A stretch of DNA of 64,000 nt from an uncultured candidatus Porisulfidus sp. Its GTDB lineage: Bacteria; Pseudomonadota; Gammaproteobacteria; Poriferisulfidales; Oxydemutatoraceae. The notes under the pieces are model-generated. The model worked only from the letters and a program-made list of their open reading frames with translations. It was not told where the DNA came from and did no database searches. The position numbers were made by a program, and so were the translations under genes. Positions 1-64,000 of this stretch are shown piece after piece. The stretch is from NCBI GenBank assembly GCA_965215125.1, contig OZ244052.1, forward strand, positions 512,001-576,000, in the 5' to 3' direction. Positions within the stretch are counted from its first letter, which is position 1, and each line of letters begins with the position of its first letter.

Positions 1-530
1 TGTACCCAAATCCCTGTATCATTTTCGCCATAAAAATCCGGCGAATAGGCAATGCCTATATCCGCGGATGGTTGATACTCGGTATCCCAAGTGTAGCTCA
101 ACGCACCATAGACTTCTAAAAAGTCATAGTCATTACCTGCATCCTCATTCTGGTCGGGATAAATATAGTATAAAGCACCGACATCCCAGCCTAATCCGTT
201 TTGGAACTCACCTGACATACCACCGTAGACATCAATTTCAAGCGACGGCGCATCGGAGGTTCCTCCATTAAACTCTAGGCTGGAAGCCCATACGCCCAAA
301 TAGAAGCCCGATTCATGCGAATAATCAAATCCGCCCTGCAATGCCGGATCCTCGTTGGTTTGAGAAATTCCACGGTAGACATAGTCGGATGTGAGTGTCA
401 CATTCGCGCTGAAACTATGGGGTGAATGTTCATCCGCAAAAGCGGAAGGAACATAGGTAGTAAATAATAGGAATAATAAGCCTGCGATAGAAGCCTTATT
501 AGCCCTACTAAAAATAGATAGATATTTCAT
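1..530 (-). CDS. TorF-family (TIGR02001-like) putative outer-membrane porin, runs off the window edge
   Basis: Not in the ORF track. Manual translation from ATG 530: MKYLSIF...AFADEHSPHSFSANVTLTSDYVYRGISQTNEDPALQGGFDYSHESGFYLGVWAS. Signal peptide plus the SDY.YRG.SQT...PALQGG.D motif typical of this family. Confidence 0.85.
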   Translation of the reverse strand, partial: MKYLSIFSRANKASIAGLLFLLFTTYVPSAFADEHSPHSFSANVTLTSDYVYRGISQTNEDPALQGGFDYSHESGFYLGVWASSLEFNGGTSDAPSLEIDVYGGMSGEFQNGLGWDVGALYYIYPDQNEDAGNDYDFLEVYGALSYTWDTEYQPSADIGIAYSPDFYGENDTGIWV

Positions 531-570
531 TTTAATAACCTCACTATAATTGATCTTAATAACGAATAAT

Positions 571-592
571 AATTAGAATAATTATCATTATC
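571..592. promoter_or_regulatory. Fur-box-like operator upstream of the TorF porin
   Basis: Minus strand 592-574 GATAATGATAATTATTCTA matches the Fur consensus GATAATGATAATCATTATC at 16/19. Confidence 0.7.
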
Positions 593-595
593 ATT

Positions 596-624
596 ATTAT
601 ATTAAATCATTGTTAAGAAGTCAA
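596..624 (-). promoter_or_regulatory. sigma70 promoter TTGACT-17bp-TATAAT
   Basis: -35 at 624-619, perfect -10 at 601-596, 17-bp spacer, pointing at the TorF gene. Confidence 0.7.
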
Positions 625-693
625 TAAATGGTTTATAAAAATCACAATCGCGTGGCACAGGCGATTGGGATCGCGCACAAGCACGGTACTGAT

Positions 694-1299
694 TCATTCC
701 TTATTTATTGATGCTTCCACATCGCCAGTGGCATAACTTCCGGTTATCTCACCCATCGATAAGTTTGAACCCACTAAACCGCCTACTCTAGAACCTCCGG
801 TAATATCTATATTTAGCAAACCCACATTGGCAATATCAACCCCGCTACTCGTATAGCGGAACAAACCTACAAAGTTAGTATCGGATCTGCTAATCATCAG
901 ATTAGATATCATATAGCCGTTGCCCTCAAACGTTACCGTAAAAGGATTGTTGCTAGGGTTATTGAAACTTACGTAACTTCCAATCGGTTACCAACCCGCT
1001 CCCGTAGTCCATTTGCTTTTATTTGACGGGGCATTGCGATAGCTTGTATTATCGTTGAAGTCCAAGTCTCGGGTTAATTCATAACCCCTACAACCGCCCG
1101 GTGCACAACCGGTAGTGATCTCTACTGCGGTCTCACTTAACTGCAAACTACTACCATCCAACCGGTAGCACATTGCGTTTAGAGTTTCCAAATCGTTGAC
1201 CTCTATTAGACCGTCGTCGTCAATGTCTACATCGGTAGAGGTTTGGGCGTATAGATTCGTGCCGAGCAACACGAGTAGGATGGTTATATAGTTTTTCAT
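694..1299 (-). pseudogene. Secreted GLUG-motif/beta-helix-type protein, disrupted by an in-frame stop and truncated
   Basis: ORFs 988-1299 and 694-912 are in the same frame, separated by TAA in GAGW*PIG. Signal peptide, DxDxDGLIE motif, VGGLVG..SYATGDV GLUG-like repeat. Confidence 0.7.
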
Positions 1300-1556
1300 A
1301 ATTACCTCCTTGATAATTAAGTGCTATTAATTTACTAACTCACCCGCCCCCCGGATAAATTGCCGTTAAGATAAACGATCTTTAATTTTTAATCAAGCGC
1401 AATTAACTTGATAGGGTGCCCCACAATGATTTGCGTAATTGGGTGGTGCAAGTGGTTAGGAGGGAAGATCAGAACTGACAACGATAATTTTATCCTTGTT
1501 TAATTGCGTAGGTAATGATACTATGCTATCACATTACACTGATATATAAAAAAACC

Positions 1557-2600
1557 ATGCTTAAAAGACTTTTTTCCCTTTTTTCGGATGATTTATCTAT
1601 AGATTTAGGTACCGCAAATACACTGATATGTATGAAGGGCCGAGGCATTGTGCTCGACGAGCCGTCGGTGGTCGCAACGCGCATCAACAGCCACGGCTCC
1701 ACGGTGAGTGTTGAAGCTGCCGGGCGTACTGCCAAAGAAATGCTAGGCAAAACACCCTCTAATATAAAAGTCATCAGACCTTTGAAAGACGGCGTGATAG
1801 CGGACTTTACGACAACCGAAAAAATGCTTCAGATGTTTATACACAAAGTCCATAAAGGTAAATTGCTTAAATCGAGCGGCAGGGTTCTTATCTGCGTTCC
1901 GTGCGGTGCAACCCAAGTTGAAAGACGCGCAATTCGCGAATCGGCACTCGGTGCCGGTGCGAGCAAAGTCTATTTGATAGAGGAACCTATAGCTGCTGCG
2001 ATAGGCGCGAACCTCCCTATCAGTGAAGCGCAAGGTTCAATGATTTTGGATATCGGCGGCGGCACATCCGAAGTCGCAGTACTATCCCTCAACGGTATCG
2101 TTTATTCGGCTTCGGTTAGATTTGGAGGTGATAAGCTGGACGAGGCAATTATAGACTATATGCGCCGCCAATACGGCGTGATGATCGGCGAAGCTACCGC
2201 AGAGCGAGTCAAAAGTTTTATCGGCACCGCCTACCCGGCCGCAGAGATTATAGAAACCGAGATTCACGCCCGTGAGGTCGCCGGCGGTATCCCGAAAAAC
2301 ATTACCGTAACCAGCAACGAAATCTACGATGCGATGAAAGAAACACTGAACAATATCGTCCTTGCGGTCAAAAAAGCACTCGATGAAACGCCGCCGGAAT
2401 TAAGTTCCGATATAGCCGAACGCGGCATCGTCTTAACCGGCGGCGGTGCTTTGTTAAAAAACTTGGATGTCTTGATTACTCAAGAAACAACTATCCCTGC
2501 GGTCATCGCCGACGAACCCTTGACTTGCGTCGCTCAAGGAGGTGGAAAAGCACTAGAGTTATTAGACGAAAAGAAAGTCACTTTCCTTTACGAGGAATAA
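1557..2600 (+). CDS. mreB: Rod shape-determining protein MreB
   Basis: [20 protein letters not shown] and [11 protein letters not shown] actin-like ATPase motifs; ATG 1557 preferred. Confidence 0.97.
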
Positions 2601-2617
2601 AATCGGAGCATCTAAAG

Positions 2618-3454
2618 ATTAAAGAATTATTTAGTCCTCACAACCTTACTTCCAAGCTGATTTTTTTTATAGCTTTATCTGTAGTACTGATAATAACCGA
2701 TTATCGATTTAGCTATCTGGATAGAGTACGCTACCACGCCGATATATTCGGCTATGCAATTCGCTATGTTGCAAATCTACCCTATATCACTACACTGCTA
2801 ACATACGAGTATTTACAAGAACGCTCGGAGTTGCTGGACAGAAAAGATCAACTGCAAAAAGAAAATGTCAAACTTCATGCGGAATTATCCAAAATGTCCG
2901 CGCTCGAACACAAAAACCGTCATCTACAAAATTTATTAAACCTACTCGAAGGCAACAGCGATAAAAATTTTACGGTGGTTAAACTGATCGGGGTATATTC
3001 TTCTTTAATAGAACAAAAAATTATTATCAACAAAGGCAGTGCGGACGGTGTCTATATAGGACAACCGGTACTGGGTATAAACGGCATCATCGGACAAGTC
3101 GGAAAATTGACTCCGATTAGCGCAACGGTCATATTAATTTCCAGTCCGGGTTTCACGGTGATGGGAGAAATCGAACGCTCCAGTTTGCGAGTGGTCGTGC
3201 GCGGCATCGGTAATGCAGAACGATTGCAGTTACTTTATGTACCGACAACCGCAGATATTGAGATCGGCGACCAAATCGTCACCTCGGGCCTAGATCATAA
3301 ATATCCTTATGGGTACCCTATAGGAACGGTACTGAGTATAGAGAAGCCGGCAGGAAACAGCTTTTCTACGATTCATATTAAACCGAATGCCAAACTCAAC
3401 CATAACCTAGAGATGTTACTGGTTTGGCCGACCCGAACAATGACACAACAATGA
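2618..3454 (+). CDS. mreC: Rod shape-determining protein MreC (probable ATT start)
   Basis: TM segment, coiled coil, INKGSADGV..GQPV and IVTSGL..YP.G.PIG motifs; lies between mreB and mreD; start uncertain. Confidence 0.9.
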   Translation: MKELFSPHNLTSKLIFFIALSVVLIITDYRFSYLDRVRYHADIFGYAIRYVANLPYITTLLTYEYLQERSELLDRKDQLQKENVKLHAELSKMSALEHKNRHLQNLLNLLEGNSDKNFTVVKLIGVYSSLIEQKIIINKGSADGVYIGQPVLGINGIIGQVGKLTPISATVILISSPGFTVMGEIERSSLRVVVRGIGNAERLQLLYVPTTADIEIGDQIVTSGLDHKYPYGYPIGTVLSIEKPAGNSFSTIHIKPNAKLNHNLEMLLVWPTRTMTQQ

Positions 3455-3457
3455 ACG

Positions 3458-3964
3458 ATGCTTAAGAAAAAAACACAGTTCATACAGCACGAATACATAC
3501 TCGTATGGGGGAGTATATTCTTTGCTCTAATCATGGATGTACTGCCGTTGCCTCAGTGGGGATACTTTTACTGGCCTAGTTGGACCTTACTCGCCGTTAT
3601 TTATTGGGTACTCGCCCTGCCTTACAGATTCAATATCAAATTTGCATGGTTTACCGGGCTATTGGTCGATTTTATGTATGGCACTTGGCTGGGACAAAAT
3701 GCACTACTTTATACTTTAATTGCTTATGCGGTAATTTTACTTCATAAGCGTTTACGCTTTTATATTCCACAACAGATGTTGTTTATCGCTATGACACTCG
3801 GTCTTTATATACTCCTTACTCTATGGATCGAAGGCATGCGCGATGCTTCCGACAGCAGTTGGGAAAAGTTATATTCGGTTGTCATCGGTATGTTTGCTTG
3901 GCTTTGGGTCTACGCAGTATTGCGCTATTTGAGGCGCAAATTCTACTATTCGGCACACGGGTAA
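3458..3964 (+). CDS. mreD: Rod shape-determining protein MreD
   Basis: Multi-TM 168 aa with P.W.LL..IYW.L..P and AW..GLL.D...G..LG..AL; synteny. Confidence 0.9.
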   Translation: MLKKKTQFIQHEYILVWGSIFFALIMDVLPLPQWGYFYWPSWTLLAVIYWVLALPYRFNIKFAWFTGLLVDFMYGTWLGQNALLYTLIAYAVILLHKRLRFYIPQQMLFIAMTLGLYILLTLWIEGMRDASDSSWEKLYSVVIGMFAWLWVYAVLRYLRRKFYYSAHG

Positions 3965-5025
3965 GAACCTAATAATTTATAAAACGCAGCTTCTGCTCGG
4001 AGCTTGGCAAGCCCTTTTTTGATATGTGGTTCTTCACAGTGCCCTTCCATATCCAGAAAAAAAGCATATTCCCATTTGATACGGCGCGACGGACGCGATT
4101 CTATACGCATCAAACTGATACCTTGTTCGGCAAGTATCTGCAATAAGCCGGCGAGGGTCCCCGAGCGATTTTCGGTTGATACCAAAACGCTGGTCTTGTC
4201 GCGACCGCTGGGGTTCGGATATTGATTACCCAAAATCAAAAAGCGCGTCGTGTTTTGTACGTTGTCTTCTATATCTCCGGCTAATATATTGAGTTGATAT
4301 AATTTTGCCGCATGCGCGCTCGCAATCGCCGCCGCATCGCGGTCTCGCTCGAGTTGCCGAATGGCTTGGGTGCTACTCTCGGCGTTGATCCGTACACTGT
4401 CGGGGAGGTGCGTATTAAGCCAATAGCGACATTGAGCGAGAGATTGAGAGTGCCCGTAGACTTTGGCTACATCCTCGATACGGCTTTGTTTACCGAGCAA
4501 GCAATGGTTGATGCGCAATTCCACCTCGCCGACTATTTTTATATCGGTCTCCATAAAGCAATCCAAAGTGTTGCTTACGCTACCTTCGCTGGAATTTTCC
4601 ACCGGCACCACACCGTAATACGCCCGGTTTGCCGAGATATATTGAAATACTTCTTCTATCGTGGCGCACGACTCCAACGAGACGGCATGACCGAAATGCT
4701 TGAACACGGCTTGCTCGGTATAGGTTGCTGCAGGACCTAAGAAAACAACGGTGAGTTTTTTTTCGAGTGCCCTACACGCCGATATGATTTCTCTAAACAG
4801 CATCGATAAAGTAGCATTAGGTAATGGTCCCGGATTGTTCGATAATAACTCGCTTAAATGTGCCGCCTCTCGGTCGGGACGATAGGTGCATATATCTTTA
4901 TTCTCCTTTTGCTTTGCATGCCCTATGTCTATTGCATGTTGCGCTCGCTCGCCGAGCAGTTTTAATATACGCGCATCTACTGCGTCTATTTGCGCTCGTA
5001 ATTTCTCTATCTCGTCGTCTTTCAT
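3946..5025 (-). CDS. pheA: Bifunctional chorismate mutase/prephenate dehydratase
   Basis: LRAQIDAVD CM domain; FLGP..TYTE, VPVENSSEGSV, NTTRF and IESRPS motifs. Confidence 0.96.
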   Translation of the reverse strand: MKDDEIEKLRAQIDAVDARILKLLGERAQHAIDIGHAKQKENKDICTYRPDREAAHLSELLSNNPGPLPNATLSMLFREIISACRALEKKLTVVFLGPAATYTEQAVFKHFGHAVSLESCATIEEVFQYISANRAYYGVVPVENSSEGSVSNTLDCFMETDIKIVGEVELRINHCLLGKQSRIEDVAKVYGHSQSLAQCRYWLNTHLPDSVRINAESSTQAIRQLERDRDAAAIASAHAAKLYQLNILAGDIEDNVQNTTRFLILGNQYPNPSGRDKTSVLVSTENRSGTLAGLLQILAEQGISLMRIESRPSRRIKWEYAFFLDMEGHCEEPHIKKGLAKLRAEAAFYKLLGSYPCAE

Positions 5026-5040
5026 TACACGGCTTGCCTT

Positions 5041-6120
5041 TTACATTTTGCGTTCAAAATCTTTCATAAATTCCACTAAGGTCTCGACACCCGAAATCGG
5101 CATCCCATTATACAGGCTCGCGCGTATACCCCCGGTATGGCTATGCCCTTTCAATCCCCAGAGACCGTGTTGCTCCGCTTGACTTATAAATTGCTGCTCG
5201 AGCGTGCTCGTAGGCAGATTGAATAATACATTAACCCGAGAACGATATTGCGTAGAAATAGGATTTGTATAAACCGAAGAACCGTCTATGCAATCGTATA
5301 TCAAAGCCGAACGTTGCAGGCATCGCTTTTGCATTTCCGCCACACCGCCCTGCGCCTCTATCCATTCCAGCATCAGGTTCGCCACCAACCACGAAAAAAC
5401 CGGCGGTGTAGTCGGTCTAGAGTTCGTTTCATGTAATTTATTATAGTCGTACAATGCGGGGGTTAAGGGATGGCGCGGTGACGATAAGGCTTCGCGTGCG
5501 ATGATGATATAAACCAAGCCGCCGACGCCGGCATTCTTTTGCGCGCCGGCGTATATCATCCGGTGCGAACTTATGTCTATCGTACGGGTTAGAAAATTGG
5601 ATGTCATATCGGCTACCAGGCTCCCGTCGCCTATATGCGCTTCGGCAAAAAACTCAAATCCGCTAAGCGTTTCGTTTGAAACATAATGGCGATACACCGC
5701 TGCCTCGCTGAGCTGCCATGTTTCGGGATCGGCTAAAGACAACGGCGACTGTTCGGAGATAGAAGCGACGATTTTGAGCTTGGTATCGGGGAGATACTTT
5801 TTAGCTTCGGCAACGGCGTACTCCGACCAATAACCGGTATTAAAATAATCGGCATGCTTATCTTGAGCGAGATTCATCGCCAACGCTGCGTATTGGGCAC
5901 GGGTGCCGCTCGACGAAAATAATACTTCGTAGTCATCGGGAATATCGAGTAGCTTGCGTAGTCTATCTTGCATGCTTTGCACGACCTCGTCGACATAAGC
6001 GGTTCTATGCCCTATCTCTAAGAGTGGTACCGGATGCTTTTCGCAAACTAGCTGTCGGGCTTTCTCCAATACGGCTTCCGGTAAAACCGCAGGTCCGGGA
6101 GAAAAATTATAAAGCGACAT
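5041..6120 (-). CDS. serC: Phosphoserine aminotransferase
   Basis: YNFSPGPAVLP, AGAQKN (PLP lysine), GGIRASLYN; ATG 6120 preferred. Confidence 0.95.
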   Translation of the reverse strand: MSLYNFSPGPAVLPEAVLEKARQLVCEKHPVPLLEIGHRTAYVDEVVQSMQDRLRKLLDIPDDYEVLFSSSGTRAQYAALAMNLAQDKHADYFNTGYWSEYAVAEAKKYLPDTKLKIVASISEQSPLSLADPETWQLSEAAVYRHYVSNETLSGFEFFAEAHIGDGSLVADMTSNFLTRTIDISSHRMIYAGAQKNAGVGGLVYIIIAREALSSPRHPLTPALYDYNKLHETNSRPTTPPVFSWLVANLMLEWIEAQGGVAEMQKRCLQRSALIYDCIDGSSVYTNPISTQYRSRVNVLFNLPTSTLEQQFISQAEQHGLWGLKGHSHTGGIRASLYNGMPISGVETLVEFMKDFERKM

Positions 6121-6165
6121 ATAGATCGCGTGTTGCTTAGGTGTCAACCCTACGGTAAGCGACGA

Positions 6166-8706
6166 TCATTCCTTGTCTATGCGTACTATTTCCGATAGCT
6201 TTGCATTATCGTCGAGCCGTATCAGCCTGACACCTTGCGTATTACGACTTACGGTAGAGATAGTAGACACTCGGGTGCGAACCAGTACGCCTTTATCGGT
6301 AATCAGCATGATCTCGTCGTCTTCGGCAAAAGGTAATGCTCCTATTACCTTGCCGTTGCGTGTGCTGGTTTTTATAGAAATCGTGCCCATACCACCGCGC
6401 CGCTTGGTAGAAAACTCTTTTGCGTAGGTGCGCTTGCCGTAGCCATTCTCGGTTGCGACCAAAACTTTGGTCTGCGCCTCGTCTTTTTCCGATAAACAAA
6501 TCAAAGAAATAATTTTCGCCCCCTCACGTAGCCGCATTCCTATTACGCCACGGGCTATTCTACCCATCGAGCGTATGTCGGATTCCTTAAAACGAACCGC
6601 ACGCCCCACATCGCTGAACAGCATGATTTCTCTCGCACCGTCGGTTAATACCGCGCCTATCATTTTGTCGCCTGCTTTCAGATTGATTGCTCTGATACCG
6701 TTGCTGCGCGGTCTGGAAAACGCCGTCAGTGGCGTGCGTTTGATGATTCCTCTTTCGGTTGCCATCGTAATATACAACCCTTCTGCATAAGATTCTATCG
6801 GTAGTATCGTAGTGATACGCTCATCCTCACCGAGTTTGAGCAGATTGACCAAAGGTTTGCCTCTGGCGATGCGTCCGGCTCTAGGCAATTTATAAACCTT
6901 GAGCCAGTAGAGTTGTCCTAGGTTGGAAAAACATAATAGGGTGTCGTGCGTACTCGCAACGAACATCATTTCTATAAAATCTTCTTCTTTGACGGCGGTT
7001 GCCGCCTTTCCTCTGCCGCCTCTGCGCTGGGCGCGATAATGATCGGGCGGTTGTATTTTGGCATAGCCGGCATGCGATATCGTCAACATCATATCCTCTT
7101 CGGTAATCAGGTCTTCCTCGTCCATATCTACCGATTGATCTACTATCTGAGTTCTGCGCTCGTCGCCGTACTGCTTCTTAATATCCCTTAATTCGTCGCA
7201 AATCACTTTCATCAAACGATCGGGGTTGGAAAGTATTTCGAGTAGATCCAATATCAATGCAATAAGTTCCTCGTAATCGGAGACTATTTTGTCCTGCTCC
7301 AATGCGGTCAAGCGATGGAGTTTTAGGTCTAGTATCGCTTGTGCCTGTTGTTCGGATAGATGATAGCCGTCTTCGTGTAAGCCGAATTCGGCAGGCAAAG
7401 TGTCCGGTTTGGATATCACCGCATCGGCTTTCTCCATGAGCTGCATAACCGCCCCCGGTTTCCACGCCCGTCCCATCAGCGCGCGTTTGGCATCGGCCGA
7501 TGTCTGCGAACTTTTTATCAGCGCGATCACCTCGTCTATATTGGCAAGCGCGACCGCCAAGCCTTCCAAAAGATGTGCTTTGTCCTTGGCTTTGCGTAAT
7601 TCAAACACGGTGCGTTTGGTGACCACATCACGGCGATGCCGCAAAAAGGCCTCTAAAATTTCCTTGAGGTTAAATAGCTTCGGCTGGCCTTGCTGTAGCG
7701 CAACCATGTTGATGCTGAACGTCGATTGCATCTTGGTGTGTTTGTACAGATTATTGAGTATGATTTCGCTGTTCTCTCTGCGCTTTAATTCGATAACCAC
7801 GCGCATGCCCTCCTTGTCGGTCTCGTCGCGCAGTTCGGAAATACCTTCAATTCGTTTTTCTTTAACCAAATCGGCAATCTTCTCGAGCAACTGCGCTTTA
7901 TTAACCGCATACGGCAGTTCTTCGATGATAATACGCTCATGTTCTCCTTTTTTCACCGATTCTATTTTGCATTTGGCGCGCATCACCGCCCGTCCGCGTC
8001 CGCTACGATAGGCTTCGTGCAACCCTTCGCGTCCGTTGATAATAGCGGCGGTCGGAAAATCCGGTCCTGGAATGTAGCGAATCAAATCGTCTATGGATAT
8101 ATCCGGGTTCTTCGCAAGTGCCAAAACTGCGTCAATCACTTCGCCCAGATTATGGGTCGGGATATTCGTTGCCATACCGACTGCAATGCCCGCAGAACCG
8201 TTGACCAATAAATTCGGCACTCGCGACGGCAAGACTACCGGTTCTTTCTCGGAATTATCGTAATTGGGAACGAAATCGACCGTCTCTTTATCTATGTCGG
8301 CAAGCAGTTCGTGTGCTATTTTTGCAAGCCTGACTTCGGTGTAGCGCATCGCCGCAGGGGCATCACCGTCTATAGAACCGAAATTACCTTGTCCGTCTAT
8401 CAACGGATAGCGCAAAGAGAAAGTTTGTGCCATCCGCACTATGGTATCGTATACCGCATTATCGCCGTGCGGGTGATACTTACCTATCACATCGCCGACG
8501 ATGCGTGCCGATTTCTTATACGCCTTGTTCCAATCGTTATGAAGTTCATGCATCGCATAGAGTACGCGTCTATGCACCGGCTTCAAACCGTCGCAAATAT
8601 CGGGCAAAGCACGGCCTATAATGACACTCATTGCGTAATCCAAATAGGATTTACGCATCTCGGCTTCTAAACTAACCGGAAGAATTTCTTTGGCAAAATC
8701 GGGCAT
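6166..8706 (-). CDS. gyrA: DNA gyrase subunit A
   Basis: [24 protein letters not shown] catalytic Tyr, GyrA-box QRRGGRG. Confidence 0.98.
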
Positions 8707-8746
8707 GGTTATTTAAGATACGCGAGGGTAGTTATGCGGCATTACT

Positions 8747-9736
8747 TCAAGAATCAATTTTAATCTCGAACAAGGTAGGCCAGTTCTTGCCGGTCACATA
8801 AAGTTTTTTGCTTTTTGCATCATAAGCGATGCCGTTCAAGACACCGGTTTTCGTTTTAGCCCTCACTTCGTCCAATAATTCCTTGAGGTCTAGATAAGAA
8901 GTAACTACACCTGTTCTAGGATTAATTATCACGATTTTATTTCGTAACCACACATTGGCATAAATTCTTCCGCCCACCCATTCAAGTTCGTTCAGATATT
9001 TAAGCGGGCGGCCGTTCTCGGTCACCGATATGCGCTTGATTTCCTTAAAATTATTAGGATCCATATATTTCAATATATCGGAACCATCGCTCATAATTAA
9101 TTCTTTGCCGTTGCTCGTTATCCCCCAACCCTCACCTCTATATTGAAGTTGTCTTCTAAACCGCAGCGTGTCCGCGTCGTAGACCATCAGCACCCCTCTT
9201 CTATAAGTAAGTTGATAAAGAGAATCTTTGAGACGCGTAACACCTTCGGCAAAAAGATGCGGCGGTAATTCCTCTTCCGCCAACACTTCGCCGTCTTTGA
9301 GGTTCACCTTACTCAACGACGATTTTCCGTAACCACCACTGCTTGCTATCAATGTATCGCCGTCTACTATCAGCCCCTGAGTAAAAATCTCTTGACGATG
9401 CGGAAAACGATTAACTACATTGTAATCCAGTAGCTTGGCTTGTCTAACTCGGTTTTCTCTAGCTTCTATCCGCCGCATGATGGCTTGAATGTCTCTTTCC
9501 ATACGCTCGCCCTCACCGGTAGGCTCCGTTTCGGCAATATCTTGCTCACCGGTATCCGCTTTTTCAGCTTCATTTTTGGTACTTGCGGAGCTGTCTCCTA
9601 TATCGTCGGGCAATAGGCGAATTTCGGTTTGAGTCGTGCCTTGGACATCTTCTTCTTGAGCGTACACAGGATGTAATTGGATTAGACCTAACAAAAGGGA
9701 TATTAAGAATAAATAGTAGATACGGTAATATTTCAT
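8747..9736 (-). CDS. Glutaminyl-peptide cyclotransferase (bacterial/plant beta-propeller type), secreted, with acidic N-terminal extension
   Basis: FTQGL, F.EG, GEGWG, LNELE, ANVW, VLNGIAYD and VTGK.WP motifs. Confidence 0.9.
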   Translation of the reverse strand: MKYYRIYYLFLISLLLGLIQLHPVYAQEEDVQGTTQTEIRLLPDDIGDSSASTKNEAEKADTGEQDIAETEPTGEGERMERDIQAIMRRIEARENRVRQAKLLDYNVVNRFPHRQEIFTQGLIVDGDTLIASSGGYGKSSLSKVNLKDGEVLAEEELPPHLFAEGVTRLKDSLYQLTYRRGVLMVYDADTLRFRRQLQYRGEGWGITSNGKELIMSDGSDILKYMDPNNFKEIKRISVTENGRPLKYLNELEWVGGRIYANVWLRNKIVIINPRTGVVTSYLDLKELLDEVRAKTKTGVLNGIAYDAKSKKLYVTGKNWPTLFEIKIDS

Positions 9737-9877
9737 TTAAAGATATTATTAAATAATCTTATTATTATAAGCTATTTTGGGTAATGTTTGCACGATTAAC
9801 TGCGTTTACTCACTAATATTATGGAAACCATTATTTGTTGACGCAAGGCGGTTGGGTTTGTACCGAACGGTAGTTAA

Positions 9878-9946
9878 GGGTGGACAGATATATTAAACCC
9901 CGGCTTATTTGATATAAGATAAACGCTTATGCAAGTCCACCCCTAC
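9878..9946 (-). repeat. GTAG-type REP-like hairpin with enlarged loop
   Basis: GGGTGGAC(9878)...GTCCACCC+CTAC(9946); flank resembles 35560-35590. Confidence 0.5.
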
Positions 9947-10005
9947 GGGTGGTTTGCAAAAATTGGAGGTGAAGTTTTAACTTGGGGTTGACAAAACATT
10001 ACTTT

Positions 10006-12321
10006 TTAATTATCGCCCGACGGCGATAAGGAGTTAGGGCGGTTGCGCCAATAACGTTGCTCGTGCATACGATACGATTGTAAGTCGAAGTTTCGGTCGG
10101 TCGGAAAATCAAAAACCAATGCGCCGGCCTTAGCGGTATCCAATACCTGAATACCTCGCTCGTAATAGCGCGCTACGATATCGGCTCTCGGCAACGCAAA
10201 GCGATTGCGATAACCGGAGGTGACTACCGCAAGCAAAGGGGAGACTGCCGATATAAATTCGGGTGTCGAAGAAGTACGGCTACCGTGATGCGGAACGAGC
10301 AACACATCGCTCGGCAAAGACGGGTGATGCGACAAAATGCGCTCCGCGGCTTTCTCTATGTCGGCGGTCAACAGCAACGAATGTCTACGGTTGGAGATAC
10401 GCAATACGCACGATGCATTATTGCCCTTATAAATAGTGTCGGATTGAGGATAGAGTATTTCAAAACGTACATCGTCCCAAACCCAAGATTGACCTTGAAC
10501 GCAAGGTTCGAAGCGACGGTTGTCAACCGTTAAGGGTTCACCGCCGAGCAAACGGTGCGGTGAGATATGCCGCATCAGCACTTCGGCACCACCGGCGTGA
10601 TCGTTGTCGGCGTGCGATACGACCAAGGTATCAACTGTATTGATACGGCGAGAACGTAAGTACGGTAAAACCACGCTATCCATCGTGTTGAATCCCGAAC
10701 GATAGTATGGCCCGGTATCATAGATTAGAGTATGTTCTCGTGTGCGTACTAAAACCGACAAGCCTTGCCCCACATCAAAAAATACGACCTTAAAAGCACC
10801 CGAAGGCAGCGGCGACGGTGTACTAAAAAACGGCAATAACGGAAATAGTAGTAATAATGCCAGCCAACGCGCAGGCTTTTTTCTTAATACGATAAACAAC
10901 AAAATACCGGATAAGGCAAATAATGCCGTCAAATTGTCTATGTAATGAAACCATCTTAAGTCATGACTTGCAAACCAACCGTTGATTTGCCATAACATCT
11001 CAAACAACAAGTCGGCAAGCTTTATAAAAAATGACGCGATCGGTTCACTCAGCATAAAAGAAGCAACGGCAATCAACGAGCACGGCAATACCAAAAAGGC
11101 GGTCAAGGGAACGATTACCATATTGGCTAGCGGCGAAATCGCTGCGCCTTGAGTAAAAAACAATAGAGAAGGTATTATCATTACCGTGGCAATATACGCT
11201 TGCATGCCGAACCATAATTTCCATCCTTTTAGGTTCGGTGCAATCAATAAGAAAAATGCGATCATTGCAACGGCAGCAAACGACAACCAGAAGGAAATGG
11301 ACAAAGTTGCCGAGGGGTCGTATATAAGAATCAGTAATAAGGCGACGGTCAAAGATTGCGATAAAGATATTTTGTACCTAAAGAAGTTGGCACAGACGAT
11401 ACATATCAGCATAATCAAAGCCCGCTGCGTGGGCACCGAAAAGCCGGCGAGTGCCGCATAGGCGATCGCTACCGGCAATGCCCCGAGCAAAGCGACATCG
11501 CGAGACGGATATAAATAACGACTCAAAAAGAAATAACGCCATAGACGTTCTATCAACACGAAAAACAGACCGAAAACCATACCGATATGCAAACCCGAAA
11601 CGGCAAATAAATGATGCGTGCCGGTGGCACTTAGAATTTCTCTTTGCCGATTCGACAAAAGCGAACTCAAACCCAAAGTGATGGCGGCGATGGAATCAAC
11701 TTGGGCGTATAGATGCCTATACGACTCCAGCTTATCAAAAAGCCGTTGCCGCCATCGTTCAAGGCTATATCCCGATACCGTCGCCGATGCCTCGAGCTTT
11801 TGATAAGAAACTACATATCCGGTAGCTTCTATGCCTTGCATCGTCAACCAACGTTCATAATCAAAGGTGTTCGGATTGGCAAAACCGTAGCGAGCTTTTA
11901 ATTTGATTTTGGCGCGTAAAAAATCCGAGACCTTTATCGGCTCTCCATAACGATAAATGCTCGCTCTAACACGCTTGGGGAAAGGCTGGTCTGCATCGGG
12001 ATGTTCTATCACCTTCAATATAAATTGTGTGCTACCCGTTCGCCGAATAGGAATCGTTACAACCTGAGCTACGACTTCAACAGTCTTCCCTTCCCAAGCA
12101 CTTGCGACTTCGCCTTCGGTATCCAATGGTACGGCGTAAGCAGTCCAAAATAAACCCAAGCAAAAACCAACCAATAAACGCCACCTTAACTTAGAAGAGA
12201 ATAATAAAACACCGAATATCAAAAAAATCGGACTATGCACTTTCGGGAGTACCGGCGAAAGTTGTAGAGATAAGTTTCCTGCCAAGAAAGAAAACGCAAA
12301 AATATAGATCGTAGATAGCAT
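10006..12321 (-). CDS. comEC: DNA internalization competence protein ComEC/Rec2
   Basis: HLFAVSGLH, FDVGQG, SHADNDHAGG and VPHHGS.TSS motifs. Confidence 0.95.
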   Translation of the reverse strand: MLSTIYIFAFSFLAGNLSLQLSPVLPKVHSPIFLIFGVLLFSSKLRWRLLVGFCLGLFWTAYAVPLDTEGEVASAWEGKTVEVVAQVVTIPIRRTGSTQFILKVIEHPDADQPFPKRVRASIYRYGEPIKVSDFLRAKIKLKARYGFANPNTFDYERWLTMQGIEATGYVVSYQKLEASATVSGYSLERWRQRLFDKLESYRHLYAQVDSIAAITLGLSSLLSNRQREILSATGTHHLFAVSGLHIGMVFGLFFVLIERLWRYFFLSRYLYPSRDVALLGALPVAIAYAALAGFSVPTQRALIMLICIVCANFFRYKISLSQSLTVALLLILIYDPSATLSISFWLSFAAVAMIAFFLLIAPNLKGWKLWFGMQAYIATVMIIPSLLFFTQGAAISPLANMVIVPLTAFLVLPCSLIAVASFMLSEPIASFFIKLADLLFEMLWQINGWFASHDLRWFHYIDNLTALFALSGILLFIVLRKKPARWLALLLLFPLLPFFSTPSPLPSGAFKVVFFDVGQGLSVLVRTREHTLIYDTGPYYRSGFNTMDSVVLPYLRSRRINTVDTLVVSHADNDHAGGAEVLMRHISPHRLLGGEPLTVDNRRFEPCVQGQSWVWDDVRFEILYPQSDTIYKGNNASCVLRISNRRHSLLLTADIEKAAERILSHHPSLPSDVLLVPHHGSRTSSTPEFISAVSPLLAVVTSGYRNRFALPRADIVARYYERGIQVLDTAKAGALVFDFPTDRNFDLQSYRMHEQRYWRNRPNSLSPSGDN

Positions 12322-12372
12322 GAAAATATCATAAGTAGCTTAAAATATGCGTGGTTAACAAAACTGCCGAAG

Positions 12373-12912
12373 ATGCCTAAAAAACTGATAAAACGACTTT
12401 CCCCGAAAATGCATGAGATGCGAGCACATCCTCAGCTAAAATACCTCAATACCCTGATTCACAAAGAAAATCTATGGCATGTCAACCGCAACTCAATCGC
12501 CAACGCCTTTGCCGTCGGGTTATTCTGCGTATTTATTCCGATACCTTTTCAAATGATCCCGGCAGCATTGATCGCGGTTTGGGTCGGTGCGAATATCCCG
12601 GTGTCGGTATTACTCGTGTGGATTAGCAATCCGCTCACGGTCGCACCGATATTTTATCTATGCTATAAACTAGGACAGCTGATATTGCAAACACCGATGA
12701 GTGAATTTCATAACTCGTCGGATATGAATCAAATTATGAAAATTAGCCATCTATGGCAACCCTTCTTATTGGGTTGCTTTGTTATGAGTTGTATATCCTC
12801 TATAGTCGGATATACAGTAGTTAAAGTTTTATGGCGTATACATATAATCTCTTATCTAAAGCAGCGCCGCATTAGAAGAGATAACGGCACCGATGCCTAT
12901 AAAAGCAAATGA
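12373..12912 (+). CDS. DUF2062-family membrane protein
   Basis: LWH.NR.SIA.AFAVGLF..FIP.PFQM, W.SNP.T..PIFY..YKLG; divergent from comEC as commonly seen. Confidence 0.85.
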   Translation: MPKKLIKRLSPKMHEMRAHPQLKYLNTLIHKENLWHVNRNSIANAFAVGLFCVFIPIPFQMIPAALIAVWVGANIPVSVLLVWISNPLTVAPIFYLCYKLGQLILQTPMSEFHNSSDMNQIMKISHLWQPFLLGCFVMSCISSIVGYTVVKVLWRIHIISYLKQRRIRRDNGTDAYKSK

Positions 12913-13952
12913 GATATCTATTACTCGATATAAAAAAACCGCTTAGAAATATAGAGCACGCACTCGGCATATTAAGCAATGCCGTCCGAGAAGCGGTGTA
13001 CCTGAATAGAACCCTCGTTGTCGGAACATTTACTATCGGTGCCGGCGGCAACTTCGGCAATAAGCTCAAAAATACCGGTTTCGATCGTTATGTGGACTTG
13101 GACAAAACCCAAATATGCAAAATAATAGACGGCGATATCACACAGCTTAACGAACCGTTTCACTATATCAATGCAGAAGATTTCGATCTAAAAGCATATT
13201 CCGACAACGAAGTGCTATCGGTGAAAAATAAACTCATTTCTACAGATTTGAATCATCAATACGAAGTAATCGCCCGAAAAATAACTGCCGATAAATATAG
13301 CCATAGTTATGAGGATATTTTAGTACGCTTTCCCGTTTCAACCGAAGTTGATCGCCTCAGCGATATCGTATTAAATGCTATGGGAACCAGCCTTGAAGCA
13401 GCAAAACAACGGGCGGAGATTCACTATGGCGTTGATTATGCGGCAAACTCCGACTTTTACCAAACAATGGCACCTCAACATCCAACTCATTATGCATGCC
13501 TCTACTTGCAATATGATAATACTAAGGTTACACCCGAAAAATTATACGCAAGCGATATTCGCCAAATCCGAGCCCTATTCAATCGGGCAAGAATAACCAA
13601 AAATAGAACCGTTTATGTTATATCGGACATCGATGATGCCGATTATTTTGAACCCCTTAAAAAACAATGCACCCTATATCGGTACTACGACTTCCCGGAA
13701 TTAGAAGCCCTGGTTTCCGACAAAAATAAAAAGAGAATTGATAGCGCGATGCTTTACTCGGTGGAAAAAAATATTCTGCAATACGCCGCTATTAAAATGA
13801 TTCCTTTTGAAGATCTATCCGGCTTCCCTATAATCTATAATAATTCTTCCCACACTACCCCTCGGCGATACAAGTTTTTATCATGGTATAAATCTTTAAT
13901 CGGGCGCACTACGCAATACGATGGAAACAAGCGACAAATATCTGATATTTGA
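12909..13952 (+). CDS. O-fucosyltransferase-like (GT-B) protein, paralog 1 (possibly degenerate)
   Basis: AVREAVYLNRTLV, VYVISD, YRYYDFPEL and AMLYSVEKNIL shared with the next ORF. Confidence 0.5.
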   Translation: MRYLLLDIKKPLRNIEHALGILSNAVREAVYLNRTLVVGTFTIGAGGNFGNKLKNTGFDRYVDLDKTQICKIIDGDITQLNEPFHYINAEDFDLKAYSDNEVLSVKNKLISTDLNHQYEVIARKITADKYSHSYEDILVRFPVSTEVDRLSDIVLNAMGTSLEAAKQRAEIHYGVDYAANSDFYQTMAPQHPTHYACLYLQYDNTKVTPEKLYASDIRQIRALFNRARITKNRTVYVISDIDDADYFEPLKKQCTLYRYYDFPELEALVSDKNKKRIDSAMLYSVEKNILQYAAIKMIPFEDLSGFPIIYNNSSHTTPRRYKFLSWYKSLIGRTTQYDGNKRQISDI

Positions 13953-15129
13953 TACCACAAATTGCTTTCCGGCCGGACTGGATCATAAGCTCAGTACCTT
14001 AAAATGTGCTATCAAAGAAGCTGTGCGACTAGATAGAGTCCTCGTTCTGAGAAAATTCGCTATATGGCATTACCAAAATCTCGTGTATAGCCAAATCACC
14101 GTCGCCGATATCAAAAACAAACCCGAATACAAAAATATCAAATTTAAAAGTTATATCAATTTAGCAAAAACCGAGATATACAAACTAGGAAATAACGGAG
14201 ATATATCGAGAATAGAAAAACCTTTGCGCTACATAAGCGAGGAGGATTTCGATTTAAGCGCATATACCGATAATCCCGAAGCCGTTCTCAAAACCGGCAA
14301 CTTCGTAGGCGAATTCTCTAAGCATGCCCCTACACCGATCAATGAACATTTGCTTATTATGGAAAACAACGAATGTATTACTTCGCAACAAAACAGTCGA
14401 TATAAAGTCATAGTACGCAGAACGAATTGCTATCGGTACGACGACGGTGCCGACCGTCTGTTGGTAAGTCTTCATCCCTCGGATGAAGTTGAACATCTAA
14501 GCGACATCGTTCTAAAATCTATAGGCACCAGCCTCGATAGCGTGAAAAAACGCTTTTCCTTTTACCACAATGCGCCTCTACAAAAAGAACAAAATAACTA
14601 TAAAGTAAAATTTTCACGGGAATATCCGCTTTATTACACCTGCTTACATGTACGAGGCAACGATTTACTCAAGCATATCAGTACTCAATACGGTGCGAAC
14701 CAAAACAACCTAAAGCGCAGCCTCAAAAACGCAATACCCGAAGGCTCGATAATATACCTGATGTCGGATATCGCCGAGCCTCGCTATTTTGATTTTCTAA
14801 ATAAAAACTACACCGTATACCGATATTTCGATTTTCCGGAATTAAAGGCTTTGGTTATTAATAAAGACAAAAAAGAGAGCGACAACGCAATGCTCTATTC
14901 GGTAGAAAAAAATATCCTACAATACTCGCACATTAAGATAGTACGAGCAAGGGCATGCCCTAAACTTCTATATACAAATTCTTCACATACAATCCCTCGG
15001 TGGTTCAAATTTATAGCTATTTATAAATACCTAACAACCGATTTCGTAAAACGAGATTATTTCTATAAACCCAATTTACTACTTCGACATATCATAAGAG
15101 AGTTGAGAGCCAATACACCTCGACATTAA
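13921..15129 (+). CDS. O-fucosyltransferase-like (GT-B) protein, paralog 2
   Basis: GLDHKLSTLKCAIKEAVRLDRVLV, CLHVRGND and IYLMSD resemble GDP-fucose transferase motifs. Confidence 0.55.
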   Translation: METSDKYLIFDTTNCFPAGLDHKLSTLKCAIKEAVRLDRVLVLRKFAIWHYQNLVYSQITVADIKNKPEYKNIKFKSYINLAKTEIYKLGNNGDISRIEKPLRYISEEDFDLSAYTDNPEAVLKTGNFVGEFSKHAPTPINEHLLIMENNECITSQQNSRYKVIVRRTNCYRYDDGADRLLVSLHPSDEVEHLSDIVLKSIGTSLDSVKKRFSFYHNAPLQKEQNNYKVKFSREYPLYYTCLHVRGNDLLKHISTQYGANQNNLKRSLKNAIPEGSIIYLMSDIAEPRYFDFLNKNYTVYRYFDFPELKALVINKDKKESDNAMLYSVEKNILQYSHIKIVRARACPKLLYTNSSHTIPRWFKFIAIYKYLTTDFVKRDYFYKPNLLLRHIIRELRANTPRH

Positions 15130-15145
15130 ATTTATGCAACTTTAT

Positions 15146-15192
15146 GACCACCCCGTCAGGCACAGCCTGCCACCCCTCCACAGGAGGGGAAT
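15146..15192 (+). repeat. REP-like element family A (GACCACCCCGTCAGGC..GCCTGCCACCCCTCC..AGGAGGGGAAT)
   Basis: Two-hairpin ~47-bp unit recurring >15 times in the window; here between convergent genes. Confidence 0.85.
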
Positions 15193-15216
15193 GAATTATG
15201 TGGACGCAGTGGCTAG

Positions 15217-15792
15217 CTAGCGGCTTGCTTTCGCAATCGCTTCAAAATCTACGCCTTTATACATAAAGCTCTGTTTTTCAAACAGCTTGTCTCCATATTG
15301 GGTGACCCAATCTTTGTGGAAGCTCAAGGTATATTCCGGAGGCGGCATCACATTGAAAATCACATCGTATTTGTCGGTAATCTCGCCGGGCAATGCCATA
15401 TTACGCGCGTAGTGCAGATTATCGACCAAGTTGATATGCGGCACCAAATCCACATTTGCTATTGCGCCGGTCTTCGGATTGATAACTTGTGCGGTAATGA
15501 CTAAATACCCGACAAAGCCGCCCGCCGGGGTGCCCTCGGGAATAGAATCTTCGTCGTCTGCCCAATTAACTCGTGCTTCTATATGCACATGCGTTTTACT
15601 CTCCTCCAGATGGTAATTCGCCGGTGTGATCGTATCCTTAACGGCACCCTCAAAGATGAATTGTATACCCGGCTCTATCATCTCTTCGCCGATGACCAAT
15701 TCAAGTGCATGCGATTGGGTCATAAATAATACCGAAAAACACAATATAACGCCTCGGTAGAATTTATTCATCGTTCCAGTTAAAGTTTTCAT
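15217..15792 (-). CDS. Periplasmic iron-transport protein, P19/Tp34/FetP-like
   Basis: Signal peptide; HIEA, GF..YL.I.A, L.P......HYA.N..LPG motifs. Confidence 0.7.
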   Translation of the reverse strand: MKTLTGTMNKFYRGVILCFSVLFMTQSHALELVIGEEMIEPGIQFIFEGAVKDTITPANYHLEESKTHVHIEARVNWADDEDSIPEGTPAGGFVGYLVITAQVINPKTGAIANVDLVPHINLVDNLHYARNMALPGEITDKYDVIFNVMPPPEYTLSFHKDWVTQYGDKLFEKQSFMYKGVDFEAIAKASR

Positions 15793-15834
15793 TTATTTAT
15801 CTCCTCTATGTTGGTTTAATAATCAATGCTAATT

Positions 15835-16560
15835 TTACGCCCTTTTAAGCCAAAGAAAAACGCCTGTGGCAGAAAGGAATAGTAAAAGCAACGCTACGAA
15901 ATCGGCAATAATAATACCTGCGGTGCCGAATAGACGACCGCTGTGGAAATCAAGCAATGTGCGTTCCCAGCTTATCAAATGATTATTGGCGTGCGTAATA
16001 ATGGTTTCTCTCAAATACATCGGCACTTCCGTGCTGTTGACGGGTGCCGACCATGTTATTTGTGTGCCACTATAAACCTGCCAATCTTGCAGATATTTAT
16101 CTACCTGCCAGTTGTTGCGTAGACCGCCGATGATAATAGCACCCTCTCGGTTGTATCCTATCCTACGCATCACGGAGGGCAATCCGTTTAGAACGGAGAG
16201 CCTGTCTACTATCTCGCCGCGTTGCGATAGCAACCATAGTTTGTTATCTCCCACAATCCAAACATAGGTTTCACCCTCCACAACACCTTGTAAATTATTT
16301 AGTTCGATGTTGGAGACGGGAAGTCCGTCCATATAGAGGAAAGAGCCCGCTTGCGAAACCCAGCGCTTATCGGTCTTATAATCTACCGTATCTTGGTCTT
16401 GGATCTTCGCACCGTATAAATAACCGGACAGCGAAGACGGAATATAACGTTGATCTAAATCGAACCAATCGGTATGTTGTATTGCCAATCCCGTCATCAC
16501 GAAAATTAATAAAAATATAAAGCTTCCGATGCCTATGCTACGATGTAATTTGCGGTACAT
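15835..16560 (-). CDS. PepSY-associated TM helix protein
   Basis: RKLHR..G......TG...H at the N-terminus; WER..LD.HSGR.FG..G....D......L..TG..LW at the C-terminus. Confidence 0.85.
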   Translation of the reverse strand: MYRKLHRSIGIGSFIFLLIFVMTGLAIQHTDWFDLDQRYIPSSLSGYLYGAKIQDQDTVDYKTDKRWVSQAGSFLYMDGLPVSNIELNNLQGVVEGETYVWIVGDNKLWLLSQRGEIVDRLSVLNGLPSVMRRIGYNREGAIIIGGLRNNWQVDKYLQDWQVYSGTQITWSAPVNSTEVPMYLRETIITHANNHLISWERTLLDFHSGRLFGTAGIIIADFVALLLLFLSATGVFLWLKRA

Positions 16561-16583
16561 AATCGGCTATCATACTACACGGG

Positions 16584-17114
16584 TTATGGTACGACCGATT
16601 TGTGTAGCATCAGAGCAAGCCTTGCCAGTTTGGTGACCGCACGCACCGACAAAGTAGCGCCCGAGATATTATCTATACTGCGATCAAGTTTCAAACTGCC
16701 GGTTAACTTTGCATCGGTAAATTGATCGGCAAACGAATCATAACGCACTTCCCAGCCGCGACTCTCACGAAAGATTAACACTTTGACCTCTTTTATACGA
16801 TCCGCATCGATAGAAAAACCACTGGTGATTGGTCGCTCTTTACCGATCTCTTCCAATATCCAAACACTGCGATTATCTTTAAGCCAATAGCGGATTCTGA
16901 ATTTACTATATCTATGACCGAGTATGCCTTTGATCGAATCCTTAATCGTCTGGTCGGGATAAAGCATAGAAGGCTCGGGAGGATCATCGTCGAAGTGGCG
17001 AGACACAAACGCATCCGGTGCCTCGTAAATACTCTCTATTGCCAGAAGCGGCGCGCGAGGTTGAACGAGTAATAACGCCGCACACAAATAGAAAGCCCAC
17101 TTCGATCGGTTCAC
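16584..17114 (-). CDS. FMN-binding (flavinylated) periplasmic protein
   Basis: EIGK..PIT, FRESRGWEV, IDNISGATLS flavinylation motif. Confidence 0.85.
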   Translation of the reverse strand: MNRSKWAFYLCAALLLVQPRAPLLAIESIYEAPDAFVSRHFDDDPPEPSMLYPDQTIKDSIKGILGHRYSKFRIRYWLKDNRSVWILEEIGKERPITSGFSIDADRIKEVKVLIFRESRGWEVRYDSFADQFTDAKLTGSLKLDRSIDNISGATLSVRAVTKLARLALMLHKSVVP

Positions 17115-17417
17115 CTCCCAAGCCTCCGTAAAATCAAATTCGCGTCTTAGCTCTTAAAATACCGAGGGTCTCGGAAACTTCGCGCCGACCATACATCGTG
17201 TTACAATGCCTGCGGCGGCGCGCAAGATACTCGGTTTGTTACCGAGACCCATACAAGTAAACCGTCTCATTAGTGCCGGTATCAAAGGTTTTGAGGCAAG
17301 TCGCTCCAAATGACTGGATACAAAAGACATAAAAGTATCTACCGTTTTCCGTGTCAAAGTAGCACACTTAACGTGGAGGATTGAAATACAACTACCGTTG
17401 AACACTGAAAAACGCAT

Positions 17418-17531
17418 TGAAGTCGACTCGCCTGCAAAACCCGAAGAAAAGTTATAGTTAAACGCCATTTCCCTGAAGTCGACTCGCCTGCAAAACCCGA
17501 AGAAAAGTTATAGTTAAACGCCATTTCCCTG
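17418..17531. repeat. Perfect 56-bp tandem duplication
   Basis: TGAAGTCGACTCGCC...CCATTTCCC at 17418 and 17474. Confidence 0.95.
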
Positions 17532-17533
17532 TA

Positions 17534-18973
17534 TCAAAACTCATAACCGACGCCTAAGTTGAAGCCGTCGAAGTCACTGTCGCGATCGCCTGCATTATCG
17601 TGTTCACGATCTACGAGGTCCATTTTTAGAACCGCACTCTCGCCTAAGTAATAATTGAAGCCCACACTATATTGGTCAAATTCATCTTGCGAGCGTCCAC
17701 CCTCAACATCTTCGTAGCGCGCAAAGATACCAAAATTGGGAGTCAACTTAAAAGAAGGTTCTACATACCAACCCTGTTGCTGGTCGTAATCGGCAACTTT
17801 TATCGGGTTAGGAATCCTAGTCCCGCGATTATTAGGATCTTCTATTTGAGAGTCCACATCTACATCCCAGGCGGCGTATAAAGCCCTGAGACCGAATGGT
17901 CCCCGACTGTAGACGATGTGTGCCTCATAAAGTATGGCATCGTCTACAGTGTCACGACCGATAGCACCAGTACTCCCTTGAGTGATATCCGATTGATACT
18001 GCACACTTGCTGCCAGCTCGAGACCCGGCATCCCGGTGTATTTGACACGACCGGTGAACGCAAGATCGTTGGCAGTGGCATTGGCAGTTTTTTGCCTACC
18101 CGAGCGAAAACGTAATTGAGGACTAGGTACAATCTCAGTATTTGGCACAATTGTAATAGTATCACCATCTATATCATTATCACCATTATCATCGACGATA
18201 TTAATTATAGAGGTATCTCTGCCTTCATCTTTAATAACCCTTGTGTTATAAGCTCTGGCAGGAACTTCTAATCCTTCGTGCAACGCAAGATCAATGGTAA
18301 ATCCGTTATCCATGCGATGTGTGAAGCCGATACCGCCTGCCCACCAGGTTGTCGGAACGATAACATTTTCAACGGTATTGCGTTCAACACCGTAAAAAGT
18401 CGGGGGTTCGTGAGTTTCGTTTAGAATACCGACGGGCAATAGAAAAACACCTGCGCGAGCGGTATTGCGTTCATCAAAATCATATTCTATGAAAGCCTGC
18501 TCTAGTTCAACTTCTCCCGGCTGACCGTCTCCGGCGAGCGCATGCTCTAATTCAACTTCGGAAAAAAACCTCAACCTATCGGTGAACTCATGACCGAAAA
18601 ATAGTACGAAGCGATGAAAGTCTAATTGCCTGAAATTATTACCGCTGTCCCGACTCCAGTTATTATAGTGCAGTTCACCATAACCTCCCATTGAGGTTTT
18701 GTCCCAGAAAGAAGATTGACCACCACTGTACGACTCAACTGCTTCGGCAGTCACTTCAACCGCTTGCTTATTCTCTTCCACATCTTGATCGATTGCCTCC
18801 AATTTCTGTTGCATCGATTCTAATTGTGCTTGCAACGCTCTCATCTGTTGTTTAAGTACGTCAATCTCATCTGCTTGAGCAACAGCTTGGCAAGGTGCAA
18901 TCATTAACGATAAAAACAAACCGGTCATAAAGCAATAAATTTTTGTTCGTTTCTTATTAAATAAATGTTTCAT
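17534..18973 (-). CDS. Outer-membrane porin with N-terminal coiled coil (iron-uptake-cluster type)
   Basis: Signal peptide, coiled coil, GGYGELHYN, DFHRFVLF, LNETHEP.TFYGVERN, C-terminal YEF. Confidence 0.85.
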   Translation of the reverse strand: MKHLFNKKRTKIYCFMTGLFLSLMIAPCQAVAQADEIDVLKQQMRALQAQLESMQQKLEAIDQDVEENKQAVEVTAEAVESYSGGQSSFWDKTSMGGYGELHYNNWSRDSGNNFRQLDFHRFVLFFGHEFTDRLRFFSEVELEHALAGDGQPGEVELEQAFIEYDFDERNTARAGVFLLPVGILNETHEPPTFYGVERNTVENVIVPTTWWAGGIGFTHRMDNGFTIDLALHEGLEVPARAYNTRVIKDEGRDTSIINIVDDNGDNDIDGDTITIVPNTEIVPSPQLRFRSGRQKTANATANDLAFTGRVKYTGMPGLELAASVQYQSDITQGSTGAIGRDTVDDAILYEAHIVYSRGPFGLRALYAAWDVDVDSQIEDPNNRGTRIPNPIKVADYDQQQGWYVEPSFKLTPNFGIFARYEDVEGGRSQDEFDQYSVGFNYYLGESAVLKMDLVDREHDNAGDRDSDFDGFNLGVGYEF

Positions 18974-18994
18974 AAATACAAACTCCTTTTCTAA

Positions 18995-19064
18995 ATCTAA
19001 ATAATAATAATTCTAATTACAATTATAAGTAATGTTATTATTATGTTTATTATTTAGATGTCAA
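18995..19064 (-). promoter_or_regulatory. Fur-box-like site, 13-bp inverted repeat and -35 TTGACA upstream of the porin operon
   Basis: Reverse complement of 19000-19018 is 17/19 identical to 571-589; ATCTAAATAATAA/TTATTATTTAGAT IR; TTGACA at 19064-19059. Confidence 0.6.
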
Positions 19065-19268
19065 TACCTTTATGAAAATATTTTTTATAGATATTCAAAG
19101 GGGGTTGGGGGGCTTATTTCAAGGATGTGACGTTACCCCATTTTTAGGGCTACCGGCAAAGTCAGTTTTCATGCTGTTGTCTGCGCAAATACACTGGGGA
19201 GTTTATTTAGGATTACGATTTCTCAGTTATAATGGCTATAATAGCAAATCCTATAAATATAGGAGTAA

Positions 19269-19541
19269 ATGAAGTTGTCAGAAATCGCGCTATACAACGC
19301 ATTGACTAAATTAGGACTAAAGCACGACGAAGCAAAGGAGGCTGTTACCGATGTTGCTAGTTCAAAGGATGTGGCAACTAAGGCAGATTTAGCAAAGTTA
19401 GAAACAAGGCTAATAGAAAGAATGGCAGAACAAGAAACAAAGCTAACGCGGCAAATGTATGCTATGGCAGGGGTAATCATTGGAGCGATTGGGGCAATAA
19501 TAGCCGTCGCTGGATTGATGATAAGGGTTTTTATGATGTGA
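19269..19541 (+). CDS. Small coiled-coil protein with C-terminal TM helix (DUF1640/CCDC90-like)
   Basis: AGGAG RBS; DVATKADL..LETRL motif; hydrophobic tail. Confidence 0.65.
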   Translation: MKLSEIALYNALTKLGLKHDEAKEAVTDVASSKDVATKADLAKLETRLIERMAEQETKLTRQMYAMAGVIIGAIGAIIAVAGLMIRVFMM

Positions 19542-19590
19542 AGCACATATATTTACAACCAACAGTAGCAGCGAGACAATAACAACATAA

Positions 19591-19680
19591 CCCCTCCACA
19601 GGAGAGGAATTAGATTGTGCAAGCACAACACGTTACGGGCGGACATGTTAGTCCGCCCCTACAAGCTCAATCGGCGGTTC
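19591..19680. repeat. Composite REP cluster (family A half plus GTAG-type hairpin GGGCGGAC..GTCCGCCC-CTAC)
   Basis: CCCCTCC..GGAGAGG at 19591; hairpin 19637-19662; CTCAATCGGCGGTTC module. Confidence 0.75.
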
Positions 19681-19683
19681 TAA

Positions 19684-21261
19684 TTAGCTGTCAAAAATTA
19701 TTCTGAAACCTAGATACGGTGCCTTGAACGAAGCAGGAAGAGGATTTTCAAAATCAATGCGGGCGGTTGCTTCTCCCGGCAGTATGTAATTACCGCCTTT
19801 GGCAATAATCGCAAAACCTTGTCCGGCGGTGCTTAGGCTTTGTGTCCATTCCGAAACATTGCCACCCATATTGATGACACCGGCAGCATTGATATCGCCG
19901 TTCTGCTCCAGAGCGGAGAGCGGTTTTATCAGTTGTCTCTCGGCAGTGGCCACATAGTCGGGATTAAAGGTGTTGCCCCAAGGATAAGAGTAGCTACCCA
20001 TTGAAGAGGCGGCAATCCATTCGAAATTATTCGGCAATCTTCCGCCTGCCCAATTTGCAAATGCATAAGCCGACCACCAATCTATATCGGTTGCCGGCAA
20101 GTCGTCGTTTTGATAATCGTCCAACCACGGCGGACTATAATCGTGTTCTTCGGGCTCCTTCTCGTTTGCATAAAGCCCGTAGCGCACCAAGGGATCGTTG
20201 ACGAAACGTCTGTATTGCGCTCGGGTCACCTCGTGGCGCAATATCCGAAAATCGTTATGGCGATGTTTTTTATCAACCAGTTTTCCAATGATATCGAGTT
20301 GTTTGCGGGATAACCCCGACCCCAATAGTCCCGGTATCTTAGCGTCGTCGGGGAGACCGATACGATACTGCCCTGCATCTACACGTACCGTTTGCGGATG
20401 TTTTTCGGTCCACGGTATTTTCTTCGGTTGCTCGTCGTAAACACATCTGAAACTCACATAAGGAGAACGATACTTCGCTTCCACGGTACGATAAAAATTG
20501 TTTAAGCTATAAATCTCGTAGGGTTTGTTATATGCGTTGCCACCGTGTATACTCGGCTTCGCTTCCGCGTCAATACCTTGCGCCCATTCGGATGCGACAT
20601 TACCCAGATTGTGTATACCCTGCGGTGTATCCATCTCCTTATGCAAACCGCAGCGTTGTGCGGCGTTGAGCCTAGGGTCCAAATACGGCCAACCCTCGGA
20701 GTTGAAGTCGTTCCCCCACGGATAAAGCCGACCTTCGGAACCGCTTGCAATCGCAATCCATTCCGTACGCGTCGGCAGTCGCCCACTGCTCGCTTGACAA
20801 TAAGCATACGCGTCGTAATAGCTAACTCCGTTTGCAGGCGCATCCAAACGGCCGCTAATTTTGTGGTCTCGGCTTATGCTCCTATAAGACCAATTTTCAG
20901 GTTGTTCGGGATGTGCTATATCGGTCGGGTTATAAAGTGCATACCATTTTTCAAAAGTATAGAAATCCTTTTGCCGTACTTCGCATTGATCCACCCATAA
21001 AGGAGGCAACTGCACATTGCGCTCGGATTCCTTGAATATCGGATCAAAAGAGCGGATGCGCCCGAAGGCATATAGATACTCGCTCAAAATTGCATCCAGT
21101 TGCGCACCGCGCGCTTGAGTGGTTTGATCATCTTGGGATATATCAACCTGCACCGTATCAAATTGATAAAAAGCGGTACGCAGTTTATATAAACTAAATA
21201 CCGATAGTGCAATGATTATTGCTGCTACGAGTAGACTCCCCAGTACAGAGGCCGGCTTCAT
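19684..21261 (-). CDS. Membrane-anchored protein with two FGE-sulfatase (SUMF1/EgtB/PvdO, C-type lectin fold) domains
   Basis: Twice: DA.AYC/FA....RLP...EW..A......YPWGN, GNV.EW, GFR; N-terminal TM. Confidence 0.85.
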   Translation of the reverse strand: MKPASVLGSLLVAAIIIALSVFSLYKLRTAFYQFDTVQVDISQDDQTTQARGAQLDAILSEYLYAFGRIRSFDPIFKESERNVQLPPLWVDQCEVRQKDFYTFEKWYALYNPTDIAHPEQPENWSYRSISRDHKISGRLDAPANGVSYYDAYAYCQASSGRLPTRTEWIAIASGSEGRLYPWGNDFNSEGWPYLDPRLNAAQRCGLHKEMDTPQGIHNLGNVASEWAQGIDAEAKPSIHGGNAYNKPYEIYSLNNFYRTVEAKYRSPYVSFRCVYDEQPKKIPWTEKHPQTVRVDAGQYRIGLPDDAKIPGLLGSGLSRKQLDIIGKLVDKKHRHNDFRILRHEVTRAQYRRFVNDPLVRYGLYANEKEPEEHDYSPPWLDDYQNDDLPATDIDWWSAYAFANWAGGRLPNNFEWIAASSMGSYSYPWGNTFNPDYVATAERQLIKPLSALEQNGDINAAGVINMGGNVSEWTQSLSTAGQGFAIIAKGGNYILPGEATARIDFENPLPASFKAPYLGFRIIFDS

Positions 21262-21422
21262 AGCCTTTTTTTGCCTCCTTTACCTAGGAGCTTACCGCCT
21301 TTCAGACCGCCGCCTCTCATTAGACCGCCGCCTCTCATCAGACCACCGCCCATCAATCCACCACCACCGGATCTGCCTAGGAACCTAGATAGCAAACGAA
21401 ATAACATAAACATTCCTCTCAT
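21258..21422 (-). CDS. 54-aa cationic glycine-rich peptide
   Basis: GGAGG RBS; MRGMFMLFRLLSRFLGRSGGGGLMGGGLMRGGGLMRGGGLKGGKLLGKGGKKRL*; TGA overlaps the next ATG (ATGA). Confidence 0.7.
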   Translation of the reverse strand: MRGMFMLFRLLSRFLGRSGGGGLMGGGLMRGGGLMRGGGLKGGKLLGKGGKKRL

Positions 21423-21532
21423 AATTTTTCCTCCGTGCTTTTATCGTAAATCCATTATAAACAGATTGGCAGTAAAATGGTGACTACGCAAACAACCACC
21501 CTGTCAGGCGCGCCTGCCAATCCACTGCCCAT

Positions 21533-23269
21533 CTATGCGGTAGTTCCGATGAATCTGCGCAACACGCCGAACAGTAGCAACAACGCAGCAAAACCGTAGA
21601 ATAGGAGTGCTTCGTTTTCCTTTCTATAGGGAACGCTGGGATAATGCGTCATCACCTGCGTTTGGGCAACGGTTACACTGTTTTGATCAGCCGCAAACCG
21701 CAAACTACCGTCTCGATTGATCGCCGCATAAACGAAAGCCAGCAGATAATCGTCCCTTTGCGGTGATACGATAGTTGCAATACGCCACTGATATTGATCG
21801 GGATCGGCTTGTTTGCGAGGCAATAAAATAATACTGTCCTTATCTAGGTTTATTTTTAACCCTTTATAAATCGCCGGATAAAGTCCCACATGCATTCTAA
21901 CGACGGCATCCCCGGGTAAGTCGGGAAAAGGCATTTGTTGCGAATTATTCAACAGCAAAGCATTCTCCAGCAGTTGGTTCGGATGCACCGCCAATGCCGT
22001 CACATCGTTATCCTCGGTTTGCTGCTCCACATACAAAGGATTTTTATCGTCACCGGATGTCGGGAACATCACGCTTTTAAGATACTCGTAGAAGTTGATC
22101 TCTTCGTCGCTCAATGTCGGCATCATTGCCGCAGGTAGCAATATGTCGTCTGCAAACTTGAAATTTTGCAACATCAAATAATTTCCTTCGCCGACAGAAC
22201 GTTGTGCTTTTTCCATAAATTGAAAAAGTGCCGCTAAAATGTTTGCGTATTCTAGTTCCTCGCCGTTCTCGTCGCCCTCCGACATATTGAGATATACATA
22301 CTCCTGTTCTTTCTCCGAAGACGACTTTGCCGAAGACGGCGTTGCAGTTCTAAACCGCATGACACTCGGGAAATTACTACTTTGGTTCCCTCGCCCTAAG
22401 CTCTCCGCCATCATCTTTGATAAAGCATCAAACATCTCATCGGCAGGTTCGTCCGATCCGCCCCCACTATACTCTTCGCTTTGAGAGTCGGCATTCTCGG
22501 CATCGTAAGCGAGATCGTCAAAGGGATAATTTTCATCGCTGGTCACCGCACCAAGCGAAATATCGGCAGGCATATCTTCCCATATATTCTCATTATTGCC
22601 TCCCTCGCCTTCGTTTTCTCTAAACTGCTCGGAGTTACCCGGTTGTTCCGAGTCATCTTCGCTTGTTTCATCGGATTCGGCAATTACTTCTCCCGCACCG
22701 GGTTCGCTTTTGTTGTCATCCTCTACAGGATTGCCGTCATAACCGATGAAGTGCCAATGGCGAGGCATCGGCCCGTAATCTCCGATGATAGACATAGTCA
22801 AATAAAACGTACGGATATCGTAAATATCTATGCGTATATAACTTCTTTGTATAGGATTCATCTTTGCCAAAAATTTATCAAACGCATTATCGGGTTGCAA
22901 TAACTCATCGCGGCTGAATCTCTGCTTTGTGTAATAATCCTGTATATAATCGGAGTGCAGTTCGATAATCGGCATAATAGAAGGATGCGGATTGGCATCC
23001 ATAGGACTGTTGACATAATCGTGTAGCCTAGCCGGCTTAGAGGTCGGCAGACCGTTCATCACCACCGAGGTTGCTAAATCGCGGCTGAGCAATACCGATA
23101 TATCTTCTACTTCGCTGATACGCGCCTCTTCTTGTTCGTGCTCGATCATCATCGTAAGCACGATCAAAATGATAATCATCGCAACGCTGTTTGCCAGAAT
23201 GTCCGCTAACGCGATGCCGGCAAAGCCGGGAAGTAGGCTTCCTTTTCGTGATTGCGCCGCCGTTGCCAT
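21533..23269 (-). CDS. Hypothetical membrane protein with MotB/ExbD-like N-terminal TM (LAD), acidic linker and C-terminal TM
   Basis: ALADILANSVAMIIILIVLTM; long D/E-rich segment; operonic spacing. Confidence 0.6.
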   Translation of the reverse strand: MATAAQSRKGSLLPGFAGIALADILANSVAMIIILIVLTMMIEHEQEEARISEVEDISVLLSRDLATSVVMNGLPTSKPARLHDYVNSPMDANPHPSIMPIIELHSDYIQDYYTKQRFSRDELLQPDNAFDKFLAKMNPIQRSYIRIDIYDIRTFYLTMSIIGDYGPMPRHWHFIGYDGNPVEDDNKSEPGAGEVIAESDETSEDDSEQPGNSEQFRENEGEGGNNENIWEDMPADISLGAVTSDENYPFDDLAYDAENADSQSEEYSGGGSDEPADEMFDALSKMMAESLGRGNQSSNFPSVMRFRTATPSSAKSSSEKEQEYVYLNMSEGDENGEELEYANILAALFQFMEKAQRSVGEGNYLMLQNFKFADDILLPAAMMPTLSDEEINFYEYLKSVMFPTSGDDKNPLYVEQQTEDNDVTALAVHPNQLLENALLLNNSQQMPFPDLPGDAVVRMHVGLYPAIYKGLKINLDKDSIILLPRKQADPDQYQWRIATIVSPQRDDYLLAFVYAAINRDGSLRFAADQNSVTVAQTQVMTHYPSVPYRKENEALLFYGFAALLLLFGVLRRFIGTTA

Positions 23270-23273
23270 CGCT

Positions 23274-23798
23274 TTACTGCCTCTTGATAACGCGGTCTAT
23301 ATAAGGCGGGATATCGTCGAGCGAGACCGACTTCAATAATTCGCGATCGGCGATAATCCAACCTATAGTCAATTTGTCCCGTATCGTAGGCATTGTCAGA
23401 CGCATACATTCTCGGGCTATTGCCATCGTTCTAACACTGCCTTCCATGATAATAAAGATGAGTTGCTGTTTGGGCTTACCGTAAATCTTTCTGGCGTAGC
23501 TCGCAAAAGGACTATTGGGCGCGCAAATCTGGTCTTGTTTTAAGACATCGCCACTTTCCACAATGCGCAATTCATCGGGAAAAGTCAGTATGGAATAACC
23601 GGTGCCCTGCACACCCCAACTCACTTTGTAATCCCCTTCGGTGTTTATCCCCTCCAAACGTTCCTGTAACGAAAGCTGAGAAAAAGTGTTTATCAGTATA
23701 AACAAAACCAAAAGCAGAGCAAAAACACCGCCGAAAATCTCAACCATCGGCGCGTTGTTTTTCTCTTGATCCTTGAGGCTATCATGACGACGCATCAT
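23274..23798 (-). CDS. ExbD/TolR/MotB-like bitopic protein
   Basis: APMVEIFGGVFALLLVLFILI TM with an acidic residue, small periplasmic domain; directly after the MotA/ExbB-like gene. Confidence 0.55.
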   Translation of the reverse strand: MMRRHDSLKDQEKNNAPMVEIFGGVFALLLVLFILINTFSQLSLQERLEGINTEGDYKVSWGVQGTGYSILTFPDELRIVESGDVLKQDQICAPNSPFASYARKIYGKPKQQLIFIIMEGSVRTMAIARECMRLTMPTIRDKLTIGWIIADRELLKSVSLDDIPPYIDRVIKRQ

Positions 23799-23804
23799 TT
23801 CATC

Positions 23805-24845
23805 TTAAGGTCTAACAGCGAGTATCCGGTTTTCGTAGTTCGTTAGCAGATTGTTCTCCCATCGCTGTATGATGGTTTGTAACAAAGTCAACACGATGCT
23901 CAAAGACAAAGCAATCAATGTTGTATCAAAAGCAATTCCCAACGGGGCTATCGCATCGCCCAACTGATTGGAAAGATTGGCTAAGCCTTGCTGCTCGCCG
24001 ATAATCTTTTGTATACCGTCGGATGCAAGCGAGATACCGTAGACGGTACCTATAAAACCCAAAATAGGAATAGACCAATTGAAATAACGAGGCAAAATAT
24101 AGAAATCCGCCGACTTTTTCCAGATCAAATCAATATAGGTATCCTTCGTTACGGAGTTTCGATCGTCCAGCAAGCGATGGTAAGTGCGCATCAACAACGA
24201 GCGGTCGGGCTTGTTGATCAGCCGCTGCTCGTTCCATAGCGTATAGCTCTTGCTTAGCAACAGGATCAGACCCCAGCAGAACAGTAGAATAGTGAGCGGC
24301 GGTATAAACCCGCGAGCCAAAAACTTATTCGTCACTACTATCAGATCCGGATAACGAACCGCAGTGTTATAAATCATCAGCAGTATCGTCGTAGATAAAA
24401 TAATCGCAACCGCCAATGTCAGTACTAAGGGAGGACCCGAGAGTATCGACTCAAGTTTGCGCACCAAATCCTGCTGATATTCCGAGGAGGTGTTATGGTT
24501 GAGTAGTATATAAAATATATACAACGCAATGACCGAACTCAATAACGGCAGAGACTTCTCGGGCGTATAACCGTCGGATAGCAAAACCTGATTATTGAGC
24601 AACGGGATGAATACCTGATAAGTAACGATTAGGCTAATGGCAATCAAAGACAATAATATTAAAAAGCTCAACACCTTGAGCATAGTCTGTTTCTTTAACA
24701 TCAGTCCGGCAACCGACAATAAAGCAATCGCTAGACCTACTCCCAAACCGCCATTCGCAGAATAGCCTATGTTAATGCCCAAACTGATAAACGCGGCGGG
24801 GAATAGTACAAACGATGTGATAATAATAATAATTTGGTTCAACAT
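23805..24845 (-). CDS. MotA/TolQ/ExbB proton-channel family protein with extra N-terminal TMs
   Basis: IPILGFIGTVYGI and LGIAFDTTLIAL channel helices. Confidence 0.85.
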   Translation of the reverse strand: MLNQIIIIITSFVLFPAAFISLGINIGYSANGGLGVGLAIALLSVAGLMLKKQTMLKVLSFLILLSLIAISLIVTYQVFIPLLNNQVLLSDGYTPEKSLPLLSSVIALYIFYILLNHNTSSEYQQDLVRKLESILSGPPLVLTLAVAIILSTTILLMIYNTAVRYPDLIVVTNKFLARGFIPPLTILLFCWGLILLLSKSYTLWNEQRLINKPDRSLLMRTYHRLLDDRNSVTKDTYIDLIWKKSADFYILPRYFNWSIPILGFIGTVYGISLASDGIQKIIGEQQGLANLSNQLGDAIAPLGIAFDTTLIALSLSIVLTLLQTIIQRWENNLLTNYENRILAVRP

Positions 24846-24922
24846 AACAATACAACTATTTTATATAAAGTTTCAGGTGGGAAATTAAATTATAATACAT
24901 TCTATGGCTATCGGTGTGCGTT

Positions 24923-25516
24923 ATGATAAAAATTATTCCCTTAAAAAATTTAAGTAATCATTTTATTAAAGGATATGCTTTGTATCCGCCTTTCCCTACG
25001 GATACCCGAACGGCAATTTTCGCACTCGGGTGCTTTTGGGGCGCGGAGCGTTGCTTCTGGCAACAACCGGAAGTTTATCTAACCGCAGTGGGCTATGCCG
25101 GCGGAGCGACTGCCAACCCCGACTATCGAGCGGTTTGTAGCGGTAACACCGGGCATACCGAAAGCGTGCTGGTCGTGTATCACGACAATCAAAACACCGA
25201 TACGCATAGTGTCTACGAAAAACTGCTCAAGATTTTCTGGGAGACTCATGACCCGACCCAAGGCATGCGACAAGGCAACGACATCGGCAGCCAATACCGC
25301 TCCGCGATATTTTGCTTCGACGACTCCCAATACCAACTAACACTAAAAACACGCGAAACCTATCAAGCCCGTCTAAACCGATCGGGCTACGGACAGATTA
25401 CAACCGAAATCATTCGCACCGCAGATTTTTACTACGCAGAAGATTACCACCAGCAATATCTTGCCAAAAACCCCGGCGGCTATTGCGGCTTAGGCGGCAC
25501 CGGCGTTCGCTTGTAA
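24923..25516 (+). CDS. msrA: Peptide-methionine (S)-S-oxide reductase
   Basis: [33 protein letters not shown]. Confidence 0.96.
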
Positions 25517-25536
25517 ATTGAGTCTTTCACAAAGCA

Positions 25537-26595
25537 TTAGCGGCAGCGAACGCTATATCTAAGGTAGTGATATGTAGTATGCGCACAAGGTGGAGTAACT
25601 ACTCGTAGCTTCATTCGCCGATGTTTGTATAGCACCCACGGAATCTGGTCTATTGCCAGAATGTGAGGGGCAAGGGCCGAGTACTTCCATTTCATTGCAG
25701 ATGCTTGATTTACTAAATAAGCTGTAGCCGAGTAAGGCTCATATATCGGTTCGGCGATACGATGATGCTCGTTTATTGGTTCCAAACTAGTTTTTCGAGG
25801 TGCCGCACCGAGCTGAATCAAACTATGAAGTGCTAGAAATCCGTGCAGTCTTTCATACGCCTTCCTAAAATATCTACTTTCAGTCCAAGGTAAAAAGAGT
25901 CTATTTGAAATGATTGTTTTTATAATCTCCTCTTGTTTTATTTCATACTCTTCAAGAATTTGCTCGATTCTTTGCGACTGCCTAGGGTATAAATCGGAGT
26001 CAATACTATAATGCTCTAATAGTTTTTTTATTTGGTGAACTCTTTTTTGACGTTTCAATGATAATAAAGATCTAATAGCTATTTTTAAGAATGATGAATA
26101 ATTGAACTGAGGCGTTTTCACTACTAATCCTGCCAAATATGACCAGTTGGTAGGTTGGCTAACAAGTAGCAATACATCCCATTCCAGTTTAGGGGCGATT
26201 CTAAGAACCTCGGGGAAAGTTGGCAACAAGGTAGCATCGTCTTCTAGTATGCATGCCCACTCAATACCATTTTTGACCATCAAGTCATAAATTTTGATAT
26301 GGCTTAATAAGATAGCAATTTGACCTAGGTTGGCATTTTTCCAGTTTTTGCCTTTCTCGGTTTTCGCATGATTAACGATCGCAGCATATTTGTTTTCTAA
26401 AAGCGATTCATCAATGCCTAATGATTGCGCAATCCGCATGCGATATGCTTTTGATTCCAGTTCATGTTTATCAATGTCGTCTACCTCTACAAACTGATAC
26501 TCCAAACCGAAAGGATCTAATTGTCTTTGTATATGTAACCTACGCTCGGGGTTACGCTTTAGATTAATAACATAGATAGGAGAAAAGGTTGCCAT
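25537..26595 (-). CDS. Glycosyltransferase family 25 (LPS biosynthesis type)
   Basis: YVINL.R..ERR, G.I...LSH, ILEDD, AYLVN..A. Confidence 0.85.
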   Translation of the reverse strand: MATFSPIYVINLKRNPERRLHIQRQLDPFGLEYQFVEVDDIDKHELESKAYRMRIAQSLGIDESLLENKYAAIVNHAKTEKGKNWKNANLGQIAILLSHIKIYDLMVKNGIEWACILEDDATLLPTFPEVLRIAPKLEWDVLLLVSQPTNWSYLAGLVVKTPQFNYSSFLKIAIRSLLSLKRQKRVHQIKKLLEHYSIDSDLYPRQSQRIEQILEEYEIKQEEIIKTIISNRLFLPWTESRYFRKAYERLHGFLALHSLIQLGAAPRKTSLEPINEHHRIAEPIYEPYSATAYLVNQASAMKWKYSALAPHILAIDQIPWVLYKHRRMKLRVVTPPCAHTTYHYLRYSVRCR

Positions 26596-26668
26596 TATGG
26601 TTGTTTGAAATTAGAATTCGCTTCGTATTATAAAGTATCTCCGACAGTAAGTGCTATTGCAAGGCGAC

Positions 26669-26714
26669 ATTCCCCTCCTATGGAGGGGTGGCAGGCGTAG
26701 CCTGACGAGGTGGT
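26669..26714 (-). repeat. REP-like family A copy
   Basis: ATTCCCCTCC..GGAGGGGTGGCAGGC..GCCTGACG.GGTGGT. Confidence 0.85.
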
Positions 26715-26730
26715 TGTGGCGTGTCCACAC

Positions 26731-26796
26731 TTTTACTCAATCTAATGAGTATTTTTACTCAATGCATTGAGTATTTTTACTCAATCTAATGAGTAT
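26731..26796. promoter_or_regulatory. Three tandem 22-bp palindromic operator-like repeats (TACTCA-N6-TGAGTA)
   Basis: TTTTACTCAATCTAATGAGTAT / TTTTACTCAATGCATTGAGTAT / TTTTACTCAATCTAATGAGTAT, 28 bp before the ATPase ATG. Confidence 0.75.
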
Positions 26797-26824
26797 TTTC
26801 ATATTTCTGTGCTATGCTTAGCTT

Positions 26825-28012
26825 ATGGAAGGATTAAAACATAAAAGACCCCAATTTAAGACCTTAAAAAACCGCCTCAGAGAGCCTAGGCGATTTATAC
26901 AGTGTCTTTTAGGTCCTAGACAAATAGGAAAAACTACACTCATCCGACAAATCCTAAAGACCTTCTCTTCTAAAAGTTCCCTTTATTTCAGTGCCGACGA
27001 CCCCGCCATGCAAAGCCACGAGTGGATTCGTCAAAAATGGCTGGAAGCTAGGCTTTTAGAAAAGCAACATAAAAAAGATATATTACTCGTCTTTGACGAG
27101 ATCCAAAAAATCGCTTCGTGGTCGGATGTAGTGAAATCTCTCTGGGACGAGGACACACGAACACGAACGAAAATCAAAGTTGCCATCTTAGGTTCATCTC
27201 CCCTGCTATTACAAAAAGGTCTCACCGAAAGCCTTGCCGGACGCTTTGAGGTTTTAAGGCTGGGGCATTGGTCTTTTGCCGAAATGAAAAAAGCCTTCGG
27301 CTTCGGTATCGACGAATACATCTATTACGGAGCCTACCCGGGTGCTGCAGCCCTGATTCACGACGAAACACGATGGCGAGACTATATCGTCAACGCCTTG
27401 GCCGAAACCGTTTTATCAAAAGATATCCTATTACATCATCAAATCAATAAGCCTGCCTTATTGAGACAACTCTACGCCCTCGCCACTCAATACTCGGGAC
27501 AAATTCTCTCTTTTCAAAAAATGCTGGGACAGCTTCACGACGCAGGAAATACCACAACCCTCGCACACTACTTGGAACTACTCTCTGTGGCCGGTCTCGT
27601 CTCGGGACTTCAAAAATTCTCTTCCAACACACTGAGAAAAAGACTCTCAAGCCCCAAACTTCAAGTCCAAAATACTGCCCTTATAACAAGCTCGCTGGGA
27701 GAAAGTTTTAGCAATATAAAAGAAACCACATACTGGGGACGGATAGTAGAGTCTTGCGTGGGGGCTTACCTCTGGAACCTATGCTTTGAGGAAGGCGGGG
27801 AACTTTATTATTGGAACGAGCAAGCCAAAGAAGTGGACTTCGTCCTAAAGAAAAACAACAAAATAACCGCAATCGAAGTGAAAAGCGGACACAAAACCGG
27901 ACACCTCAAAAGTTTAGAAACCTTTCGCAAAAAACACAAACCCAATGAGACACTCGTCGTAGGCGGAGAGGGAATCCCGCTTGCAGATTTTCTGAACGGG
28001 AGAGCATTTTAG
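26825..28012 (+). CDS. AAA_14 ATPase with DUF4143/PD-(D/E)xK-like C-terminus
   Basis: GPRQIGKT, LVFDEIQ, ESLAGR, EVDFV...AIEVK. Confidence 0.9.
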   Translation: MEGLKHKRPQFKTLKNRLREPRRFIQCLLGPRQIGKTTLIRQILKTFSSKSSLYFSADDPAMQSHEWIRQKWLEARLLEKQHKKDILLVFDEIQKIASWSDVVKSLWDEDTRTRTKIKVAILGSSPLLLQKGLTESLAGRFEVLRLGHWSFAEMKKAFGFGIDEYIYYGAYPGAAALIHDETRWRDYIVNALAETVLSKDILLHHQINKPALLRQLYALATQYSGQILSFQKMLGQLHDAGNTTTLAHYLELLSVAGLVSGLQKFSSNTLRKRLSSPKLQVQNTALITSSLGESFSNIKETTYWGRIVESCVGAYLWNLCFEEGGELYYWNEQAKEVDFVLKKNNKITAIEVKSGHKTGHLKSLETFRKKHKPNETLVVGGEGIPLADFLNGRAF

Positions 28013-28020
28013 CCTTTTCA

Positions 28021-28180
28021 CGGGGTGGTTAATTCCCCTCCTGGGGAGGGAAATGTACCGGCACTATATTTGTGCGGATATGAGACGACCACCCTAAGGG
28101 CGGGCATCACTGAATCGCCGATTGACCTATCGGGCAGACATGCGAGTCTGCCCCTACAAGCTCAATCGGTGGCTCTGTTC
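28021..28180. repeat. Composite REP cluster including GTAG-type hairpin (28132-28157)
   Basis: GGGCAGACATGCGAGTCTGCCC-CTACAAG nested in a CGCCGATT...AATCGG module. Confidence 0.75.
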
Positions 28181-28225
28181 TGCACCTACAAAGAGAGGAA
28201 TGTACACCCAACGCTAATGGCTGTT

Positions 28226-29200
28226 TTATAACCCTGCTTGTATTAGGTCGTGCATGTTGATAGCCCCGACGAGTTTGGTGTTTCGGTCAAAGACCGGCAG
28301 CGCATTGACTTTCCTTGCCTGCATCAGTTGCAGGGCTTCTATTGCCAGGGTGTCCAGTTTGACCGATTGGTAGGGATGGGTCATGAGTTGGTCTATGGGG
28401 GTTTTCAAAAGTTCGGTGTTGCGGTTTAGTGTGCGCCTTAAATCGCCGTCGGTGAAAACACCGACTACTTGATCCGCCTCACCGATGACGAGTGTCATAC
28501 CCATACCTTTAGCCGATATTTCGTATAAGGCATCCACCAACAATGTTGACGAAGCTACTTTAGGGACGGCATCGCCGGTGCGGACTAGGTCGCCGACTTT
28601 GAGCAGTAACTTTCTACCCAAATGACCGCCCGGATGTGCGCGGGCAAAATCTTGGGTGGTAAAGCCTTTATTCTGCAATAGTGCTATTGCAAGCGCATCA
28701 CCCATCGCAAGTGCGGCAGCGGTGCTTGCGGTAGGTGCCAAACCCAACGGACACGCCTCTTGCTCTACGCGGGTATTCAAACAAACATCAACGGCGCGTC
28801 CCAATGTAGAGTCCGGTGTACCGGTCAGTGCGATCGTTTTGATTGCGATGTGCTTAAACGAAGGTAGCAAACTATTGATCTCTTCGGTCTCCCCCGAATA
28901 GGAAATGATGACGGCAACATCTTGGCTATCGATCATACCCAAGTCGCCGTGACTTGCTTCGGCAGGATGCAGATAAAATGCTTTGCTGCCGGTGCTTGAT
29001 AAGGTGGAGCTGATTTTGTTTGCGATATGGCCGGATTTGCCGATGCCGATTAAGATAATGCGTCCGCGACATTCTATTAGGCAGCGACACGCAGCGACAA
29101 ACTTTTGGTCGATTTGTGAACGAAGTTTTTGTATTGCGCCCGCCTCTATATCCAATACCTCTAAGGCAAGTTGTTTAATTTTATCCGAGTTGAGTTTCAT
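28226..29200 (-). CDS. kdsD: Arabinose-5-phosphate isomerase (KpsF/GutQ, SIS + CBS)
   Basis: GKSGHIA.KI, EASHGDLG, EACPLGLAPTAST, HPGG.LG, CBS pair. Confidence 0.95.
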   Translation of the reverse strand: MKLNSDKIKQLALEVLDIEAGAIQKLRSQIDQKFVAACRCLIECRGRIILIGIGKSGHIANKISSTLSSTGSKAFYLHPAEASHGDLGMIDSQDVAVIISYSGETEEINSLLPSFKHIAIKTIALTGTPDSTLGRAVDVCLNTRVEQEACPLGLAPTASTAAALAMGDALAIALLQNKGFTTQDFARAHPGGHLGRKLLLKVGDLVRTGDAVPKVASSTLLVDALYEISAKGMGMTLVIGEADQVVGVFTDGDLRRTLNRNTELLKTPIDQLMTHPYQSVKLDTLAIEALQLMQARKVNALPVFDRNTKLVGAINMHDLIQAGL

Positions 29201-29344
29201 TCGATTTGCCCACCTTGTTGATGGATTTTATCATATCGAGGTAGATGTAGGTTTTTGAAAGAATACTGTTTGCAAGGATAATGTGTTTACCCACCAAATT
29301 TATTTTAACTACCGTAGGGGAATGTGCTTGTGCAAATACGCGGC

Positions 29345-29538
29345 GACCACCCCATGGGAAGGCTTTACATTTTGTACTATGTATCAAGGTTCTGCACAAT
29401 GTCACGCCGATTAACCTACTGGCTTAATCGGCGGTTCTCTTGCGCCTGCCATCCCTCCAAAGGAGGGGAATGTACTAGTTCAGACCGCGGCGACCACCCC
29501 GTCAGGCGAAGCCTGCCACCCCGCCGAAGGAGGGGAAT
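29345..29538 (+). repeat. Extended (~127 bp) REP-A composite followed by a plain REP-A copy
   Basis: GACCACCCC+insert+GCGCCTGCCA..GGAGGGGAAT at 29345-29471; plain copy 29492-29538. Confidence 0.8.
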
Positions 29539-30551
29539 TACTCTAGTACCGCACTCACTTCTTGTTGGTAGAGCAAACCGATATAGGCGGAGAAAAAGAG
29601 CAATATCAAAACGCCTTTGACGCGATACAGGCAATAACGTTGCGGGATTAAAAACAGTATCAACAATAATAAGGTGATCATCGCATTAACAAAAAAATCT
29701 CTATACAGAACTTCGCTTCTCATCTGTGCATCGCCGACCATCGCAATCGCACCGATAACGCCCAAACCGTTGAACAAATTAGAGCCTAAGATATTACCGA
29801 CTGCGATATCCTCGCGTTTTTTCCATGCGCTCACCAACGATGTGACGATCTCGGGCAAACTGGTGCCCAATGCAGTCATTGTCAAACCAACCAATAATTC
29901 GCTAACCCCGAAGTGATTGGCAATGCCGATCGCCGACCATACAATTAATTCCGCTGCGCCGACCAATACTGCGGTGCCTATGAGTATATGTAGCCACCCT
30001 TCTCGATGACGGCTTTGCCCGTCGTCTTCGTATTCGTCTGCAGTGCGTATCATCCAATACATCAATGCAACCAGAATCAACAACAAGAGCAATCCGTCTA
30101 CGAAATCAAGCTCAAAGTTCGCTTGCACTTGCGTCGTTTGTCCCAGCGTGCTAAACAATGCAAAGACATCTTTGAAGTCAAGTTGCCAATCCATTGCCAA
30201 CAACCATACCGCCAAGATGGCGATGCCCAGCATGCTAAACTTCTTAAGAAAGATATGCCGTTTGATATGGATCGGTATGACCAATGCCGCCAATCCCAAC
30301 CCTAAACCTATATTGGCGATATTGGAACCGATCGCATTGCCCAGCGCAACTTCGGTCGCGCCGCGCAGTGCTGCCAGCATAGAGACAAAAAACTCGGGTG
30401 CCGATGTGCCTAAGCCGACGATAACCATGCCGATAATCAACTGCGATATTCTATAGCGTTGGGCAATGCCTACGGCACCTTTGATTAGAAGGTTTGCCGA
30501 CCAAATGATTAAAGCCAAGCCGGCGAAAAAAGCAATTAATTGGATTAGCAT
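29538..30551 (-). CDS. Calcium/sodium antiporter (YrbG family)
   Basis: Two alpha repeats GTSAPE...GN.IGSN and GTSLPE...GNILGSN; adjacent to kdsD. Confidence 0.92.
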   Translation of the reverse strand: MLIQLIAFFAGLALIIWSANLLIKGAVGIAQRYRISQLIIGMVIVGLGTSAPEFFVSMLAALRGATEVALGNAIGSNIANIGLGLGLAALVIPIHIKRHIFLKKFSMLGIAILAVWLLAMDWQLDFKDVFALFSTLGQTTQVQANFELDFVDGLLLLLILVALMYWMIRTADEYEDDGQSRHREGWLHILIGTAVLVGAAELIVWSAIGIANHFGVSELLVGLTMTALGTSLPEIVTSLVSAWKKREDIAVGNILGSNLFNGLGVIGAIAMVGDAQMRSEVLYRDFFVNAMITLLLLILFLIPQRYCLYRVKGVLILLFFSAYIGLLYQQEVSAVLE

Positions 30552-30610
30552 ATTATGGGTTCTAAAATAGTGACCTGTTTATTAAAAGTATCTATGCTAA
30601 TATATTGTAC

Positions 30611-32053
30611 ATGGAACAAGCACTTGATATTGCAAAAAGCGACCTGCTCGCGCCCGCCGAAATAGACGAACATCATTTGCAAAAAGTGCTATCCTCTCTG
30701 ATGGTTCCGGGCGTAGACGATGCCGAACTTTACTTCCAGCACGGTCGCCGAGAAGCATGGTCCTTAGAGGACGGCATTGTCAAAGAAGCGGATTTTAGTC
30801 TGGATAGAGGGGTCGGTGTTCGGGCGGTCAGCGGCGAGAAAACCGGTTTTGCTTATGCCAACGAAATCGTTATGCCGGCATTGACTACGGCAAGCGAAAC
30901 GGTGCGATATATCGCTCGCTCCGGAAACACCCATGCACTTCAGAGTTGGCAAGCCCATAGCATGCAAAGGCTCTATGACTTTGACGACCCGCTGGCGGGC
31001 ATGGCGGCACAAGACAAAACCGATTTGCTCTATGCCGTAGATACACGAGCAAGGCAATCGGATCCTCGCATCAAACAAGTGATGGCATCCTTATTAGCGA
31101 GCTACGATGTGGTTTTAGTCGTCTCTTCCGACGGTACTTTTGCAGCCGACATACGACCTTTGGTGAGGCTCAATGTCGCAGTCGTGGTTGCCGACAAAGA
31201 GAGGAGAGAGTCGGGCTATGCCGGTGCCGGCGGACGTTTTAGCTACCAAGAGTTATTGCAAAAGCATACATCCGAAAGCGTGGTGGACGAAGCGGTCAGG
31301 CTCGCACTACTCAACCTAGAGGCGGTGCCGGCACCGGTCGGCGAGATGGTCGTCGTTTTAGGACCGGGTTGGCCAGGCGTTCTGTTGCACGAAGCCATCG
31401 GGCATGGGCTAGAAGGTGATTTTTGCCGCAAACGCACCTCGGCGTTTTCAGACCGCATCGGCGAGCGCGTCGCAGCTTCGGAAGTGACGGTCGTCGACGA
31501 CGGCACGCTTAACGGGCGACGCGGTTCGCTCAACATAGACGACGAAGGTACTGCCACGCAATGCACCACATTAATAGAAAAAGGCATACTCAAAAATTAT
31601 ATGCAGGATAAAACCAATGCTCGCCTGATGAATGTTCAACCCACCGGCAACGGACGCCGTCAATCGTATGCCCATCTGCCGATGCCGCGTATGACCAATA
31701 CCTATATGCTCAACGGGCAACACAGCCCCGACGAGATCATCCGCTCGGTGGATAAAGGCATCTACGCAGTTAACTTCGGCGGCGGGCAAGTTGATATTAC
31801 CTCCGGCAAATTCGTTTTTTCGGCAAGCGAAGCCTACCGTATAGAAAACGGTTCCGTAGGTGCGCCGGTCAAAGGGGTATCGCTGATAGGACACGGTCCC
31901 GACATCCTCACTAAGGTCTCAATGGTCGGCAACGATATGAAACTGGACAACGGAATCGGTTCTTGCGGCAAGCACGGCCAGCTGGTGCCGGTCGGCGTAG
32001 GTCAACCGACGCTACGCGTAGACGGGATGACGGTGGGAGGAACCGATATTTGA
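30611..32053 (+). CDS. tldD: Metalloprotease TldD
   Basis: GWPGVLLHEAIGHGLEGDF, PMPRMTNT, CGK.GQ.VPVGVGQP. Confidence 0.96.
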   Translation: MEQALDIAKSDLLAPAEIDEHHLQKVLSSLMVPGVDDAELYFQHGRREAWSLEDGIVKEADFSLDRGVGVRAVSGEKTGFAYANEIVMPALTTASETVRYIARSGNTHALQSWQAHSMQRLYDFDDPLAGMAAQDKTDLLYAVDTRARQSDPRIKQVMASLLASYDVVLVVSSDGTFAADIRPLVRLNVAVVVADKERRESGYAGAGGRFSYQELLQKHTSESVVDEAVRLALLNLEAVPAPVGEMVVVLGPGWPGVLLHEAIGHGLEGDFCRKRTSAFSDRIGERVAASEVTVVDDGTLNGRRGSLNIDDEGTATQCTTLIEKGILKNYMQDKTNARLMNVQPTGNGRRQSYAHLPMPRMTNTYMLNGQHSPDEIIRSVDKGIYAVNFGGGQVDITSGKFVFSASEAYRIENGSVGAPVKGVSLIGHGPDILTKVSMVGNDMKLDNGIGSCGKHGQLVPVGVGQPTLRVDGMTVGGTDI

Positions 32054-33399
32054 AACCCGAACATTCCGATTTAGTAACGGCAAAAACGCCGCAACAGCTA
32101 AAAGAAATAGTCGCCGAAATTCTGGAAAAAGCACAGGGATGCGGTGTGAGTGCTGCCGAAGTATCGGCGTCGGTAAGTCAGAACCTGTCGGTCTCGGTGC
32201 GCATGGGAGACATAGACATATTAGAGCGCGGTAGCGATCAGGGCATGGACCTGACCGTTTATCTAGGGAAACGCAGCGGAAGTTCGGCGGCAACCGGTTT
32301 GACGCACGCGGATATCGCAAAGCTCGTAGAGGAAGCCGTGAACATCGCAAAATATACCGGCGAGGATGACTATGCGGGTCTCGCCGATGCCGACGATATG
32401 GCAACCGAAATACCCGATTTGCAACTTCATCACCCGTGGACGATCGATACTGCGAGTGCTATCGAACTGGCAACCGAATGCGAGGATGCAGCACGTGCCG
32501 AACCGTTGATAGTCAATTCCGAAGGTGCGCAACTATCCACGGTTCAAGGCACCTATTGCTACGGCAACACGCACGGTTTTAATGCCGCCTACCGAGGCAC
32601 ACGGCATAGTATCTTGTGTTCGGTGGTCGCCGGGAAAAACGGTGCGATGCAACGCGACATGTGGTTTGATAGCAATCGCAATGCCGAAACACTGCAATCG
32701 GCGAAGACCATAGGTCGGCGCGCCGCAGAACGCGCCGTGCAGAGATTGGGGGCAAGCAAAGTACAAAGCTGCAAGGTTCCGGTTTTATTTGTTCCGGAAA
32801 CGGCGGCTTCGTTGATCGGACATTTCACCGCCGCAATCAGCGGTAGCGCATTATATAAAGGAACCTCGTTCTTGCCGGACTCCTTAAACAAAGCGATATT
32901 CCCCGCTTTCGTGCAACTGTCCGAACAACCTCGCCTACCGTGCGGTTTATATAGCGCACCGTTCGACGGCGAGGGCGTTGCCACACGCGATCAAATTATC
33001 GTCGCCGACGGTGTGGTGCAGAACTATATACTCAACAGCTATGCTGCGCGTCGCTTGTCTATGAAAACAACCGCAAATGACGGTGGTTTGAGGAATGTGA
33101 TTTTATCCGGCAAACAAAAAAGCTTTGACGAACTACTCAAAGATATGGACAAAGGATTAGTCGTCACAGAACTCATCGGCATGGGGGTTAACCCAGTAAC
33201 CGGCGATTACTCGCGAGGTGCTTCGGGCTTCTGGGTGGAGAACGGAAAGATAGACCATCCGGTGGAGGAAATCACCATCGCCGGCAACTTGAGTGCAATG
33301 TACTCCGACATCGTAGCACTCGGCAACGATATAGACCAACGCTACAATATCCGCTGCGGTTCCATATTGATAGGGGAAATGGCTATCTCGGGGATGTAG
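32050..33399 (+). CDS. pmbA: Metalloprotease PmbA/TldE
   Basis: SAPFDGEGV, GVNPVTGDYSRGASGF, EITIAGNL; TTG start overlaps the tldD stop. Confidence 0.93.
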   Translation: MKPEHSDLVTAKTPQQLKEIVAEILEKAQGCGVSAAEVSASVSQNLSVSVRMGDIDILERGSDQGMDLTVYLGKRSGSSAATGLTHADIAKLVEEAVNIAKYTGEDDYAGLADADDMATEIPDLQLHHPWTIDTASAIELATECEDAARAEPLIVNSEGAQLSTVQGTYCYGNTHGFNAAYRGTRHSILCSVVAGKNGAMQRDMWFDSNRNAETLQSAKTIGRRAAERAVQRLGASKVQSCKVPVLFVPETAASLIGHFTAAISGSALYKGTSFLPDSLNKAIFPAFVQLSEQPRLPCGLYSAPFDGEGVATRDQIIVADGVVQNYILNSYAARRLSMKTTANDGGLRNVILSGKQKSFDELLKDMDKGLVVTELIGMGVNPVTGDYSRGASGFWVENGKIDHPVEEITIAGNLSAMYSDIVALGNDIDQRYNIRCGSILIGEMAISGM

Positions 33400-33608
33400 A
33401 TTGCCAGCACAGCCCGACGGGATGGTCGTGTCGTATCTGCACCAGTACAGGTACAGTAGTATATTTGAGCAGCCAAAACCACCTAAAAACTTTTAGATGA
33501 ACTTAGATTACCTAACAAAAATCATCAAATATGACATTTAGATATGTATATCGGATCACGGTCATGATATAGTTTAACGATTGTGTATAAGATAAAAGGA
33601 GTATTAAA

Positions 33609-33887
33609 GTGTCTACACACCTGAATGCTGCGCACCGCCGGCATGAAGTCACCAACAACAATACCAATAGTTTTATTGATGTATTGGCAGTGCTACTAAC
33701 TGGAGGAATAGGAATGTTTTTAGCATTGTTAGGTGTATATCTAGATAACCTTGGATTCCTTATCGCAGGCTGGATCATCATAGCTATTTCTATAGCAGTT
33801 GGTTTAACTAATTTAGGAAAATCTTTTATTGAATTTATGAGTTCATATCGGAATTATAAGGCTGAAAGAAAAAACAAAAATCAATAG
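33609..33887 (+). CDS. Small two-TM hypothetical protein
   Basis: AAGGAG RBS before GTG; two hydrophobic helices, basic tail. Confidence 0.6.
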   Translation: MSTHLNAAHRRHEVTNNNTNSFIDVLAVLLTGGIGMFLALLGVYLDNLGFLIAGWIIIAISIAVGLTNLGKSFIEFMSSYRNYKAERKNKNQ

Positions 33888-34116
33888 GTTGTCGCCTACC
33901 GGCGTATAACGCAATACATCAATTTTATAGCAAATAGGTTTAGATAATTCGCTCACGGAAGTATCCGAACCCATTGACAATCTCTACTCTGTATTCTTTC
34001 AAACAAGCTGTGAAAAAAGCATTTTAAGGTATCTAAAAACTTTTAGATGACCTAGATACCTATGAGAAATCACCATATAAGCCGACCGAAGCGGCGCACC
34101 GTATCTGCACAAGTAC

Positions 34117-34322
34117 ATTCCCCTCCTCTGGAGGGGTGGCAGGCGCAATAGAACCGCCGAGTGGGACCGCCGAGTGAGCCAGTAGTTCAATCGGCATCAC
34201 GTTGTACAAAATCTAAATATTGTGTCTATTACAAACATTACATATGTCAAGGTCAATCGGCGTAACATTGTGCGGAATCTTAGTACATAGTACAAAATGT
34301 AAAGCCTTTCCATGGGGTGGTC
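34117..34322 (-). repeat. Extended REP-A composite with internally duplicated insert
   Basis: Reverse copy of 29345-29471 with two AATCGGC..AC.TTGT modules. Confidence 0.75.
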
Positions 34323-34404
34323 GCACAACCGCTTGCGTCACTAAATACTCCAGACCCCAACCGCAATTCTATAAACAAATACAAACCCGTCCGACTACAA
34401 CTTG

Positions 34405-34433
34405 TTGAAAACCCTATACACTTTTATTAAACT
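34405..34433 (+). promoter_or_regulatory. Conserved TTGAAA-17-TAAACT promoter of the TPR cassettes (also 37352-37380, 41540-41568, 43193-43221)
   Basis: Identical hexamers and 17-bp spacing in front of all four TPR genes while spacer bases vary. Confidence 0.65.
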
Positions 34434-34521
34434 ATCAAATACAAACAACAACAGCACCACCGCATACAAAGGTGTGCCGGAGCTACCGTATCAAAATACT
34501 CAACCATAAGGTTTATAAAAC

Positions 34522-35436
34522 ATGAAAATACCCTCAATGACAATGTTCGCAACCACAATGTTAGATAGCTATATGTCTCTCTATCACGAAGATTTTATAG
34601 CGGATGGATTAGAAGACATGGCGGATACTGCATTTTATGACCAGGTAATTGAACTAAATCCTAAGTTGCTTCCTGCTTACTATTGCAGGGCATTGGTTAG
34701 GGGTAAATTAAAAGATGACGAGGGCGCACTTGCAGACTTTAACCGTGTGATTAAGTTAGATAAGAAGAATCAAGATGCTTATTATATGAGAGCTTTCATC
34801 AAGAATAAATTAGGAAATTTTCAGGGAGCGATTGCGGACTTAAATAGATTCCTTAAAAAGAACCCCAAGAATAGTTCCGCCTACAATACTCGAGGTTTTT
34901 CCAAATTTAAATTAAAAGACTACGAAGGAGCAGCCAAAGACTTCAACAGAGTGGTTGAACTAGACCCGAATTATTCTAGCGGCTATGATTTTAGAGGTCT
35001 TAGTAAAGTTATATTGGGAGATTATGAGTCGGCAATCGCAGACTTCAGCAAATTGATCGAACTAGACCCAAAGTATACTAATGCTTTCTATCACAGGGGT
35101 ATGGTTAAAGACGGATTAAAAGACCCTAAGGGAGCCATTGCAGACTTTGACAAAGCCATCGAACTAGACCCGGAGTATGCTGACGCTTATAGCAGTAGAG
35201 GCATTGTTAGGGGAAACCTTGGAGACTTTGAGTCTGCCATTGCAGACTTCGACAAAGCGATTGAACTAAGCCCGGAGTATACAGAGGTTTATCACAACAG
35301 GGGCCTTGCTAATGAAAACTTAAAAAACTATAAAGCGGCTGTTGCCGACTACGACGAAGCCATTAAATTAGAACCATCTAATGAGATTTTTAGACAGGCA
35401 AGGCAGAGGGTTCAAAAGAAACTTGATGATTCCTAA
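34522..35436 (+). CDS. Tetratricopeptide repeat protein
   Basis: ~8 34-aa repeats AY..RG..K..L.D...AI.DF.KAIEL.P. Confidence 0.93.
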   Translation: MKIPSMTMFATTMLDSYMSLYHEDFIADGLEDMADTAFYDQVIELNPKLLPAYYCRALVRGKLKDDEGALADFNRVIKLDKKNQDAYYMRAFIKNKLGNFQGAIADLNRFLKKNPKNSSAYNTRGFSKFKLKDYEGAAKDFNRVVELDPNYSSGYDFRGLSKVILGDYESAIADFSKLIELDPKYTNAFYHRGMVKDGLKDPKGAIADFDKAIELDPEYADAYSSRGIVRGNLGDFESAIADFDKAIELSPEYTEVYHNRGLANENLKNYKAAVADYDEAIKLEPSNEIFRQARQRVQKKLDDS

Positions 35437-35851
35437 TCCATAGGGCAGATCATTCCTCTCCTTCGGAGGGGCGGACTTCGCCTGCTGGGTGGTTGTGTCG
35501 TAGGGCTGTTGAAAAAGTGAGGGCATCGCTCAAACCCAATCGCTGTGCACCGTGAATATTTGCAAACCACCTGCAGGGGCGGACTTCATTAAATTTGCCG
35601 ATTGACCTACTGGCTCAATCGGCGGCTCTATTCTGCCCGTAACGCGTTGTGCCTGCACGATTTATACATTTATTTATTCAATTTATGGAAACCAAAACCA
35701 AATGGCGCAAGCGGTTACAGTTTTGCAGAACAGTATTTTTCAACAGCCCCGTCGTGTCTGAACGAGTACGGTGTCGGTACATTCCCCTCCTTCGGAGGGG
35801 TGGTTCACAACCGCTTGCACCACATAATTATACAAACCACCTCCTCCATCC

Positions 35852-37024
35852 CTATCGATACTCCGCTAACTTTTGCATCAACTTGCTTAGTGAAATAACC
35901 ACCACATCATCGCCGATTGAAAACTCATCGCCACCCCCATACACGATGTACTTTTTAGTCGCTCCCACATCTTCGCAAGTTCGGCTGTAGTGTTTGCTCG
36001 GCTTCGGGGCAACACCGTACTTAATCTCAACTGCCCAGATTTCCGAAAACGAAAGTTTGATTACCAAATCTATCTCGGCACCCGCCGCAGTATGATAAAA
36101 GTAGGTTTCGGCACGACTCGGTAGCACGGAATGTATGTTCTCAATGACAAACCCTTCCCAACTTTTACCCAATGCCGGATACGATAACAATGCGTCATAA
36201 GTGTCAATGCCTAATAGCCGATGTTGAATACCGCTATCTCGGATATAGTAGCGCGGCGATTTTACCAACCGCTTTTTGATATTGACATACCAAGGTTGCA
36301 GCCGTCTCACTAAAAGTAAATCAACCAAGATATCAATGTAGTGATTGATCGTCACCCGTTGGACTTCCAGATTGCTCGCCAGTTTAGAGACATTCACCAC
36401 TTCACCCTGCAAATGTGCCAGCATAGTCCACAAGCGGCGCAACTTGCCGGCCGGCACCCTAAAACCCATTTGCGGCACATCGCGTTCTAGGTAGGTGCGA
36501 ATCAAATCTTCCAACCAATCCATAGTCAAGTCGTCGTCGGATGCTAAATAACTAATCGGGAAACCGCCTCTAAGCCAAAGCCGTTTAAGGTTATCGCTAT
36601 CTGCTTCGGTTTCCAATACATTAAAACCACCCATTTCAATATAACTAACACGACCAGCCAAACTCTCCGACGATTGACGCAACAAATCCGGCGAAGCGGA
36701 ACCCAATAATAAAAATTGTCCGTGCTTATGTCCCCGTTCCTTGTTCTTATCTATCAGCCCTCGCAACACCACAAACAAATCAGGCGCGCGTTGAATCTCA
36801 TCTAAGATGATTAGCTTGTCGCCGTGATTGCTCAAAAAACTACTCGGATCCCTGAGCTTCAAAACATCTTCCGGTGCCTCTAAATCAAGATAGACTGAAC
36901 TTTGACCCGCCATTACCATCTTGGCAAGCGTGGTTTTACCCACTTGACGGCATCCCAGCAACACCACAGCAGGATTGCGTGAGATAGCTTTTTCCAGCCT
37001 ATTTTTAATGTATCGCTCCAACAT
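35852..37024 (-). CDS. AAA_14 ATPase with DUF4143/PD-(D/E)xK-like C-terminus
   Basis: GCRQVGKT, IILDEIQ, ESLAGR, EIDLV...AVEIK; start 37024 or 37033. Confidence 0.9.
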   Translation of the reverse strand: MLERYIKNRLEKAISRNPAVVLLGCRQVGKTTLAKMVMAGQSSVYLDLEAPEDVLKLRDPSSFLSNHGDKLIILDEIQRAPDLFVVLRGLIDKNKERGHKHGQFLLLGSASPDLLRQSSESLAGRVSYIEMGGFNVLETEADSDNLKRLWLRGGFPISYLASDDDLTMDWLEDLIRTYLERDVPQMGFRVPAGKLRRLWTMLAHLQGEVVNVSKLASNLEVQRVTINHYIDILVDLLLVRRLQPWYVNIKKRLVKSPRYYIRDSGIQHRLLGIDTYDALLSYPALGKSWEGFVIENIHSVLPSRAETYFYHTAAGAEIDLVIKLSFSEIWAVEIKYGVAPKPSKHYSRTCEDVGATKKYIVYGGGDEFSIGDDVVVISLSKLMQKLAEYR

Positions 37025-37065
37025 ACCTTGCATATTGCATTATTTTTATGCAAATTGCAAGGTAT
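37023..37065. promoter_or_regulatory. 43-bp near-perfect palindrome at the ATPase start
   Basis: ATACCTTGCA-TA-TTGCAT-N7-ATGCAA-AT-TGCAAGGTAT. Confidence 0.65.
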
Positions 37066-37080
37066 CATTCCCTTCTGGAT

Positions 37081-37263
37081 GGAGTGGTTGCAACGGGTAC
37101 ATTCCCCTCCTTTGGAGGGGTGGCAGGCTATGTCCGACGGAGTGGTTGCAACGGGTACATTCCCCTCCTTTGGAGGGGTGGCAGGCTATGTCCGACGGAA
37201 TGGTTGCAACGGGTACATTCCCCTCCTTTGGAGGGGTGGCAGGCGCAGCCTGACGGGGTGGTT
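37081..37263 (-). repeat. Three head-to-tail 58-bp REP-A-containing units
   Basis: Units start at 37081, 37139 and 37197; near identical, no unique spacers. Confidence 0.9.
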
Positions 37264-37467
37264 CACAACCGCTTGCGCCATAAATATTCACAAACCACAA
37301 ATCAAATTCCCACAAAATTAGCAAATACAAAACCCACACGACCACAACTTATTGAAAACCGCATACACTTTCATTAAACTATCAAACAAAAACAATAACG
37401 GCACCACCGTATAAAAAATTGCGCCGGAGCTACCACATCAAAATACTTAACTATAAGGTTTATAAAA

Positions 37468-38204
37468 AGAGTAAATTAAGAGATAACGAGAACGCACTTG
37501 CGGACTTTAACCGAGCAATTAAGCTAGGCAAGAAACATCGAGATGCCTACTATATGAGAAGCTTCACCAAGTGTAGATTAGGAAATTTTCAGGGAGCACT
37601 CGTAGACTTAAATAAAGTTCTTAAAAAGGATTCCAAAGATGGTTTTGCCTACAACACACGAGGTTTTTCCAAATTTAAATTAGAAGACTACGAAGGGACA
37701 GCCAAAGACTTCAACAAAGTGGTTGAACTAGACCCGAACTATTCTACTAACTATGATGTAAGAGGTCTTAGTAAAGTTATATTGGGAGACTACGAGTCCG
37801 CAATCGCAGACTTCGACACATTGATTGAGCTAGACCCGGAATATGCTAATGCTTACCACAATAGAGGTGGTATTAAGGAAAAATTAGGAGACTTCAAGGA
37901 GGCGATTAAAGACTTTGACAGAGCGATTGAACTAGATCCAAATTATATTTATGCATACTATAACAGAGGTATTCTTAGAGGAGAGTCGGAAAACCTCAAG
38001 GGAGCGATTGAAGACTTCAGCAGAGTAATCGAGCTAAATCCAGAATATGCCGATGCTTACTATAACAGAGGCATTGTTAATGAAAACTTAAAAAACTACA
38101 CGAATGCCGTTGCCGACTTTGACGAAGCTATTAAGCTAGAACCATCTGATAAGGCTTATAGAGAAGCAAGACAACAGGCGCAACAAAAACTTGATAATTC
38201 CTAA
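37468..38204 (+). pseudogene. 5'-deleted paralog of TPR gene 34522-35436
   Basis: Leader joins directly to sequence equivalent to ~34699, losing the ATG and ~60 codons; rest of frame open. Confidence 0.6.
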
Positions 38205-38337
38205 TCCGTAGGGGGCATATCATTCCCTTCCTTGTAGATAGTATGGATGACCAGCTTTGCTGAAAGTTGGTTAAACTTTCATTTTAGTTCCCTTCTTAAG
38301 AGGGGTTTAATTAACCACTAAACAAAGGAGGTCATCC

Positions 38338-39486
38338 ATGACTAGTATACTGTATGTTGGCATTGATGTTGATGATAAGAGTTTCACTGCCACAGCCATT
38401 TCTAAACACAATAATTATCATTCCATTAAAACGCGTCCGGACTTTGCATCACTGCATAAGGCAATCACCAAAGTCGCTTTGCCGTATGAACAGATTAGGG
38501 TCTGTTATGAAGCAAGCTATTTAGGCTTTTCGTTAAAGCGACAATTTGATGCGCTGGGCATTCACTGCGATGTGATTGCGCCGTCGCTGATCCCGGTGCG
38601 TCCCTCGGATCGTATCAAGACCGATCGCCTAGATAGCGTCAAGCTGGCTGAATACTACCGACAAGGTATGTTGAAAATCGTCCACGATATTGATACTGAG
38701 ACCGAAGGTCACCGACAACTCATTCGTGGACACCAACAAGTGGTCAACACCTGCAAGATCTATAAACTGCAGATTTTGTCGTCGTGCCGTTATCGCGGGA
38801 TTAGTTATCGCACCAGTATGCAGGCCAAGAGCTATTGGACGAAGCAGCACATGGCATTCTTAAAGCGGCTCCTAGTCGACGACAGTTTAGATAAGTATTT
38901 CCGCCTCGATTTAGAGAACAAGTTATATCTATTGGAGACGCAACAAGGGGTTATCAGACGCTATGAGAACGATATACATCAGTTAGCGATATCCGAGCCG
39001 TATCGTCGGGCGGTCGGCTATTTATGTTGTATCAGAGGCATTGCCGAGTTGATTGCGATGACGCTGATTGTTGAGATTGGCGACATCGGTCGGTTTGTCA
39101 AGGCGCGTCATCTGGCCGGTTATGCCGGCTTCAGTATCAGTGAGTATAGTTCCGGTGGCAAGAGTCGCAAAGGGGGTATTACCGGGATGGGCAACAAATA
39201 CATCCGCACGGTGTGCGTGGAAGCCTGCCAGTTGGCGGGTAGACGCTATAGCGTGAATAAGGCATTGCGTGCCCGACGCGCCGACCAAGACCTAGTGGCT
39301 ATAGAGATAGGCGACCGTTGCATGAAGCGTTTGTATAAGAAGTATCAGACGATGTATCATGCCAACAAACCGTTCAACAAGATTAAGGTGGCGTGTGCCA
39401 GAGAGCTACTCGGTTTTGTGTGGGAAGCCTTGCGTGCTGCCCAGGCCGCTGAAAACGCATTGCACGCCGCACCGGTGGTTGAGTAA
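38338..39486 (+). CDS. IS110-family DEDD recombinase/transposase
   Basis: VGIDV, CYEA, KTD.LD (DEDD), SSGG serine loop, G.ITG.GN..IR, ARELLGF.W; AAGGAGG RBS. Confidence 0.95.
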   Translation: MTSILYVGIDVDDKSFTATAISKHNNYHSIKTRPDFASLHKAITKVALPYEQIRVCYEASYLGFSLKRQFDALGIHCDVIAPSLIPVRPSDRIKTDRLDSVKLAEYYRQGMLKIVHDIDTETEGHRQLIRGHQQVVNTCKIYKLQILSSCRYRGISYRTSMQAKSYWTKQHMAFLKRLLVDDSLDKYFRLDLENKLYLLETQQGVIRRYENDIHQLAISEPYRRAVGYLCCIRGIAELIAMTLIVEIGDIGRFVKARHLAGYAGFSISEYSSGGKSRKGGITGMGNKYIRTVCVEACQLAGRRYSVNKALRARRADQDLVAIEIGDRCMKRLYKKYQTMYHANKPFNKIKVACARELLGFVWEALRAAQAAENALHAAPVVE

Positions 39487-39539
39487 GCTCGTTAAGCAAG
39501 AGGCTGCCAGATAGAGTTCTGAGAGACCGAGGGAGTTGA

Positions 39540-39920
39540 AGCTAAAGTCAATGACAAGTTCCGAACTTAGATGCCGTCCTAGAGTATCTGCCCATAGAAA
39601 ACTGCCAGGCGTGATGCGTGGTAGGGCAACTGACCGTAGATTAAGGGGCACAGTTCATCCAATTAACTTATCATGTGGTAATGCGAAAGCAAAGTACACG
39701 AATATGAGGTTGATAATACCGAACGACTCATTAGTTGAGTACTTTAGCGGTGCTTCGCTCTGTCTCTCTTCGGTACAGCATGATGCCGTTAACAAGGAGA
39801 TAAAGCAGGTGCACGAAAGCCGCCACGACAAGTGGCGCATACACATACCTGATGCATGCTTTAAGAGGGGTGGCGCATTGCTATCGCTCGCTCCTTGTTG
39901 GCATCATCTGTGCCGTCATT
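39540..39920 (+). ncRNA. Putative bridge/seek RNA of the IS110 element (boundaries approximate)
   Basis: ATCTGCCC (39586) = reverse complement of right target; CCGTAG (39634) ~ left target+core; ATATGAG (39702) = donor end+core; long stem 39772-39914. Confidence 0.65.
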
Positions 39921-40201
39921 TAACCCTTGAGTTCTGGTGACTTTTGGGAATGTAGACTTCGGTAAAAATTTAACTTGACAAGCTGGTCATCCATATGAGG
40001 GGCAGATTTGCATGTCTGCCCTTAGGGTAGCAGGCGCAACCTGACGGAGTGATCACAGAGAGGGGCTGTTGAAAAAGTATCGTCATTACACAATCCAACC
40101 ACTTTGGACTTATAAGAACAGACCCTACTTGTCCGACCTACATACCCGTATTAAGACTCTGTAAAACGTTACGCAGATTAACCTACTGGCTTAATCGGCG
40201 G

Positions 40202-41170
40202 TCATCTCTTTAGCTTTTTAATTTCAGCGACAGATAAACCTGTGACTTCGGAAATCAACGAAACCTCCAGACCCTTTTGCAACATATTTAAGGCGATTTC
40301 GTGCATGCCTTGAACTCGGCCTTCCTCCATGCCCTGAACTCGGCCTTGCTCCATGCCTTTTGCCAGACCTTCCTTTAACGCACCGCGCCTTTCCAGTTGA
40401 ATCCCTATCTCATACTTCATGCGATCTATAGTCTCCCAGTGTGATTCTTTGTTTTTTGATATCTCCTCTAAATGTTCTAATATCATTTTCGTCTCTCCGT
40501 CTTGTGATAAATACGCTACTTGCTCGGGTGTCAATTCCGCCGAGTGCTTAATAATATAGCACCACCTATCCTTCATATCAACAAGGTCGCGGTAGCTCTT
40601 CTTGAACTTATTCAATTCCACTATGACGATCTTTGCACCGATATCGAAATGGTATTCTATCTCGTTGCGGTCTACAAATCCTATTTCAGTGATAAAGTTG
40701 TGCTTTCCTTTGAATACCGTGAACCGGGTAAATCCCAACGAGTAGGTCGGATTGAGGTTTGCATAGTCATCGCCACGGTTTAGGTCTTGAATAAACAGCA
40801 AAGCCCAATAGGCGAACATTCTAAGTAGGAAGTTTTTTTGGAAGGCGACTTGCATTTCTATATTGACATTTTCTCCGCCACTTAATTTGACGCTGAGGTC
40901 GAGGACGACCTGCTTGCCGTGTGGTTTAGTCGGTGGAATGGAGGTGTCTTTGAACCGTAGTTTATCACTTGATTGCTGCTGCTGTTGTTCGGCTGCTTTT
41001 TTAGAGGTGGCAGAAGTTTTGAGGTTTAGGACATCGACATCCGAGACATTATCGGAGATTGGCAAGAAGCTCTTAATGAGCGACAGCAGTAATCGCTTGT
41101 TGCCGGTAAAGTATCGTTTGAAGGCAATGTCTTTTGTCAGCGGTAAATATTTAGGTTGTTTTTTTGCCAT
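40202..41170 (-). CDS. Rpn-family (PD-(D/E)XK, YhgA-like) nuclease/putative transposase
   Basis: D.AFK.YF, LDL.V......NIEMQ, R..YWA, DRWCY, C-terminal G.E.G repeats and IA.NML..G.....I...TGLS. Confidence 0.9.
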   Translation of the reverse strand: MAKKQPKYLPLTKDIAFKRYFTGNKRLLLSLIKSFLPISDNVSDVDVLNLKTSATSKKAAEQQQQQSSDKLRFKDTSIPPTKPHGKQVVLDLSVKLSGGENVNIEMQVAFQKNFLLRMFAYWALLFIQDLNRGDDYANLNPTYSLGFTRFTVFKGKHNFITEIGFVDRNEIEYHFDIGAKIVIVELNKFKKSYRDLVDMKDRWCYIIKHSAELTPEQVAYLSQDGETKMILEHLEEISKNKESHWETIDRMKYEIGIQLERRGALKEGLAKGMEQGRVQGMEEGRVQGMHEIALNMLQKGLEVSLISEVTGLSVAEIKKLKR

Positions 41171-41389
41171 GAAATCTCCTGTAAATTTTAGTTAAAACCT
41201 ATAATTTGAGAGAATATTCGGGATGTTTTTAGACAAACGGATGAACAGTAGTAAATATCCGATAAATGGTATGAAATGTTGGGAAATAGTCTGTTTGGGC
41301 GGATTATTTCTTTTCTTGGGAAGCAATGATGGTTTGCGTAATCAGTGGCGCAAGGGGTGGTCGTGTCTGTACGAGTACGGTGTCGGTAC

Positions 41390-41514
41390 ATTCCCCTCCT
41401 TCGGAGGGGTGGCAGACGCAGCCTGACTGGGTGGTCGTGGAAAATCTGCACAAGTATAGTGCTAGTACATTCCCCTCCTTCGGAGGGGTGGCAGACGCAG
41501 CCTGACGGGATGGT
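41390..41514 (-). repeat. Two REP-A copies
   Basis: 41390-41436 and 41469-41514. Confidence 0.85.
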
Positions 41515-41651
41515 TCATAACCGTTTTCGCCACAACTTATTGAAAACCACCTATGCTTTCATTAAACTATCAAACAAAAACAACAACGGCATTACCGTAT
41601 GAAAATTGTGTCGGAAATACCGTATCAAGGCACACCAAAAGGAATTTAATT

Positions 41652-43112
41652 ATGGAATTGGGAAAACTGGATAATATTTTGAAAAATTTTTATAGCTTAA
41701 GTAAACGACTTACATGCCGTTTAGTGAAATATGCAATTAGGCTTTATGGCTCGAGTAAGCAACGCATATGTTCTTTAGTGAAAAAGACAATTAGATTTTA
41801 TAGTTCATTGAAACTTGATGATCGCTTCATTGTGATTATCATAGCCTGTTTAGCATTGGCTTACATTATTATTGCTCTAGGTATTGATTTCATTATCGTC
41901 TTTTTAGTTCTGTTTCTCATAGCTACGGTATTCTATATAACCAATATGTTTGTTCAAGGATTGAAGAAGCAACGAGAAGAAAAGTATAAAGAGGCAATTA
42001 AAAATTACGATGATGTAATTGGAGCCTATCGATATATTTATCCCCTTCTTACAATCTTAAACTTAATTCTACGTCATCTTTACCCTAAAACTAGTCTGAG
42101 CATATCAGAAAATACAAAACATAGTGCATTAGCTAGTAAAAAAATTCAGGTATATCCAAGTGACAATCTATCTGAGCAGCGATATTCCTATATTCATGAA
42201 TTAACCCAAAACATGTTACGTAACACGAACATATTTGCTGACGCTTACAATAACAGAGGCATTGCTAAGGGAAAATTAGGAGACTATGAAGGGGAAATTG
42301 CAGACTATGATGAAGCCATTAAACTAGACCCTAAATCTGCTCTTGCTTACTATAATCGAGGTAATAGCAAAGTCACATTAGAAAAATACGAAGAAGCAAT
42401 TATGGACTACGACGAAGCCATTAAAATAGATCCCAGCCTTGCCTCTGCTTACTATAACAGAGGTAATAACAAAGCCATATTAGGAAAACACGAAGAGGCG
42501 ATTGCGGACTATGACGAAGCCATTGAACTAGGCTTGGAATTTGCTTTTTCTTACTCTAACAGAGGTATTAGCAAAGCCGCATTAGCAAAACACGAAGAAG
42601 CGATTGCGGACTACGACAAAGCCATTGAACTAGAACTGGAACTCGCTGACGCTTACTATAACAGAGGTAATAGTAAAGCCTCACTAGAAAAACATGAAGA
42701 GGCGATTGCAGACTATGACGAAGCTATTGAACTAGACCCTAAATTTGTTCTTGCTTACAATAATAGAGGTAATAGAAAAGACGCATTAGGAAAACACAAG
42801 GAGGCGATTGCGGACTACGACAAAGCCATTGAACTAAACCCTAAATCTGCTCCTGCTTACTTTAACAGAGGTAATAACAAAGCTAGATTAGGAAAACATG
42901 AAGAGGCGATTACGGACTACGACAAAGCCATTGAACTAGAACCTAAGTTTGCTCTTGCTTACAATAATAGAGGTAATAGTAAAGCCGCATTAGGAAAACA
43001 CAAAGAGGCAATCGCAGATTACGACAAAGCAATAAAGCTAGAACCGTCTAATCAGACTTATAAAGAGGCAAGACAACGAGCGCAAAAAAACTTGATAATT
43101 CCTAATCCGTAG
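41652..43112 (+). CDS. Membrane-anchored TPR protein
   Basis: AAGGA RBS/ATG 41652; two TM helices then ~8 highly similar TPRs. Confidence 0.9.
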   Translation: MELGKLDNILKNFYSLSKRLTCRLVKYAIRLYGSSKQRICSLVKKTIRFYSSLKLDDRFIVIIIACLALAYIIIALGIDFIIVFLVLFLIATVFYITNMFVQGLKKQREEKYKEAIKNYDDVIGAYRYIYPLLTILNLILRHLYPKTSLSISENTKHSALASKKIQVYPSDNLSEQRYSYIHELTQNMLRNTNIFADAYNNRGIAKGKLGDYEGEIADYDEAIKLDPKSALAYYNRGNSKVTLEKYEEAIMDYDEAIKIDPSLASAYYNRGNNKAILGKHEEAIADYDEAIELGLEFAFSYSNRGISKAALAKHEEAIADYDKAIELELELADAYYNRGNSKASLEKHEEAIADYDEAIELDPKFVLAYNNRGNRKDALGKHKEAIADYDKAIELNPKSAPAYFNRGNNKARLGKHEEAITDYDKAIELEPKFALAYNNRGNSKAALGKHKEAIADYDKAIKLEPSNQTYKEARQRAQKNLIIPNP

Positions 43113-43121
43113 AGGCAGATC

Positions 43122-43168
43122 ATTCCTCCCCTTTGGAGGGGTGGCAGGCGCAGCCTGACGGGGTGGTT
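43122..43168 (-). repeat. REP-A copy between tandem TPR genes
   Basis: ATTCCTCCCC..GGAGGGGTGGCAGGCGCAGCCTGACGGGGTGGT. Confidence 0.85.
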
Positions 43169-43317
43169 CATAACCGCTTGCGCCACAACTTATTGAAAAC
43201 CACCTATGCTTTCATTAAACTATCAAACAAAAACAACAACGGCATTATACAGGCATTACCGTATAGAAAATTGTGTCCGGAGCTACCGTATCAAAGCACA
43301 CTAAAAGGAATTTAATT

Positions 43318-45300
43318 ATGGAATTTGCGAAACTAAATAATATTTTGAAAAATTTTTATAGCTTCAGTAAGCGACTTATATGCCGTTTAGTGAAATATAC
43401 AATTAGGCTTTATGGCTCAAGTAAGCAACGCATATGTTCTTTAGTTAAAAAGGCAATTTGCTTTTATAACTCATGGAAGCATTTTATTAGTTTTACTTTG
43501 CTTATTATTATTTGCTCATTATTGGCTTACAGCATTACTCCTTTTGGTAATTTTATTATCGTCTTTTTAGTTTTGCTTCTTATCGCCACGACATTCTATA
43601 TAACCTACAAGTTCACTAAGGGATCCGAGAAGCAACAAGAGGAAGATTATGAAAAAGCAATTAAATATTACGATAGTGTGATTTGGATTCATGAAAAAAC
43701 CCAATTTATATCCCCAATCTTAAATTTAATTCCAGGCATTAATCTTGAAACTGATATAAAGGCACCAACTAATACACTAGATATTAGAGTTAGCCGACCA
43801 AATCCTGAAGCTGATATAAAGGCACCAACTGACATACCAACTAATACCTCAGGTAGTACGATTAACCAAACACATAAAGATAGCACTCTGTCTGTAAAGA
43901 GTAATCGTCCATCTGCACAAAGTCGTAGCCTGTCTGTACAGGAATATTTCTTTACTTATGAATTAGATGAATACATCTTACGCAATAAAAGTATATTTAC
44001 CGCCGCTTACCATAATAGAGGTAATCTTAATGCTATATTGGAGAGCTATGAGAAGGCGATTTCGGATTATAACAAAGCCATTGAAATAGACCCTGAGTAT
44101 GCTACTGCTTACTACAGTAGAGGTAATAGCAAAGCTCTATTAAAAAAAGACTGCAGCGAAGCGATTGAAGACTATAGCAAAGCAATAGCCATAGATCCAA
44201 AGGATGCATACGCATATAATAATAGAGGTAATAGCAGAGCTAAAATAAAAGACTATCAGGGGGCACTAAAAGATTTTGGCAAAGCCATTGAACTAAACCC
44301 GGTATACACACATGGCTATAGTAACAGGGGTTCTGCTAAGTATGAATTAAGAGACTACAAAGGAGCAATTTCAGACTTCAACAAAGCCATTGAACTAGAC
44401 CCTGAGTTTGCTCTTGCTTACTACAATAGAGGTAATAGCAAGGCCGCATTAGAAAAACATGAAGAGGCGATTGCGGACTACGACGAAGCCATTAAACGAA
44501 AACCGAAATTTGCTGCTTATGCTTACTACAATAAAGGTAATAGCAAAGCCATATTAGGAAAACACAAAGAGGCGATTGCGGACTACGGCGAAGCGATTGA
44601 ATTAGACCCTAAATTTGCTGCTGCTTACTATAACAGAGGTCATGACAAAGCCACATTAGGAAAACATGAAGCGGCGATTGCCGACTACGACAAAGCCATT
44701 GAACTAAAACCTAAATTTGCTGCTGCTTACTGTAATAGAGGTAATAGCAAGGCCGCATTAGAAAAACACGAAGAGGCGATCGCAGACTACGACGAAGCCA
44801 TTAAACTAGAGCGTAAATTTATTCTTGCTTACTATAATAGAGGTCATGACAAAGCCGCATTAGGAAAACACAAAGAGGCGATTGCAGACTACGACGAAGC
44901 CATTGAACTAGAACCTAGGTTTGCTTCTGCTTACTATAATAGAGGTAATAGCAAAAACATATTAGGAAAACATGAAGCGGCGATCGCCGACTACGGCAAA
45001 GCTATTGAACTAAAACCTAAATTTGTTGATGCTTACAATAACAGGGGCACTGTTAAGGGGAAATTAGAGGACTGTGAAGGGGCGATTACAGATTTCGAAA
45101 AGGCAATTGAAATAAATCCAAAGTGTGCTGATGCTTACTATAACAGAGGTTTAGCTAAAAAAATATTAGGGGACTGCAAGGGAGCAATTGCAGACTATGA
45201 CAGAGCCATTGAAATAAATCCATCTAATGATAAGTATACAAAGGCAAGACAACAGTTGCAAAAAAAACTTAATGATTCCAATCCAGCACATAAGCTATAA
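43318..45300 (+). CDS. Membrane-anchored TPR protein (paralog, ~12 TPRs)
   Basis: N-terminus nearly identical to the 41652 gene; TM pair; TPR array. Confidence 0.9.
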   Translation: MEFAKLNNILKNFYSFSKRLICRLVKYTIRLYGSSKQRICSLVKKAICFYNSWKHFISFTLLIIICSLLAYSITPFGNFIIVFLVLLLIATTFYITYKFTKGSEKQQEEDYEKAIKYYDSVIWIHEKTQFISPILNLIPGINLETDIKAPTNTLDIRVSRPNPEADIKAPTDIPTNTSGSTINQTHKDSTLSVKSNRPSAQSRSLSVQEYFFTYELDEYILRNKSIFTAAYHNRGNLNAILESYEKAISDYNKAIEIDPEYATAYYSRGNSKALLKKDCSEAIEDYSKAIAIDPKDAYAYNNRGNSRAKIKDYQGALKDFGKAIELNPVYTHGYSNRGSAKYELRDYKGAISDFNKAIELDPEFALAYYNRGNSKAALEKHEEAIADYDEAIKRKPKFAAYAYYNKGNSKAILGKHKEAIADYGEAIELDPKFAAAYYNRGHDKATLGKHEAAIADYDKAIELKPKFAAAYCNRGNSKAALEKHEEAIADYDEAIKLERKFILAYYNRGHDKAALGKHKEAIADYDEAIELEPRFASAYYNRGNSKNILGKHEAAIADYGKAIELKPKFVDAYNNRGTVKGKLEDCEGAITDFEKAIEINPKCADAYYNRGLAKKILGDCKGAIADYDRAIEINPSNDKYTKARQQLQKKLNDSNPAHKL

Positions 45301-45534
45301 ATCATTTGCAAAGAAAAGTACGCAAATGCCCTCCAACGCATTGGCATTACTGCTTTGTGCTGATAAAGCCTGCTATAATTGCAATATTTCACCTAAACTA
45401 ATATAGTAATCATCACAAAAATTAGATAAATTCAAAAGAATCATGGCTAAGTATATGCTCACCTTAAGAGAAAAAGTAATTGCATGTTCTCGGAAAAACC
45501 TAGAGAAACAAGTAAAAAATGAGATGAACAAAAT

Positions 45535-46455
45535 ATGAGTATTCCATCATCTAAACAACTTTGGCTTCCTGCACTAAAAATAATGAAGGATGATAAGGAA
45601 CGTCACAGAAGAGAAATCTTTGATCGTATTATTAAAGAATTCCAGTTTTCGGAAGAGGATAAAACCCAAAAGTTAGTAAGTGGTCGCTGTAAATTAGAAA
45701 ACCGCATGGCTTGGACATTATCTATCCTGAAAAATGCTAACTTGCTGAAAAATACAGCTCAAGGTTATTACAAAATTACCGAACAAGGGCAAGAAGTCTT
45801 AAAGGAAAATCCAAGCACTATCAGCATAGAAACTCTTCTCCAATACGCTCCTGCCGATAGCAAGTTTTTCTATTCTCAGAAACAAGATAAAGAATCAACT
45901 GACAACGAACCAAAACTGGACGAAGATTTAGAGACATCTCAAACACCGCTAGAACTGATAGAAGAGAACTACCAAAAGTTACAAGACTCTTTGTCGGATG
46001 AATTACTTCAGAACATTAAAAAGAAAGACCCGGACTTTTTTGAAGGTCTAGTAGTAGATTTGTTACTTGCTATGGGCTACGGCGGTTCCCGCAAAGAAGC
46101 AGGAGCAGCCATAGGCAAAAGTCATGACGGCGGTATTGACGGCATCATCAAAGAAGATAAGCTGGGACTTGATATTATTTATCTCCAAGCCAAGCGATAC
46201 GACAGCGGTTCAATCGGAGAAGGGGCAATCCGAAATTTTGTAGGCGCACTCGCTGCAAAACATGCCCAGAAAGGCATCTTTATCACGACCGCCGGCTATT
46301 CCAAAAGTGCCAGAGAATATGTTGAAAAGGTTCCGCAAAAAGTCATCTTGATTGACGGTGCCGACCTAGTGGATTTCATGATTGAAAACGATGTCGGTGT
46401 GTCGAAAGACCTCACATTTGAAATAAAAAAGATTGACCTTGATTATTTTGAATAA
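45535..46455 (+). CDS. mrr: Mrr-family type IV restriction endonuclease
   Basis: Mrr_N (NR.AW....L..A.L), FFE.LVVDLL.AMGYGG, DGGIDG.I.EDKLGLD.IY.QAKRY. Confidence 0.92.
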   Translation: MSIPSSKQLWLPALKIMKDDKERHRREIFDRIIKEFQFSEEDKTQKLVSGRCKLENRMAWTLSILKNANLLKNTAQGYYKITEQGQEVLKENPSTISIETLLQYAPADSKFFYSQKQDKESTDNEPKLDEDLETSQTPLELIEENYQKLQDSLSDELLQNIKKKDPDFFEGLVVDLLLAMGYGGSRKEAGAAIGKSHDGGIDGIIKEDKLGLDIIYLQAKRYDSGSIGEGAIRNFVGALAAKHAQKGIFITTAGYSKSAREYVEKVPQKVILIDGADLVDFMIENDVGVSKDLTFEIKKIDLDYFE

Positions 46456-46472
46456 TAAACAAACATCCCCCA

Positions 46473-48596
46473 ATGGAACTTTCTGATAACGAAAAGCGGG
46501 ATATTATTCAATATATTGAAGCCGGCAAGCCATTGCCGGAAAAATATCGTTGGCTCTTATTTGAAGACAAAAAACAAGTGGAGTTGGTATGGAACGGTAA
46601 GACCACGGATGTAACAAAAACGGTTCTACCATTTCAAACCATTGAGGTAGTCGATGAACCTCGTGCCGAAAAAAAGGCAGATACAAAAATGCAATTAACC
46701 CTTGATATTGATGAACGGGGGCGTCAAATCGCCGGGTGGACAAATAAGCTCATCTGGGGGGATAACAAACTTATACTTTCCAGTCTCAAAAGCGGAATGC
46801 TTCGTGAGGAAATAGAAAAAGCCGGCGGGCTTAAACTTATTTACATTGATCCACCATTTGATGTAGGGGCAGATTTCAGTATGAAATTGGAAATCGGCGA
46901 CGACGAAGATGAACTCATTAAAAAGCCTAATGTTTTGGAGGAAATTGCTTATCGCGATACATGGGGCAAGGGAGCAGATTCCTTTATTGCGATGATCTAT
47001 GAGCGATTGGTACTGATGCGTGATTTATTGGCGGAAGATGGCAGTATTTATGTGCACTGTGATTGGCGTTTGAACGCTAATATTCGATTGATTCTTGAAG
47101 ATATATTTAATGAGGAGTTTTTCCAGAGAGAAATAGTATGGTACTTTGACAATGTTTCCGGATACAAAAGCATTGCTTTGAATTGGATTAGAGATCACGA
47201 AACTATACTGTGGTTGACTAAATCCAAATCTTTCATATTTAATAAAGTGTATGGTGAGTATCCAGAAGGCTATGAAAATAAATTTAGTAATATAGACGAG
47301 AATGGTAGATATTACATGAAACGGGCTGGAAGACGACAATACCTTGACGAATTAAAAGGTAAACCATTGGGGGATGTGTGGCGTATTCCTTTTATAAATA
47401 ACATGGCAAATGAAAGAGTAGGCTACCCCACCCAAAAGCCCGAAGCTCTTCTTGAACGGATCATCAAAGCCTCTTCCAACGAAGGGGATTTAGTTGCCGA
47501 TTTTTTCTGTGGAAGCGGCACGACATTGGCGGTTGCAGAGAAACTTGGTAGAAAATGGATTGGTTCCGATCTCGGCAAGTTTGCTATTCACACTACCCGT
47601 AAACGGATGATTGGTGTGCAGCGAGAAATGAAAAGTTCGGGTAAAGATTTTCGTGCGTTTGAGATCTTAAACCTCGGCAAATACGAAAGGCAATATTATA
47701 TCGGTGCTAATCCCAATCTACGCGAAGAGCAACAGGTGAAGCAACTTGCCCAAAAAGAGGCTGATTTCATAAGGCTTATTATCAAAGCATACAAAGCTGA
47801 AAGTATAAATAATTTCAAGACATTCGTAGCCAAAAAGGCGGATCGCTTGATCGCAATCGGGCCGATTAATCTACCTGCGTCAAGACTTTTCGTAGAAACG
47901 GTGATAGACGAATGTCTGGAAAACAAAATTACCAAAGTGGATATTCTCTCTTTTGAGTTTGAGATGGGATTATTCCCGAAGATTCAGGAAGAAGCGAAAG
48001 ATAAGGGAATCAACTTAGCCCTTAAGTATATCCCTAAAGAAGTTTTTGATAAGCAAGCGGTCGAGAAAAATCAAGTGATATTTCATGATGTATCGTATAT
48101 TGAAGTGAAAGCGCATGTAAAACCACCCGCTAAGGGTAACCACGGTACTGTCGCCGTGGAACTTACCGATTTTTCTGTTTTCTATAATCAAGACTTCATA
48201 GATAATGTTGTCGAAAAATTGAAAAAGAATCAGTCTAAACTGATCGTGGAACAAGGCAACATTATAAAAATCACCAAAGACGAAGATGGCGAGGCAAAGC
48301 GTGAATTGCTAACAAAAAAATGGACCGATTGGATTGACTATTGGGCGGTAGATTTTAATTTTGAAAGCAAAGAAGAAATTGAACGTTTCAAAAATGATGA
48401 CGGAGAGATTGAAGAACGATGGACAGGTGATTACATCTTTGAAAACGAATGGCAAAGTTTTCGCACTAAAACAGATCGCTCAATTGAACTGAAAAGCACC
48501 GAATATGAATGTGAATCGGGTGAACGCAAAATTGCCGTTAAAATCGTTGATCTCTTCGGCAACGACACGATGAAAGTTATAAAGGTTACCATATAA
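46473..48596 (+). CDS. Type III R-M DNA methyltransferase (Mod)
   Basis: IYIDPPF (motif IV), YPTQKPEALL, DFFCGSGTT (motif I); beta class. Confidence 0.9.
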   Translation: MELSDNEKRDIIQYIEAGKPLPEKYRWLLFEDKKQVELVWNGKTTDVTKTVLPFQTIEVVDEPRAEKKADTKMQLTLDIDERGRQIAGWTNKLIWGDNKLILSSLKSGMLREEIEKAGGLKLIYIDPPFDVGADFSMKLEIGDDEDELIKKPNVLEEIAYRDTWGKGADSFIAMIYERLVLMRDLLAEDGSIYVHCDWRLNANIRLILEDIFNEEFFQREIVWYFDNVSGYKSIALNWIRDHETILWLTKSKSFIFNKVYGEYPEGYENKFSNIDENGRYYMKRAGRRQYLDELKGKPLGDVWRIPFINNMANERVGYPTQKPEALLERIIKASSNEGDLVADFFCGSGTTLAVAEKLGRKWIGSDLGKFAIHTTRKRMIGVQREMKSSGKDFRAFEILNLGKYERQYYIGANPNLREEQQVKQLAQKEADFIRLIIKAYKAESINNFKTFVAKKADRLIAIGPINLPASRLFVETVIDECLENKITKVDILSFEFEMGLFPKIQEEAKDKGINLALKYIPKEVFDKQAVEKNQVIFHDVSYIEVKAHVKPPAKGNHGTVAVELTDFSVFYNQDFIDNVVEKLKKNQSKLIVEQGNIIKITKDEDGEAKRELLTKKWTDWIDYWAVDFNFESKEEIERFKNDDGEIEERWTGDYIFENEWQSFRTKTDRSIELKSTEYECESGERKIAVKIVDLFGNDTMKVIKVTI

Positions 48597-48599
48597 GCT

Positions 48600-49352
48600 A
48601 TGATAGAGAACGAATATAAGCCACCAAAGTTTGGAGAGAAAGCCTTCCATTGTCCACATTGCGGGGTATTAGCAACTCAAACATGGAGCAATGATGAGAG
48701 TTTCCGAAAAGACTTATTTGAATGCCAGCATGATTTTTTTCTAAATTATAGGGAGAAAATAGGATGGGAGGGGCAACACTACATTCAAAGATTCCTTGAT
48801 GAAGTTGAACCAAAAATTCTAAATAATAGTAATAGACCATATTTTTTAGTGACATGCACACATTGCAACGACTTCTCCTTTTGGGTAAACGAAAAAATGG
48901 TTTATCCTTTGGTTCCTACATCTCCACCACCCCACGAAGATATGCCTGAAGATGTAAAAAAAACTTATGAAGAGGCACGGCAAGTACAACCCTTCTCAGT
49001 GAGAGCTTCCGCTGCGCTATTGCGAGTTTCACTGGAACAACTAACCGTACATCTAGGAGAAACCAAGGGCAACTTAAATACAAGAATTGCAAACTTAAAA
49101 AAGAAAGGATTGCCTTCACGGATTATTAAAAGTTTAGATATATTGAGAATATATGCAAACGAGGGAGGCGCACACGCGGGAACAATTGATTTAGAGGGTA
49201 AAGATAATGAAGATACAGTACTTAATTTATACAAACTAATAAACAACATCGTTTATCACACAATCGCCAGTGATAAAATGGTAGATGACTTATACGACGG
49301 TATTCCCGACGCTAAAAAAGAAGGCATTAAAAACAGAGATTCAAATAACTAA
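48600..49352 (+). CDS. DUF4145 (HEPN-like) protein with Zn-ribbon
   Basis: CPHC/CTHC, Y.EA......S.RASAALLR, R..AN...AH. Confidence 0.8.
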   Translation: MIENEYKPPKFGEKAFHCPHCGVLATQTWSNDESFRKDLFECQHDFFLNYREKIGWEGQHYIQRFLDEVEPKILNNSNRPYFLVTCTHCNDFSFWVNEKMVYPLVPTSPPPHEDMPEDVKKTYEEARQVQPFSVRASAALLRVSLEQLTVHLGETKGNLNTRIANLKKKGLPSRIIKSLDILRIYANEGGAHAGTIDLEGKDNEDTVLNLYKLINNIVYHTIASDKMVDDLYDGIPDAKKEGIKNRDSNN

Positions 49353-49354
49353 TT

Positions 49355-52042
49355 ATGGCTTTACACAAAGACTTTCCGAAATCACCGCATGCGATAATTC
49401 CACCGGAAATGAGGTGGTCTCCCAGTGCAGAAGAATATGATAAGTTTCCCCCACTCGTTGAGAGGCTCAGAAAAGAAGTCTATGAATGGCGAAAGTGCAA
49501 TTATGAAGGAGCCAGCGATACCAGCAAATCGCTTCTGAATTGGTGGTTTGCAAACGAACATATATCGGAATCCGGCGGCCACATCAGCTATTTTCGATAT
49601 TACTTTGCGCAAAGAGAAGCTGTTGAAACGGTCATTTACTTATACGATATAGCAAAGGCTAAAGATCCTAATACCTTGATAAAGTTTAGCTCTTGGCAAG
49701 ATCTAAGCCTCGGTATGTTTTATGAAACATGGCCGCGATATGTGATTAAGATGGCAACAGGGTCGGGAAAAACCAAAGTGATAAGCCTGCTTCTAGCGTG
49801 GTCTTATTTCCATAAAACATACGAAGGAAACTCGGAACTTTCTAGAAACTTTCTTATCGTTGCCCCTAACATCATCGTCTTAGATAGATTGAGAGCAGAC
49901 TTTGAGGGACTTAAGATCTTTCATAACGACCCTATCCTGCCGGTGAACGGCTATGGTGGTAGAAATTGGCAAAGCGATTTTCAGACGACTTTGCATATAC
50001 AGGATGAACTAAATGTGGTGCAACCTTTAGGGAACATTTTTCTTACTAACATCCACAGAGTCTACTCCGGAAACAACTCGCTTCCTTCGTACGAAGACGA
50101 CGATACGACAGAGTATTTTTTAGGAGATAAGCCGGTGGCTAAAACCACAGACTCCAAGATAGATTTAGGAGACATCGTACGAGAGGTTGACGAACTTCTG
50201 GTTTTTAACGATGAAGCGCACCATATCCACGATAAAGAGTTAGTCTGGTTCCAGTCTATTCAAGATATACATAATCATCTAAAACCAAAAAATAAACTTT
50301 TATCTTTGCAGATTGATGTTACCGCTACTCCCAAACACCATAACGGGGCTATCTTTGTGCAGACCATATCCGATTACCCTTTGGTAGAAGCCATCGCCCA
50401 AAATATCGTCAAACATCCGGTGTTGCCCGATGATGGTAGTTGCAAAAAATTAATAGAAAAGAAGTCCTCAAAATACACGGAGAAATACGGAGACTATATC
50501 CATCTCGGGGTCAAAGAATGGAAAAAGGCTTACGATGCAAACCTTAAGCTAGATAAAAAGTCTATTCTTTTTGTTATGACCGATGACACAAAAAATTGCG
50601 ATGAAGTCGCCGAATATCTTGAAACCACATTTCCCCAATTAAAAGATGCCGTTCTATCAATTCATACAAAGAAAAATGGAGAAATTAGTGAAGCGCAAAC
50701 GGGCAAGAAAAAAAAGGAACTGGATAAGTTAAGAAAGCAAGCGAATGAAATTGATAAATTGGATAATCCTTATAAAGCTATTGTTTCCGTTCTAGTTTTG
50801 AAAGAAGGCTGGGATGTTAAAAATGTCACCACCATCGTGGGCTTGAGACCATATGATTCGGAAAGCAAGATACTCCCGGAACAAACCTTAGGAAGAGGAT
50901 TGAGGCTCATGTATGGAGGCAAAGATAGCGATATCAAGGAAAAAGTGAGTGTTATCGGCACCAAGAACTTTATGGAATTTGTAAAGAGTGTTGACAAAGA
51001 AGGTGTTGAACTTGAATACGAAGAGATGGGAGACGATACCCCTCCCAAAACCCCTACCATTGTAGAGGTTGATAGGGGAAATAAATCAAAGGATATAGCA
51101 AAACTGAATATAACAGTACCTGTTCTAACACCTAGAAATTACAAAAAGTACGAAGACCTATCTCTTTTGGATCCCGGGAAATTCAAGACGAAAAAACTTT
51201 CGTTGGAAAAAATGAAATCAAAAGGCAAAAGAAAAATTCATTTTAATTACATGGCAGTTAAAGAGGAGCAACCCCCTTATTCCCACACAACGATACTAGA
51301 CGACTCGGAAGTTTTGGATTACAGAAATATCATAGGTTTTTTCGCAAGTACAATTAAAAAAGAGCTAAGGTTTCCCGGTGGGTACAATGTTATATACGGG
51401 AAGGTAAAGGAATTCATACGCGATCACTTATTTGAAAAGCCCGTTGAATTAGATGATATCAACACAATCTTAAATCTATCAAAATCCGATGTCACTAGAT
51501 TCATCATTGAAACTTTTATCAGAGAAATTAATATCCTGACAATCAAACCGCGTGAACAGGTAAGCTCAAAAGATCCCTCTATTAAACTAACCGACACTAA
51601 ACCGTTTATCGTGAAAGGGAAAGAGGATATGATTATTATTCCTAAAAAAAGTGTTTTTAATAAAAGTATCGGAGATAATAATTTAGAAAAGGAATTTATA
51701 GCCTTTTTAGAAAATTGCGATGACATTATTGCGTATACCAAAAACTATATCAATATAGGTATTAATATGGACTACGTAAATAAGGACGGGGATATCAAAA
51801 ATTACTATCCGGACTTTCTCGTAAAAAAATCCGAAGATGAAGTGTATGTCGTTGAGACCAAAGGGCGTGAAGATTTGAACGACTCCTTAAAACTCAAACG
51901 TTTGAAGCAATGGTGCAAGGATATGAATAACCAAGGATACAAAGCAAAATACGGCTTTGTATTTGTAGATCAAGAAGGTTTTGAAAAATATAGACCCGTT
52001 GACTTTCAGGGCCTTATTGATACATTTAAGGAATATCAGTAA
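49355..52042 (+). CDS. Type III R-M restriction subunit (Res, DEAD/H helicase-nuclease)
   Basis: MATGSGKT, DEAHH, TATP, EGWDV, QTLGRGLR, PDF...ETKG. Confidence 0.92.
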   Translation: MALHKDFPKSPHAIIPPEMRWSPSAEEYDKFPPLVERLRKEVYEWRKCNYEGASDTSKSLLNWWFANEHISESGGHISYFRYYFAQREAVETVIYLYDIAKAKDPNTLIKFSSWQDLSLGMFYETWPRYVIKMATGSGKTKVISLLLAWSYFHKTYEGNSELSRNFLIVAPNIIVLDRLRADFEGLKIFHNDPILPVNGYGGRNWQSDFQTTLHIQDELNVVQPLGNIFLTNIHRVYSGNNSLPSYEDDDTTEYFLGDKPVAKTTDSKIDLGDIVREVDELLVFNDEAHHIHDKELVWFQSIQDIHNHLKPKNKLLSLQIDVTATPKHHNGAIFVQTISDYPLVEAIAQNIVKHPVLPDDGSCKKLIEKKSSKYTEKYGDYIHLGVKEWKKAYDANLKLDKKSILFVMTDDTKNCDEVAEYLETTFPQLKDAVLSIHTKKNGEISEAQTGKKKKELDKLRKQANEIDKLDNPYKAIVSVLVLKEGWDVKNVTTIVGLRPYDSESKILPEQTLGRGLRLMYGGKDSDIKEKVSVIGTKNFMEFVKSVDKEGVELEYEEMGDDTPPKTPTIVEVDRGNKSKDIAKLNITVPVLTPRNYKKYEDLSLLDPGKFKTKKLSLEKMKSKGKRKIHFNYMAVKEEQPPYSHTTILDDSEVLDYRNIIGFFASTIKKELRFPGGYNVIYGKVKEFIRDHLFEKPVELDDINTILNLSKSDVTRFIIETFIREINILTIKPREQVSSKDPSIKLTDTKPFIVKGKEDMIIIPKKSVFNKSIGDNNLEKEFIAFLENCDDIIAYTKNYINIGINMDYVNKDGDIKNYYPDFLVKKSEDEVYVVETKGREDLNDSLKLKRLKQWCKDMNNQGYKAKYGFVFVDQEGFEKYRPVDFQGLIDTFKEYQ

Positions 52043-52105
52043 CCCGCGACTAATCTATCGCATAGCTCTGATGCAATCTAAAGTGCTGTTCGGAAGTTCG
52101 GCAAA

Positions 52106-52315
52106 CTAGTTTTGCTTATAACCCTTTATGGTCGGGCCGGGACCACCAAGAGGCGGAGACAATGTGTAGCCGGGAGGCTTGATGTCTATACCTAATTTCT
52201 TTAATTGCGCCTCTAGTTCGTTATATTGATCAATAATGGACTTAGGTACTCGTGTGTTGGTTTTAAGTAATCCCTTTGATGCTTTATATGGATCCTCTTT
52301 TTGTTTGGTGCTCAT
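52106..52315 (-). CDS. Small hypothetical protein
   Basis: GGAGG upstream of ATG; 69 aa. Confidence 0.5.
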   Translation of the reverse strand: MSTKQKEDPYKASKGLLKTNTRVPKSIIDQYNELEAQLKKLGIDIKPPGYTLSPPLGGPGPTIKGYKQN

Positions 52316-52477
52316 AGTTAAAAATATTCCTCCGTAATTGATAATGTGTGATTCGATGGCTAGCGGGTTGCTCGGATGATTGCCTCAGTGCCACTCTTTT
52401 ATATGCAGGTTCCTTTTGCAAATAGTTTTTCGCCATATCGGGCAGCCCAATTTTTGTACCTCGTACAGAAACGATAC

Positions 52478-52670
52478 GACCACCCCGTCAGGCTACGCCT
52501 GCCACCCCTCCGAAGGAGGGGAATTGACTTGTGCAGAATCTTAGCGACCACCCCATGAAAAGGTTTTATATTTTGCATATATGTTAGGGTTCTGTACGAT
52601 GGCACGCCAATTGACCTGCTGGCTCAATCGGCGGTTCTGTTGCGCCTGCCACCCCTATAAGGAGGGGAAT
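52478..52670 (+). repeat. REP-A copy plus extended REP-A composite
   Basis: 52478-52524 plain; 52546-52670 homologous to 29345-29471. Confidence 0.85.
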
Positions 52671-52698
52671 GGACGAGCATCGTGCTTGTGGTTCGGTT

Positions 52699-53619
52699 CT
52701 ATTTTTTCAGCTGTTTAATCTCGGCAACGGATAAACTGGTCAATTTTGAAATCGCAGAAACTTCATAACCTTCTTTCAACATGTTCAAAGCGATTTTTCG
52801 GGCTGTGTTTTCTTCGCCTTCTTCTATCAGTTCTTGCTTTCTCAACTGAGCTTCCCACTCACGTTTCTCCCGGGATATAGCGTTCCAATACTCCCTCTGT
52901 TCTTTGGATACTTCCTCTAAATGTTCTAATGCCATCTTCGTCTCTCCATGTTGTGATAAGTAGGCTACCTGCTCGGCTGTCAACTTCGCCGAGTGCTTGA
53001 TAATATAGCACCATCTGTCGGTCATATCAAATAGTTCAAAGTGGTTCTTATTGAACCTATTCAATTCCACGAAGAACATCTTAAACCCCCAGTAAAGTGC
53101 TCTATCCTGATAGCCTTCAAAATAGATATTTGCCTTTTTTATATAATCTTTCTCTGCTTTACTAAGCGCGCTGAACTTGGTAAATATCAGTGAGTAAGTC
53201 GGATTAGTTTTGTTCAGTTTTTGTCCACGCTTTAAGGATTGAATATGTAACTTCGCCCAATAGAACAACATTCTAAACAAGAAGTATTTATGAGGATAGC
53301 CTTGCATCTCTATGTCGACATGCTCACCGCTGTTTAATTTGACATGGAGGTCTAGCACGACCTGTTTGCCATCCGGTGTGTGTGGTGGGATAGCACTGTC
53401 CTGCAGATGTAACTTATCGTCCGATTGACCGGGTTGATTGGTGGTGTCGGATGCGGTGTCTAGTATGTTGGGATTGAGTATCACCATATCCGAAGCACGA
53501 TCGGAGATCGGCAGGAAGCTCTTAAGTAGCGAGAACAATAATTGCTTATTGCTAGAGAAGTATCGCTTAAAGGAAATGTCTTCTGTCAAGTCTAAGTAGC
53601 CGAGATGTTTTTCATCCAT
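52699..53619 (-). CDS. Rpn-family nuclease/putative transposase (paralog 2)
   Basis: D.SFKRYF, IEMQ, DRWCYIIKHS; ATG 53619 preceded by GGAG. Confidence 0.9.
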   Translation of the reverse strand: MDEKHLGYLDLTEDISFKRYFSSNKQLLFSLLKSFLPISDRASDMVILNPNILDTASDTTNQPGQSDDKLHLQDSAIPPHTPDGKQVVLDLHVKLNSGEHVDIEMQGYPHKYFLFRMLFYWAKLHIQSLKRGQKLNKTNPTYSLIFTKFSALSKAEKDYIKKANIYFEGYQDRALYWGFKMFFVELNRFNKNHFELFDMTDRWCYIIKHSAKLTAEQVAYLSQHGETKMALEHLEEVSKEQREYWNAISREKREWEAQLRKQELIEEGEENTARKIALNMLKEGYEVSAISKLTSLSVAEIKQLKK

Positions 53620-53782
53620 AGTAAATCTCCTATAAATTGAGTGTAAAACATCTACCATAAAGCCGGTATTGGGTGCGATGAGAGACAAATGGATGAACGG
53701 TAGTAAATAAGGGTTGAACGGTATGTTAGGGTGATGTGAGGCGGCTGAGTCGCTGCTTGTTGCAGTTGTGCAGACTCTTATC

Positions 53783-53909
53783 GACCACCCCGTCAGGCTG
53801 CGCCTGCCACCCCTCCACAGGAGGGGAATGTACCGACACTATACCTTGTGCAGACCCTTAGCGACCACCCCGTCAGGCTTCGCCTGCCACCCCTCCACAG
53901 GAGGGGAAT
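53783..53909 (+). repeat. Two REP-A copies (80-bp period)
   Basis: 53783-53829 and 53863-53909. Confidence 0.9.
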
Positions 53910-53927
53910 TAAAAAGATTGGCCTTGA

Positions 53928-54569
53928 TTATTTTGAATAGTTATTCGGGGGATCTATATCTGCAACCCCCGCCGCAGATTTCCGAGTTTGTGGGTCAATA
54001 TTACTAACGGATATGTCACAGGCTTTCAATACTTGATCTCTTAGTATCAGTCCTAAAACCCGCATTAAATCCCTTATCTGGATACCTTCGTTAAAAGCCA
54101 CATTAGCCAGCTTATCGTATTGCTCTTTATCATTTTTTTCTAAGTCTTTGGGGATTTGGTTTTGCGCAAAATCAAAACAACTTTGCTGTATTTGATAAGC
54201 ATTCATTTCCCGCTTTTTAGCTTTCTTAGTAAGTTTCTCTCTGTATCTATCAGTTATGAACTTTACATCAATCTTTTTAGACAGTGATTCCCCATATTCA
54301 CTCAATGACACCGGGCTATCGCTTCGATATATTGCCTTACCTCTAGAGGCAATCACTTCATCGGAAAGAGTATCTACTCTTTCGATAAGAACATTTATTT
54401 TGTCACGAATTTCCTCTATTGACTTAAGTCCTTTGAGAAGACCTTGTGCGTTTGTTCTGATATCTTCTAAATCTTTCAATTTTGAGTTCGCTGTGACAAA
54501 CCACGCGATAATACCAAAGAGGATTACGAAAGATAAGATATTCTCTAATATATAATTGACTACAATCAT
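53928..54569 (-). CDS. Hypothetical protein with N-terminal TM and coiled coil
   Basis: AAGGA RBS, 213-aa ORF, AT-rich. Confidence 0.6.
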   Translation of the reverse strand: MIVVNYILENILSFVILFGIIAWFVTANSKLKDLEDIRTNAQGLLKGLKSIEEIRDKINVLIERVDTLSDEVIASRGKAIYRSDSPVSLSEYGESLSKKIDVKFITDRYREKLTKKAKKREMNAYQIQQSCFDFAQNQIPKDLEKNDKEQYDKLANVAFNEGIQIRDLMRVLGLILRDQVLKACDISVSNIDPQTRKSAAGVADIDPPNNYSK

Positions 54570-54699
54570 TTCATTATCCTTTAACTAACTTTTATTTGTA
54601 CGCAATTATACAATAAATTACTTTGCCCTGCCCTCATTTTTAGAGTCACCCGACACCCCGCCACAGGAGGGGAATCGTACGAGACTACAAAGGAAGGGG

Positions 54700-55086
54700 C
54701 TAGCTTTCTTCTACAGGTGGTGTTTGTTGTTCACGACCGACCAAGCATACATAAGCCATCGGGGCATTATCTCCTTTGCGAAAGCCGTGTTTGAGGATGC
54801 GTAGATAGCCGCCGGGACGTTCACGATAATAGGGGCCGAGGTCGGTGAATAGTTTATTGACTGCCGACTTATCGCGCAGTTTGGCAAAGGCGCGCCTGCG
54901 TGCGGCAACATTATCGTTCTTAGCGAGCGTGATGATAGGTTCTATAACTCGTCTTAATTCTTTCGCTCGGGTAAGCGTTGTGTGTATTTTCTCGTGTTCA
55001 ATCAGCGATACCGACATATTTGCAAAGAGGGCTTTGCGGTGTGACGGGGTGATATTGAGTTTTCTGCCCGAATTAAGATGGCGCAT
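54700..55086 (-). CDS. rplQ: 50S ribosomal protein L17
   Basis: MRH..GRKL, R.GGY.RI.K.GFR.GDNAPMA. Confidence 0.97.
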
Positions 55087-55098
55087 GGTTTTCTCGTC

Positions 55099-56103
55099 TT
55101 AATCTCTGCCGGGGCGACCTGCCGTCCAGTTAGAGGCTAATTGAGCCGGCGGCCAATTTTCAATTTCCATGCCTAAGCGCAGGCCGAAATCGGCAAGCAT
55201 ATTCTTGATCTCGGTTAAAGACTTTTTACCTAAATTGGGTGTTCTCATCAAGTCCATTTCCGATCTAATCACCAAATCGCCCAAGTAGTATATTTTCTCG
55301 GATTTCAAACAATTTGCCGAGCGTACGGTCAAGTCAACTTCCTCGACCGGCTTCATCAAGAGTTCGTCTATTTCATTTTTGCTACTTTCTTGCTCGGTGA
55401 TTTCAATTTCTTCAAGATTAACGAAAACATTCAACTGGGAATGTAGCGTTATTGCTGCTTGGCTAACAAGTTCCTCTGCGCTGACCGTGCCGTTGGTCTC
55501 TAACTCTAATATCAGTTTATCCAAATCGGTACGGTCGCCCACACGGGTGCTCTCGACATTGTACGATACCTTTTTGATCGGGCTGAAACTGGCATCGAGT
55601 AATAAGCTACCTACGACTTGATTTTCTTTTTTCTCTTTGCGCACGACCGCCGGCTGGTAGCCTCGCCCTTTTTCAATCCACAGATCCATTTCCAGTTCGC
55701 CCCTATCGCTCAGATGTGCGATAATATGGTCTTTATTGGCGATTTCAACCGTCTCTTCTATTTGTATATCGGCACCGGTAACCACACCCTTGCCTTTTTT
55801 ATGCACACGCACCATCGTTGCGTCTTTCTCGTATAGCCTAATTGCCAGTCCTTTCAAATTGAGCAGTATATCTATGACATCTTCCTGCACACCTTCGAGT
55901 GTGGAATATTCGTGCAATACATTAGCGATTTTTGCTTCCACAACGGCGGCACCGGTCATTGCCGAAAATAAAACGCGACGCATGGCATTGCCTAGGGTAT
56001 GCCCGAAACCGCGCTCCAGCGGCTGTATACAAACACGTACGTGATTGTCGGAAAATCTTTGTATTTCAACCGAACCCGGTCTTAATAAATTAGTATAGCT
56101 CAC
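55099..56103 (-). CDS. rpoA: RNA polymerase alpha subunit
   Basis: [30 protein letters not shown]. Confidence 0.98.
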
Positions 56104-56125
56104 GCTTGCCTCCTGATCATTGAGT

Positions 56126-56746
56126 TTATTTGGAGTACAGCTCTACTACGAGCGACTCGTTAATTTCTTGGGGTAAATCGGAACGTTGCGGATAAGATTT
56201 GAATTCCGCTTCAAAGGCTTTGGTATCAACCTTAATCCATTCTACAAAACCGAGCTGCTCGGCAATGTCTATTGCGTCTTTGATTCTAAGCTGTGCTTTT
56301 GCCTTATCGGTAATTGCAATCTTATCGGACGGTTTAACTTGATACGAGGGTATATTGACTACGATGCCGTTGACCATAACCGCTTTATGACTCACCAGTT
56401 GACGACATTCCGCACGGGTAGAACCGAATCCCGAACGATATACTACGTTATCTAATCTACCCTCCAATAGACGTAATAAATTCTCGCCGGTAGAACCTCT
56501 TTCTTTGGCAGCTTTCTTGTAGTAATTTCTGAATTGTCTCTCAAGCACGCCGTAAATACGACGCAATTTTTGTTTTTCTCGTAGCTGTATACCGTAATCG
56601 GTTTGTCGCGGACGTCTCTCTAGTTGTGGCCCGGGCGGTCTCGACATATTGCATTTTTTGTCTAAAGAACGACCGCGACCTTTCAACATCAAGTCTGTAC
56701 TTTCGCGTTTGCTAAGTTTGCATGTAGGACCTAAATAGCGTGCCAT
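56126..56746 (-). CDS. rpsD: 30S ribosomal protein S4
   Basis: [27 protein letters not shown]. Confidence 0.98.
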
Positions 56747-56759
56747 CGTTTCCGTCTCC

Positions 56760-57155
56760 TCAAATCCTGCGTTTCTTAGGAGGTCTGCACCCGTTGTGCG
56801 GCAGCGGCGTCACATCGGTAATGCTGCGAATACTAAAACCGACTGCATGCAATGCGCGTATAGCCGACTCTCGGCCGGGACCGGGACCTCTGACTTGCAC
56901 TGTCACGCGCTTGACACCGTATTGCTGTGCTCGTTCCGCCGCTTGAGTCGCTGCGATCTGTGCGGCAAACGGCGTGCTTTTACGCGAACCTTTGAATCCT
57001 GCGGCACCGGCACTAGACCAGCACAGGGTATCGCCTGTGGGGTCGGAAATGGTAACGATAGTATTGTTGAAAGAAGAGTTGATGTGGGCTATCGCCTCGG
57101 GTACTTCTTTCTTTATTTTCTTACGTGTTTTGGTTTTAGTCTTTGCTTTTGCCAT
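56760..57155 (-). CDS. rpsK: 30S ribosomal protein S11
   Basis: [23 protein letters not shown]. Confidence 0.98.
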
Positions 57156-57164
57156 AGTGTCGTT

Positions 57165-57521
57165 TTACTTCTTCATTTGTCGTCTGGGTCCTTTGCGGGT
57201 ACGCGCATTGGTTTTGGTGCGCTGACCGCGTACCGGCAACCCGCGTCTGTGTCGTATGCCTCTATAGCACCCTAAATCTCTAAGTCGTTTGATATTCAGG
57301 CTGATATCGCGGCGCAAATCGCCTTCTATCGTATAATTCGTAACTTCCTGGCGCAATTTGTCTAAATCGCTATCGGACAGTTCTTTGATTTTGCGGCTGG
57401 GTTCGATCTTCGTATTCGCACAAATTTCGCGTGCACGGGTTCTGCCGATGCCGAATATGGCGGTTAAAGCAATCTCGGCGTGCTTATTATCGGGTATATT
57501 AACTCCTGCTATACGTGCCAT
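57165..57521 (-). CDS. rpsM: 30S ribosomal protein S13
   Basis: [28 protein letters not shown]. Confidence 0.98.
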
Positions 57522-57599
57522 ACTCTAAAAGTTTCCTGCTTTAGTTGTTGAAAAAAACGCATTATTATAAACCGCTTAAGGCTGTTTGACTAGCTTTAT

Positions 57600-57713
57600 T
57601 TAGCCTTGCCGTTGCTTATGGCGAGGATCTTTGCAGATCACCCGCAATACACCTTTCCTGCGTAATAACTTGCAGTGGCGACATATTTTCTTAACCGATG
57701 CACCTACTTTCAT
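57600..57713 (-). CDS. rpmJ: 50S ribosomal protein L36 (Zn-binding type)
   Basis: Manual translation [37 protein letters not shown]. Confidence 0.95.
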
Positions 57714-57723
57714 AATACCTCCG

Positions 57724-59061
57724 TCATACTAATCTACGGCTTGCACCGCGGCGCTGTTTCAGGTTTGCTTTCTTAAGCAAACCCTCGTATTGATGAGACA
57801 TTAGGTGGGTCTGTAATTGCCCCATAAAATCCATAATAACAACAACAATAATCAACAAGGATGTGCCGCCGAAATAAAACGGCACATTCCACGATAAAAT
57901 CAAAAACTCGGGCAATAAACAAACCAAAGTGATATAAATAGCTCCCATCACCGTCAAACGGCTCAGTATATTATCTATATAGGTTGCGGTCTGCTCGCCG
58001 GGGCGTATACCCGGAATAAACGCACCGCCTCGCTTTAAGTTATCCGCCGTTTCTCTAGCATCAAACACGATCGCGGTATAGAAAAAACAAAAGAACATAA
58101 TCGCAAAAGCATAAAAAGCGATATAGAGCGGCTGACCGGGTGCCATTGCATTGGATATCTCCGATAGCCATCCCATCCCTTCGGCGCGACCGAACCATTG
58201 GCCTAGGGTTGCAGGAAACAAAATAATACTTGAAGCAAAGATCGGCGGAATCACGCCTGCCATGTTGAGCTTGAGCGGGAGATGACTGGACGGTGCGGAA
58301 AATAGCCTTTGCCCGCGTTGTTGTCTCGCATAGTTTATAGTCACTCGCCGTTGTCCTTTCTCGGCAAATACCACAAAAGCGGTCACCGCAATCGCTAAAA
58401 ACAAAATTAGCATAACCAAAGGCGGAGCCAGTTCGCCGGTGTTGGCCAACTCTAGGGTGCCGCCGAATGCAGCGGGTAGCCCGGCAACGATACCGGCGAA
58501 GATCAATATAGAGATGCCGTTGCCTATTCCTCTTTCGTTAATCTGCTCTCCGAGCCACATTAGAAACATCGTCCCGGTAACCAAAGAAATAGCAACCACC
58601 GCAATAAAACCAAAGCCGGTAATGTAAGATACATTTTGACTTTGCAATGCGATGGCAACACCTATCGCTTGAAAGGTTGCAAGCACAACCGTGCCGTAGC
58701 GAGTATATTTGGTAATGGTGCGGCGACCTTGCTCGCCTTCCTTCTTGAGTTCTTTGAGGTAGGGTATGATTGCCGACATCAGCTGCATAATAATCGCCGA
58801 AGAGATATAAGGCATCACGCCCAACGCAAACAAGCTTAACCTTTCCAACGCACCACCGGAAAACATGTTGAACATCGCCAAGATAGTACCGCTTTGCTGC
58901 TCAAAAAATTGTGCCATTTGAACGGGGTCTATACCCGGCACCGGAATAAAACTGCCTAAACGAAAAATTACCAAAGCCAGCAATACGAAACCGATTCGTC
59001 TTTTGAGCTCACCGTACTTGCTACCCGCAATGTTTGCCATTTGTGCCGCTGCTGCAACCAT
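57724..59061 (-). CDS. secY: Preprotein translocase SecY
   Basis: [37 protein letters not shown]. Confidence 0.98.
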
Positions 59062-59062
59062 T

Positions 59063-59506
59063 TTATTCCACCTTCCCGCCGAGCGACTCTATTTGCACAC
59101 GCGCCCCTTTGCTGAGCTTCACACCTTTGACGGTCAAAGTTTTTTCTAAACTGCCCGAGACGATTATTTTTGCTTTCTCGGTTTGCTTAGAAATAATCTT
59201 TGCTTCTTGCAATGCTTTTATATCGCATACATCGCCCGATAATTTATTCAACTCGTGCAGTTTTACTTCGGCGCATCCGACAATTCTGGAAGAGAAGCCG
59301 ACCTTGGGCAATCGTCTCTGTAAAGGCATTTGCCCACCCTCGAAACCAACCTTATGATAGCCGCCGGAACGAGATTTTTGACCTTTGTAGCCCCGTCCGC
59401 AGGTTGTTCCGAAACCCGAACCGTTGCCGCGTCCGACCCGCTTACGTGCGGCCTTTTGCCGACTTCCCTTAATCGTATTTAAGGTTAAGGATGGATGCTC
59501 AGACAT
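59063..59506 (-). CDS. rplO: 50S ribosomal protein L15
   Basis: [22 protein letters not shown]. Confidence 0.97.
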
Positions 59507-59687
59507 TTTCTTCCACCCGCAGTAAATAATTAATTTTGTTGATCATTCCACGATTTTCCGGCGTATCTATCACCCACACCGGATTATGCATACGCCTGAT
59601 GCCCAGACCTTGCGCACACGCTTTGTGTTTTTTCAATCGCCCGTTTAGGCTCTTGACTAGAGTCAATTTGATTCGTTTATCACTCAT
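59499..59687 (-). CDS. rpmD: 50S ribosomal protein L30
   Basis: [16 protein letters not shown]. Confidence 0.95.
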
Positions 59688-60190
59688 GGCAATATATCCT
59701 TGACATCGAGACCTCGTTTTGCAGCAATGTCTTGCGGCGAGTAGATGTTTTGTAGACCGTTCAATGTCGCCTTAACAATGTTGATCGGGTTTCTTGACCC
59801 TATGCACTTGGCAAGTACGTTATGTACGCCTATAACCTCAAACACCGCCCGCATTGCGCCGCCGGCGATGATACCGGTACCTTCGGATGCCGGCGACAGA
59901 TAGACTTTGGCAGCCCCGTACTTTCCTACGATAGGATAATAAAGCGTGTTATTGTTCAAAGAGACTTCTATCATTTCTCGGCGCGCGCTTTCCATTGCTT
60001 TGTGAATCGCCATCGGCACTTCTTTGGCTTTGCCGTAGCCTATGCCGATTTTACCGGCACCATTACCGACAACGGTCAGCGCGGTAAAACCGAATTGCCT
60101 GCCTCCTTTGATGACTTTGGCGACGCGGTTTACCACAATGAGCTTTTCCAGCAAGCCGTCCGTTGATTCAGCTATTTCTATATTAGACAT
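59684..60190 (-). CDS. rpsE: 30S ribosomal protein S5
   Basis: [17 protein letters not shown]. Confidence 0.97.
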
Positions 60191-60192
60191 CT

Positions 60193-60543
60193 CTAAAATT
60201 CCATGCCGTTTTCGCGCATCGCATCGGCTAAAGATCGAATACGTCCATGATACTTGAAGCCCGATCGATCAAAAGCGATACGTGTGATACCACAATCTTT
60301 AGCTTTGGCAGCCATCATCTCGCCGACTTTACGCGCTGCCGCTTTTTTGTCACCGCGCTCGTTAAAAGATTTGCCGACGGTAGAAGCCGAAGCTAAGGTC
60401 TTGCCGCTCGGTTCAATCAACTGCGCATAAATATGCTGCGGGGTTTTATGGATGCATACGCGATGCGTATCTTTGAGACGCGCGATTCTCGCACGTGTTC
60501 TGCTTACACGTTTGACGGACGATGCGGTATGTTTTGCTCTCAT
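60193..60543 (-). CDS. rplR: 50S ribosomal protein L18
   Basis: [16 protein letters not shown]. Confidence 0.95.
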
Positions 60544-60553
60544 CTATATAGCC

Positions 60554-61081
60554 CTACTTCTTCTTAGCTTCTTTTCTGGTTATTTGCTCGCCGGCATAGC
60601 GCAAACCTTTGCCCTTATAGGGTTCGGGTGGACGAAAGGCGCGAATTTCGGTTGCGACCTGCCCTACTTTTTGTTTGTCTATGCCTTTGACCACAATCTC
60701 GGTGGCACTCGGTGTCTCTACCGTAACACCCTCGATTACCTGATAATCTACGGGGTGTGAAAAACCTATTTGCAAATTCAATTTGTCCTTGCCTTTAGCT
60801 TGCGCCCTATACCCTACCCCGACTAGTTCAAGCTTACGCTCAAAACCTTCTGCCACACCCTGGATCAGGTTGTTGGTCAAAGCGTGCATCGTCCCGGCGA
60901 GTGCTTTACCATCGCGCTCGGCACTAAACATAATACCTTCGTCTTTTAATTCAAATTGAACCATTTCGTGTATCTCCAATGTGTTTTCACCCTTTTTGCC
61001 TTTGGCGCGTATTTTTTGTCCTTCTATTTTAACTTCTACACCGTCGGGAATAATGACCGGTTTTTTAATCAATCTAGACAT
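60554..61081 (-). CDS. rplF: 50S ribosomal protein L6
   Basis: GVGYRA, RPPEPYKGKG; ATG 61081. Confidence 0.97.
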   Translation of the reverse strand: MSRLIKKPVIIPDGVEVKIEGQKIRAKGKKGENTLEIHEMVQFELKDEGIMFSAERDGKALAGTMHALTNNLIQGVAEGFERKLELVGVGYRAQAKGKDKLNLQIGFSHPVDYQVIEGVTVETPSATEIVVKGIDKQKVGQVATEIRAFRPPEPYKGKGLRYAGEQITRKEAKKK

Positions 61082-61082
61082 C

Positions 61083-61481
61083 TTATTCCACCACGCATAA
61101 AATTTCACCGCCGCATTTGATCGCTTTTGCTTTCTTGCCGCTGATTACGCCTTTAGAAGTAGAACAAATCACCGTCCCCATACCTCCCATTATTTGAGGG
61201 AAGTCGTCGACCCGTCTATAAAGCCTAAGCCCCGGACGGCTGACGCGCCGTATCTTCGATATGACCGGTTTGCCTTTATAGTACTTAAGTTCTATCGTTA
61301 ATTCCTTTTTATCCATAGCTTGAGTATCTTCGCGATACCCCTTGATATAGCCCTCTTCGTGTAACACCTTGGCGATAGCACATTTCAATTTGGAACTCGG
61401 CATGCTCACCGTTGCTTTGGCTCTCGCCTGTGCGTTCCTGATGCGGCTCAGCATATCGGCAATCGGATCACTCATACTCAT
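61083..61481 (-). CDS. rpsH: 30S ribosomal protein S8
   Basis: DPIADML.RIRNA, STSKG, GGE. Confidence 0.97.
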
Positions 61482-61499
61482 TACATCAACCTCGCTATA

Positions 61500-61805
61500 T
61501 CACCAACTGGATTTCATTAAACCGGGTATATAACCCAGCATTGCGTATTCGCGCAGTTTGTTGCGCCCTAAACCGAATTTGCGGTAGTAGCCCTTGGGAC
61601 GTCCGGTGATACGGCAACGGTTGCGCATTCTGGATGGACTTGAATTGCGCGGCAATTTCTGCATTGCAACGACTGCTTCGGCTTTCTCATGCGCAGGCGT
61701 ATGTGGACTTTTGATCTTTTGCCTCAATTCGTCGCGACGCGCTTTATACTTCTGAACCGTCAACTTACGCTTCTTTTCTCGTTCTATCATACATACTTTA
61801 GCCAT
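61500..61805 (-). CDS. rpsN: 30S ribosomal protein S14 (long type)
   Basis: LPRNSSP.R.RNRC..TGRP, KSSW. Confidence 0.97.
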
Positions 61806-61810
61806 TGTTT

Positions 61811-62353
61811 CTAATCCTTAAACGGGAAATTAAATGCCGAAAGCAGATGCTTGGCTTCCTCGTCGGTATCGGCACTCGTCGTAATTGCGATGTCTAAACC
61901 ACTAATTTTGCTGATTTTGTCAAAATCAATCTCGGGGAAAACAATCTGCTCTTTAATCCCCATATTAAAGTTGCCGCGCCCGTCAAAAGCCCTGGAACCG
62001 AACCCTCTGAAGTCTCTGATTCTGGGGATTGCGATATTAACCAAACGTTCAAAAAAGTCATACATCATGTTACGACGCAAGGTAACCATGCAACCTATAG
62101 GCCACCCTTCGCGTATGCCGAAACCGGCAATTGCCTTGCGCGCCTTCGTCACCACCGCCCGTTGCCCGGAGATCAATGCCATTTCTTCTTGTGCGACTTT
62201 GAGGTTGCTCTTGTCTTTAGCCGAATCACCCAAGCCCATATTCAAAGTGATTTTGACCAATCGGGGTACCGCCATAGGGTTTGTATATCCCGGGGTCTCC
62301 ATCAACTGTTTGACAACCGTCTGTTTATAAAACTCAGCCATGCGCGACATCAA
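61811..62353 (-). CDS. rplE: 50S ribosomal protein L5
   Basis: [22 protein letters not shown]. Confidence 0.97.
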
Positions 62354-62667
62354 TCTATCTCCTGGTCGCTACGCTTAAAATAGCGTACTTTCTTGCCGTC
62401 TTCCTTGATCCTGAAACCGACACGCTCGCCTTTATTGGTTTTTGCGTTGTACAGCATTACATTGGATATATGCAAGGGGCTCTCTTTCTCTACGATGCCG
62501 CCTTGCTCGCCTTTATCGGGATTCGGCCGCACCATTTTCTTGACGATATTGACATTTTCCACCAACACCGTGTCGTCCGCAGACATGATGCGTAATACTC
62601 TTCCTTGTTGACCTTTACTTCTACCGGAAATCACGGTCACTTGATCTCCTTTGCGTATTTTTTTCAT
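62350..62667 (-). CDS. rplX: 50S ribosomal protein L24
   Basis: KIRKGD.V.VI.G..KG, E.PLH.SNV. Confidence 0.97.
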
Positions 62668-62676
62668 TTACTATAC

Positions 62677-63045
62677 TCACAAAACTTCCGGTGCTAAAGA
62701 AATAATCTTCATAAATTTTTCGGTGCGTAATTCTCGGGTCACCGGCCCGAAGATACGCGTGCCTATAATCTGCATCTGATTATCCAAAAGCACTGCTGCG
62801 TTGGTATCAAAGCGCACTAAAGAACCGTCGGCGCGCCGCACACCTTTACAGGTGCGCACTATAACCGCGCTATAAACTTCGCCTTTTTTGACTCTGCCGC
62901 GTGGAATCGCTTCCTTTACGCTCACCTTGACTACATCGCCCACATTCGCATATCGGCGACGCGATCCTCCCAGAACTTTGATACATTGTAGTTTTCTTGC
63001 ACCACTATTATCGGCTACTTTCAAAAAAGTCTCAACCTGTATCAT
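62677..63045 (-). CDS. rplN: 50S ribosomal protein L14
   Basis: [26 protein letters not shown]. Confidence 0.98.
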
Positions 63046-63353
63046 GTTTCAGCCTCTGCGCCTTGCTCTTGCAAGGTTTCCGCGGGGGTGTCGCCGGACC
63101 CACGCCGCACGATCTCTACAAGACGCCACGCCTTCGTTTTAGATTTACGCGGACTTGCGATAATTTTAACCAAATCACCGACCTGTCCTTCGTTGGCTTC
63201 GTCGTGTACATGCAACTTGCCGGATCGGGTAATATATTTTCCGTAGGTCGGGTGACGTAGCTGGCGTTCAATCATCACGATCACCGTCTTATCGGAACTT
63301 TTTTTGACGATGTTGCAGATTATAAAATGTTTTGTTTTCTGTTCGCCACTCAC
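63042..63353 (-). CDS. rpsQ: 30S ribosomal protein S17
   Basis: HP.YGKY, HDE.N, SKTK.W. Confidence 0.95.
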
Positions 63354-63550
63354 GACTGCTCCTTTTCTTTTTGCCTTAGCAAAGTCTTGATACGCGCAAT
63401 ATCGCGCCTATAACTCTTAAAGCGGCTACATTGGGCACTGTTACGGTCTCGTCCTTGTAGCTCCAGCTTGAGCTTTTTCTCTACAAGTTCTCTTAAATCC
63501 ACTTGTAGATCTTCCGGGGTCTTGTTGAGTAATTTAGAGTATTTCATCAC
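63350..63550 (-). CDS. rpmC: 50S ribosomal protein L29
   Basis: RRDIARIKT; position between rplP and rpsQ. Confidence 0.9.
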
Positions 63551-63960
63551 ATAATCACCCGACTGGTAAAAGTGGTGCGTATAGGCAACTTGGATCCTGC
63601 CAGCTTAAAGGCTTCGCGTGCGATATCCTCCGGAACACCTTCTATTTCATAAAGCATCTTGCCGGGCTTGATCAGTGCCACCCAATATTCAACATTTCCT
63701 TTGCCTTTACCTTGTCTTACTTCTAAAGGCTTTTTGGTAATCGGTTTATCGGGAAATATACGAATCCAAATCTTGCCTCTGCGTTTGACATAGCGCGTCA
63801 TCGCCCGACGCGCAGCTTCTATTTGCCGCGATGTGATGCGGCCGCGGGTAGTCGCTTTCAGGCCGAATTCACCGAAGCTGACTTTGTTGCCGTTGACTGC
63901 CAAACCTCTGTTGCGGCCTTTTTGCTGTTTCCTATATTTAGTTTTATTCGGTTGTAACAT
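63547..63960 (-). CDS. rplP: 50S ribosomal protein L16
   Basis: [26 protein letters not shown]. Confidence 0.98.
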
Positions 63961-64000
63961 TTCTCTTGAGGCTCAAGCCGGTCAACCGGCTACGCCTATC

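Follow-up and report, generated by a model that had tools for sequence, protein, structure and literature searches.

KdpF, CydX and AcrZ are operon-encoded micro-proteins with a true transmembrane helix that bind a larger membrane partner, and other operon-encoded micro-proteins of bacteria act as accessory or regulatory subunits of larger partners. Annotation systematically overlooks small proteins, and the origin of only a few can be traced. We describe here a small open reading frame (ORF) from the window, which is the whole stretch of 64,000 nucleotides that was analysed. Like KdpF, CydX and AcrZ, its product is shorter than 80 residues, was missed by annotation, lies beside a membrane-protein gene and has an N-terminal membrane-seeking helix. 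However, the three micro-proteins have a transmembrane helix and a demonstrated partner, whereas the helix found here is amphipathic and Arg-striped. A disordered Gly/Met/Arg repeat makes up two thirds of the peptide, and its sequence is unrelated to theirs.

Other described systems share single traits with this peptide. Glycine-rich microcins and cationic Gly/Leu-rich antimicrobial peptides are also small and Gly-rich, and the cationic ones have an amphipathic helix and are acid-free. Unlike these, the peptide lacks a leader and Cys/Ser for heterocycles, its neighbourhood contains no genes for export, maturation or immunity, and it is coupled to an envelope operon of housekeeping appearance. 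The Gly-Gly-Met tails at the C-terminus of GroEL are flexible Gly repeats with regularly spaced Met, but they are uncharged and part of a 57-kDa chaperonin, whereas the present repeat belongs to a free-standing peptide and has Arg or Lys in every unit. RGG/RG-box regions show the same repeated R-G-G in a disordered Gly-rich stretch; here, however, Lys can stand in for Arg, and the stretch is joined to a hydrophobic helix. We know of no precedent for the RGG/RG-box motif in a bacterial context. Finally, type I toxins (Hok, TisB, Ldr) are small and membrane-seeking, end in a cationic tail and are overlapped by an open frame on the antisense strand, but the present ORF is embedded in an operon and coupled rather than stand-alone, and it lacks a full-length hydrophobic transmembrane segment.

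The small ORF and its neighbourhood

The initial annotation had placed a 54-aa ORF here, with a GGAGG ribosome-binding site (RBS) and a stop codon overlapping the next ATG, and all of these features can be read in the sequence (Table 1). The Lys-rich tail and the lack of acidic residues that it described are also present: the peptide is composed of 20 Gly, 11 Leu, 7 Arg, 6 Met, 5 Lys, 3 Phe and 2 Ser with no Asp or Glu, and its net charge is about +12. The RBS and the ATGA agree with the translational coupling to the FGE-domain gene proposed at the same time. Inside the codons of the Lys-rich tail there is a further GGAGG, which may be the FGE gene's own RBS and could partly account for the conservation of the KGGKK tail. 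This region reads AAAGGAGGC in four of the five genus genomes that we compared (G000, the window genome, to G004) and GGTGGTAAGAAGG in the fifth.

Table 1. Features of the small-ORF locus, in positions of the window
Feature	Position	Strand	Description
Small ORF	21258..21422	-	54 aa, MRGMF...KKRL; helix ~2-18, Gly/Leu/Met/Arg repeats, Lys-rich tail
RBS of the small ORF, GGAGG	21434..21430	-	7 nt 5' of the ATG at 21422..21420
ATGA overlap	21258..21261	-	small-ORF TGA 21260..21258 and FGE-gene ATG 21261..21259
GGAGG in the Lys-rich tail codons	21274..21278	-	12 nt 5' of the FGE ATG
18-bp tandem repeat	21302..21350	-	Tandem Repeats Finder: period 18, 2.7 copies, 90% matches; encodes GGGLMR units
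Plus-strand Pro-rich ORF	21271..21483	+	70 aa, TTG start at 21271
TATAAT (-10-like)	21454..21459	-	in a ~65-nt conserved stretch 5' of the small ORF
REP-like palindromic element	21492..21519	-	spacer 3' of the 578-aa gene; forms terminator-like hairpins
525-aa membrane-anchored protein, two FGE-sulfatase-fold domains	19684..21261	-	PF03781, 2 stretches, E 1.5e-48
578-aa protein	21533..23269	-	hydrophobic segments at both termini, very acidic centre; no family match
174-aa single-pass membrane protein	23274..23798	-	no family match
346-aa polytopic membrane protein	23805..24845	-	weak MotA/ExbB/TolQ-like C-terminal part; PF01618, ZorA models

The repeated GGGL(M/K)(R) units had been ascribed in part to 18-bp DNA repeats, in accordance with the period detected by Tandem Repeats Finder. 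The copy number differs among all orthologues, with peptide lengths of 49-73 aa overall and 54-73 aa in the five genus genomes, and the changes are in frame, as is automatic with a unit of 18 nt. An amphipathic N-terminal helix, another feature of the initial annotation, is predicted by two approaches. For residues 1-18 the hydrophobic moment is 0.65, a value that only 1.9% of 5000 shuffles attain; for the two other N-terminal variants in the genus it is 0.62, which 0.2% and 3.5% of shuffles attain. AlphaFold2, given a 7-row alignment, models a helix at residues 2-18 and leaves the remainder unstructured (mean pLDDT 60.1). Arg residues at 2, 9 and 16 (or 13 and 17) maintain a single polar stripe on this helix despite residue changes.

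Conservation of the ORF may be partly at the nucleotide level, with the FGE RBS lying inside tail codons and repeats being subject to homogenisation. Two other nucleotide-level readings were rejected. The -1 frame is open from an A7 run (21266..21272) into the FGE gene, which would allow a programmed -1 frameshift fusing the peptide to the FGE protein; however, although three other genomes have runs of A8, A6 and A6, G002 reads AAGAAGG at this place, and this lack of conservation led us to reject the frameshift. Each repeat also carries an SD-like AGAGG with an AUG, for which an RNA-level role was considered. In G002, CGC-containing codons replace AGAGG and the Arg is retained, so this role was rejected as well.

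The spacer ahead of the small ORF contains a TATAAT or TACAAT in four of the five genus genomes, including the two with a different upstream neighbourhood, and this region is a possible internal promoter. Our promoter scan gave no site at 21454..21459, because the -35 is poor. Two hairpins (21510..21497 and 21500..21479) are formed by the REP-like element. This element recurs elsewhere in the genome as 57 partial or whole copies, and 19 of these are at least 26 nt long.

The small ORF is accompanied by an uncharacterised four-gene envelope module, which consists of a MotA/ExbB-like protein, two membrane proteins without a family match and a double FGE fold; MsrA and porin genes are also found among the neighbours. 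The match of the 346-aa protein to PF01618 (E 0.0038) scores 17.4 bits, under the 22.9-bit cut-off, and a ZorA model matches with E 0.0057. The closest solved sequence to the FGE-fold protein is SUMF2 (1y4j), an inactive paralogue. In catalytic FGE, human or bacterial, two cysteines close to the end of the fold form the catalytic pair. In a by-eye alignment, neither IHGGNAYNKPYEIYSLNNFYR nor AKGGNYILPGEATARIDF, which precede the terminal FRC and FRI motifs of the two domains, contains a Cys, and the double FGE fold is apparently non-catalytic. Among literature listings and the openings of abstracts, no paper was found that joins an FGE-sulfatase with MotA/ExbB, with a stator, TolQ or ExbD, or with a proton channel, and the passages of PMC12505986 retrieved by term search contain no occurrence of sulfatase, FGE or GldK.

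Genus restriction and the ancestral junction

The small ORF, its RBS and the ATGA overlap are present in all five genus genomes, where the identity of the FGE protein falls to 77-78%; the RBS is GGAGG in four of them and AGGAG in the fifth. Outside the genus the picture is different. FGE gene orthologues exist in all 18 other genomes of the family, and the four-gene module is conserved across this family of sulfur-oxidising symbionts and extends to a Pseudomonadales metagenome-assembled genome (MAG), but none of the 14 other family genomes examined has the small ORF. In every other genus examined, the corresponding operon lacks it.

The initial annotation had proposed that the small ORF was a gene overlooked by annotation. 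It is indeed real and conserved, and a collection of about 15 billion proteins does not contain its exact sequence. When 1.84 billion representative proteins were searched with a profile, two metagenomic orthologues and nothing else were returned; the peptide alignment used (A1) has seven rows, of which row 2 was entered without its first Met. The peptide has no match in Pfam (E <= 10), NCBIfam (E <= 0.01) or PADLOC (E <= 0.01), no usable match in the ESM Atlas and no paralogue. A pattern search of genome contigs with the peptide alignment gave 93 matches, none of which was confirmed by tblastn, and low complexity probably limits this search. The peptide family is too small for covariation analysis. 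Four DNA contig runs matched against 21000-21700 are identical over the ORF with no indel in the repeat, which supports the assembly only.

We compared the junctions at which the 578-aa gene meets the FGE gene. In 12 of the 13 junctions read outside the genus, the stop codon of the 578-aa gene overlaps the FGE start (A/GTGA), and one of these 12 belongs to the distant Pseudomonadales MAG, which has all four module genes. In the window, the small ORF sits between the two genes, exactly at the old overlap junction. The small ORF and the FGE gene of G001 and G004 are found about 281 kb and 1.06 Mb away from the other three genes. There the pair follows about 65 conserved nucleotides with the TATAAT and adjoins a divergent two-component operon. 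In two of the five species, the small ORF is therefore travelling with the FGE gene as a separate pair.

An origin of the small ORF by tandem duplication of the junction was considered. When the first 16 residues of the G000 peptide are compared without gaps with 1.04 million six-frame genome positions, the best match is the C-terminal 16 residues of the neighbouring 578-aa protein, with a score of 35 against 29 for the next; the segment was picked after the resemblance had been noticed. The resemblance depends on residues apparently derived in G000 and G003. The G001-type and G002-type N-termini are unlike their own 578-aa tails, with 545 and 4036 background positions scoring equally. DNA local alignments are no better than shuffles (fractions of 0.73 for the spacer against the FGE head and 0.85 for the ORF 5' end against the 578-aa tail). 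Given these mismatches, the post hoc choice of segment and the null result with DNA, we reject a duplication origin as unsupported.

Selection and competing explanations

Purifying selection acts on the small ORF. In pairs of genus genomes, the sense-frame dN/dS is 0.06-0.38, and differences fall on codon positions in the order 3 > 1 > 2 (29/15/5 for G000 against G002). The pS of the small ORF (0.13-0.74) is close to that of the FGE gene in the same pairs (0.17-0.68), and its pN is 0.015-0.22 against 0.019-0.128. Arg codons change from AGA to CGC or CGA and Leu codons between CTN and TTR with the residues unchanged. Because these codon families switch while the residues stay, the sequence comparison indicates that selection targets the peptide and not the RNA. 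None of the seven full-length orthologues has an acidic residue.

The overlapping Pro-rich frame on the plus strand had been dismissed as an antisense shadow, and this is most likely what it is. It shares wobble positions with the small ORF, is open in all five genus genomes and reaches 108 aa in G001. Openness alone is weak evidence for either frame, since each is open in all five, and codon-adaptation scores (0.70 sense, 0.63 antisense, 0.75-0.78 in neighbouring genes) separate the two poorly. The antisense dN/dS (0.16-0.80) is above that of the sense frame in nine of ten genome pairs, the exception being G000/G003 (0.16 antisense against 0.21 sense), although the contrast is overstated by a codon alignment built on the sense protein and by non-independent pairs. 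If the Pro-rich frame were the gene, its second codon position would vary more than its first. It starts with TTG, its orientation opposes the operon, and the stretch upstream of the start is pyrimidine-rich with no purine-rich RBS. That this frame is the true gene is barely conceivable. The idea that there is no gene at all, both frames being compositional by-products of a G-rich 18-bp repeat and spacer, has several points in its favour: every one of the five genomes has two of its six frames open here, indels of 18-nt units are in frame automatically, the adjoining spacer carries a REP-like repeat, and the ORF is unannotated in the genomes. We regard it as quite improbable in view of the coding-type substitution pattern, the retention of RBS and ATG in G002 where the remaining upstream spacer is unalignable, and a frame that runs exactly from RBS to FGE ATG in all five genomes. 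Furthermore, three independent gene calls of the ORF exist in metagenome assemblies, the RNA fold energy of the region is ordinary (z = -1.6), and there is no Rfam match. The last two results also bear on an attenuator leader peptide, for which there is no room because the ORF ends within the start codon of the next gene.

If the ORF is translated, the peptide could still be functionless and quickly degraded, with the ORF a pure relay that passes ribosomes on to the FGE start, the old junction having been split by foreign sequence. The small ORF does restore, in every genus genome, the 4-nt overlap of the ancestral junctions, its repeat number drifts freely and other genera manage without the peptide; even so, we hold this to be unlikely. 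Selection is at the level of residues (pN/pS ~0.07-0.42, far below 1), Arg and Leu survive the codon-family switches, amphipathicity is maintained through differing residues, 20-28 Gly codons have yielded no acidic residue despite near-saturated silent sites, and the GGAGG in the tail could serve FGE alone. A cytoplasmic RGG-type peptide binding nucleic acid or ribosomes, for example on its own mRNA, which in its nucleic-acid-binding form was also raised in the initial annotation, would be compatible with the three RGG triplets in G000, the positive charge and the disordered Gly-rich region. However, orthologues have KGG or GRG at the same places (LMKGGG, LMGRGGG), the conserved amphipathic hydrophobic helix is foreign to RGG boxes, and no family match was found; the sequence evidence is mixed, and we give this proposal a low probability. 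An exported antimicrobial or membrane-disrupting peptide, or a cargo of the MotA/ExbB-like machine, as suggested in the initial annotation, resembles the present one in the composition of its cationic amphipathic helix and Gly-rich body. Here the evidence goes against the suggestion, which we consider highly improbable. Arg at 9 and at 13 or 16 interrupts the hydrophobic core in all orthologues, so the segment does not look like a Sec or Tat signal; on inspection, no AxA-type site is present, and the sole twin Arg (positions 16-17 of G002) comes after the hydrophobic stretch. Neither a leader or cleavage motif nor a gene for a transporter, a peptidase or immunity was found in the operon, and the neighbours include no ABC exporter or peptidase such as a class II microcin or bacteriocin locus would have. 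In addition, other genera have the operon but not the peptide, and in two of five species its gene is unlinked from the motor genes. A type I toxin-antitoxin pair does not fit an ORF that is ATGA-coupled in all five genomes and whose helix is not fully hydrophobic, and the promoter scan of 21200-21500 gave no plus-strand site. Altogether, the ORF looks like a genuine, recent small protein-coding gene rather than a secreted antimicrobial cargo.

A putatively coupled micro-gene and its possible birth

The reading that we favour is plausible, though it falls short of probable: a young, genus-specific orphan micro-gene translationally coupled to the FGE gene, whose peptide would be a small subunit with an accessory or regulatory role, bound to the membrane from the cytoplasmic side. 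The ancestral state would be a 578-aa gene and a double-FGE-domain gene overlapping by 4 nt, and the micro-gene would have been wedged into this junction in a single genus of sulfur-oxidising symbionts, all uncultured. The micro-gene would be expressed from its own strong RBS and probably its own promoter. Ribosomes that finish the peptide at the shared ATGA would be delivered to the FGE start, and thus the small ORF, judging from these signals, would have replaced the 578-aa gene as the source of coupling.

The peptide would not be exported. Its narrow Arg stripe and wide hydrophobic face suit the cytoplasmic leaflet of the inner membrane, which it probably binds; behind the helix, a disordered Gly/Met/Arg repeat of variable length would lead to a polybasic tail that binds anionic lipids. 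Since the peptide would be made in step with the membrane-anchored FGE protein, it most likely assists or regulates, as a small subunit, either this protein or its proton-motive-force machine. Signals of co-encoding and co-translation accompany the pair throughout the genus, and the pair stays intact after rearrangement in two of five genomes. A complex prediction scored 0.00 for the FGE protein with the peptide in both runs, without controls, against a mark of 0.32, and speaks neither for nor against an association; the alignments had 11 rows for the FGE protein (A2, from 11 of 18 loci) and seven for the peptide. All other genera have an operon that operates without the peptide, whose role, if any, must therefore be dispensable or lineage-specific.

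A bolder extension, somewhat doubtful but possible, is that the gene has been caught soon after its birth. Inserted sequence and 18-nt expansion at the 4-nt overlap would have become a translated ORF, because the delivery of ribosomes to the downstream gene was inherited. Purifying selection would then have produced a length-variable cationic membrane-surface peptide that accompanies the FGE-fold protein even outside the operon. The practical weight of the finding is limited, as the organisms are uncultured and the function is deduced from sequence. If the birth scenario is true, the locus would be a natural example of translational coupling as a cradle of de novo micro-proteins. The ancestral state of overlapping genes and the derived state with an interposed ORF are both visible here, and the locus will therefore be useful for studying how micro-genes are born and fixed at coupling junctions.

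A glycine-rich small ORF ahead of the FGE gene

The small ORF lying directly ahead of the FGE gene encodes a peptide that begins with MRGMFMLFRLLSRFLGRS, continues through a repeat of G, L, M and R and ends with KGGKLLGKGGKKRL. It contains 20 Gly, 7 Arg, 6 Met and 5 Lys residues and no acidic residue. Residues 1-18 have a hydrophobic moment of 0.65, a value reached by 1.9% of 5000 shuffles, and AlphaFold2 (7-row alignment) predicts a helix at residues 2-18 with the remainder unstructured (mean pLDDT 60.1). An Arg stripe of the helix, at positions 2, 9 and 16 or 2, 9, 13 and 17, is kept across orthologues via different substitutions, while the repeat is disordered and variable in length. Every item that the initial annotation had described here (ORF, ribosome-binding site, overlap, repeats, helix and charge) is present. 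A run of seven A residues (21266-21272) is located near the 3′ end, where a -1 slip would lead into the FGE frame and produce a peptide-FGE fusion. In three relatives it reads A8, A6 and A6, and G002, another genome of the genus, lacks it.

Positions of the small ORF, its signals and neighboring elements
Feature	Position	Strand	Remarks
Small ORF	21258..21422	minus	54 codons
GGAGG ribosome-binding site of the small ORF	21434..21430	minus	7 nt ahead of the ATG
ATGA overlap	21261..21258	minus	small-ORF TGA stop and FGE-gene ATG, three bases in common
18-bp tandem repeat in the small ORF	21302..21350		2.7 copies, 90% matches (Tandem Repeats Finder)
REP-like palindromic element	21492-21519		about 28 nt with core CAGGCGCGCCTG; spacer that follows the 578-aa gene
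Four-gene module	19684-24845	minus	motA-like, 174-aa, 578-aa and double-FGE genes; also locus L038, 1-4009
MsrA-like gene	24914-25516	plus	GCFWGAE motif

Distribution and the coupling junction

Of 41 related genomes, 20 contain an FGE orthologue, among them 18/18 other family members, and the DNA upstream of each orthologue was read. All five genomes of the genus have a cationic, Gly-rich ORF here that is preceded by a ribosome-binding site and joined to the FGE gene by an ATGA overlap (54, 73, 60, 66 and 69 aa). Such an ORF exists at none of the FGE loci in other genera. A profile of the orthologues matches 5 of 19 family genomes (5/5 inside and 0/14 outside the genus), with a single copy in each, including the window's own genome (G000). 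At 12 of 13 junctions from beyond the genus, the 578-aa membrane protein gene ends in a 4-nt overlap with the FGE start (eight ATGA and four GTGA), and the remaining one has a 4-nt gap; this count excludes L013, where a single long open frame runs through the junction, and the fragmented genomes G017 and G018. One of the 12 overlaps belongs to a Pseudomonadales MAG, which has the same four genes with an FGE protein only 34% identical. In the four-gene module, the 578-aa gene abuts the FGE gene at every junction read. The small ORF is thus an insertion confined to this genus, placed in an old junction of translational coupling that it recreates at its own 3′ end.

Few relatives were found beyond these loci. 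Of 880 candidates from a word-indexed search across 5.8 billion clusters, two were matches, and a profile run against 1.84 billion representatives yielded two at E <= 0.001; combined, the matches comprise three proteins from metagenome assemblies, 56, 49 and 44 aa long. Past residue 32 the shortest of them diverges, probably owing to truncation or a frameshift. The G000 peptide itself is missing from about 15 billion collected sequences, and neither search had the four genome orthologues among its matches, suggesting that the genome annotations lack this gene. In a composition scan of the whole G000 genome (Gly >= 25%, basic >= 15%, acidic <= 1), the small ORF was the sole match, and a looser scan (basic >= 12%, acidic <= 2) matched at 3 of 57 other FGE-gene loci, all within the genus. 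These searches and scans indicate an orphan family. In X4, a DNA sequencing run whose contigs were compared with the window, one contig of 122 nt (record 4, depth 3) matches 21256-21302 with 7 differences, and its loose end carries a different repeat unit, reading roughly G-G-G-K-L-M on the minus strand. This contig points to one more relative, which would be rarer and have a repeat variant of its own.

Coding evidence and gene linkage

The open frame is weak evidence of coding, because the antisense frame with common wobble positions is also open in all five genus genomes and the 18-nt indels are in frame by construction. The dN/dS values are 0.06-0.38 for the sense and 0.16-0.80 for the antisense frame, on a codon alignment built on the sense protein. 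The sense value is the lower in nine of 10 genome pairs, which have a common history, and the exception (G000/G003) has nine differences only. Differences are most frequent at third and least frequent at second codon positions (for example, third/first/second 29/15/5 over 50 codons for G000 vs G002). Arg codons change from AGA to CGC or CGA and Leu codons between CTN and TTR with the residue unchanged, and these are second-position changes in the antisense frame. Silent divergence is like that of the adjacent FGE gene (pS 0.13-0.74 vs 0.17-0.68), and replacement divergence is roughly up to threefold above it (pN 0.015-0.22 vs 0.019-0.128). A caveat on reading these values as selection is that the FGE ribosome-binding site (GGAGG, 21278..21274) lies within the tail codons of the small ORF. 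The plus-strand ORF has a TTG start preceded by CTTCATAGCCTTTTTT, with no ribosome-binding site. The RNA fold of the region is unremarkable (z = -1.6), and an Rfam search of the region gave no match. The substitution pattern, the TTG start without a ribosome-binding site and the plain RNA fold favour the sense frame, and the small ORF is probably a translated gene. At the level of sequence, it displays expression signals, coupling geometry and residue-level selection, and we regard it as a real, previously unannotated orphan micro-gene.

The gene cluster is intact in G003 and G002. In G001 (L024, L028) and G004 (L025, L029), the FGE gene is located about 281 kb and 1.06 Mb, respectively, from the motA-like, 174-aa and 578-aa genes, which are adjoined by msrA, while the small ORF remains beside the FGE gene. 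The MsrA-like gene, divergent and upstream of the cluster, neighbors the motA-like gene in all five genus genomes and is distant from the peptide gene in two species. The upstream flank of the small ORF in G001 is a divergent operon of DUF-like, sensor-kinase and response-regulator (sigma-54-type) genes. Four genomes share a conserved stretch of about 65 nt ahead of the small ORF that includes TATAAT or TACAAT; a consensus promoter scan made no call there. In G002, the distance from the 578-aa stop to the small ORF is only 19 nt. The corresponding 110-nt spacer in G000 holds the REP-like palindrome, which forms the terminator-like hairpins of the spacer and has 57 further whole or partial copies in the genome (19 at 26 nt or longer). 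The small ORF and the FGE gene therefore behave as one unit able to stand apart from the motor-like genes. This speaks against the initial proposal that the peptide is the cargo of a motor operon, for which we found no support.

Gene module, possible role and origin

The motA-like gene encodes a 346-aa polytopic protein with a weakly MotA/ExbB-like end (PF01618, E 0.0038, under the family cut-off; ZorA model, E 0.0057), so the label 'motor operon' is plausible but weakly founded. The 174-aa and 578-aa membrane proteins have no family match, even at E <= 10. The 525-aa protein combines a membrane anchor at its N-terminus with two FGE-sulfatase folds (PF03781, E 1.5e-48), both lacking, by eye, the cysteine pair that we take to be the FGE catalytic residues; its nearest solved sequence is SUMF2, an inactive paralogue. 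The NCBIfam GldK model matches weakly in the module (E 5e-4). The module is reminiscent of type IX secretion, in which GldK/PorK, a lipoprotein with the FGE fold, is paired with a proton-driven motor. None of the papers listed in literature searches dealt with the four-gene module. Downstream of the FGE gene (15217-18973, minus strand) are genes for Porin_4/Porin_O_P porin-like, FMN_bind, PepSY_TM and Iron_transport (Fe2+) proteins, which look like a ferrous-iron uptake cluster.

The peptide would stay in the cytoplasm, because arginines break the hydrophobic core of its helix and no cleavage motif was seen. The helix and polybasic tail may put it on the inner leaflet, and it would be co-translated, and could act, with the membrane-anchored FGE-fold protein. 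By analogy, it would work most like KdpF, CydX and AcrZ, which are operon-encoded micro-proteins attaching to larger membrane partners, but it has no relationship to these proteins and does not possess a transmembrane helix in the strict sense. Its likeness to cationic Gly-rich antimicrobial peptides and to RGG boxes is limited to composition. Judged against the hallmarks of secreted peptides, microcin loci, type I toxins and attenuator leaders, the small ORF fits none of these classes. The suggested antimicrobial activity is unsupported. The coupling that the 578-aa gene ancestrally provided may have passed to translation of the small ORF. In the main rival explanation, a pure relay ORF, the act of translation alone matters; the residue-level constraint makes this less likely.

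For residues 4-19 of the G000 peptide (21366-21413), the best ungapped match anywhere in the genome is the final 16 residues of the 578-aa protein (21533-21580), with a score of 35 against 29 for the next best. The genus has two other N-terminal variants, and neither shows this resemblance. The small ORF is of interest mainly as a likely recent gene birth at a coupling junction.

Follow-up and report, generated by a model that had tools for sequence, protein, structure and literature searches.

What directs an IS element into a REP is the question raised by this locus, which lies in a window (the whole stretch of DNA analysed) of 64,000 nucleotides. The element is very probably an intact member of the IS110 family, of the IS1111 type, in which a DEDD recombinase gene would be followed on the same strand by a bridge (seek) RNA that reads both the REP and the element's own ends. 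Judged by the agreement between predicted guides and target, the REP would be chosen through this guide RNA in the 3′ non-coding region, a mechanism that the earlier note on this DNA did not contain. The element and its target comprise the following parts.

38231..38237, + strand: CTTGTAG, the head and left half of the target REP, ending in the core dinucleotide AG (38236-37) that it shares with the element (direct reading)
38242..38257, + strand: left subterminal inverted repeat TATGGATGACCAGCTT (repeat search, pair I2)
38338..39486, + strand: transposase (recombinase) gene, 382 aa, intact (PF01548, PF02371, NF033542)
39980..39995, + strand: right subterminal inverted repeat AAGCTGGTCATCCATA (repeat search, pair I2)
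39998..40021, + strand: second core AG (39998-99) and REP hairpin GGGCAGATTTGCATGTCTGCCC (40000-40021)
28132..28160, − strand: unoccupied REP of the same type, the empty-site reference

The body of the element is 1760 bp long (38238..39997, + strand), as homology among its five genomic copies begins and stops there; the length becomes 1762 bp if one AG is counted, and the IS1111 convention assigns the AG to the left end. The earlier note had described 16-bp perfect subterminal repeats with AG at both junctions, and both features are borne out: the 16-nt arms are 100% complementary by direct reading and by repeat search, and the core AG occurs at 38236-37 and again at 39998-99. At the left junction the sequence is CTTGTAG/ATAGTATGG, and at the right one CCATATG/AGGGGCAGATTTGCATGTCTGCCC. 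The repeat core of the left end, ATGGATGACC, is also present in relatives, whose repeats measure 12-17 bp. With the family-wide repeat core (ATGGATG...CATCCAT) as starting point, the terminal extensions are AG+ATAGT (7) on the left and ATG (3) on the right, and all relatives read have the same 7 bp (with AG) and 3 bp when counted from ATGGATG; counted from the element's own longer perfect repeat, the values become 6 and 2. The non-coding sequence is distributed unevenly, with 511 nt downstream of the transposase gene versus 100 nt upstream.

Excision in silico of the element together with one AG gives CTTGTAGGGGCAGATTTGCATGTCTGCCC, and the reverse complement of the free REP at 28132-28160 is CTTGTAGGGGCAGACTCGCATGTCTGCCC. 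These are identical at 27 of 29 positions, with both mismatches in the loop, so removal of the element does restore a near-copy of the free REP, as had been proposed. With this free REP as reference, the target duplication is limited to the shared AG. The insertion site given earlier, the GTAG of a REP hairpin, is correct as to position, but GTAG is the head that precedes the stem and not part of the hairpin itself. Because AG is common to element and target as the recombination core, "GT/AG" and "GTAG/" describe one event.

The 382-aa protein matches PF01548 (31.5 bits, cut-off 29), PF02371 (58.8 bits, cut-off 21.3) and NF033542, "IS110 family RNA-guided transposase" (176 bits, cut-off 140), and on these profiles it is an IS110-family DEDD transposase. 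Across 23 aligned relatives D10, D12, D13, D99 and G273 never vary, and E58 and S272 hardly do; which of these would be catalytic is taken from the literature. The C-terminal motif of the element's family reads GL-I-EYSSGG, with the consensus GL-I----SG. ISSso6 was considered as a labelled reference and rejected, its plasmid copy being nested among other IS pieces.

Placement within the IS110 family is less straightforward. As described by Siddiquee et al. (2024, PMC11187229), IS1111 transposases have 330-350 aa and a GL-P----S(T)G motif and cluster over their whole length, the subterminal repeats are usually 11-13 bp and perfect or nearly so, the left extension measures 7 (or 6) bp and the right one 3 bp, the transposase gene is followed by long non-coding sequence, and duplication is limited to the shared dinucleotide. 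The assignment to an IS1111-type IS110 element therefore holds for family, repeats, extensions and 3′ region and fails for length, the element (382 aa) and its relatives (367-395 aa) lying outside that range. It is possible, though we would not assume it, that the element shares the IS1111 architecture while belonging to a separate, deep-branching IS110-family lineage with long subterminal repeats and a 3′ guide RNA. The protein length points that way, the account in PMC11187229 knows repeat-bearing exceptions within the deep IS110 branch, identity to the best annotated plasmid-borne relatives is no more than 29-35%, and the solved IS110-group recombinases (8wt6 and others) align in the C-terminal domain only (E 5e-5). 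A search of metagenomes for closer relatives returned one locus, 42% identical. Against a separate lineage stand the 7/3 bp extensions, the guide order with the top-strand match first and the 3′ position of the guide RNA, all as described for IS1111, together with a consensus motif close to that of IS1111.

The target itself is a repeat of the host genome. GTAGGGGCAGA occurs 23 times in the 2.22-Mb genome versus 0.8 expected from base composition, and is therefore no chance motif; all 23 of these sites are still unoccupied, and five have the full CCGTAG head. Hairpins of the form TAG-GGGC[AG]GA..TC[CT]GCCC number 39 in the genome, and short, extragenic, multi-copy palindromes with a GTAG head fit REPs. 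No PF01797 match, the sign of a RAYT (Y1 transposase) gene, was found in this 99%-complete single-contig genome; among control genomes, 6 of 14 matched.

The five copies of the element largely agree on this target. Every left junction ends in TAG (GTAG in four, CTAG in one), and three of the four readable right junctions enter AGGGGCAGA...TCTGCCC REP hairpins, which start with GGGCAGA. The fourth enters a degenerate REP relative, AGGGCATACGAGTCCGCCC, and the fifth copy, truncated at the right, has no readable right junction. The junctions thus support the earlier proposal that the element targets the GTAG REPs of its host.

The predicted guide RNA and its parts lie in the long 3′ non-coding region.

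39521..39768, + strand: outer stem, 39521-48 with 39741-68 (pair I1, 28 nt, 71%), which encloses the guide RNA
39563..39734, + strand: predicted bridge/seek RNA, target-binding loop then donor-binding loop (family structure, fold, weak covariance-model match)
39586..39593, + strand: right-target guide AUCUGCCC, the reverse complement of GGGCAGAT (40000-40007)
39633..39639, + strand: left-target guide ACCGUAG, equal to the left flank of the target plus the core
39667..39672, + strand: candidate right-donor guide CUUAUC, which pairs with the core G and ATAGT of the left end
39702..39708, + strand: left-donor guide AUAUGAG, equal to the last right-end bases plus the core (CATATG-AG), 7/7

The structure was derived on 40 relatives without the studied element. 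In these, 90.5% of cells are paired versus 29-43% with slid partners, both partners have changed in 13 of 24 pairs, and none of 500 shuffles reaches any of the five measures. The element's own sequence alone folds into the same outer stems. Furthermore, the outer stem shows one compensatory change, from CTAAAGT/ACTTTAG to GTAAAGT/ACTTTAC in L008, a copy of the closest full relative. This final structure came from a better alignment and hand-set pairs; RNAalifold on a plain MAFFT alignment gave only one 4-bp helix. Folded singly, the guide RNAs of the element and of the sister element have z-scores (-1.0 and +0.9, respectively) short of significance. A covariance model of the relatives has its sole match in the window at the guide RNA, a weak one (13.1 bits, E 0.33) with the first loop misplaced; the same model, R1, returned nothing in the whole genome at E <= 0.001, and Rfam nothing at E <= 1 in 37500-40800. 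The guide RNA carries two insertions absent from the covariance model.

The four guides fit their partners to different degrees. ACCGUAG corresponds to the REP head followed by the AG core and would thus be able to pair with the bottom strand; it matches at 6 of 7 positions in copies c2 and c4, likewise at 6 of 7 in c5, and at 4 of 7 in the studied copy. Pairing of the right-target guide begins at the base directly after the core G, while most relatives pair the core G too; with that G paired, it would fit GGCAGAT and not GGGCAGA. In 22 of 23 unique combinations, the variable T/C base of the left-donor guide, AUA[U/C]GAG, is the one present in the right end of the same element. CUUAUC forms four Watson-Crick pairs and one G-U of six with the core G plus ATAGT, and the corresponding AUUAUC of the sister element pairs 6/6 with GATAAT; family-wide support is weak, as own pairs average ~4.0 and foreign pairs 3.3 of 6, the values of the element and L008 having been read by eye, as the script used a wrong anchor for both. 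These figures are no more than suggestive of CUUAUC as the right-donor guide. Two other stretches, AAGGGGCA (39643-50) and GAUAAUA (39712-18), were rejected as extra guides: in the sister element they stay the same while the target differs, and they pair as stems with UGCC/CCU and UUAUC.

The comparison with the sister element supports the view that the guides read the target. This closest full relative (74% protein identity) has six copies (loci L008-L013) in a related genome and inserts into a different REP, ACTTTAG/../AGGGCGGAT..ATCCGCCC. Its RNA reads UCCGCCC and GCUUUAG where the studied RNA has AUCUGCCC and ACCGUAG, and the RNA around them is alike. The comparison shows that the guide stretches differ between the two elements exactly as their REP targets do, which would amount to natural reprogramming. 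The agreement extends across the family. Among 38 unique elements, the exact guide match to the own target averages 5.6 on the left and 6.0 on the right, versus 3.7 and 3.6 for the targets of others, and a summed match of at least 12 is reached by 22 of 38 own pairs versus 22 of 1346 foreign pairs. The clade with longer recombinases includes, by database record, Bdellovibrionota, Gammaproteobacteria and other phyla, and all its members have the AG core.

Two features of the ends bear on expression of the recombinase.

39975..39980, + strand: −35 hexamer TTGACA of the predicted circle-junction promoter
38243..38339, + strand: leader hairpin, left repeat 38243-59 with CAAAGGAGGTCATCCAT (38323-39) (pair I3, 17 nt, 88%)

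Across the circle, TTGACA at 39975 would stand 18 nt from GATAGT (core G plus 38238-42), with 10 of 12 positions as in the consensus and a TG one base upstream; the junction promoter of the earlier note is thereby reproduced in silico. No such TTGACA/GATAGT promoter is present in the integrated state, and by the same promoter criteria a junction promoter is found in only 6 of 41 unique relatives. Within the leader, CAAAGGAGGTCATCCAT covers the Shine-Dalgarno sequence and reaches into the start codon as far as its second base. With the left end complete, the leader folds at a z-score of -4.37; an RNA beginning at 38249 leaves the start codon unpaired. In 23 of 38 unique relatives, versus 2 of 1900 shuffles, the start codon coincides with a stretch of at least 8 nt complementary to the left repeat, and the pairing covaries in the family (ATGGATGACC/GGTCATCCAT versus ATAGACGCC/GGCGTCTAT). 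A limited search of the IS1111 literature and the consulted portion of PMC11187229 contained no mention of this leader pairing, which may still be published.

The copy could be structurally intact yet immobile, a fossil kept by drift, and we regard this as rather unlikely. The copies are ~3% divergent, which excludes a recent burst, and three of the five are dead, namely a truncated one with D10E and two interrupted by another IS. In addition, contigs of the runs X1, X3 and X4, from two studies, span both junctions of the occupied site, with no joint that skips the element or joins its ends; this support is weak because contigs drop rare forms. No orthologous empty site was obtained in the sister genome, where the neighbouring TPR gene has many paralogues and the best match is without a REP. 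Against a fossil, between c1 and c2 the 1149 nt of the gene hold 38 differences, with synonymous codons (20) exceeding non-synonymous ones (13), and the guide RNA, with one difference in ~180 nt, is better conserved than the gene. Moreover, the ends, guides and promoter halves of the studied copy are all intact, and unoccupied GTAGGGGCAGA sites, including those with the full head, remain available.

Beyond the guide RNA, the 3′ region holds one additional structure.

39771..39915, + strand: genus-specific module of 145 nt, a long imperfect hairpin with two inner hairpins (fold, pair I4)

The module folds with a z-score of -4.22, and none of 200 shuffles folds as well. It is found in the element's genus only and always inside the element. 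Tentatively, this 145-nt three-way hairpin with the outer stem may be a functional accessory RNA domain and not an inert passenger palindrome; it might define where the guide RNA ends on its 3′ side, affect how stable that RNA is, or gate transcription that enters the right end. That the segment is instead a gene for a small protein, of 43 aa (GTG 39809 after AAGGAG) or 78 aa (ATG 39704), is improbable. The open frame extends over 141 codons in the element and 109 in the sister, a length of 134 codons is reached by 55 of 5000 shuffles of the region, the sole in-frame length difference between element and sister is 3 nt, and the deleted copy L055 preserves the short frame as well. However, the product has no Pfam match at E <= 10 and no homologue with even three shared words among 5.8 billion proteins, and the frame is not recorded as a called gene. 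The AAGGAG is one strand of a long stem with CTCCTT, the N-terminal half varies freely (four amino-acid changes between c1 and c2), and the frame crosses the guide RNA on the same strand.

Recognition of the REP as a folded hairpin by the protein alone, with the non-coding matches as carried REP debris, has in its favour that the target is a hairpin, that AUCUGCCC equals the REP's own 3′ arm and that PMC11187229 mentions pre-2024 discussion of IS1111-type insertion into attC/REP as folded-target recognition, but it is hardly credible given that relatives with unrelated, non-palindromic targets match at the same two RNA positions, that the sister element switched both guides along with its REP and that the matches sit in loops of a covariation-supported structure.

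With the guide RNA as the means of target choice, the cycle can be outlined by analogy with experimentally studied relatives. The element would leave as a circle joined at the AG, and the joint would build TTGACA-18 nt-GATAGT, from which the recombinase gene and then the RNA would be transcribed. A complex of recombinase and RNA would hold circle joint and REP, with strand exchange at the AG; after exchange, an AG would lie on both sides and no further base would be duplicated. Fold and family covariation further suggest that read-in transcripts, carrying the whole left repeat, have ribosome-binding site and start codon paired and should be blocked in translation, and that transcription from the junction promoter should begin within the repeat, so that its products avoid the block.

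Several characterized systems share parts of this arrangement. As presented in PMC11187229, ISPa11 (IS1111, Pseudomonas aeruginosa) has subterminal repeats, a fixed place in a host REP and a circle, which is presumed for the present element; its seekRNA (Siddiquee et al. 2024) is likewise a 3′ non-coding RNA with the top-strand target match followed by the bottom-strand one. The two are likened by description: the present transposase is different and longer (382 aa), the REP and the host (a sponge-associated gammaproteobacterial genus) differ, and the non-coding region has twice the length and includes an additional structured module, the present element being known from sequence alone. Similarly, ISPpu9 and ISPpu10 (Pseudomonas putida KT2440) appear in PMC12288879 as REP-targeting IS110-family elements with invariant AG ends and a circle joint, and ISPpu9 has an extra RNA module, ssr9, downstream of its transposase gene. 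By the same account ISPpu9 differs in belonging to the IS110 group, without terminal repeats or a junction promoter, and ssr9 is bounded by end boxes of its own and is independently mobile, whereas the module described here is without ends of its own and occurs only inside the element.

The bridge RNA of IS621 (Durrant et al. 2024, PMC11208160) also has two loops, each with bottom-strand and top-strand flanks overlapping at the core dinucleotide, and IS621 moves by a circle and junction promoter, which are here presumed and reconstructed in silico, respectively. In that description IS621 is of the IS110 group, with its RNA upstream in the left end, the guide order reversed, a CT core instead of AG and no long repeats, and the proteins are alike in the C-terminal domain only (E 5e-5). 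Finally, ISEc11 and ISXne4, as portrayed in PMC11187229, combine similar RNA stems with differing guides for two targets, the same pattern as between the studied element and the L008 type. The difference is that the latter two insert into versions of a single REP family found in sister genomes (GTAG-GGGCAGA versus TTAG-GGCGGAT), so the guide change tracks the host's own repeats.

The kind of element is already known, and this one is a natural example of bridge/seek-RNA targeting outside model organisms. Guide positions and structure are defined for the widespread clade with longer recombinases, which the supplements of PMC11187229 and PMC11208160 may already cover. The analysis also points to two regulatory features, the predicted occlusion of the start codon by the left repeat and the add-on structured module; if the module is an accessory RNA domain, bridge-RNA elements could gain add-on regulatory RNA modules. 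For genome annotation, such elements explain assembly breaks at REPs. The locus also offers a built-in natural experiment, two sister elements whose guides diverge in exact step with the REP variants of their hosts.

The element, an IS1111-type member of the IS110 family, lies in a short repeated extragenic palindrome (REP) headed GTAG, as an earlier note had claimed for 38221-40021. Its ends were confirmed by a repeat search, which returned perfect 16-nt subterminal repeats (100% complementary), and by reading the sequence, which places the core, the AG dinucleotide common to element and target, at both junctions. When the element and one AG are removed, the flanks become CTTGTAGGGGCAGATTTGCATGTCTGCCC, rebuilding a REP with two mismatches, each in the loop, to the 29 nt of 28132-28160 read in reverse complement. 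The parts of the element are:

38236-38237 and 39998-39999, AG at the left and right junctions
38242-38257 and 39980-39995, arms of the subterminal repeat
38338-39486, sole long frame, transposase of 382 aa
39563-39734, predicted guide RNA
39521-39548 and 39741-39768, additional stem bracketing the guide RNA
39771-39915, extra 3' module

The genome carrying the window, a single contig of 2.22 Mb whose nearest public relatives are MAGs of Candidatus Porisulfidus and Candidatus Oxydemutatoraceae, contains the REP motif GTAGGGGCAGA 23 times against 0.8 expected. GTAG-headed REP hairpins number in the dozens and come in two stem variants (perfect hairpins: 11 GGGCAGA, 26 GGGCGGA). A search of the whole genome found no gene for a Y1 (RAYT-type) transposase.

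A DNA search of the genome returned seven pieces, which resolve into five copies. The targeting proposed earlier holds across them: every left junction ends in TAG, and 3 of the 4 readable right junctions begin the GGGCAGA hairpin, the fourth being a degenerate relative of it.

Copies of the element in its own genome (copy; state; left junction; right junction)
c1 (this copy); full length, gene intact; CCTTGTAG; AGGGGCAGATTTGCATGTCTGCCC
c2; full length, gene intact; GAGCCGTAG; AGGGGCAGACCTGTGTGTCTGCCC
c3; ends at element position 1336, first conserved D changed to E; CACCGGTAG; lost
c4; interrupted at position 989-993 by a 1809-bp insertion sequence; AAGCCGTAG; AGGGGCAGACC...
c5; interrupted at the position of c4 by the same insertion sequence; CTACCCTAG; AGGGCATACGAGTCCGCCC

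The two intact copies differ at 56 of 1760 positions, with 20 synonymous and 13 non-synonymous codon changes in the gene and 1 change in the ~180 nt of the guide RNA. This pattern of divergence speaks for selection on gene and guide RNA, but not for a recent burst. The same c1 insertion is present in contigs of three sequencing runs from two studies. An internally deleted derivative, found at L055 (a locus in a MAG of the same genus) and in sequencing run X6, has lost 895 bp of the transposase gene (window 38566-39460) and retains both ends, the guide RNA and the 3' module, with AGGGGCTTATATGTCCGCCC to its right; it is possibly a non-autonomous form.

Copies c4 and c5 are interrupted (at G000:C1:931981-933789 and 1115592-1118538, outside the window) at the same 5 bases, TGCCA, which are duplicated; the 1809-bp insertion sequence encodes a DDE_Tnp_1_4 transposase and lies in opposite orientations relative to its host element. 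It has its own site preference, because 6/6 genomic copies sit at TGGCA/TGCCA inside ..GGGGTGGCAGGC.. or ..GCCTGCCA.., and this preferred site happens to occur within the element's transposase gene. In c5 the nest has three levels, the inner insertion sequence being split by a third element with an HTH + rve integrase-type transposase (G000:C1:1116904-1118036). The target motif of the 1809-bp insertion sequence also makes up the GC-rich palindromic repeat arrays (..GGAGGGGTGGCAGGC..) flanking the locus, which at 36975-37377 and 41188-41602 show up as clustered, mutually overlapping frames on either strand with repeated peptides (..PLLWRGGR.., ..SPPLEGWQA..). The neighbouring genes are an AAA_14/DUF4143 ATPase gene on the left (35852-37033, -), a TPR-repeat gene (37419-38204) that reads into the element and has many paralogues in the genus, and, adjoining the REP on the right, a PD-(D/E)XK_2 'transposase' family gene (PF12784; 40202-41170, -).

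In two 2024 papers (PMC11208160, PMC11187229), recombinases of the IS110/IS1111 kind were shown to work with an RNA that is encoded in the non-coding end of the element and base-pairs with both target and donor DNA; the latter paper places the IS1111-type RNA downstream of the gene, with the top-strand match preceding the bottom-strand match. The non-coding region 3' of the stop codon spans 511 nt. Within it, the right-target guide AUCUGCCC (39586-39593) is the reverse complement of GGGCAGAT at 40000-40007, and the left-target guide ACCGUAG (39633-39639) equals the REP head plus AG. The closest full relative, a sister type with six copies in one MAG and 74% protein identity, lies between ACTTTAG and AGGGCGGAT...ATCCGCCC; its RNA carries UCCGCCC and GCUUUAG at the corresponding two places and is otherwise alike. 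Judged by sequence, this pair appears to be a natural reprogramming event that tracks the REP variant.

The right-target guide (39586-39593 against 39999-40007) sits one base out of the register seen in most relatives: its pairing starts after the core G, which in most relatives is paired by the guide's last C. One other relative, at locus L043, shares this shift. In the usual register the guide would fit AG-GGCAGAT, a site type occurring five times in the genome as TAGGGCAGAT.

Scanning one genome per species yielded 80 loci, with relatives 33-45% identical. They share a left end plan (target-AG, 5 nt, then ATGGATGACC.. or ATAGACGCC..), a right end plan (repeat, 3 nt, AG-target) and non-coding regions of ~250 nt alignable to the element's. 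Among 38 unique elements with both junctions readable, the mean exact guide match, left/right, was 5.6/6.0 nt for own targets versus 3.7/3.6 nt for foreign ones, and a summed match of at least 12 was reached by 22/38 own pairs versus 22/1346 foreign pairs. The locus L068:125-1538, from a Candidatus Muiribacteriota MAG of another phylum (40% protein identity), occupies the same kind of site (TTTGTAG on the left; AGGGGCAGA.., also recorded as AGGGGCAGAACACTGTTCTGCCC, on the right) with matching guides, UUUGUAG and ACUGCCCC. This would reflect either convergence on GTAG-GGGCAGA hairpins or their wide spread.

For a structure model, six helices were placed manually on the aligned sequences of 40 relatives, the element itself left out. 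Pairing holds in 90.5% of cells versus 29-43% with slid partners, two-sided changes occur in 13 of 24 pairs, and none of 500 shuffles reached any of five structure measures. The target-binding loop 1, closed by CCAC/GUGG, encloses the two target guides, right before left, with a hairpin between them; the donor-binding loop 2 consists of a 6-mer, a GCGU/ACGC hairpin and AUAUGAG. This last sequence is identical to the right end of the element followed by the core, and ends in ..ATACGAG go with RNA AUACGAG; the donor guide agrees with its own right end in 22/23 unique combinations. The core G and left end (GATAGT; GATAAT in the sister) are possible pairing partners of the 6-mer CUUAUC (sister: AUUAUC), the corresponding pair in most relatives being AUCUUA against GAAGAT. 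The right-donor match is family-wide little above chance, with values for the element and sister read by eye, the script having anchored those two wrongly. The element's RNA departs from those of its relatives by a larger apical hairpin in loop 1 and an additional GNRA hairpin in loop 2. It is the only window hit of the relatives' covariance model (13.1 bits, E 0.33, loop 1 misaligned), which gave no match in the whole genome at E <= 0.001. Single-sequence folding recovers the outer stems GAACU/AGUUC, UGCC/GGCA and CCU/AGG, with stability no greater than that of shuffles.

The element (1760 bp) and sister type (1748 bp) exceed the other full-length relatives (1418-1543 bp) by ~250-300 bp, the surplus lying 3' of the guide RNA and ahead of the -35 hexamer. 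This module folds into one long hairpin that encloses two others (-85.4 kcal/mol versus -66.6 +/- 4.5 for shuffles, z -4.22); relative to the sister, 3 pairs are altered on both sides, several G-C pairs become G-U and 4-5 are broken. It occurs in 4/53 genomes of the order, own included, all of this genus and each time within the element. An open frame of 141 codons runs through it (1.1% of shuffles reach 134; the sister retains 109). No family, homologue or called gene was found for this frame, and what would be its ribosome-binding site forms one side of the long stem. The module is read as a probable RNA or DNA structure.

The proposed circle-junction promoter was recovered in silico: joining the ends at AG places TTGACA (39975-39980) 18 nt from GATAGT, with a score of 10/12 and a TG one base upstream. 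No comparable promoter was found in the integrated state. By the same criteria, 6/41 unique relatives have a junction promoter, versus 1/41 in the integrated control. The left repeat (38243-38259) is also complementary to CAAAGGAGGTCATCCAT (38323-38339), spanning the Shine-Dalgarno sequence and start codon. RNA with the whole left end folds into this pairing (z -4.37), and the AUG is free in the fold of RNA starting at 38249, approximately the expected start of the junction-promoter transcript. Across the family the complement varies together with the left repeat, and it reaches at least 8 nt in 23/38 unique elements versus 2/1900 shuffles, the other 15 including elements with a probably misassigned start codon. 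Protection against outside transcription is known in other IS families, and by analogy the leader pairing looks like such protection.

The transposase matches PF01548 and PF02371, as well as NCBIfam NF033542, 'IS110 family RNA-guided transposase' (176 bits, cut-off 140). Judged from its sequence, the architecture agrees with the IS1111 criteria of PMC11187229, and the length of the protein exceeds what that paper gives for IS1111 transposases. ISPpu9/ISPpu10 are reported to target REPs with an AG core (PMC12288879), and ISPa11 to target REPs with a seekRNA (PMC11187229). The element thus belongs to a known kind, and has two lineage features besides: the leader pairing and the 3' module.

What the first reader, a model, noticed from the sequence alone, without database searches (positions are those of the whole stretch)
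39540..39730. Readable bridge/seek-RNA guides in the IS 3' non-coding region
Seen, in order: ATCTGCCC (39586-93), the exact reverse complement of the 8 target bases right of the core (GGGCAGAT); CCGTAG (39634-39), which resembles left target+core (TTGTAG); TATC (~39669), complementary to the left donor end; ATATGAG (39702-08), identical to the right IS end+core. Established: IS110/IS1111 recombinases use a bispecific non-coding RNA, encoded downstream of the ORF in the IS1111 group. Inference: these are the target- and donor-binding loops of a potentially reprogrammable recombinase. The matches are short, so chance cannot be excluded by eye.
Basis: partly seen in the sequence, partly recalled or inferred. 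Interest (0 to 1): 0.75.

Follow-up and report, generated by a model that had tools for sequence, protein, structure and literature searches.

The report
Guide RNA of an IS1111-type element
The stretch is the guide (bridge/seek) RNA gene of a jumping gene of the IS110/IS1111 kind, and its short guide segments do match, and change together with, the DNA it inserts into, so it is a well-supported but ordinary new member of a known system.

Summary
All four strings are at the stated coordinates. They lie in the 513-nt 3' non-coding region of a 1762-bp IS (38238-39999). The IS has 15-bp subterminal inverted repeats and an AG core, and it sits in a REP-like hairpin. On the window alone the matches are only suggestive: the 8-mer has p about 0.04, the 7-mer about 0.11, jointly 0.003. 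Relatives settle it. A sister-species IS (74% aa, 6 copies) inserts at ACTTT-AG-GGCGGA, and its RNA carries CUUUAG and UCCGCCC exactly where this one has CCGUAG and AUCUGCCC. A 37% relative has the right end ...ACGAG and the guide AUACGAG. Each of 4 RNA lineages pairs best with its own flanks. Every substitution in a predicted stem keeps its pair. The order of the segments, top-strand match 5' of bottom-strand match, is the published IS1111 order. The left-end guide (UUAUC) is the weakest of the four. No RNA data exist. Verdict: a real IS1111-type two-loop bridge/seekRNA, a new member of a known kind. A conserved structured domain of about 190 nt downstream (39771-39963) remains unexplained.

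The parts
38238..39999 (+). Insertion sequence, 1762 bp, counting the AG core once at its right end
   Evidence: Edges of the DNA shared by 5 copies in the own genome, plus empty REP sites L008 and L009 that read ...GTAG|GGGC....
38236..38237 (+). AG core, the copy on the target side at the left junction. The second copy is at 39998-39999.
   Evidence: AG is the only dinucleotide repeated at both junctions, and it is single in empty sites.
38243..38257 (+). Left subterminal inverted repeat ATGGATGACCAGCTT, preceded by the 5-nt extension ATAGT (38238-38242)
   Evidence: Perfect 15-bp inverted repeat with 39980-39994. The same repeat occurs in L041.
38338..39486 (+). Transposase/recombinase gene, 382 aa. 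DEDD is D10, E58, D96, D99; the SG motif is S272-G273.
   Evidence: Pfam PF01548 and PF02371. NCBIfam NF033542, IS110 family RNA-guided transposase, 176 bits against a cut-off of 140. Motif alignment to IS621, 8wt6.
39544..39736 (+). Two-loop bridge/seekRNA region closed by an outer stem (39550-54 with 39728-32; 39558-61 with 39721-24)
   Evidence: RNAalifold consensus of 8 copies from 4 lineages. The pair count gives 99.6% of cells paired.
39563..39656 (+). Target-binding loop module. Basal stem 39563-80 with 39644-56; apical hairpin 39603-23.
   Evidence: One compensatory pair changes G:C to U:A (columns 27/108). The apical hairpin is 7 nt shorter in G003, G004 and G001 while its stem is kept.
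39586..39593 (+). Right-target guide AUCUGCCC, which pairs with the top strand of GGGCAGAT to the right of the core
   Evidence: 8 of 8 with this copy and 7 of 8 with L002 and L006. G004 has UCCGCCC against its flank G|GGCGGA in 6 of 6 copies.
39634..39641 (+). Left-target guide CCGUAG (left flank plus AG core; pairs with the bottom strand), followed by AU, which equals the first 2 nt of the IS left end
   Evidence: 6 of 6 with L002 and L004, 5 of 6 with L003 and L005, and 4 of 6 with the window copy. G004 has CUUUAG, against the flank CTTTAG in 5 of its 6 copies.
39660..39712 (+). Donor-binding loop module. Basal stem 39660-64 with 39708-12; apical hairpin 39671-39701.
   Evidence: One compensatory pair changes C:G to U:A (columns 141/146).
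39668..39672 (+). Left-end guide UUAUC, which pairs with the top strand of G|ATAG (core G plus left end; one G:U wobble). This is the weakest assignment.
   Evidence: G004 has AUUAUC against G|ATAAT, 6 of 6. L041 has ACUU and L042 has CCUU against AAGT and AAGG, in a register shifted by 2 nt.
39702..39709 (+). Right-end guide AUAUGAG (right end plus core; pairs with the bottom strand), followed by G, which equals the first nt of the right flank
   Evidence: Identical to 39993-39999. L042 has AUACGAG+U with the right end ACGAG and a flank that starts with T.
39771..39963 (+). Conserved structured domain of unknown role (39771-39915) plus a hairpin (39923-39963)
   Evidence: 56 predicted pairs, 2 of them compensatory. 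Found only inside copies of this IS. Absent from L041 and L042. No Rfam match.
39975..39980 (+). -35 box TTGACA of a junction promoter. After circularisation it lies 18 nt from GATAGT (39999 plus 38238-42).
   Evidence: Script scan of the joined ends, 10 of 12 matches, crossing the junction. No sigma-70-like site was found on the + strand inside the NCR.
39980..39994 (+). Right subterminal inverted repeat AAGCTGGTCATCCAT, followed by ATG and the AG core
40000..40021 (+). REP-like hairpin GGGCAGAT-N6-GTCTGCCC, the right half of the target
   Evidence: About 45 such hairpins occur in the genome, and 87 NNNNNN-AG-GGGCRGAN sites on both strands.

Best explanation
Window 39544-39736 encodes the non-coding bridge/seekRNA of an IS1111-group insertion sequence (38238-39999). 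The proposed mechanism follows; the steps up to the guide assignments are shown by sequence comparison, and the biochemistry is inferred from the family. The IS excises as a circle. Joining its ends creates a promoter: TTGACA, 18 nt, then GATAGT. This promoter transcribes tnp and the 3' NCR as one RNA, and the NCR is then processed to the guide RNA. The RNA has two internal loops. In the first loop, AUCUGCCC pairs with the top strand of the right half of the target (GGGCRGAY, the left arm of a REP hairpin). CCGUAG pairs with the bottom strand of the left half plus the AG core. In the second loop, UUAUC pairs with the top strand of the core G plus the IS left end. AUAUGAG pairs with the bottom strand of the IS right end plus the core. 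The DEDD/Ser recombinase, bound to both loops, exchanges strands at AG. This places the IS in one orientation between ...YYGTAG and GGGCRGA... of REP elements. Changing the loop letters retargets the element. That has happened in nature between this genome and its sister species.
For: The protein family is established by Pfam PF01548 and PF02371, and by NCBIfam IS110 family RNA-guided transposase at 176 bits against a cut-off of 140. The DEDD and SG motifs align to IS621.

The element has the IS1111 anatomy: 15-bp subterminal repeats, a 513-nt NCR downstream against about 100 nt upstream, and an AG core that is single in empty sites.

The guide segments track their targets.
- G004 IS (74% aa, 6 copies): the flank is CTTTAG|...|GGCGGA and the RNA has CUUUAG and UCCGCCC at the aligned positions. 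That is 3 guide letters changed to match.
- L042 (37% aa): the right end is ...ACGAG and the guide is AUACGAG. The next RNA letter is U and the right flank starts with T.
- L041 and L042: ACUU and CCUU stand against left ends AAGT and AAGG.
- Specificity matrix: each of 4 of 4 RNA lineages scores highest with its own flank set.
- A sister subfamily of 5 metagenome loci shows the same layout, and the identity pairing is the single best of 120 permutations.

The structure agrees. The guides are unpaired in the consensus fold. Of 27 columns that differ between the window and G004, 6 lie in stems (4 pairs), and all 4 pairs stay standard, 2 of them by double change. The covariance model aligns L041's UCUCC and CAAAG under the two target guides.

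The order, top-strand match 5' of bottom-strand match, is the order reported for IS1111 seekRNAs (PMC11187229, sections 9 and 14).
Against: - No expression data exist: 0 of the 5 runs listed as holding the stretch are on record as RNA.
- On the window alone the matches are weak (p 0.036 and 0.11), and two of the four are at chance level.
- Only 4 RNA lineages were available, and two pairs of them are close kin. Covariation therefore rests on few independent events, and 35 of 41 stem pairs never vary.
- In the single-sequence MFE fold, AUCUGC pairs with GUAGAU.
- The window copy's own left flank matches the guide at only 4 of 6 positions.
- At 2 sites (L007 and G003) the right flank matches only 4-5 nt.
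- G003's variant guide UUCGCCC predicts GGGCGAA targets, of which G003 has only 2.
- The left-end guide needs a G:U wobble, and its register is shifted by 2 nt relative to L041 and L042.
- The covariance model hit L041 only at E = 0.052 and missed L042.
- 3 of the 5 genomic copies are disrupted.
Confidence: 0.85

Rival explanations
1. Only the first loop is a guide, a target-seeking seekRNA. In this reading the IS ends are recognised by the protein through the 15-bp subterminal repeats. The second loop's resemblance to the ends (UUAUC, AUAUGAG) would be scaffold sequence or coincidence.
For: For ISEc11 the short 82-nt seekRNA, which holds the two target matches, sufficed for movement (PMC11187229, section 10). 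The second loop is identical in the window and in G004, so it gives no covariation there. The left-end match is 4-5 nt with a wobble and is at chance level on the window. Its register differs between lineages.
Against: L042 changes the right end (ATG to ACG) and the guide (AUAUGAG to AUACGAG) together. L041 and L042 change ACUU/CCUU with AAGT/AAGG. The two loops share one layout, with the top-strand match 5' and the bottom-strand match plus core 3'. The guide matches cover exactly the 10 bp between the two subterminal repeats in the circle junction.
Confidence: 0.12
2. The matches are chance, or a captured REP arm. Because the target is a palindrome, ATCTGCCC also resembles the other REP arm (GTCTGCCC), so the NCR could simply contain a REP remnant with no guide function.
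For: The window-alone statistics are modest. The REP right arm at 40013-40021 resembles 39584-39593.
Against: L041 and L042 insert at non-palindromic, non-REP sites and still carry matching segments at the aligned positions. The left-target guide is not part of the palindrome, yet it changes with the flank in G004. The own-flank score is best for 4 of 4 lineages.
Confidence: 0.04
3. The RNA gene is real, but the family in this genome is a decaying relic that no longer moves.
For: 3 of the 5 copies are split or truncated by other elements. The copies differ by 2-3%. One copy has the right end ATCAG against the guide AUAUGAG. Contigs of 4 public runs show the same occupied site and no excision joint.
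Against: Three copies keep an open 382-aa frame at 97-100% identity. The guides are invariant in all 4 NCR copies. The subterminal repeats and the -35 box are intact.
Confidence: 0.25

Closest known systems
IS1111-family seekRNAs of ISEc11, ISPa11, ISKpn4 and ISPst6 (Siddiquee et al. 2024, PMC11187229; sections 6, 8, 9, 10, 13 and 14 read)
   Same: The NCR lies downstream of tnp. Subterminal inverted repeats are present. [quoted passage not shown] A junction promoter is the only evident promoter. Like ISPa11, this IS targets a REP. Close relatives show natural retargeting (ISEc11 against ISXne4 there; the window against G004 here).
   Different: The recombinase has 382 aa against the 330-350 aa reported for the IS1111 family, and it is at most 35% identical to any plasmid-borne relative. 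The NCR is 513 nt and carries an extra structured domain of about 190 nt. A second, donor-matching loop is readable here, which that paper did not describe for IS1111 elements in the sections I read.
IS621 bridge RNA (Durrant et al. 2024, PMC11208160, passages; Hiraizumi et al. 2024, PMC11208158, passages; PMC13626964, passages)
   Same: There are two internal loops, one for the target and one for the donor. Each loop has one guide for the bottom strand of the left half plus core and one for the top strand of the right half. The core is 2 nt. The recombinase is DEDD plus Ser. The target is a REP.
   Different: The RNA is encoded in the right end, not the left. The order of the guides within each loop is reversed. 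The core is AG, not CT. The subterminal repeats are long. IS621's handshake dinucleotides follow the top-strand guides, whereas here the only extension seen follows the bottom-strand guides. Protein similarity is limited to the C-terminal domain at E = 5e-5.
ISPpu9 of Pseudomonas putida (PMC12288879, passages)
   Same: It inserts into REP elements and has AG dinucleotides at both ends.
   Different: ISPpu9 belongs to the IS110 group, without subterminal repeats and with its bridge RNA upstream of tnp.

Membership tests
IS110 family, IS1111 group (insertion sequence) | DEDD (RuvC-like) N-terminal domain and PF02371 C-terminal domain with a catalytic Ser in an SG motif | tested here: met
   PF01548 at 31.5 bits (cut-off 29) and PF02371 at 58.8 bits (cut-off 21.3). 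NF033542 at 176 bits (cut-off 140). GIDVD, CYEAS, KTDRLD and YSSGG line up with IS621 motifs. The N-terminal phmmer alignment on its own is weak.
IS110 family, IS1111 group (insertion sequence) | Subterminal inverted repeats of 7-17 bp, set in from the ends | tested here: met
   A perfect 15-bp repeat at 38243-57 and 39980-94, each 5 nt from its end.
IS110 family, IS1111 group (insertion sequence) | The longer non-coding region lies downstream of tnp | tested here: met
   513 nt downstream (39487-39999) against 100 nt upstream (38238-38337).
IS110 family, IS1111 group (insertion sequence) | Site- and orientation-specific insertion at a short core, with no ordinary target duplication | tested here: met
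   In the own genome, 5 of 5 left junctions and 4 of 4 readable right junctions have the AG core next to a REP-like element; the fifth copy is truncated before its right end. Empty sites read GTAG|GGGC. The same holds for 6 of 6 copies in G004.
IS110 family, IS1111 group (insertion sequence) | Recombinase length of 330-350 aa and placement in the IS1111 clade | tested here: inconclusive
   382 aa, outside the range quoted in PMC11187229 section 6. No tree was built against ISfinder references.
Bridge RNA / seekRNA, IS1111 type | [quoted passage not shown] | tested here: met
   39586-93 is the reverse complement of the right flank. 39634-39 is identical to the left flank plus core. Both change with the target in G004.
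Bridge RNA / seekRNA, IS1111 type | A second loop complementary to the donor (the joined IS ends) | tested here: met
   The right-end guide is 7 of 7 and changes with the end in L042. The left-end guide is 5 nt with one wobble and covaries in L041 and L042 at a shifted register. The left-end half is weak.
Bridge RNA / seekRNA, IS1111 type | Guides lie in internal loops between conserved stems | tested here: met
   Consensus fold. 99.6% of cells are paired against 30-50% when the partners are slid. There are 2 compensatory pairs, and 35 of 41 pairs are invariant and so uninformative.
Bridge RNA / seekRNA, IS1111 type | The RNA is expressed, binds the recombinase and is required for transposition | not testable with these tools
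   No RNA run holds the stretch.
Rfam families | A match to a curated covariance model | tested here: not met
   Only 3 hits, at E = 0.48-1, far below the gathering scores and on the minus strand.

The most novel reading that the evidence does not exclude
The conserved, strongly folded stretch of about 190 nt between the two-loop RNA and the right subterminal repeat (39771-39963) is a functional third module of this bridge RNA transcript. It might be a processing, stability or regulatory domain, or an antisense RNA gene. It is absent from the shorter relatives. In addition, the 1-2 nt extensions that follow the bottom-strand guides (AU after CCGUAG, G after AUAUGAG, U in L042) may be a mirror-image 'handshake' that acts on the bottom strand in IS1111-type elements.
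Probability: 0.2. Interest if true: 0.55.

Novelty: new member of a known kind. Interest (0 to 1): 0.3.

Why it matters
The finding adds a fully readable IS1111-type bridge RNA. All four guides, the core, the donor spacer and the target family are defined. It comes from a divergent recombinase: 382 aa, and at most 35% identical to plasmid-borne relatives. It also gives a clean natural example of retargeting between sister species, from one flank of a REP hairpin to the other. Such pairs are useful for learning the guide rules of the less-studied IS1111 branch. The biology itself (RNA-guided, REP-targeting, AG core) is already established.

Tried and rejected
- Rfam scan of 38100-40200 at E up to 10 gave only noise.
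- RNA evidence: no RNA holder is listed. 5 runs from 2 studies hold the DNA.
- I laid the contigs of 4 of these 5 runs on 37700-40500. The occupied site is bridged on both sides, no joint skips the IS, and loose ends come from other REP and IS copies. Contigs cannot show absence.
- A handshake next to the top-strand guide, as in IS621: the letters after AUCUGCCC (AUAG) are not complementary to the core plus right end. Rejected by eye.
- TCCTTGT at 39892 (its complement at 39792) matches this copy's left flank, but it is part of a long hairpin with a compensatory change in G004 and has p = 0.12. I treat it as coincidence.
- Prediction for G003: its guide UUCGCCC should have many GGGCGAA targets. 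Only 2 sites were found in G003, so there is no support. That copy is an internally deleted relic.
- Covariance model R1 on 30 of the 52 loci held: L041 matched at E = 0.052, and L042 and the roughly 30% relatives did not match. The model is built from near-identical sequences.
- The genome-contig scan found only one close fragment. The metagenome scan used only two N-terminal peptide patterns and returned relatives of 43% identity or less. No lineage between 43% and 74% could be fetched.
- A paper search for Oxydemutator with 'insertion sequence' listed 8 papers, none holding the first term.
- Papers' supplements are closed. Durrant's Supplementary Table 5 and Siddiquee's supplementary figures of long seekRNAs might already show comparable extensions or donor loops.

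Full report
WHAT IS THERE

The finding lies in the 3' part of an insertion sequence. A search of the window's own 2.22-Mb genome with 38200-40030 found 5 copies: 2 uninterrupted and 3 split or truncated. The shared DNA starts right after ...GTAG on the left and ends with ...CCATATGAG on the right. Empty sites read ...YYGTAG|GGGCGGA... (L008, L009).

The IS is therefore 38238-39999 (1762 bp). Its core is AG, present at both junctions and single in empty sites. The target is a REP-like hairpin, GGGCRGAC-N7-GTCYGCCC. About 45 such hairpins occur in the genome. On both strands there are 87 sites of the form NNNNNN-AG-GGGCRGAN.

The IS has perfect 15-bp subterminal inverted repeats (38243-57 and 39980-94), each set 5 nt in from its end.

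The 382-aa ORF (38338-39486) hits Pfam DEDD_Tnp_IS110 and Transposase_20. It also hits NCBIfam 'IS110 family RNA-guided transposase' at 176 bits against a cut-off of 140. Its GIDVD, CYEAS, KTDRLD and YSSGG motifs line up with the catalytic D, E, D, D and S of IS621 (residue roles taken from PMC11208158 passages).

The NCR downstream of tnp is 513 nt; the one upstream is 100 nt. These are the features that define the IS1111 group (PMC11187229 section 6; PMC11208160 passages).

THE OBSERVATION

- ATCTGCCC at 39586-93 is the exact reverse complement of the 8 bases right of the IS.
- CCGTAG is at 39634-39.
- TATC is at 39669-72.
- ATATGAG at 39702-08 is identical to the last 7 bases of the IS.

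On this copy alone the case is only suggestive. In 5000 dinucleotide shuffles of the NCR, an equally long match to the right flank arose in 3.6%. An equally long match to the right end arose in 11%, and both together in 0.34%. The left-flank and left-end matches were at chance level.

EVIDENCE FROM OTHER COPIES AND RELATIVES

CCGTAG is 6 of 6 identical to the left flank plus core of two other copies (L002, L004). It is 5 of 6 identical for two more.

A sister-species genome (G004) holds 6 copies of an IS whose recombinase is 74% identical.
- The G004 copies sit at CTTTAG|IS|GGCGGA. The left flank is CTTTAG in 5 of 6 copies and GTTAG in the other. The right flank is the same in 6 of 6.
- In the aligned NCR, CCGUAG has become CUUUAG and AUCUGCCC has become UCCGCCC. 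Three guide letters have changed to the letters the new target needs.
- That IS uses the other flank type of the same kind of REP, so the retargeting is natural.

Two metagenome relatives have the same subterminal repeat type, intact ends and non-REP targets (L041 at 43% and L042 at 37% identity).
- L042's right end is ...CCATACGAG and its RNA reads AAUACGAG where the window has AAUAUGAG.
- L041 and L042 have left ends AAGTA and AAGGT, and their RNA segments read ACUU and CCUU.
- L041 has UCUCCU and CAAAG against its target ...CAAAG|GAGA.
- L042 has GGAACU against AG|TTCC.

In a matrix of 6 RNAs against 11 flank sets, each of the 4 RNA lineages scores best with its own flanks. For the two target guides alone, the identity pairing is the best of the 24 permutations by my hand count. 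With 4 lineages, 1 in 24 is the smallest p value possible.

A further subfamily was tested: 5 metagenome loci at about 33% identity, inserting at T-AG-GAGG-like sites. It shows the same layout, and the identity pairing is the single best of 120 permutations.

STRUCTURE

RNAalifold on 8 copies from 4 lineages gives an outer stem and two stem-loop-stem modules. The guide segments are unpaired, on the two sides of each internal loop.

Between the window and G004, 27 of 193 columns differ. Six of these lie in predicted stems (4 pairs), and all 4 pairs stay standard. Two of the pairs change on both sides (G:C to U:A and C:G to U:A). A 7-nt deletion in three lineages removes only the tip of the first apical hairpin.

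The test is limited, because 35 of 41 pairs never vary. The single-sequence MFE fold pairs AUCUGC with GUAGAU. That pairing is not kept in G004 and is not in the consensus.

The covariance model built from these copies aligns L041's guide candidates under the window's guides, but only at E = 0.052. It misses L042.

HOW IT MOST LIKELY WORKS

The following is inferred from the family. It rests on PMC11187229 sections 8-10 and 14, PMC11208158 passages and PMC13626964 passages.
- The excised circle joins TTGACA (39975-80) to GATAGT at 18 nt, giving a junction promoter. No sigma-70-like site lies on the + strand in the NCR.
- tnp and the NCR are co-transcribed, and the RNA is processed.
- The first loop binds the target and the second loop binds the joined ends.
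- In each loop, the 5' segment pairs with the top strand to the right of the core. The 3' segment pairs with the bottom strand to the left of the core, including AG.
- The two donor guides cover exactly the 10 bp between the subterminal repeats of the circle junction.
- The order within each loop is the reverse of IS621's and is the order reported for IS1111 seekRNAs.

WEAK POINTS
- No RNA data exist.
- Independent lineages are few.
- The left-end guide is 5 nt with a G:U wobble and has a 2-nt register shift relative to L041 and L042.
- At two insertion sites the right flank matches only 4-5 nt.
- G003's variant guide has no abundant matching target.
- 3 of the 5 copies are disrupted by other elements.

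COMPARISON WITH WHAT IS KNOWN, AND NOVELTY

This is an IS1111-type bridge/seekRNA. Durrant et al. predicted bridge RNAs in 93% of IS1111 elements, so its presence is expected.

It differs from the studied examples in three ways:
- The recombinase is longer and divergent: 382 aa, and at most 35% identical to any plasmid-borne relative.
- The NCR is long.
- A structured domain of about 190 nt (39771-39963) follows the two-loop RNA. It has 56 predicted pairs, 2 of them compensatory. It occurs only inside this IS lineage and is absent from L041 and L042. It has no Rfam match and is unexplained.

The bottom-strand guides also run 1-2 nt past the core into the sequence of the integrated junction. 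One lineage covaries there (L042). This is only a hint of a handshake-like contact.

A relative's record (L011, 96% identical over a fragment) is titled as a Candidatus Oxydemutatoraceae MAG. Nothing suggests a pathogen.

VERDICT

This is a new member of a known kind, of modest interest.

Noticed in passing
window 39771-39963: A conserved, strongly folded domain lies between the bridge RNA and the right subterminal repeat. It has 56 predicted pairs, 2 of them compensatory. It is found only inside this IS lineage, is absent from the shorter relatives L041 and L042, and has no Rfam match.
   Followed up: partly
window-equivalent 39226-39230 in L004/L006 and L005/L007; 39573 in L003: Two copies of the IS are split at the same tnp position (5-bp overlap) by a 1.82-kb element that is present in 6 copies in the genome. 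One of those copies carries a nested 1.13-kb element. A third IS copy is cut inside the bridge RNA gene by a repeat of about 0.95 kb.
   Followed up: partly
L013, L030, L033, L035, L037, L038 (G004): The sister-species IS (74% aa, 6 copies) targets the other flank type of the REP hairpin (ACTTT-AG-GGCGGA) with matching guide letters. This is a natural retargeting pair.
   Followed up: yes
L043, L045, L046, L048, L049 (metagenome contigs): A second subfamily, about 33% identical, has the subterminal repeat TATGTAGTGACC and inserts at T-AG-GAGG-like sites that look like ribosome-binding sites just upstream of genes. Its two target-guide windows pair best with their own flanks (1 of 120 permutations).
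   Followed up: partly
window 38248-38273 and 38289-38305: Two hairpins followed by T-rich runs lie in the IS left end, upstream of tnp. They may stop read-through transcription from outside the element.
   Followed up: no
window 37081-37244: A 58-bp tandem repeat, 2.8 copies, 99% matching. It contains CCCCTCC...GGAGGGG palindromes. Similar repeated ORF-like text occurs near 41220-41600.
   Followed up: no
L010 (G000:C1 about 1121503-1121538): A REP hairpin is preceded by TCCATATGAG, the last 10 bases of the IS right end, with no IS attached. It may be a footprint or a remnant.
   Followed up: no
G004:C2 262355-272565: An array of about 20 hits of TAGGGGCGAAC spaced roughly 267 bp apart, that is, a long tandem repeat in the sister genome.
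   Followed up: no
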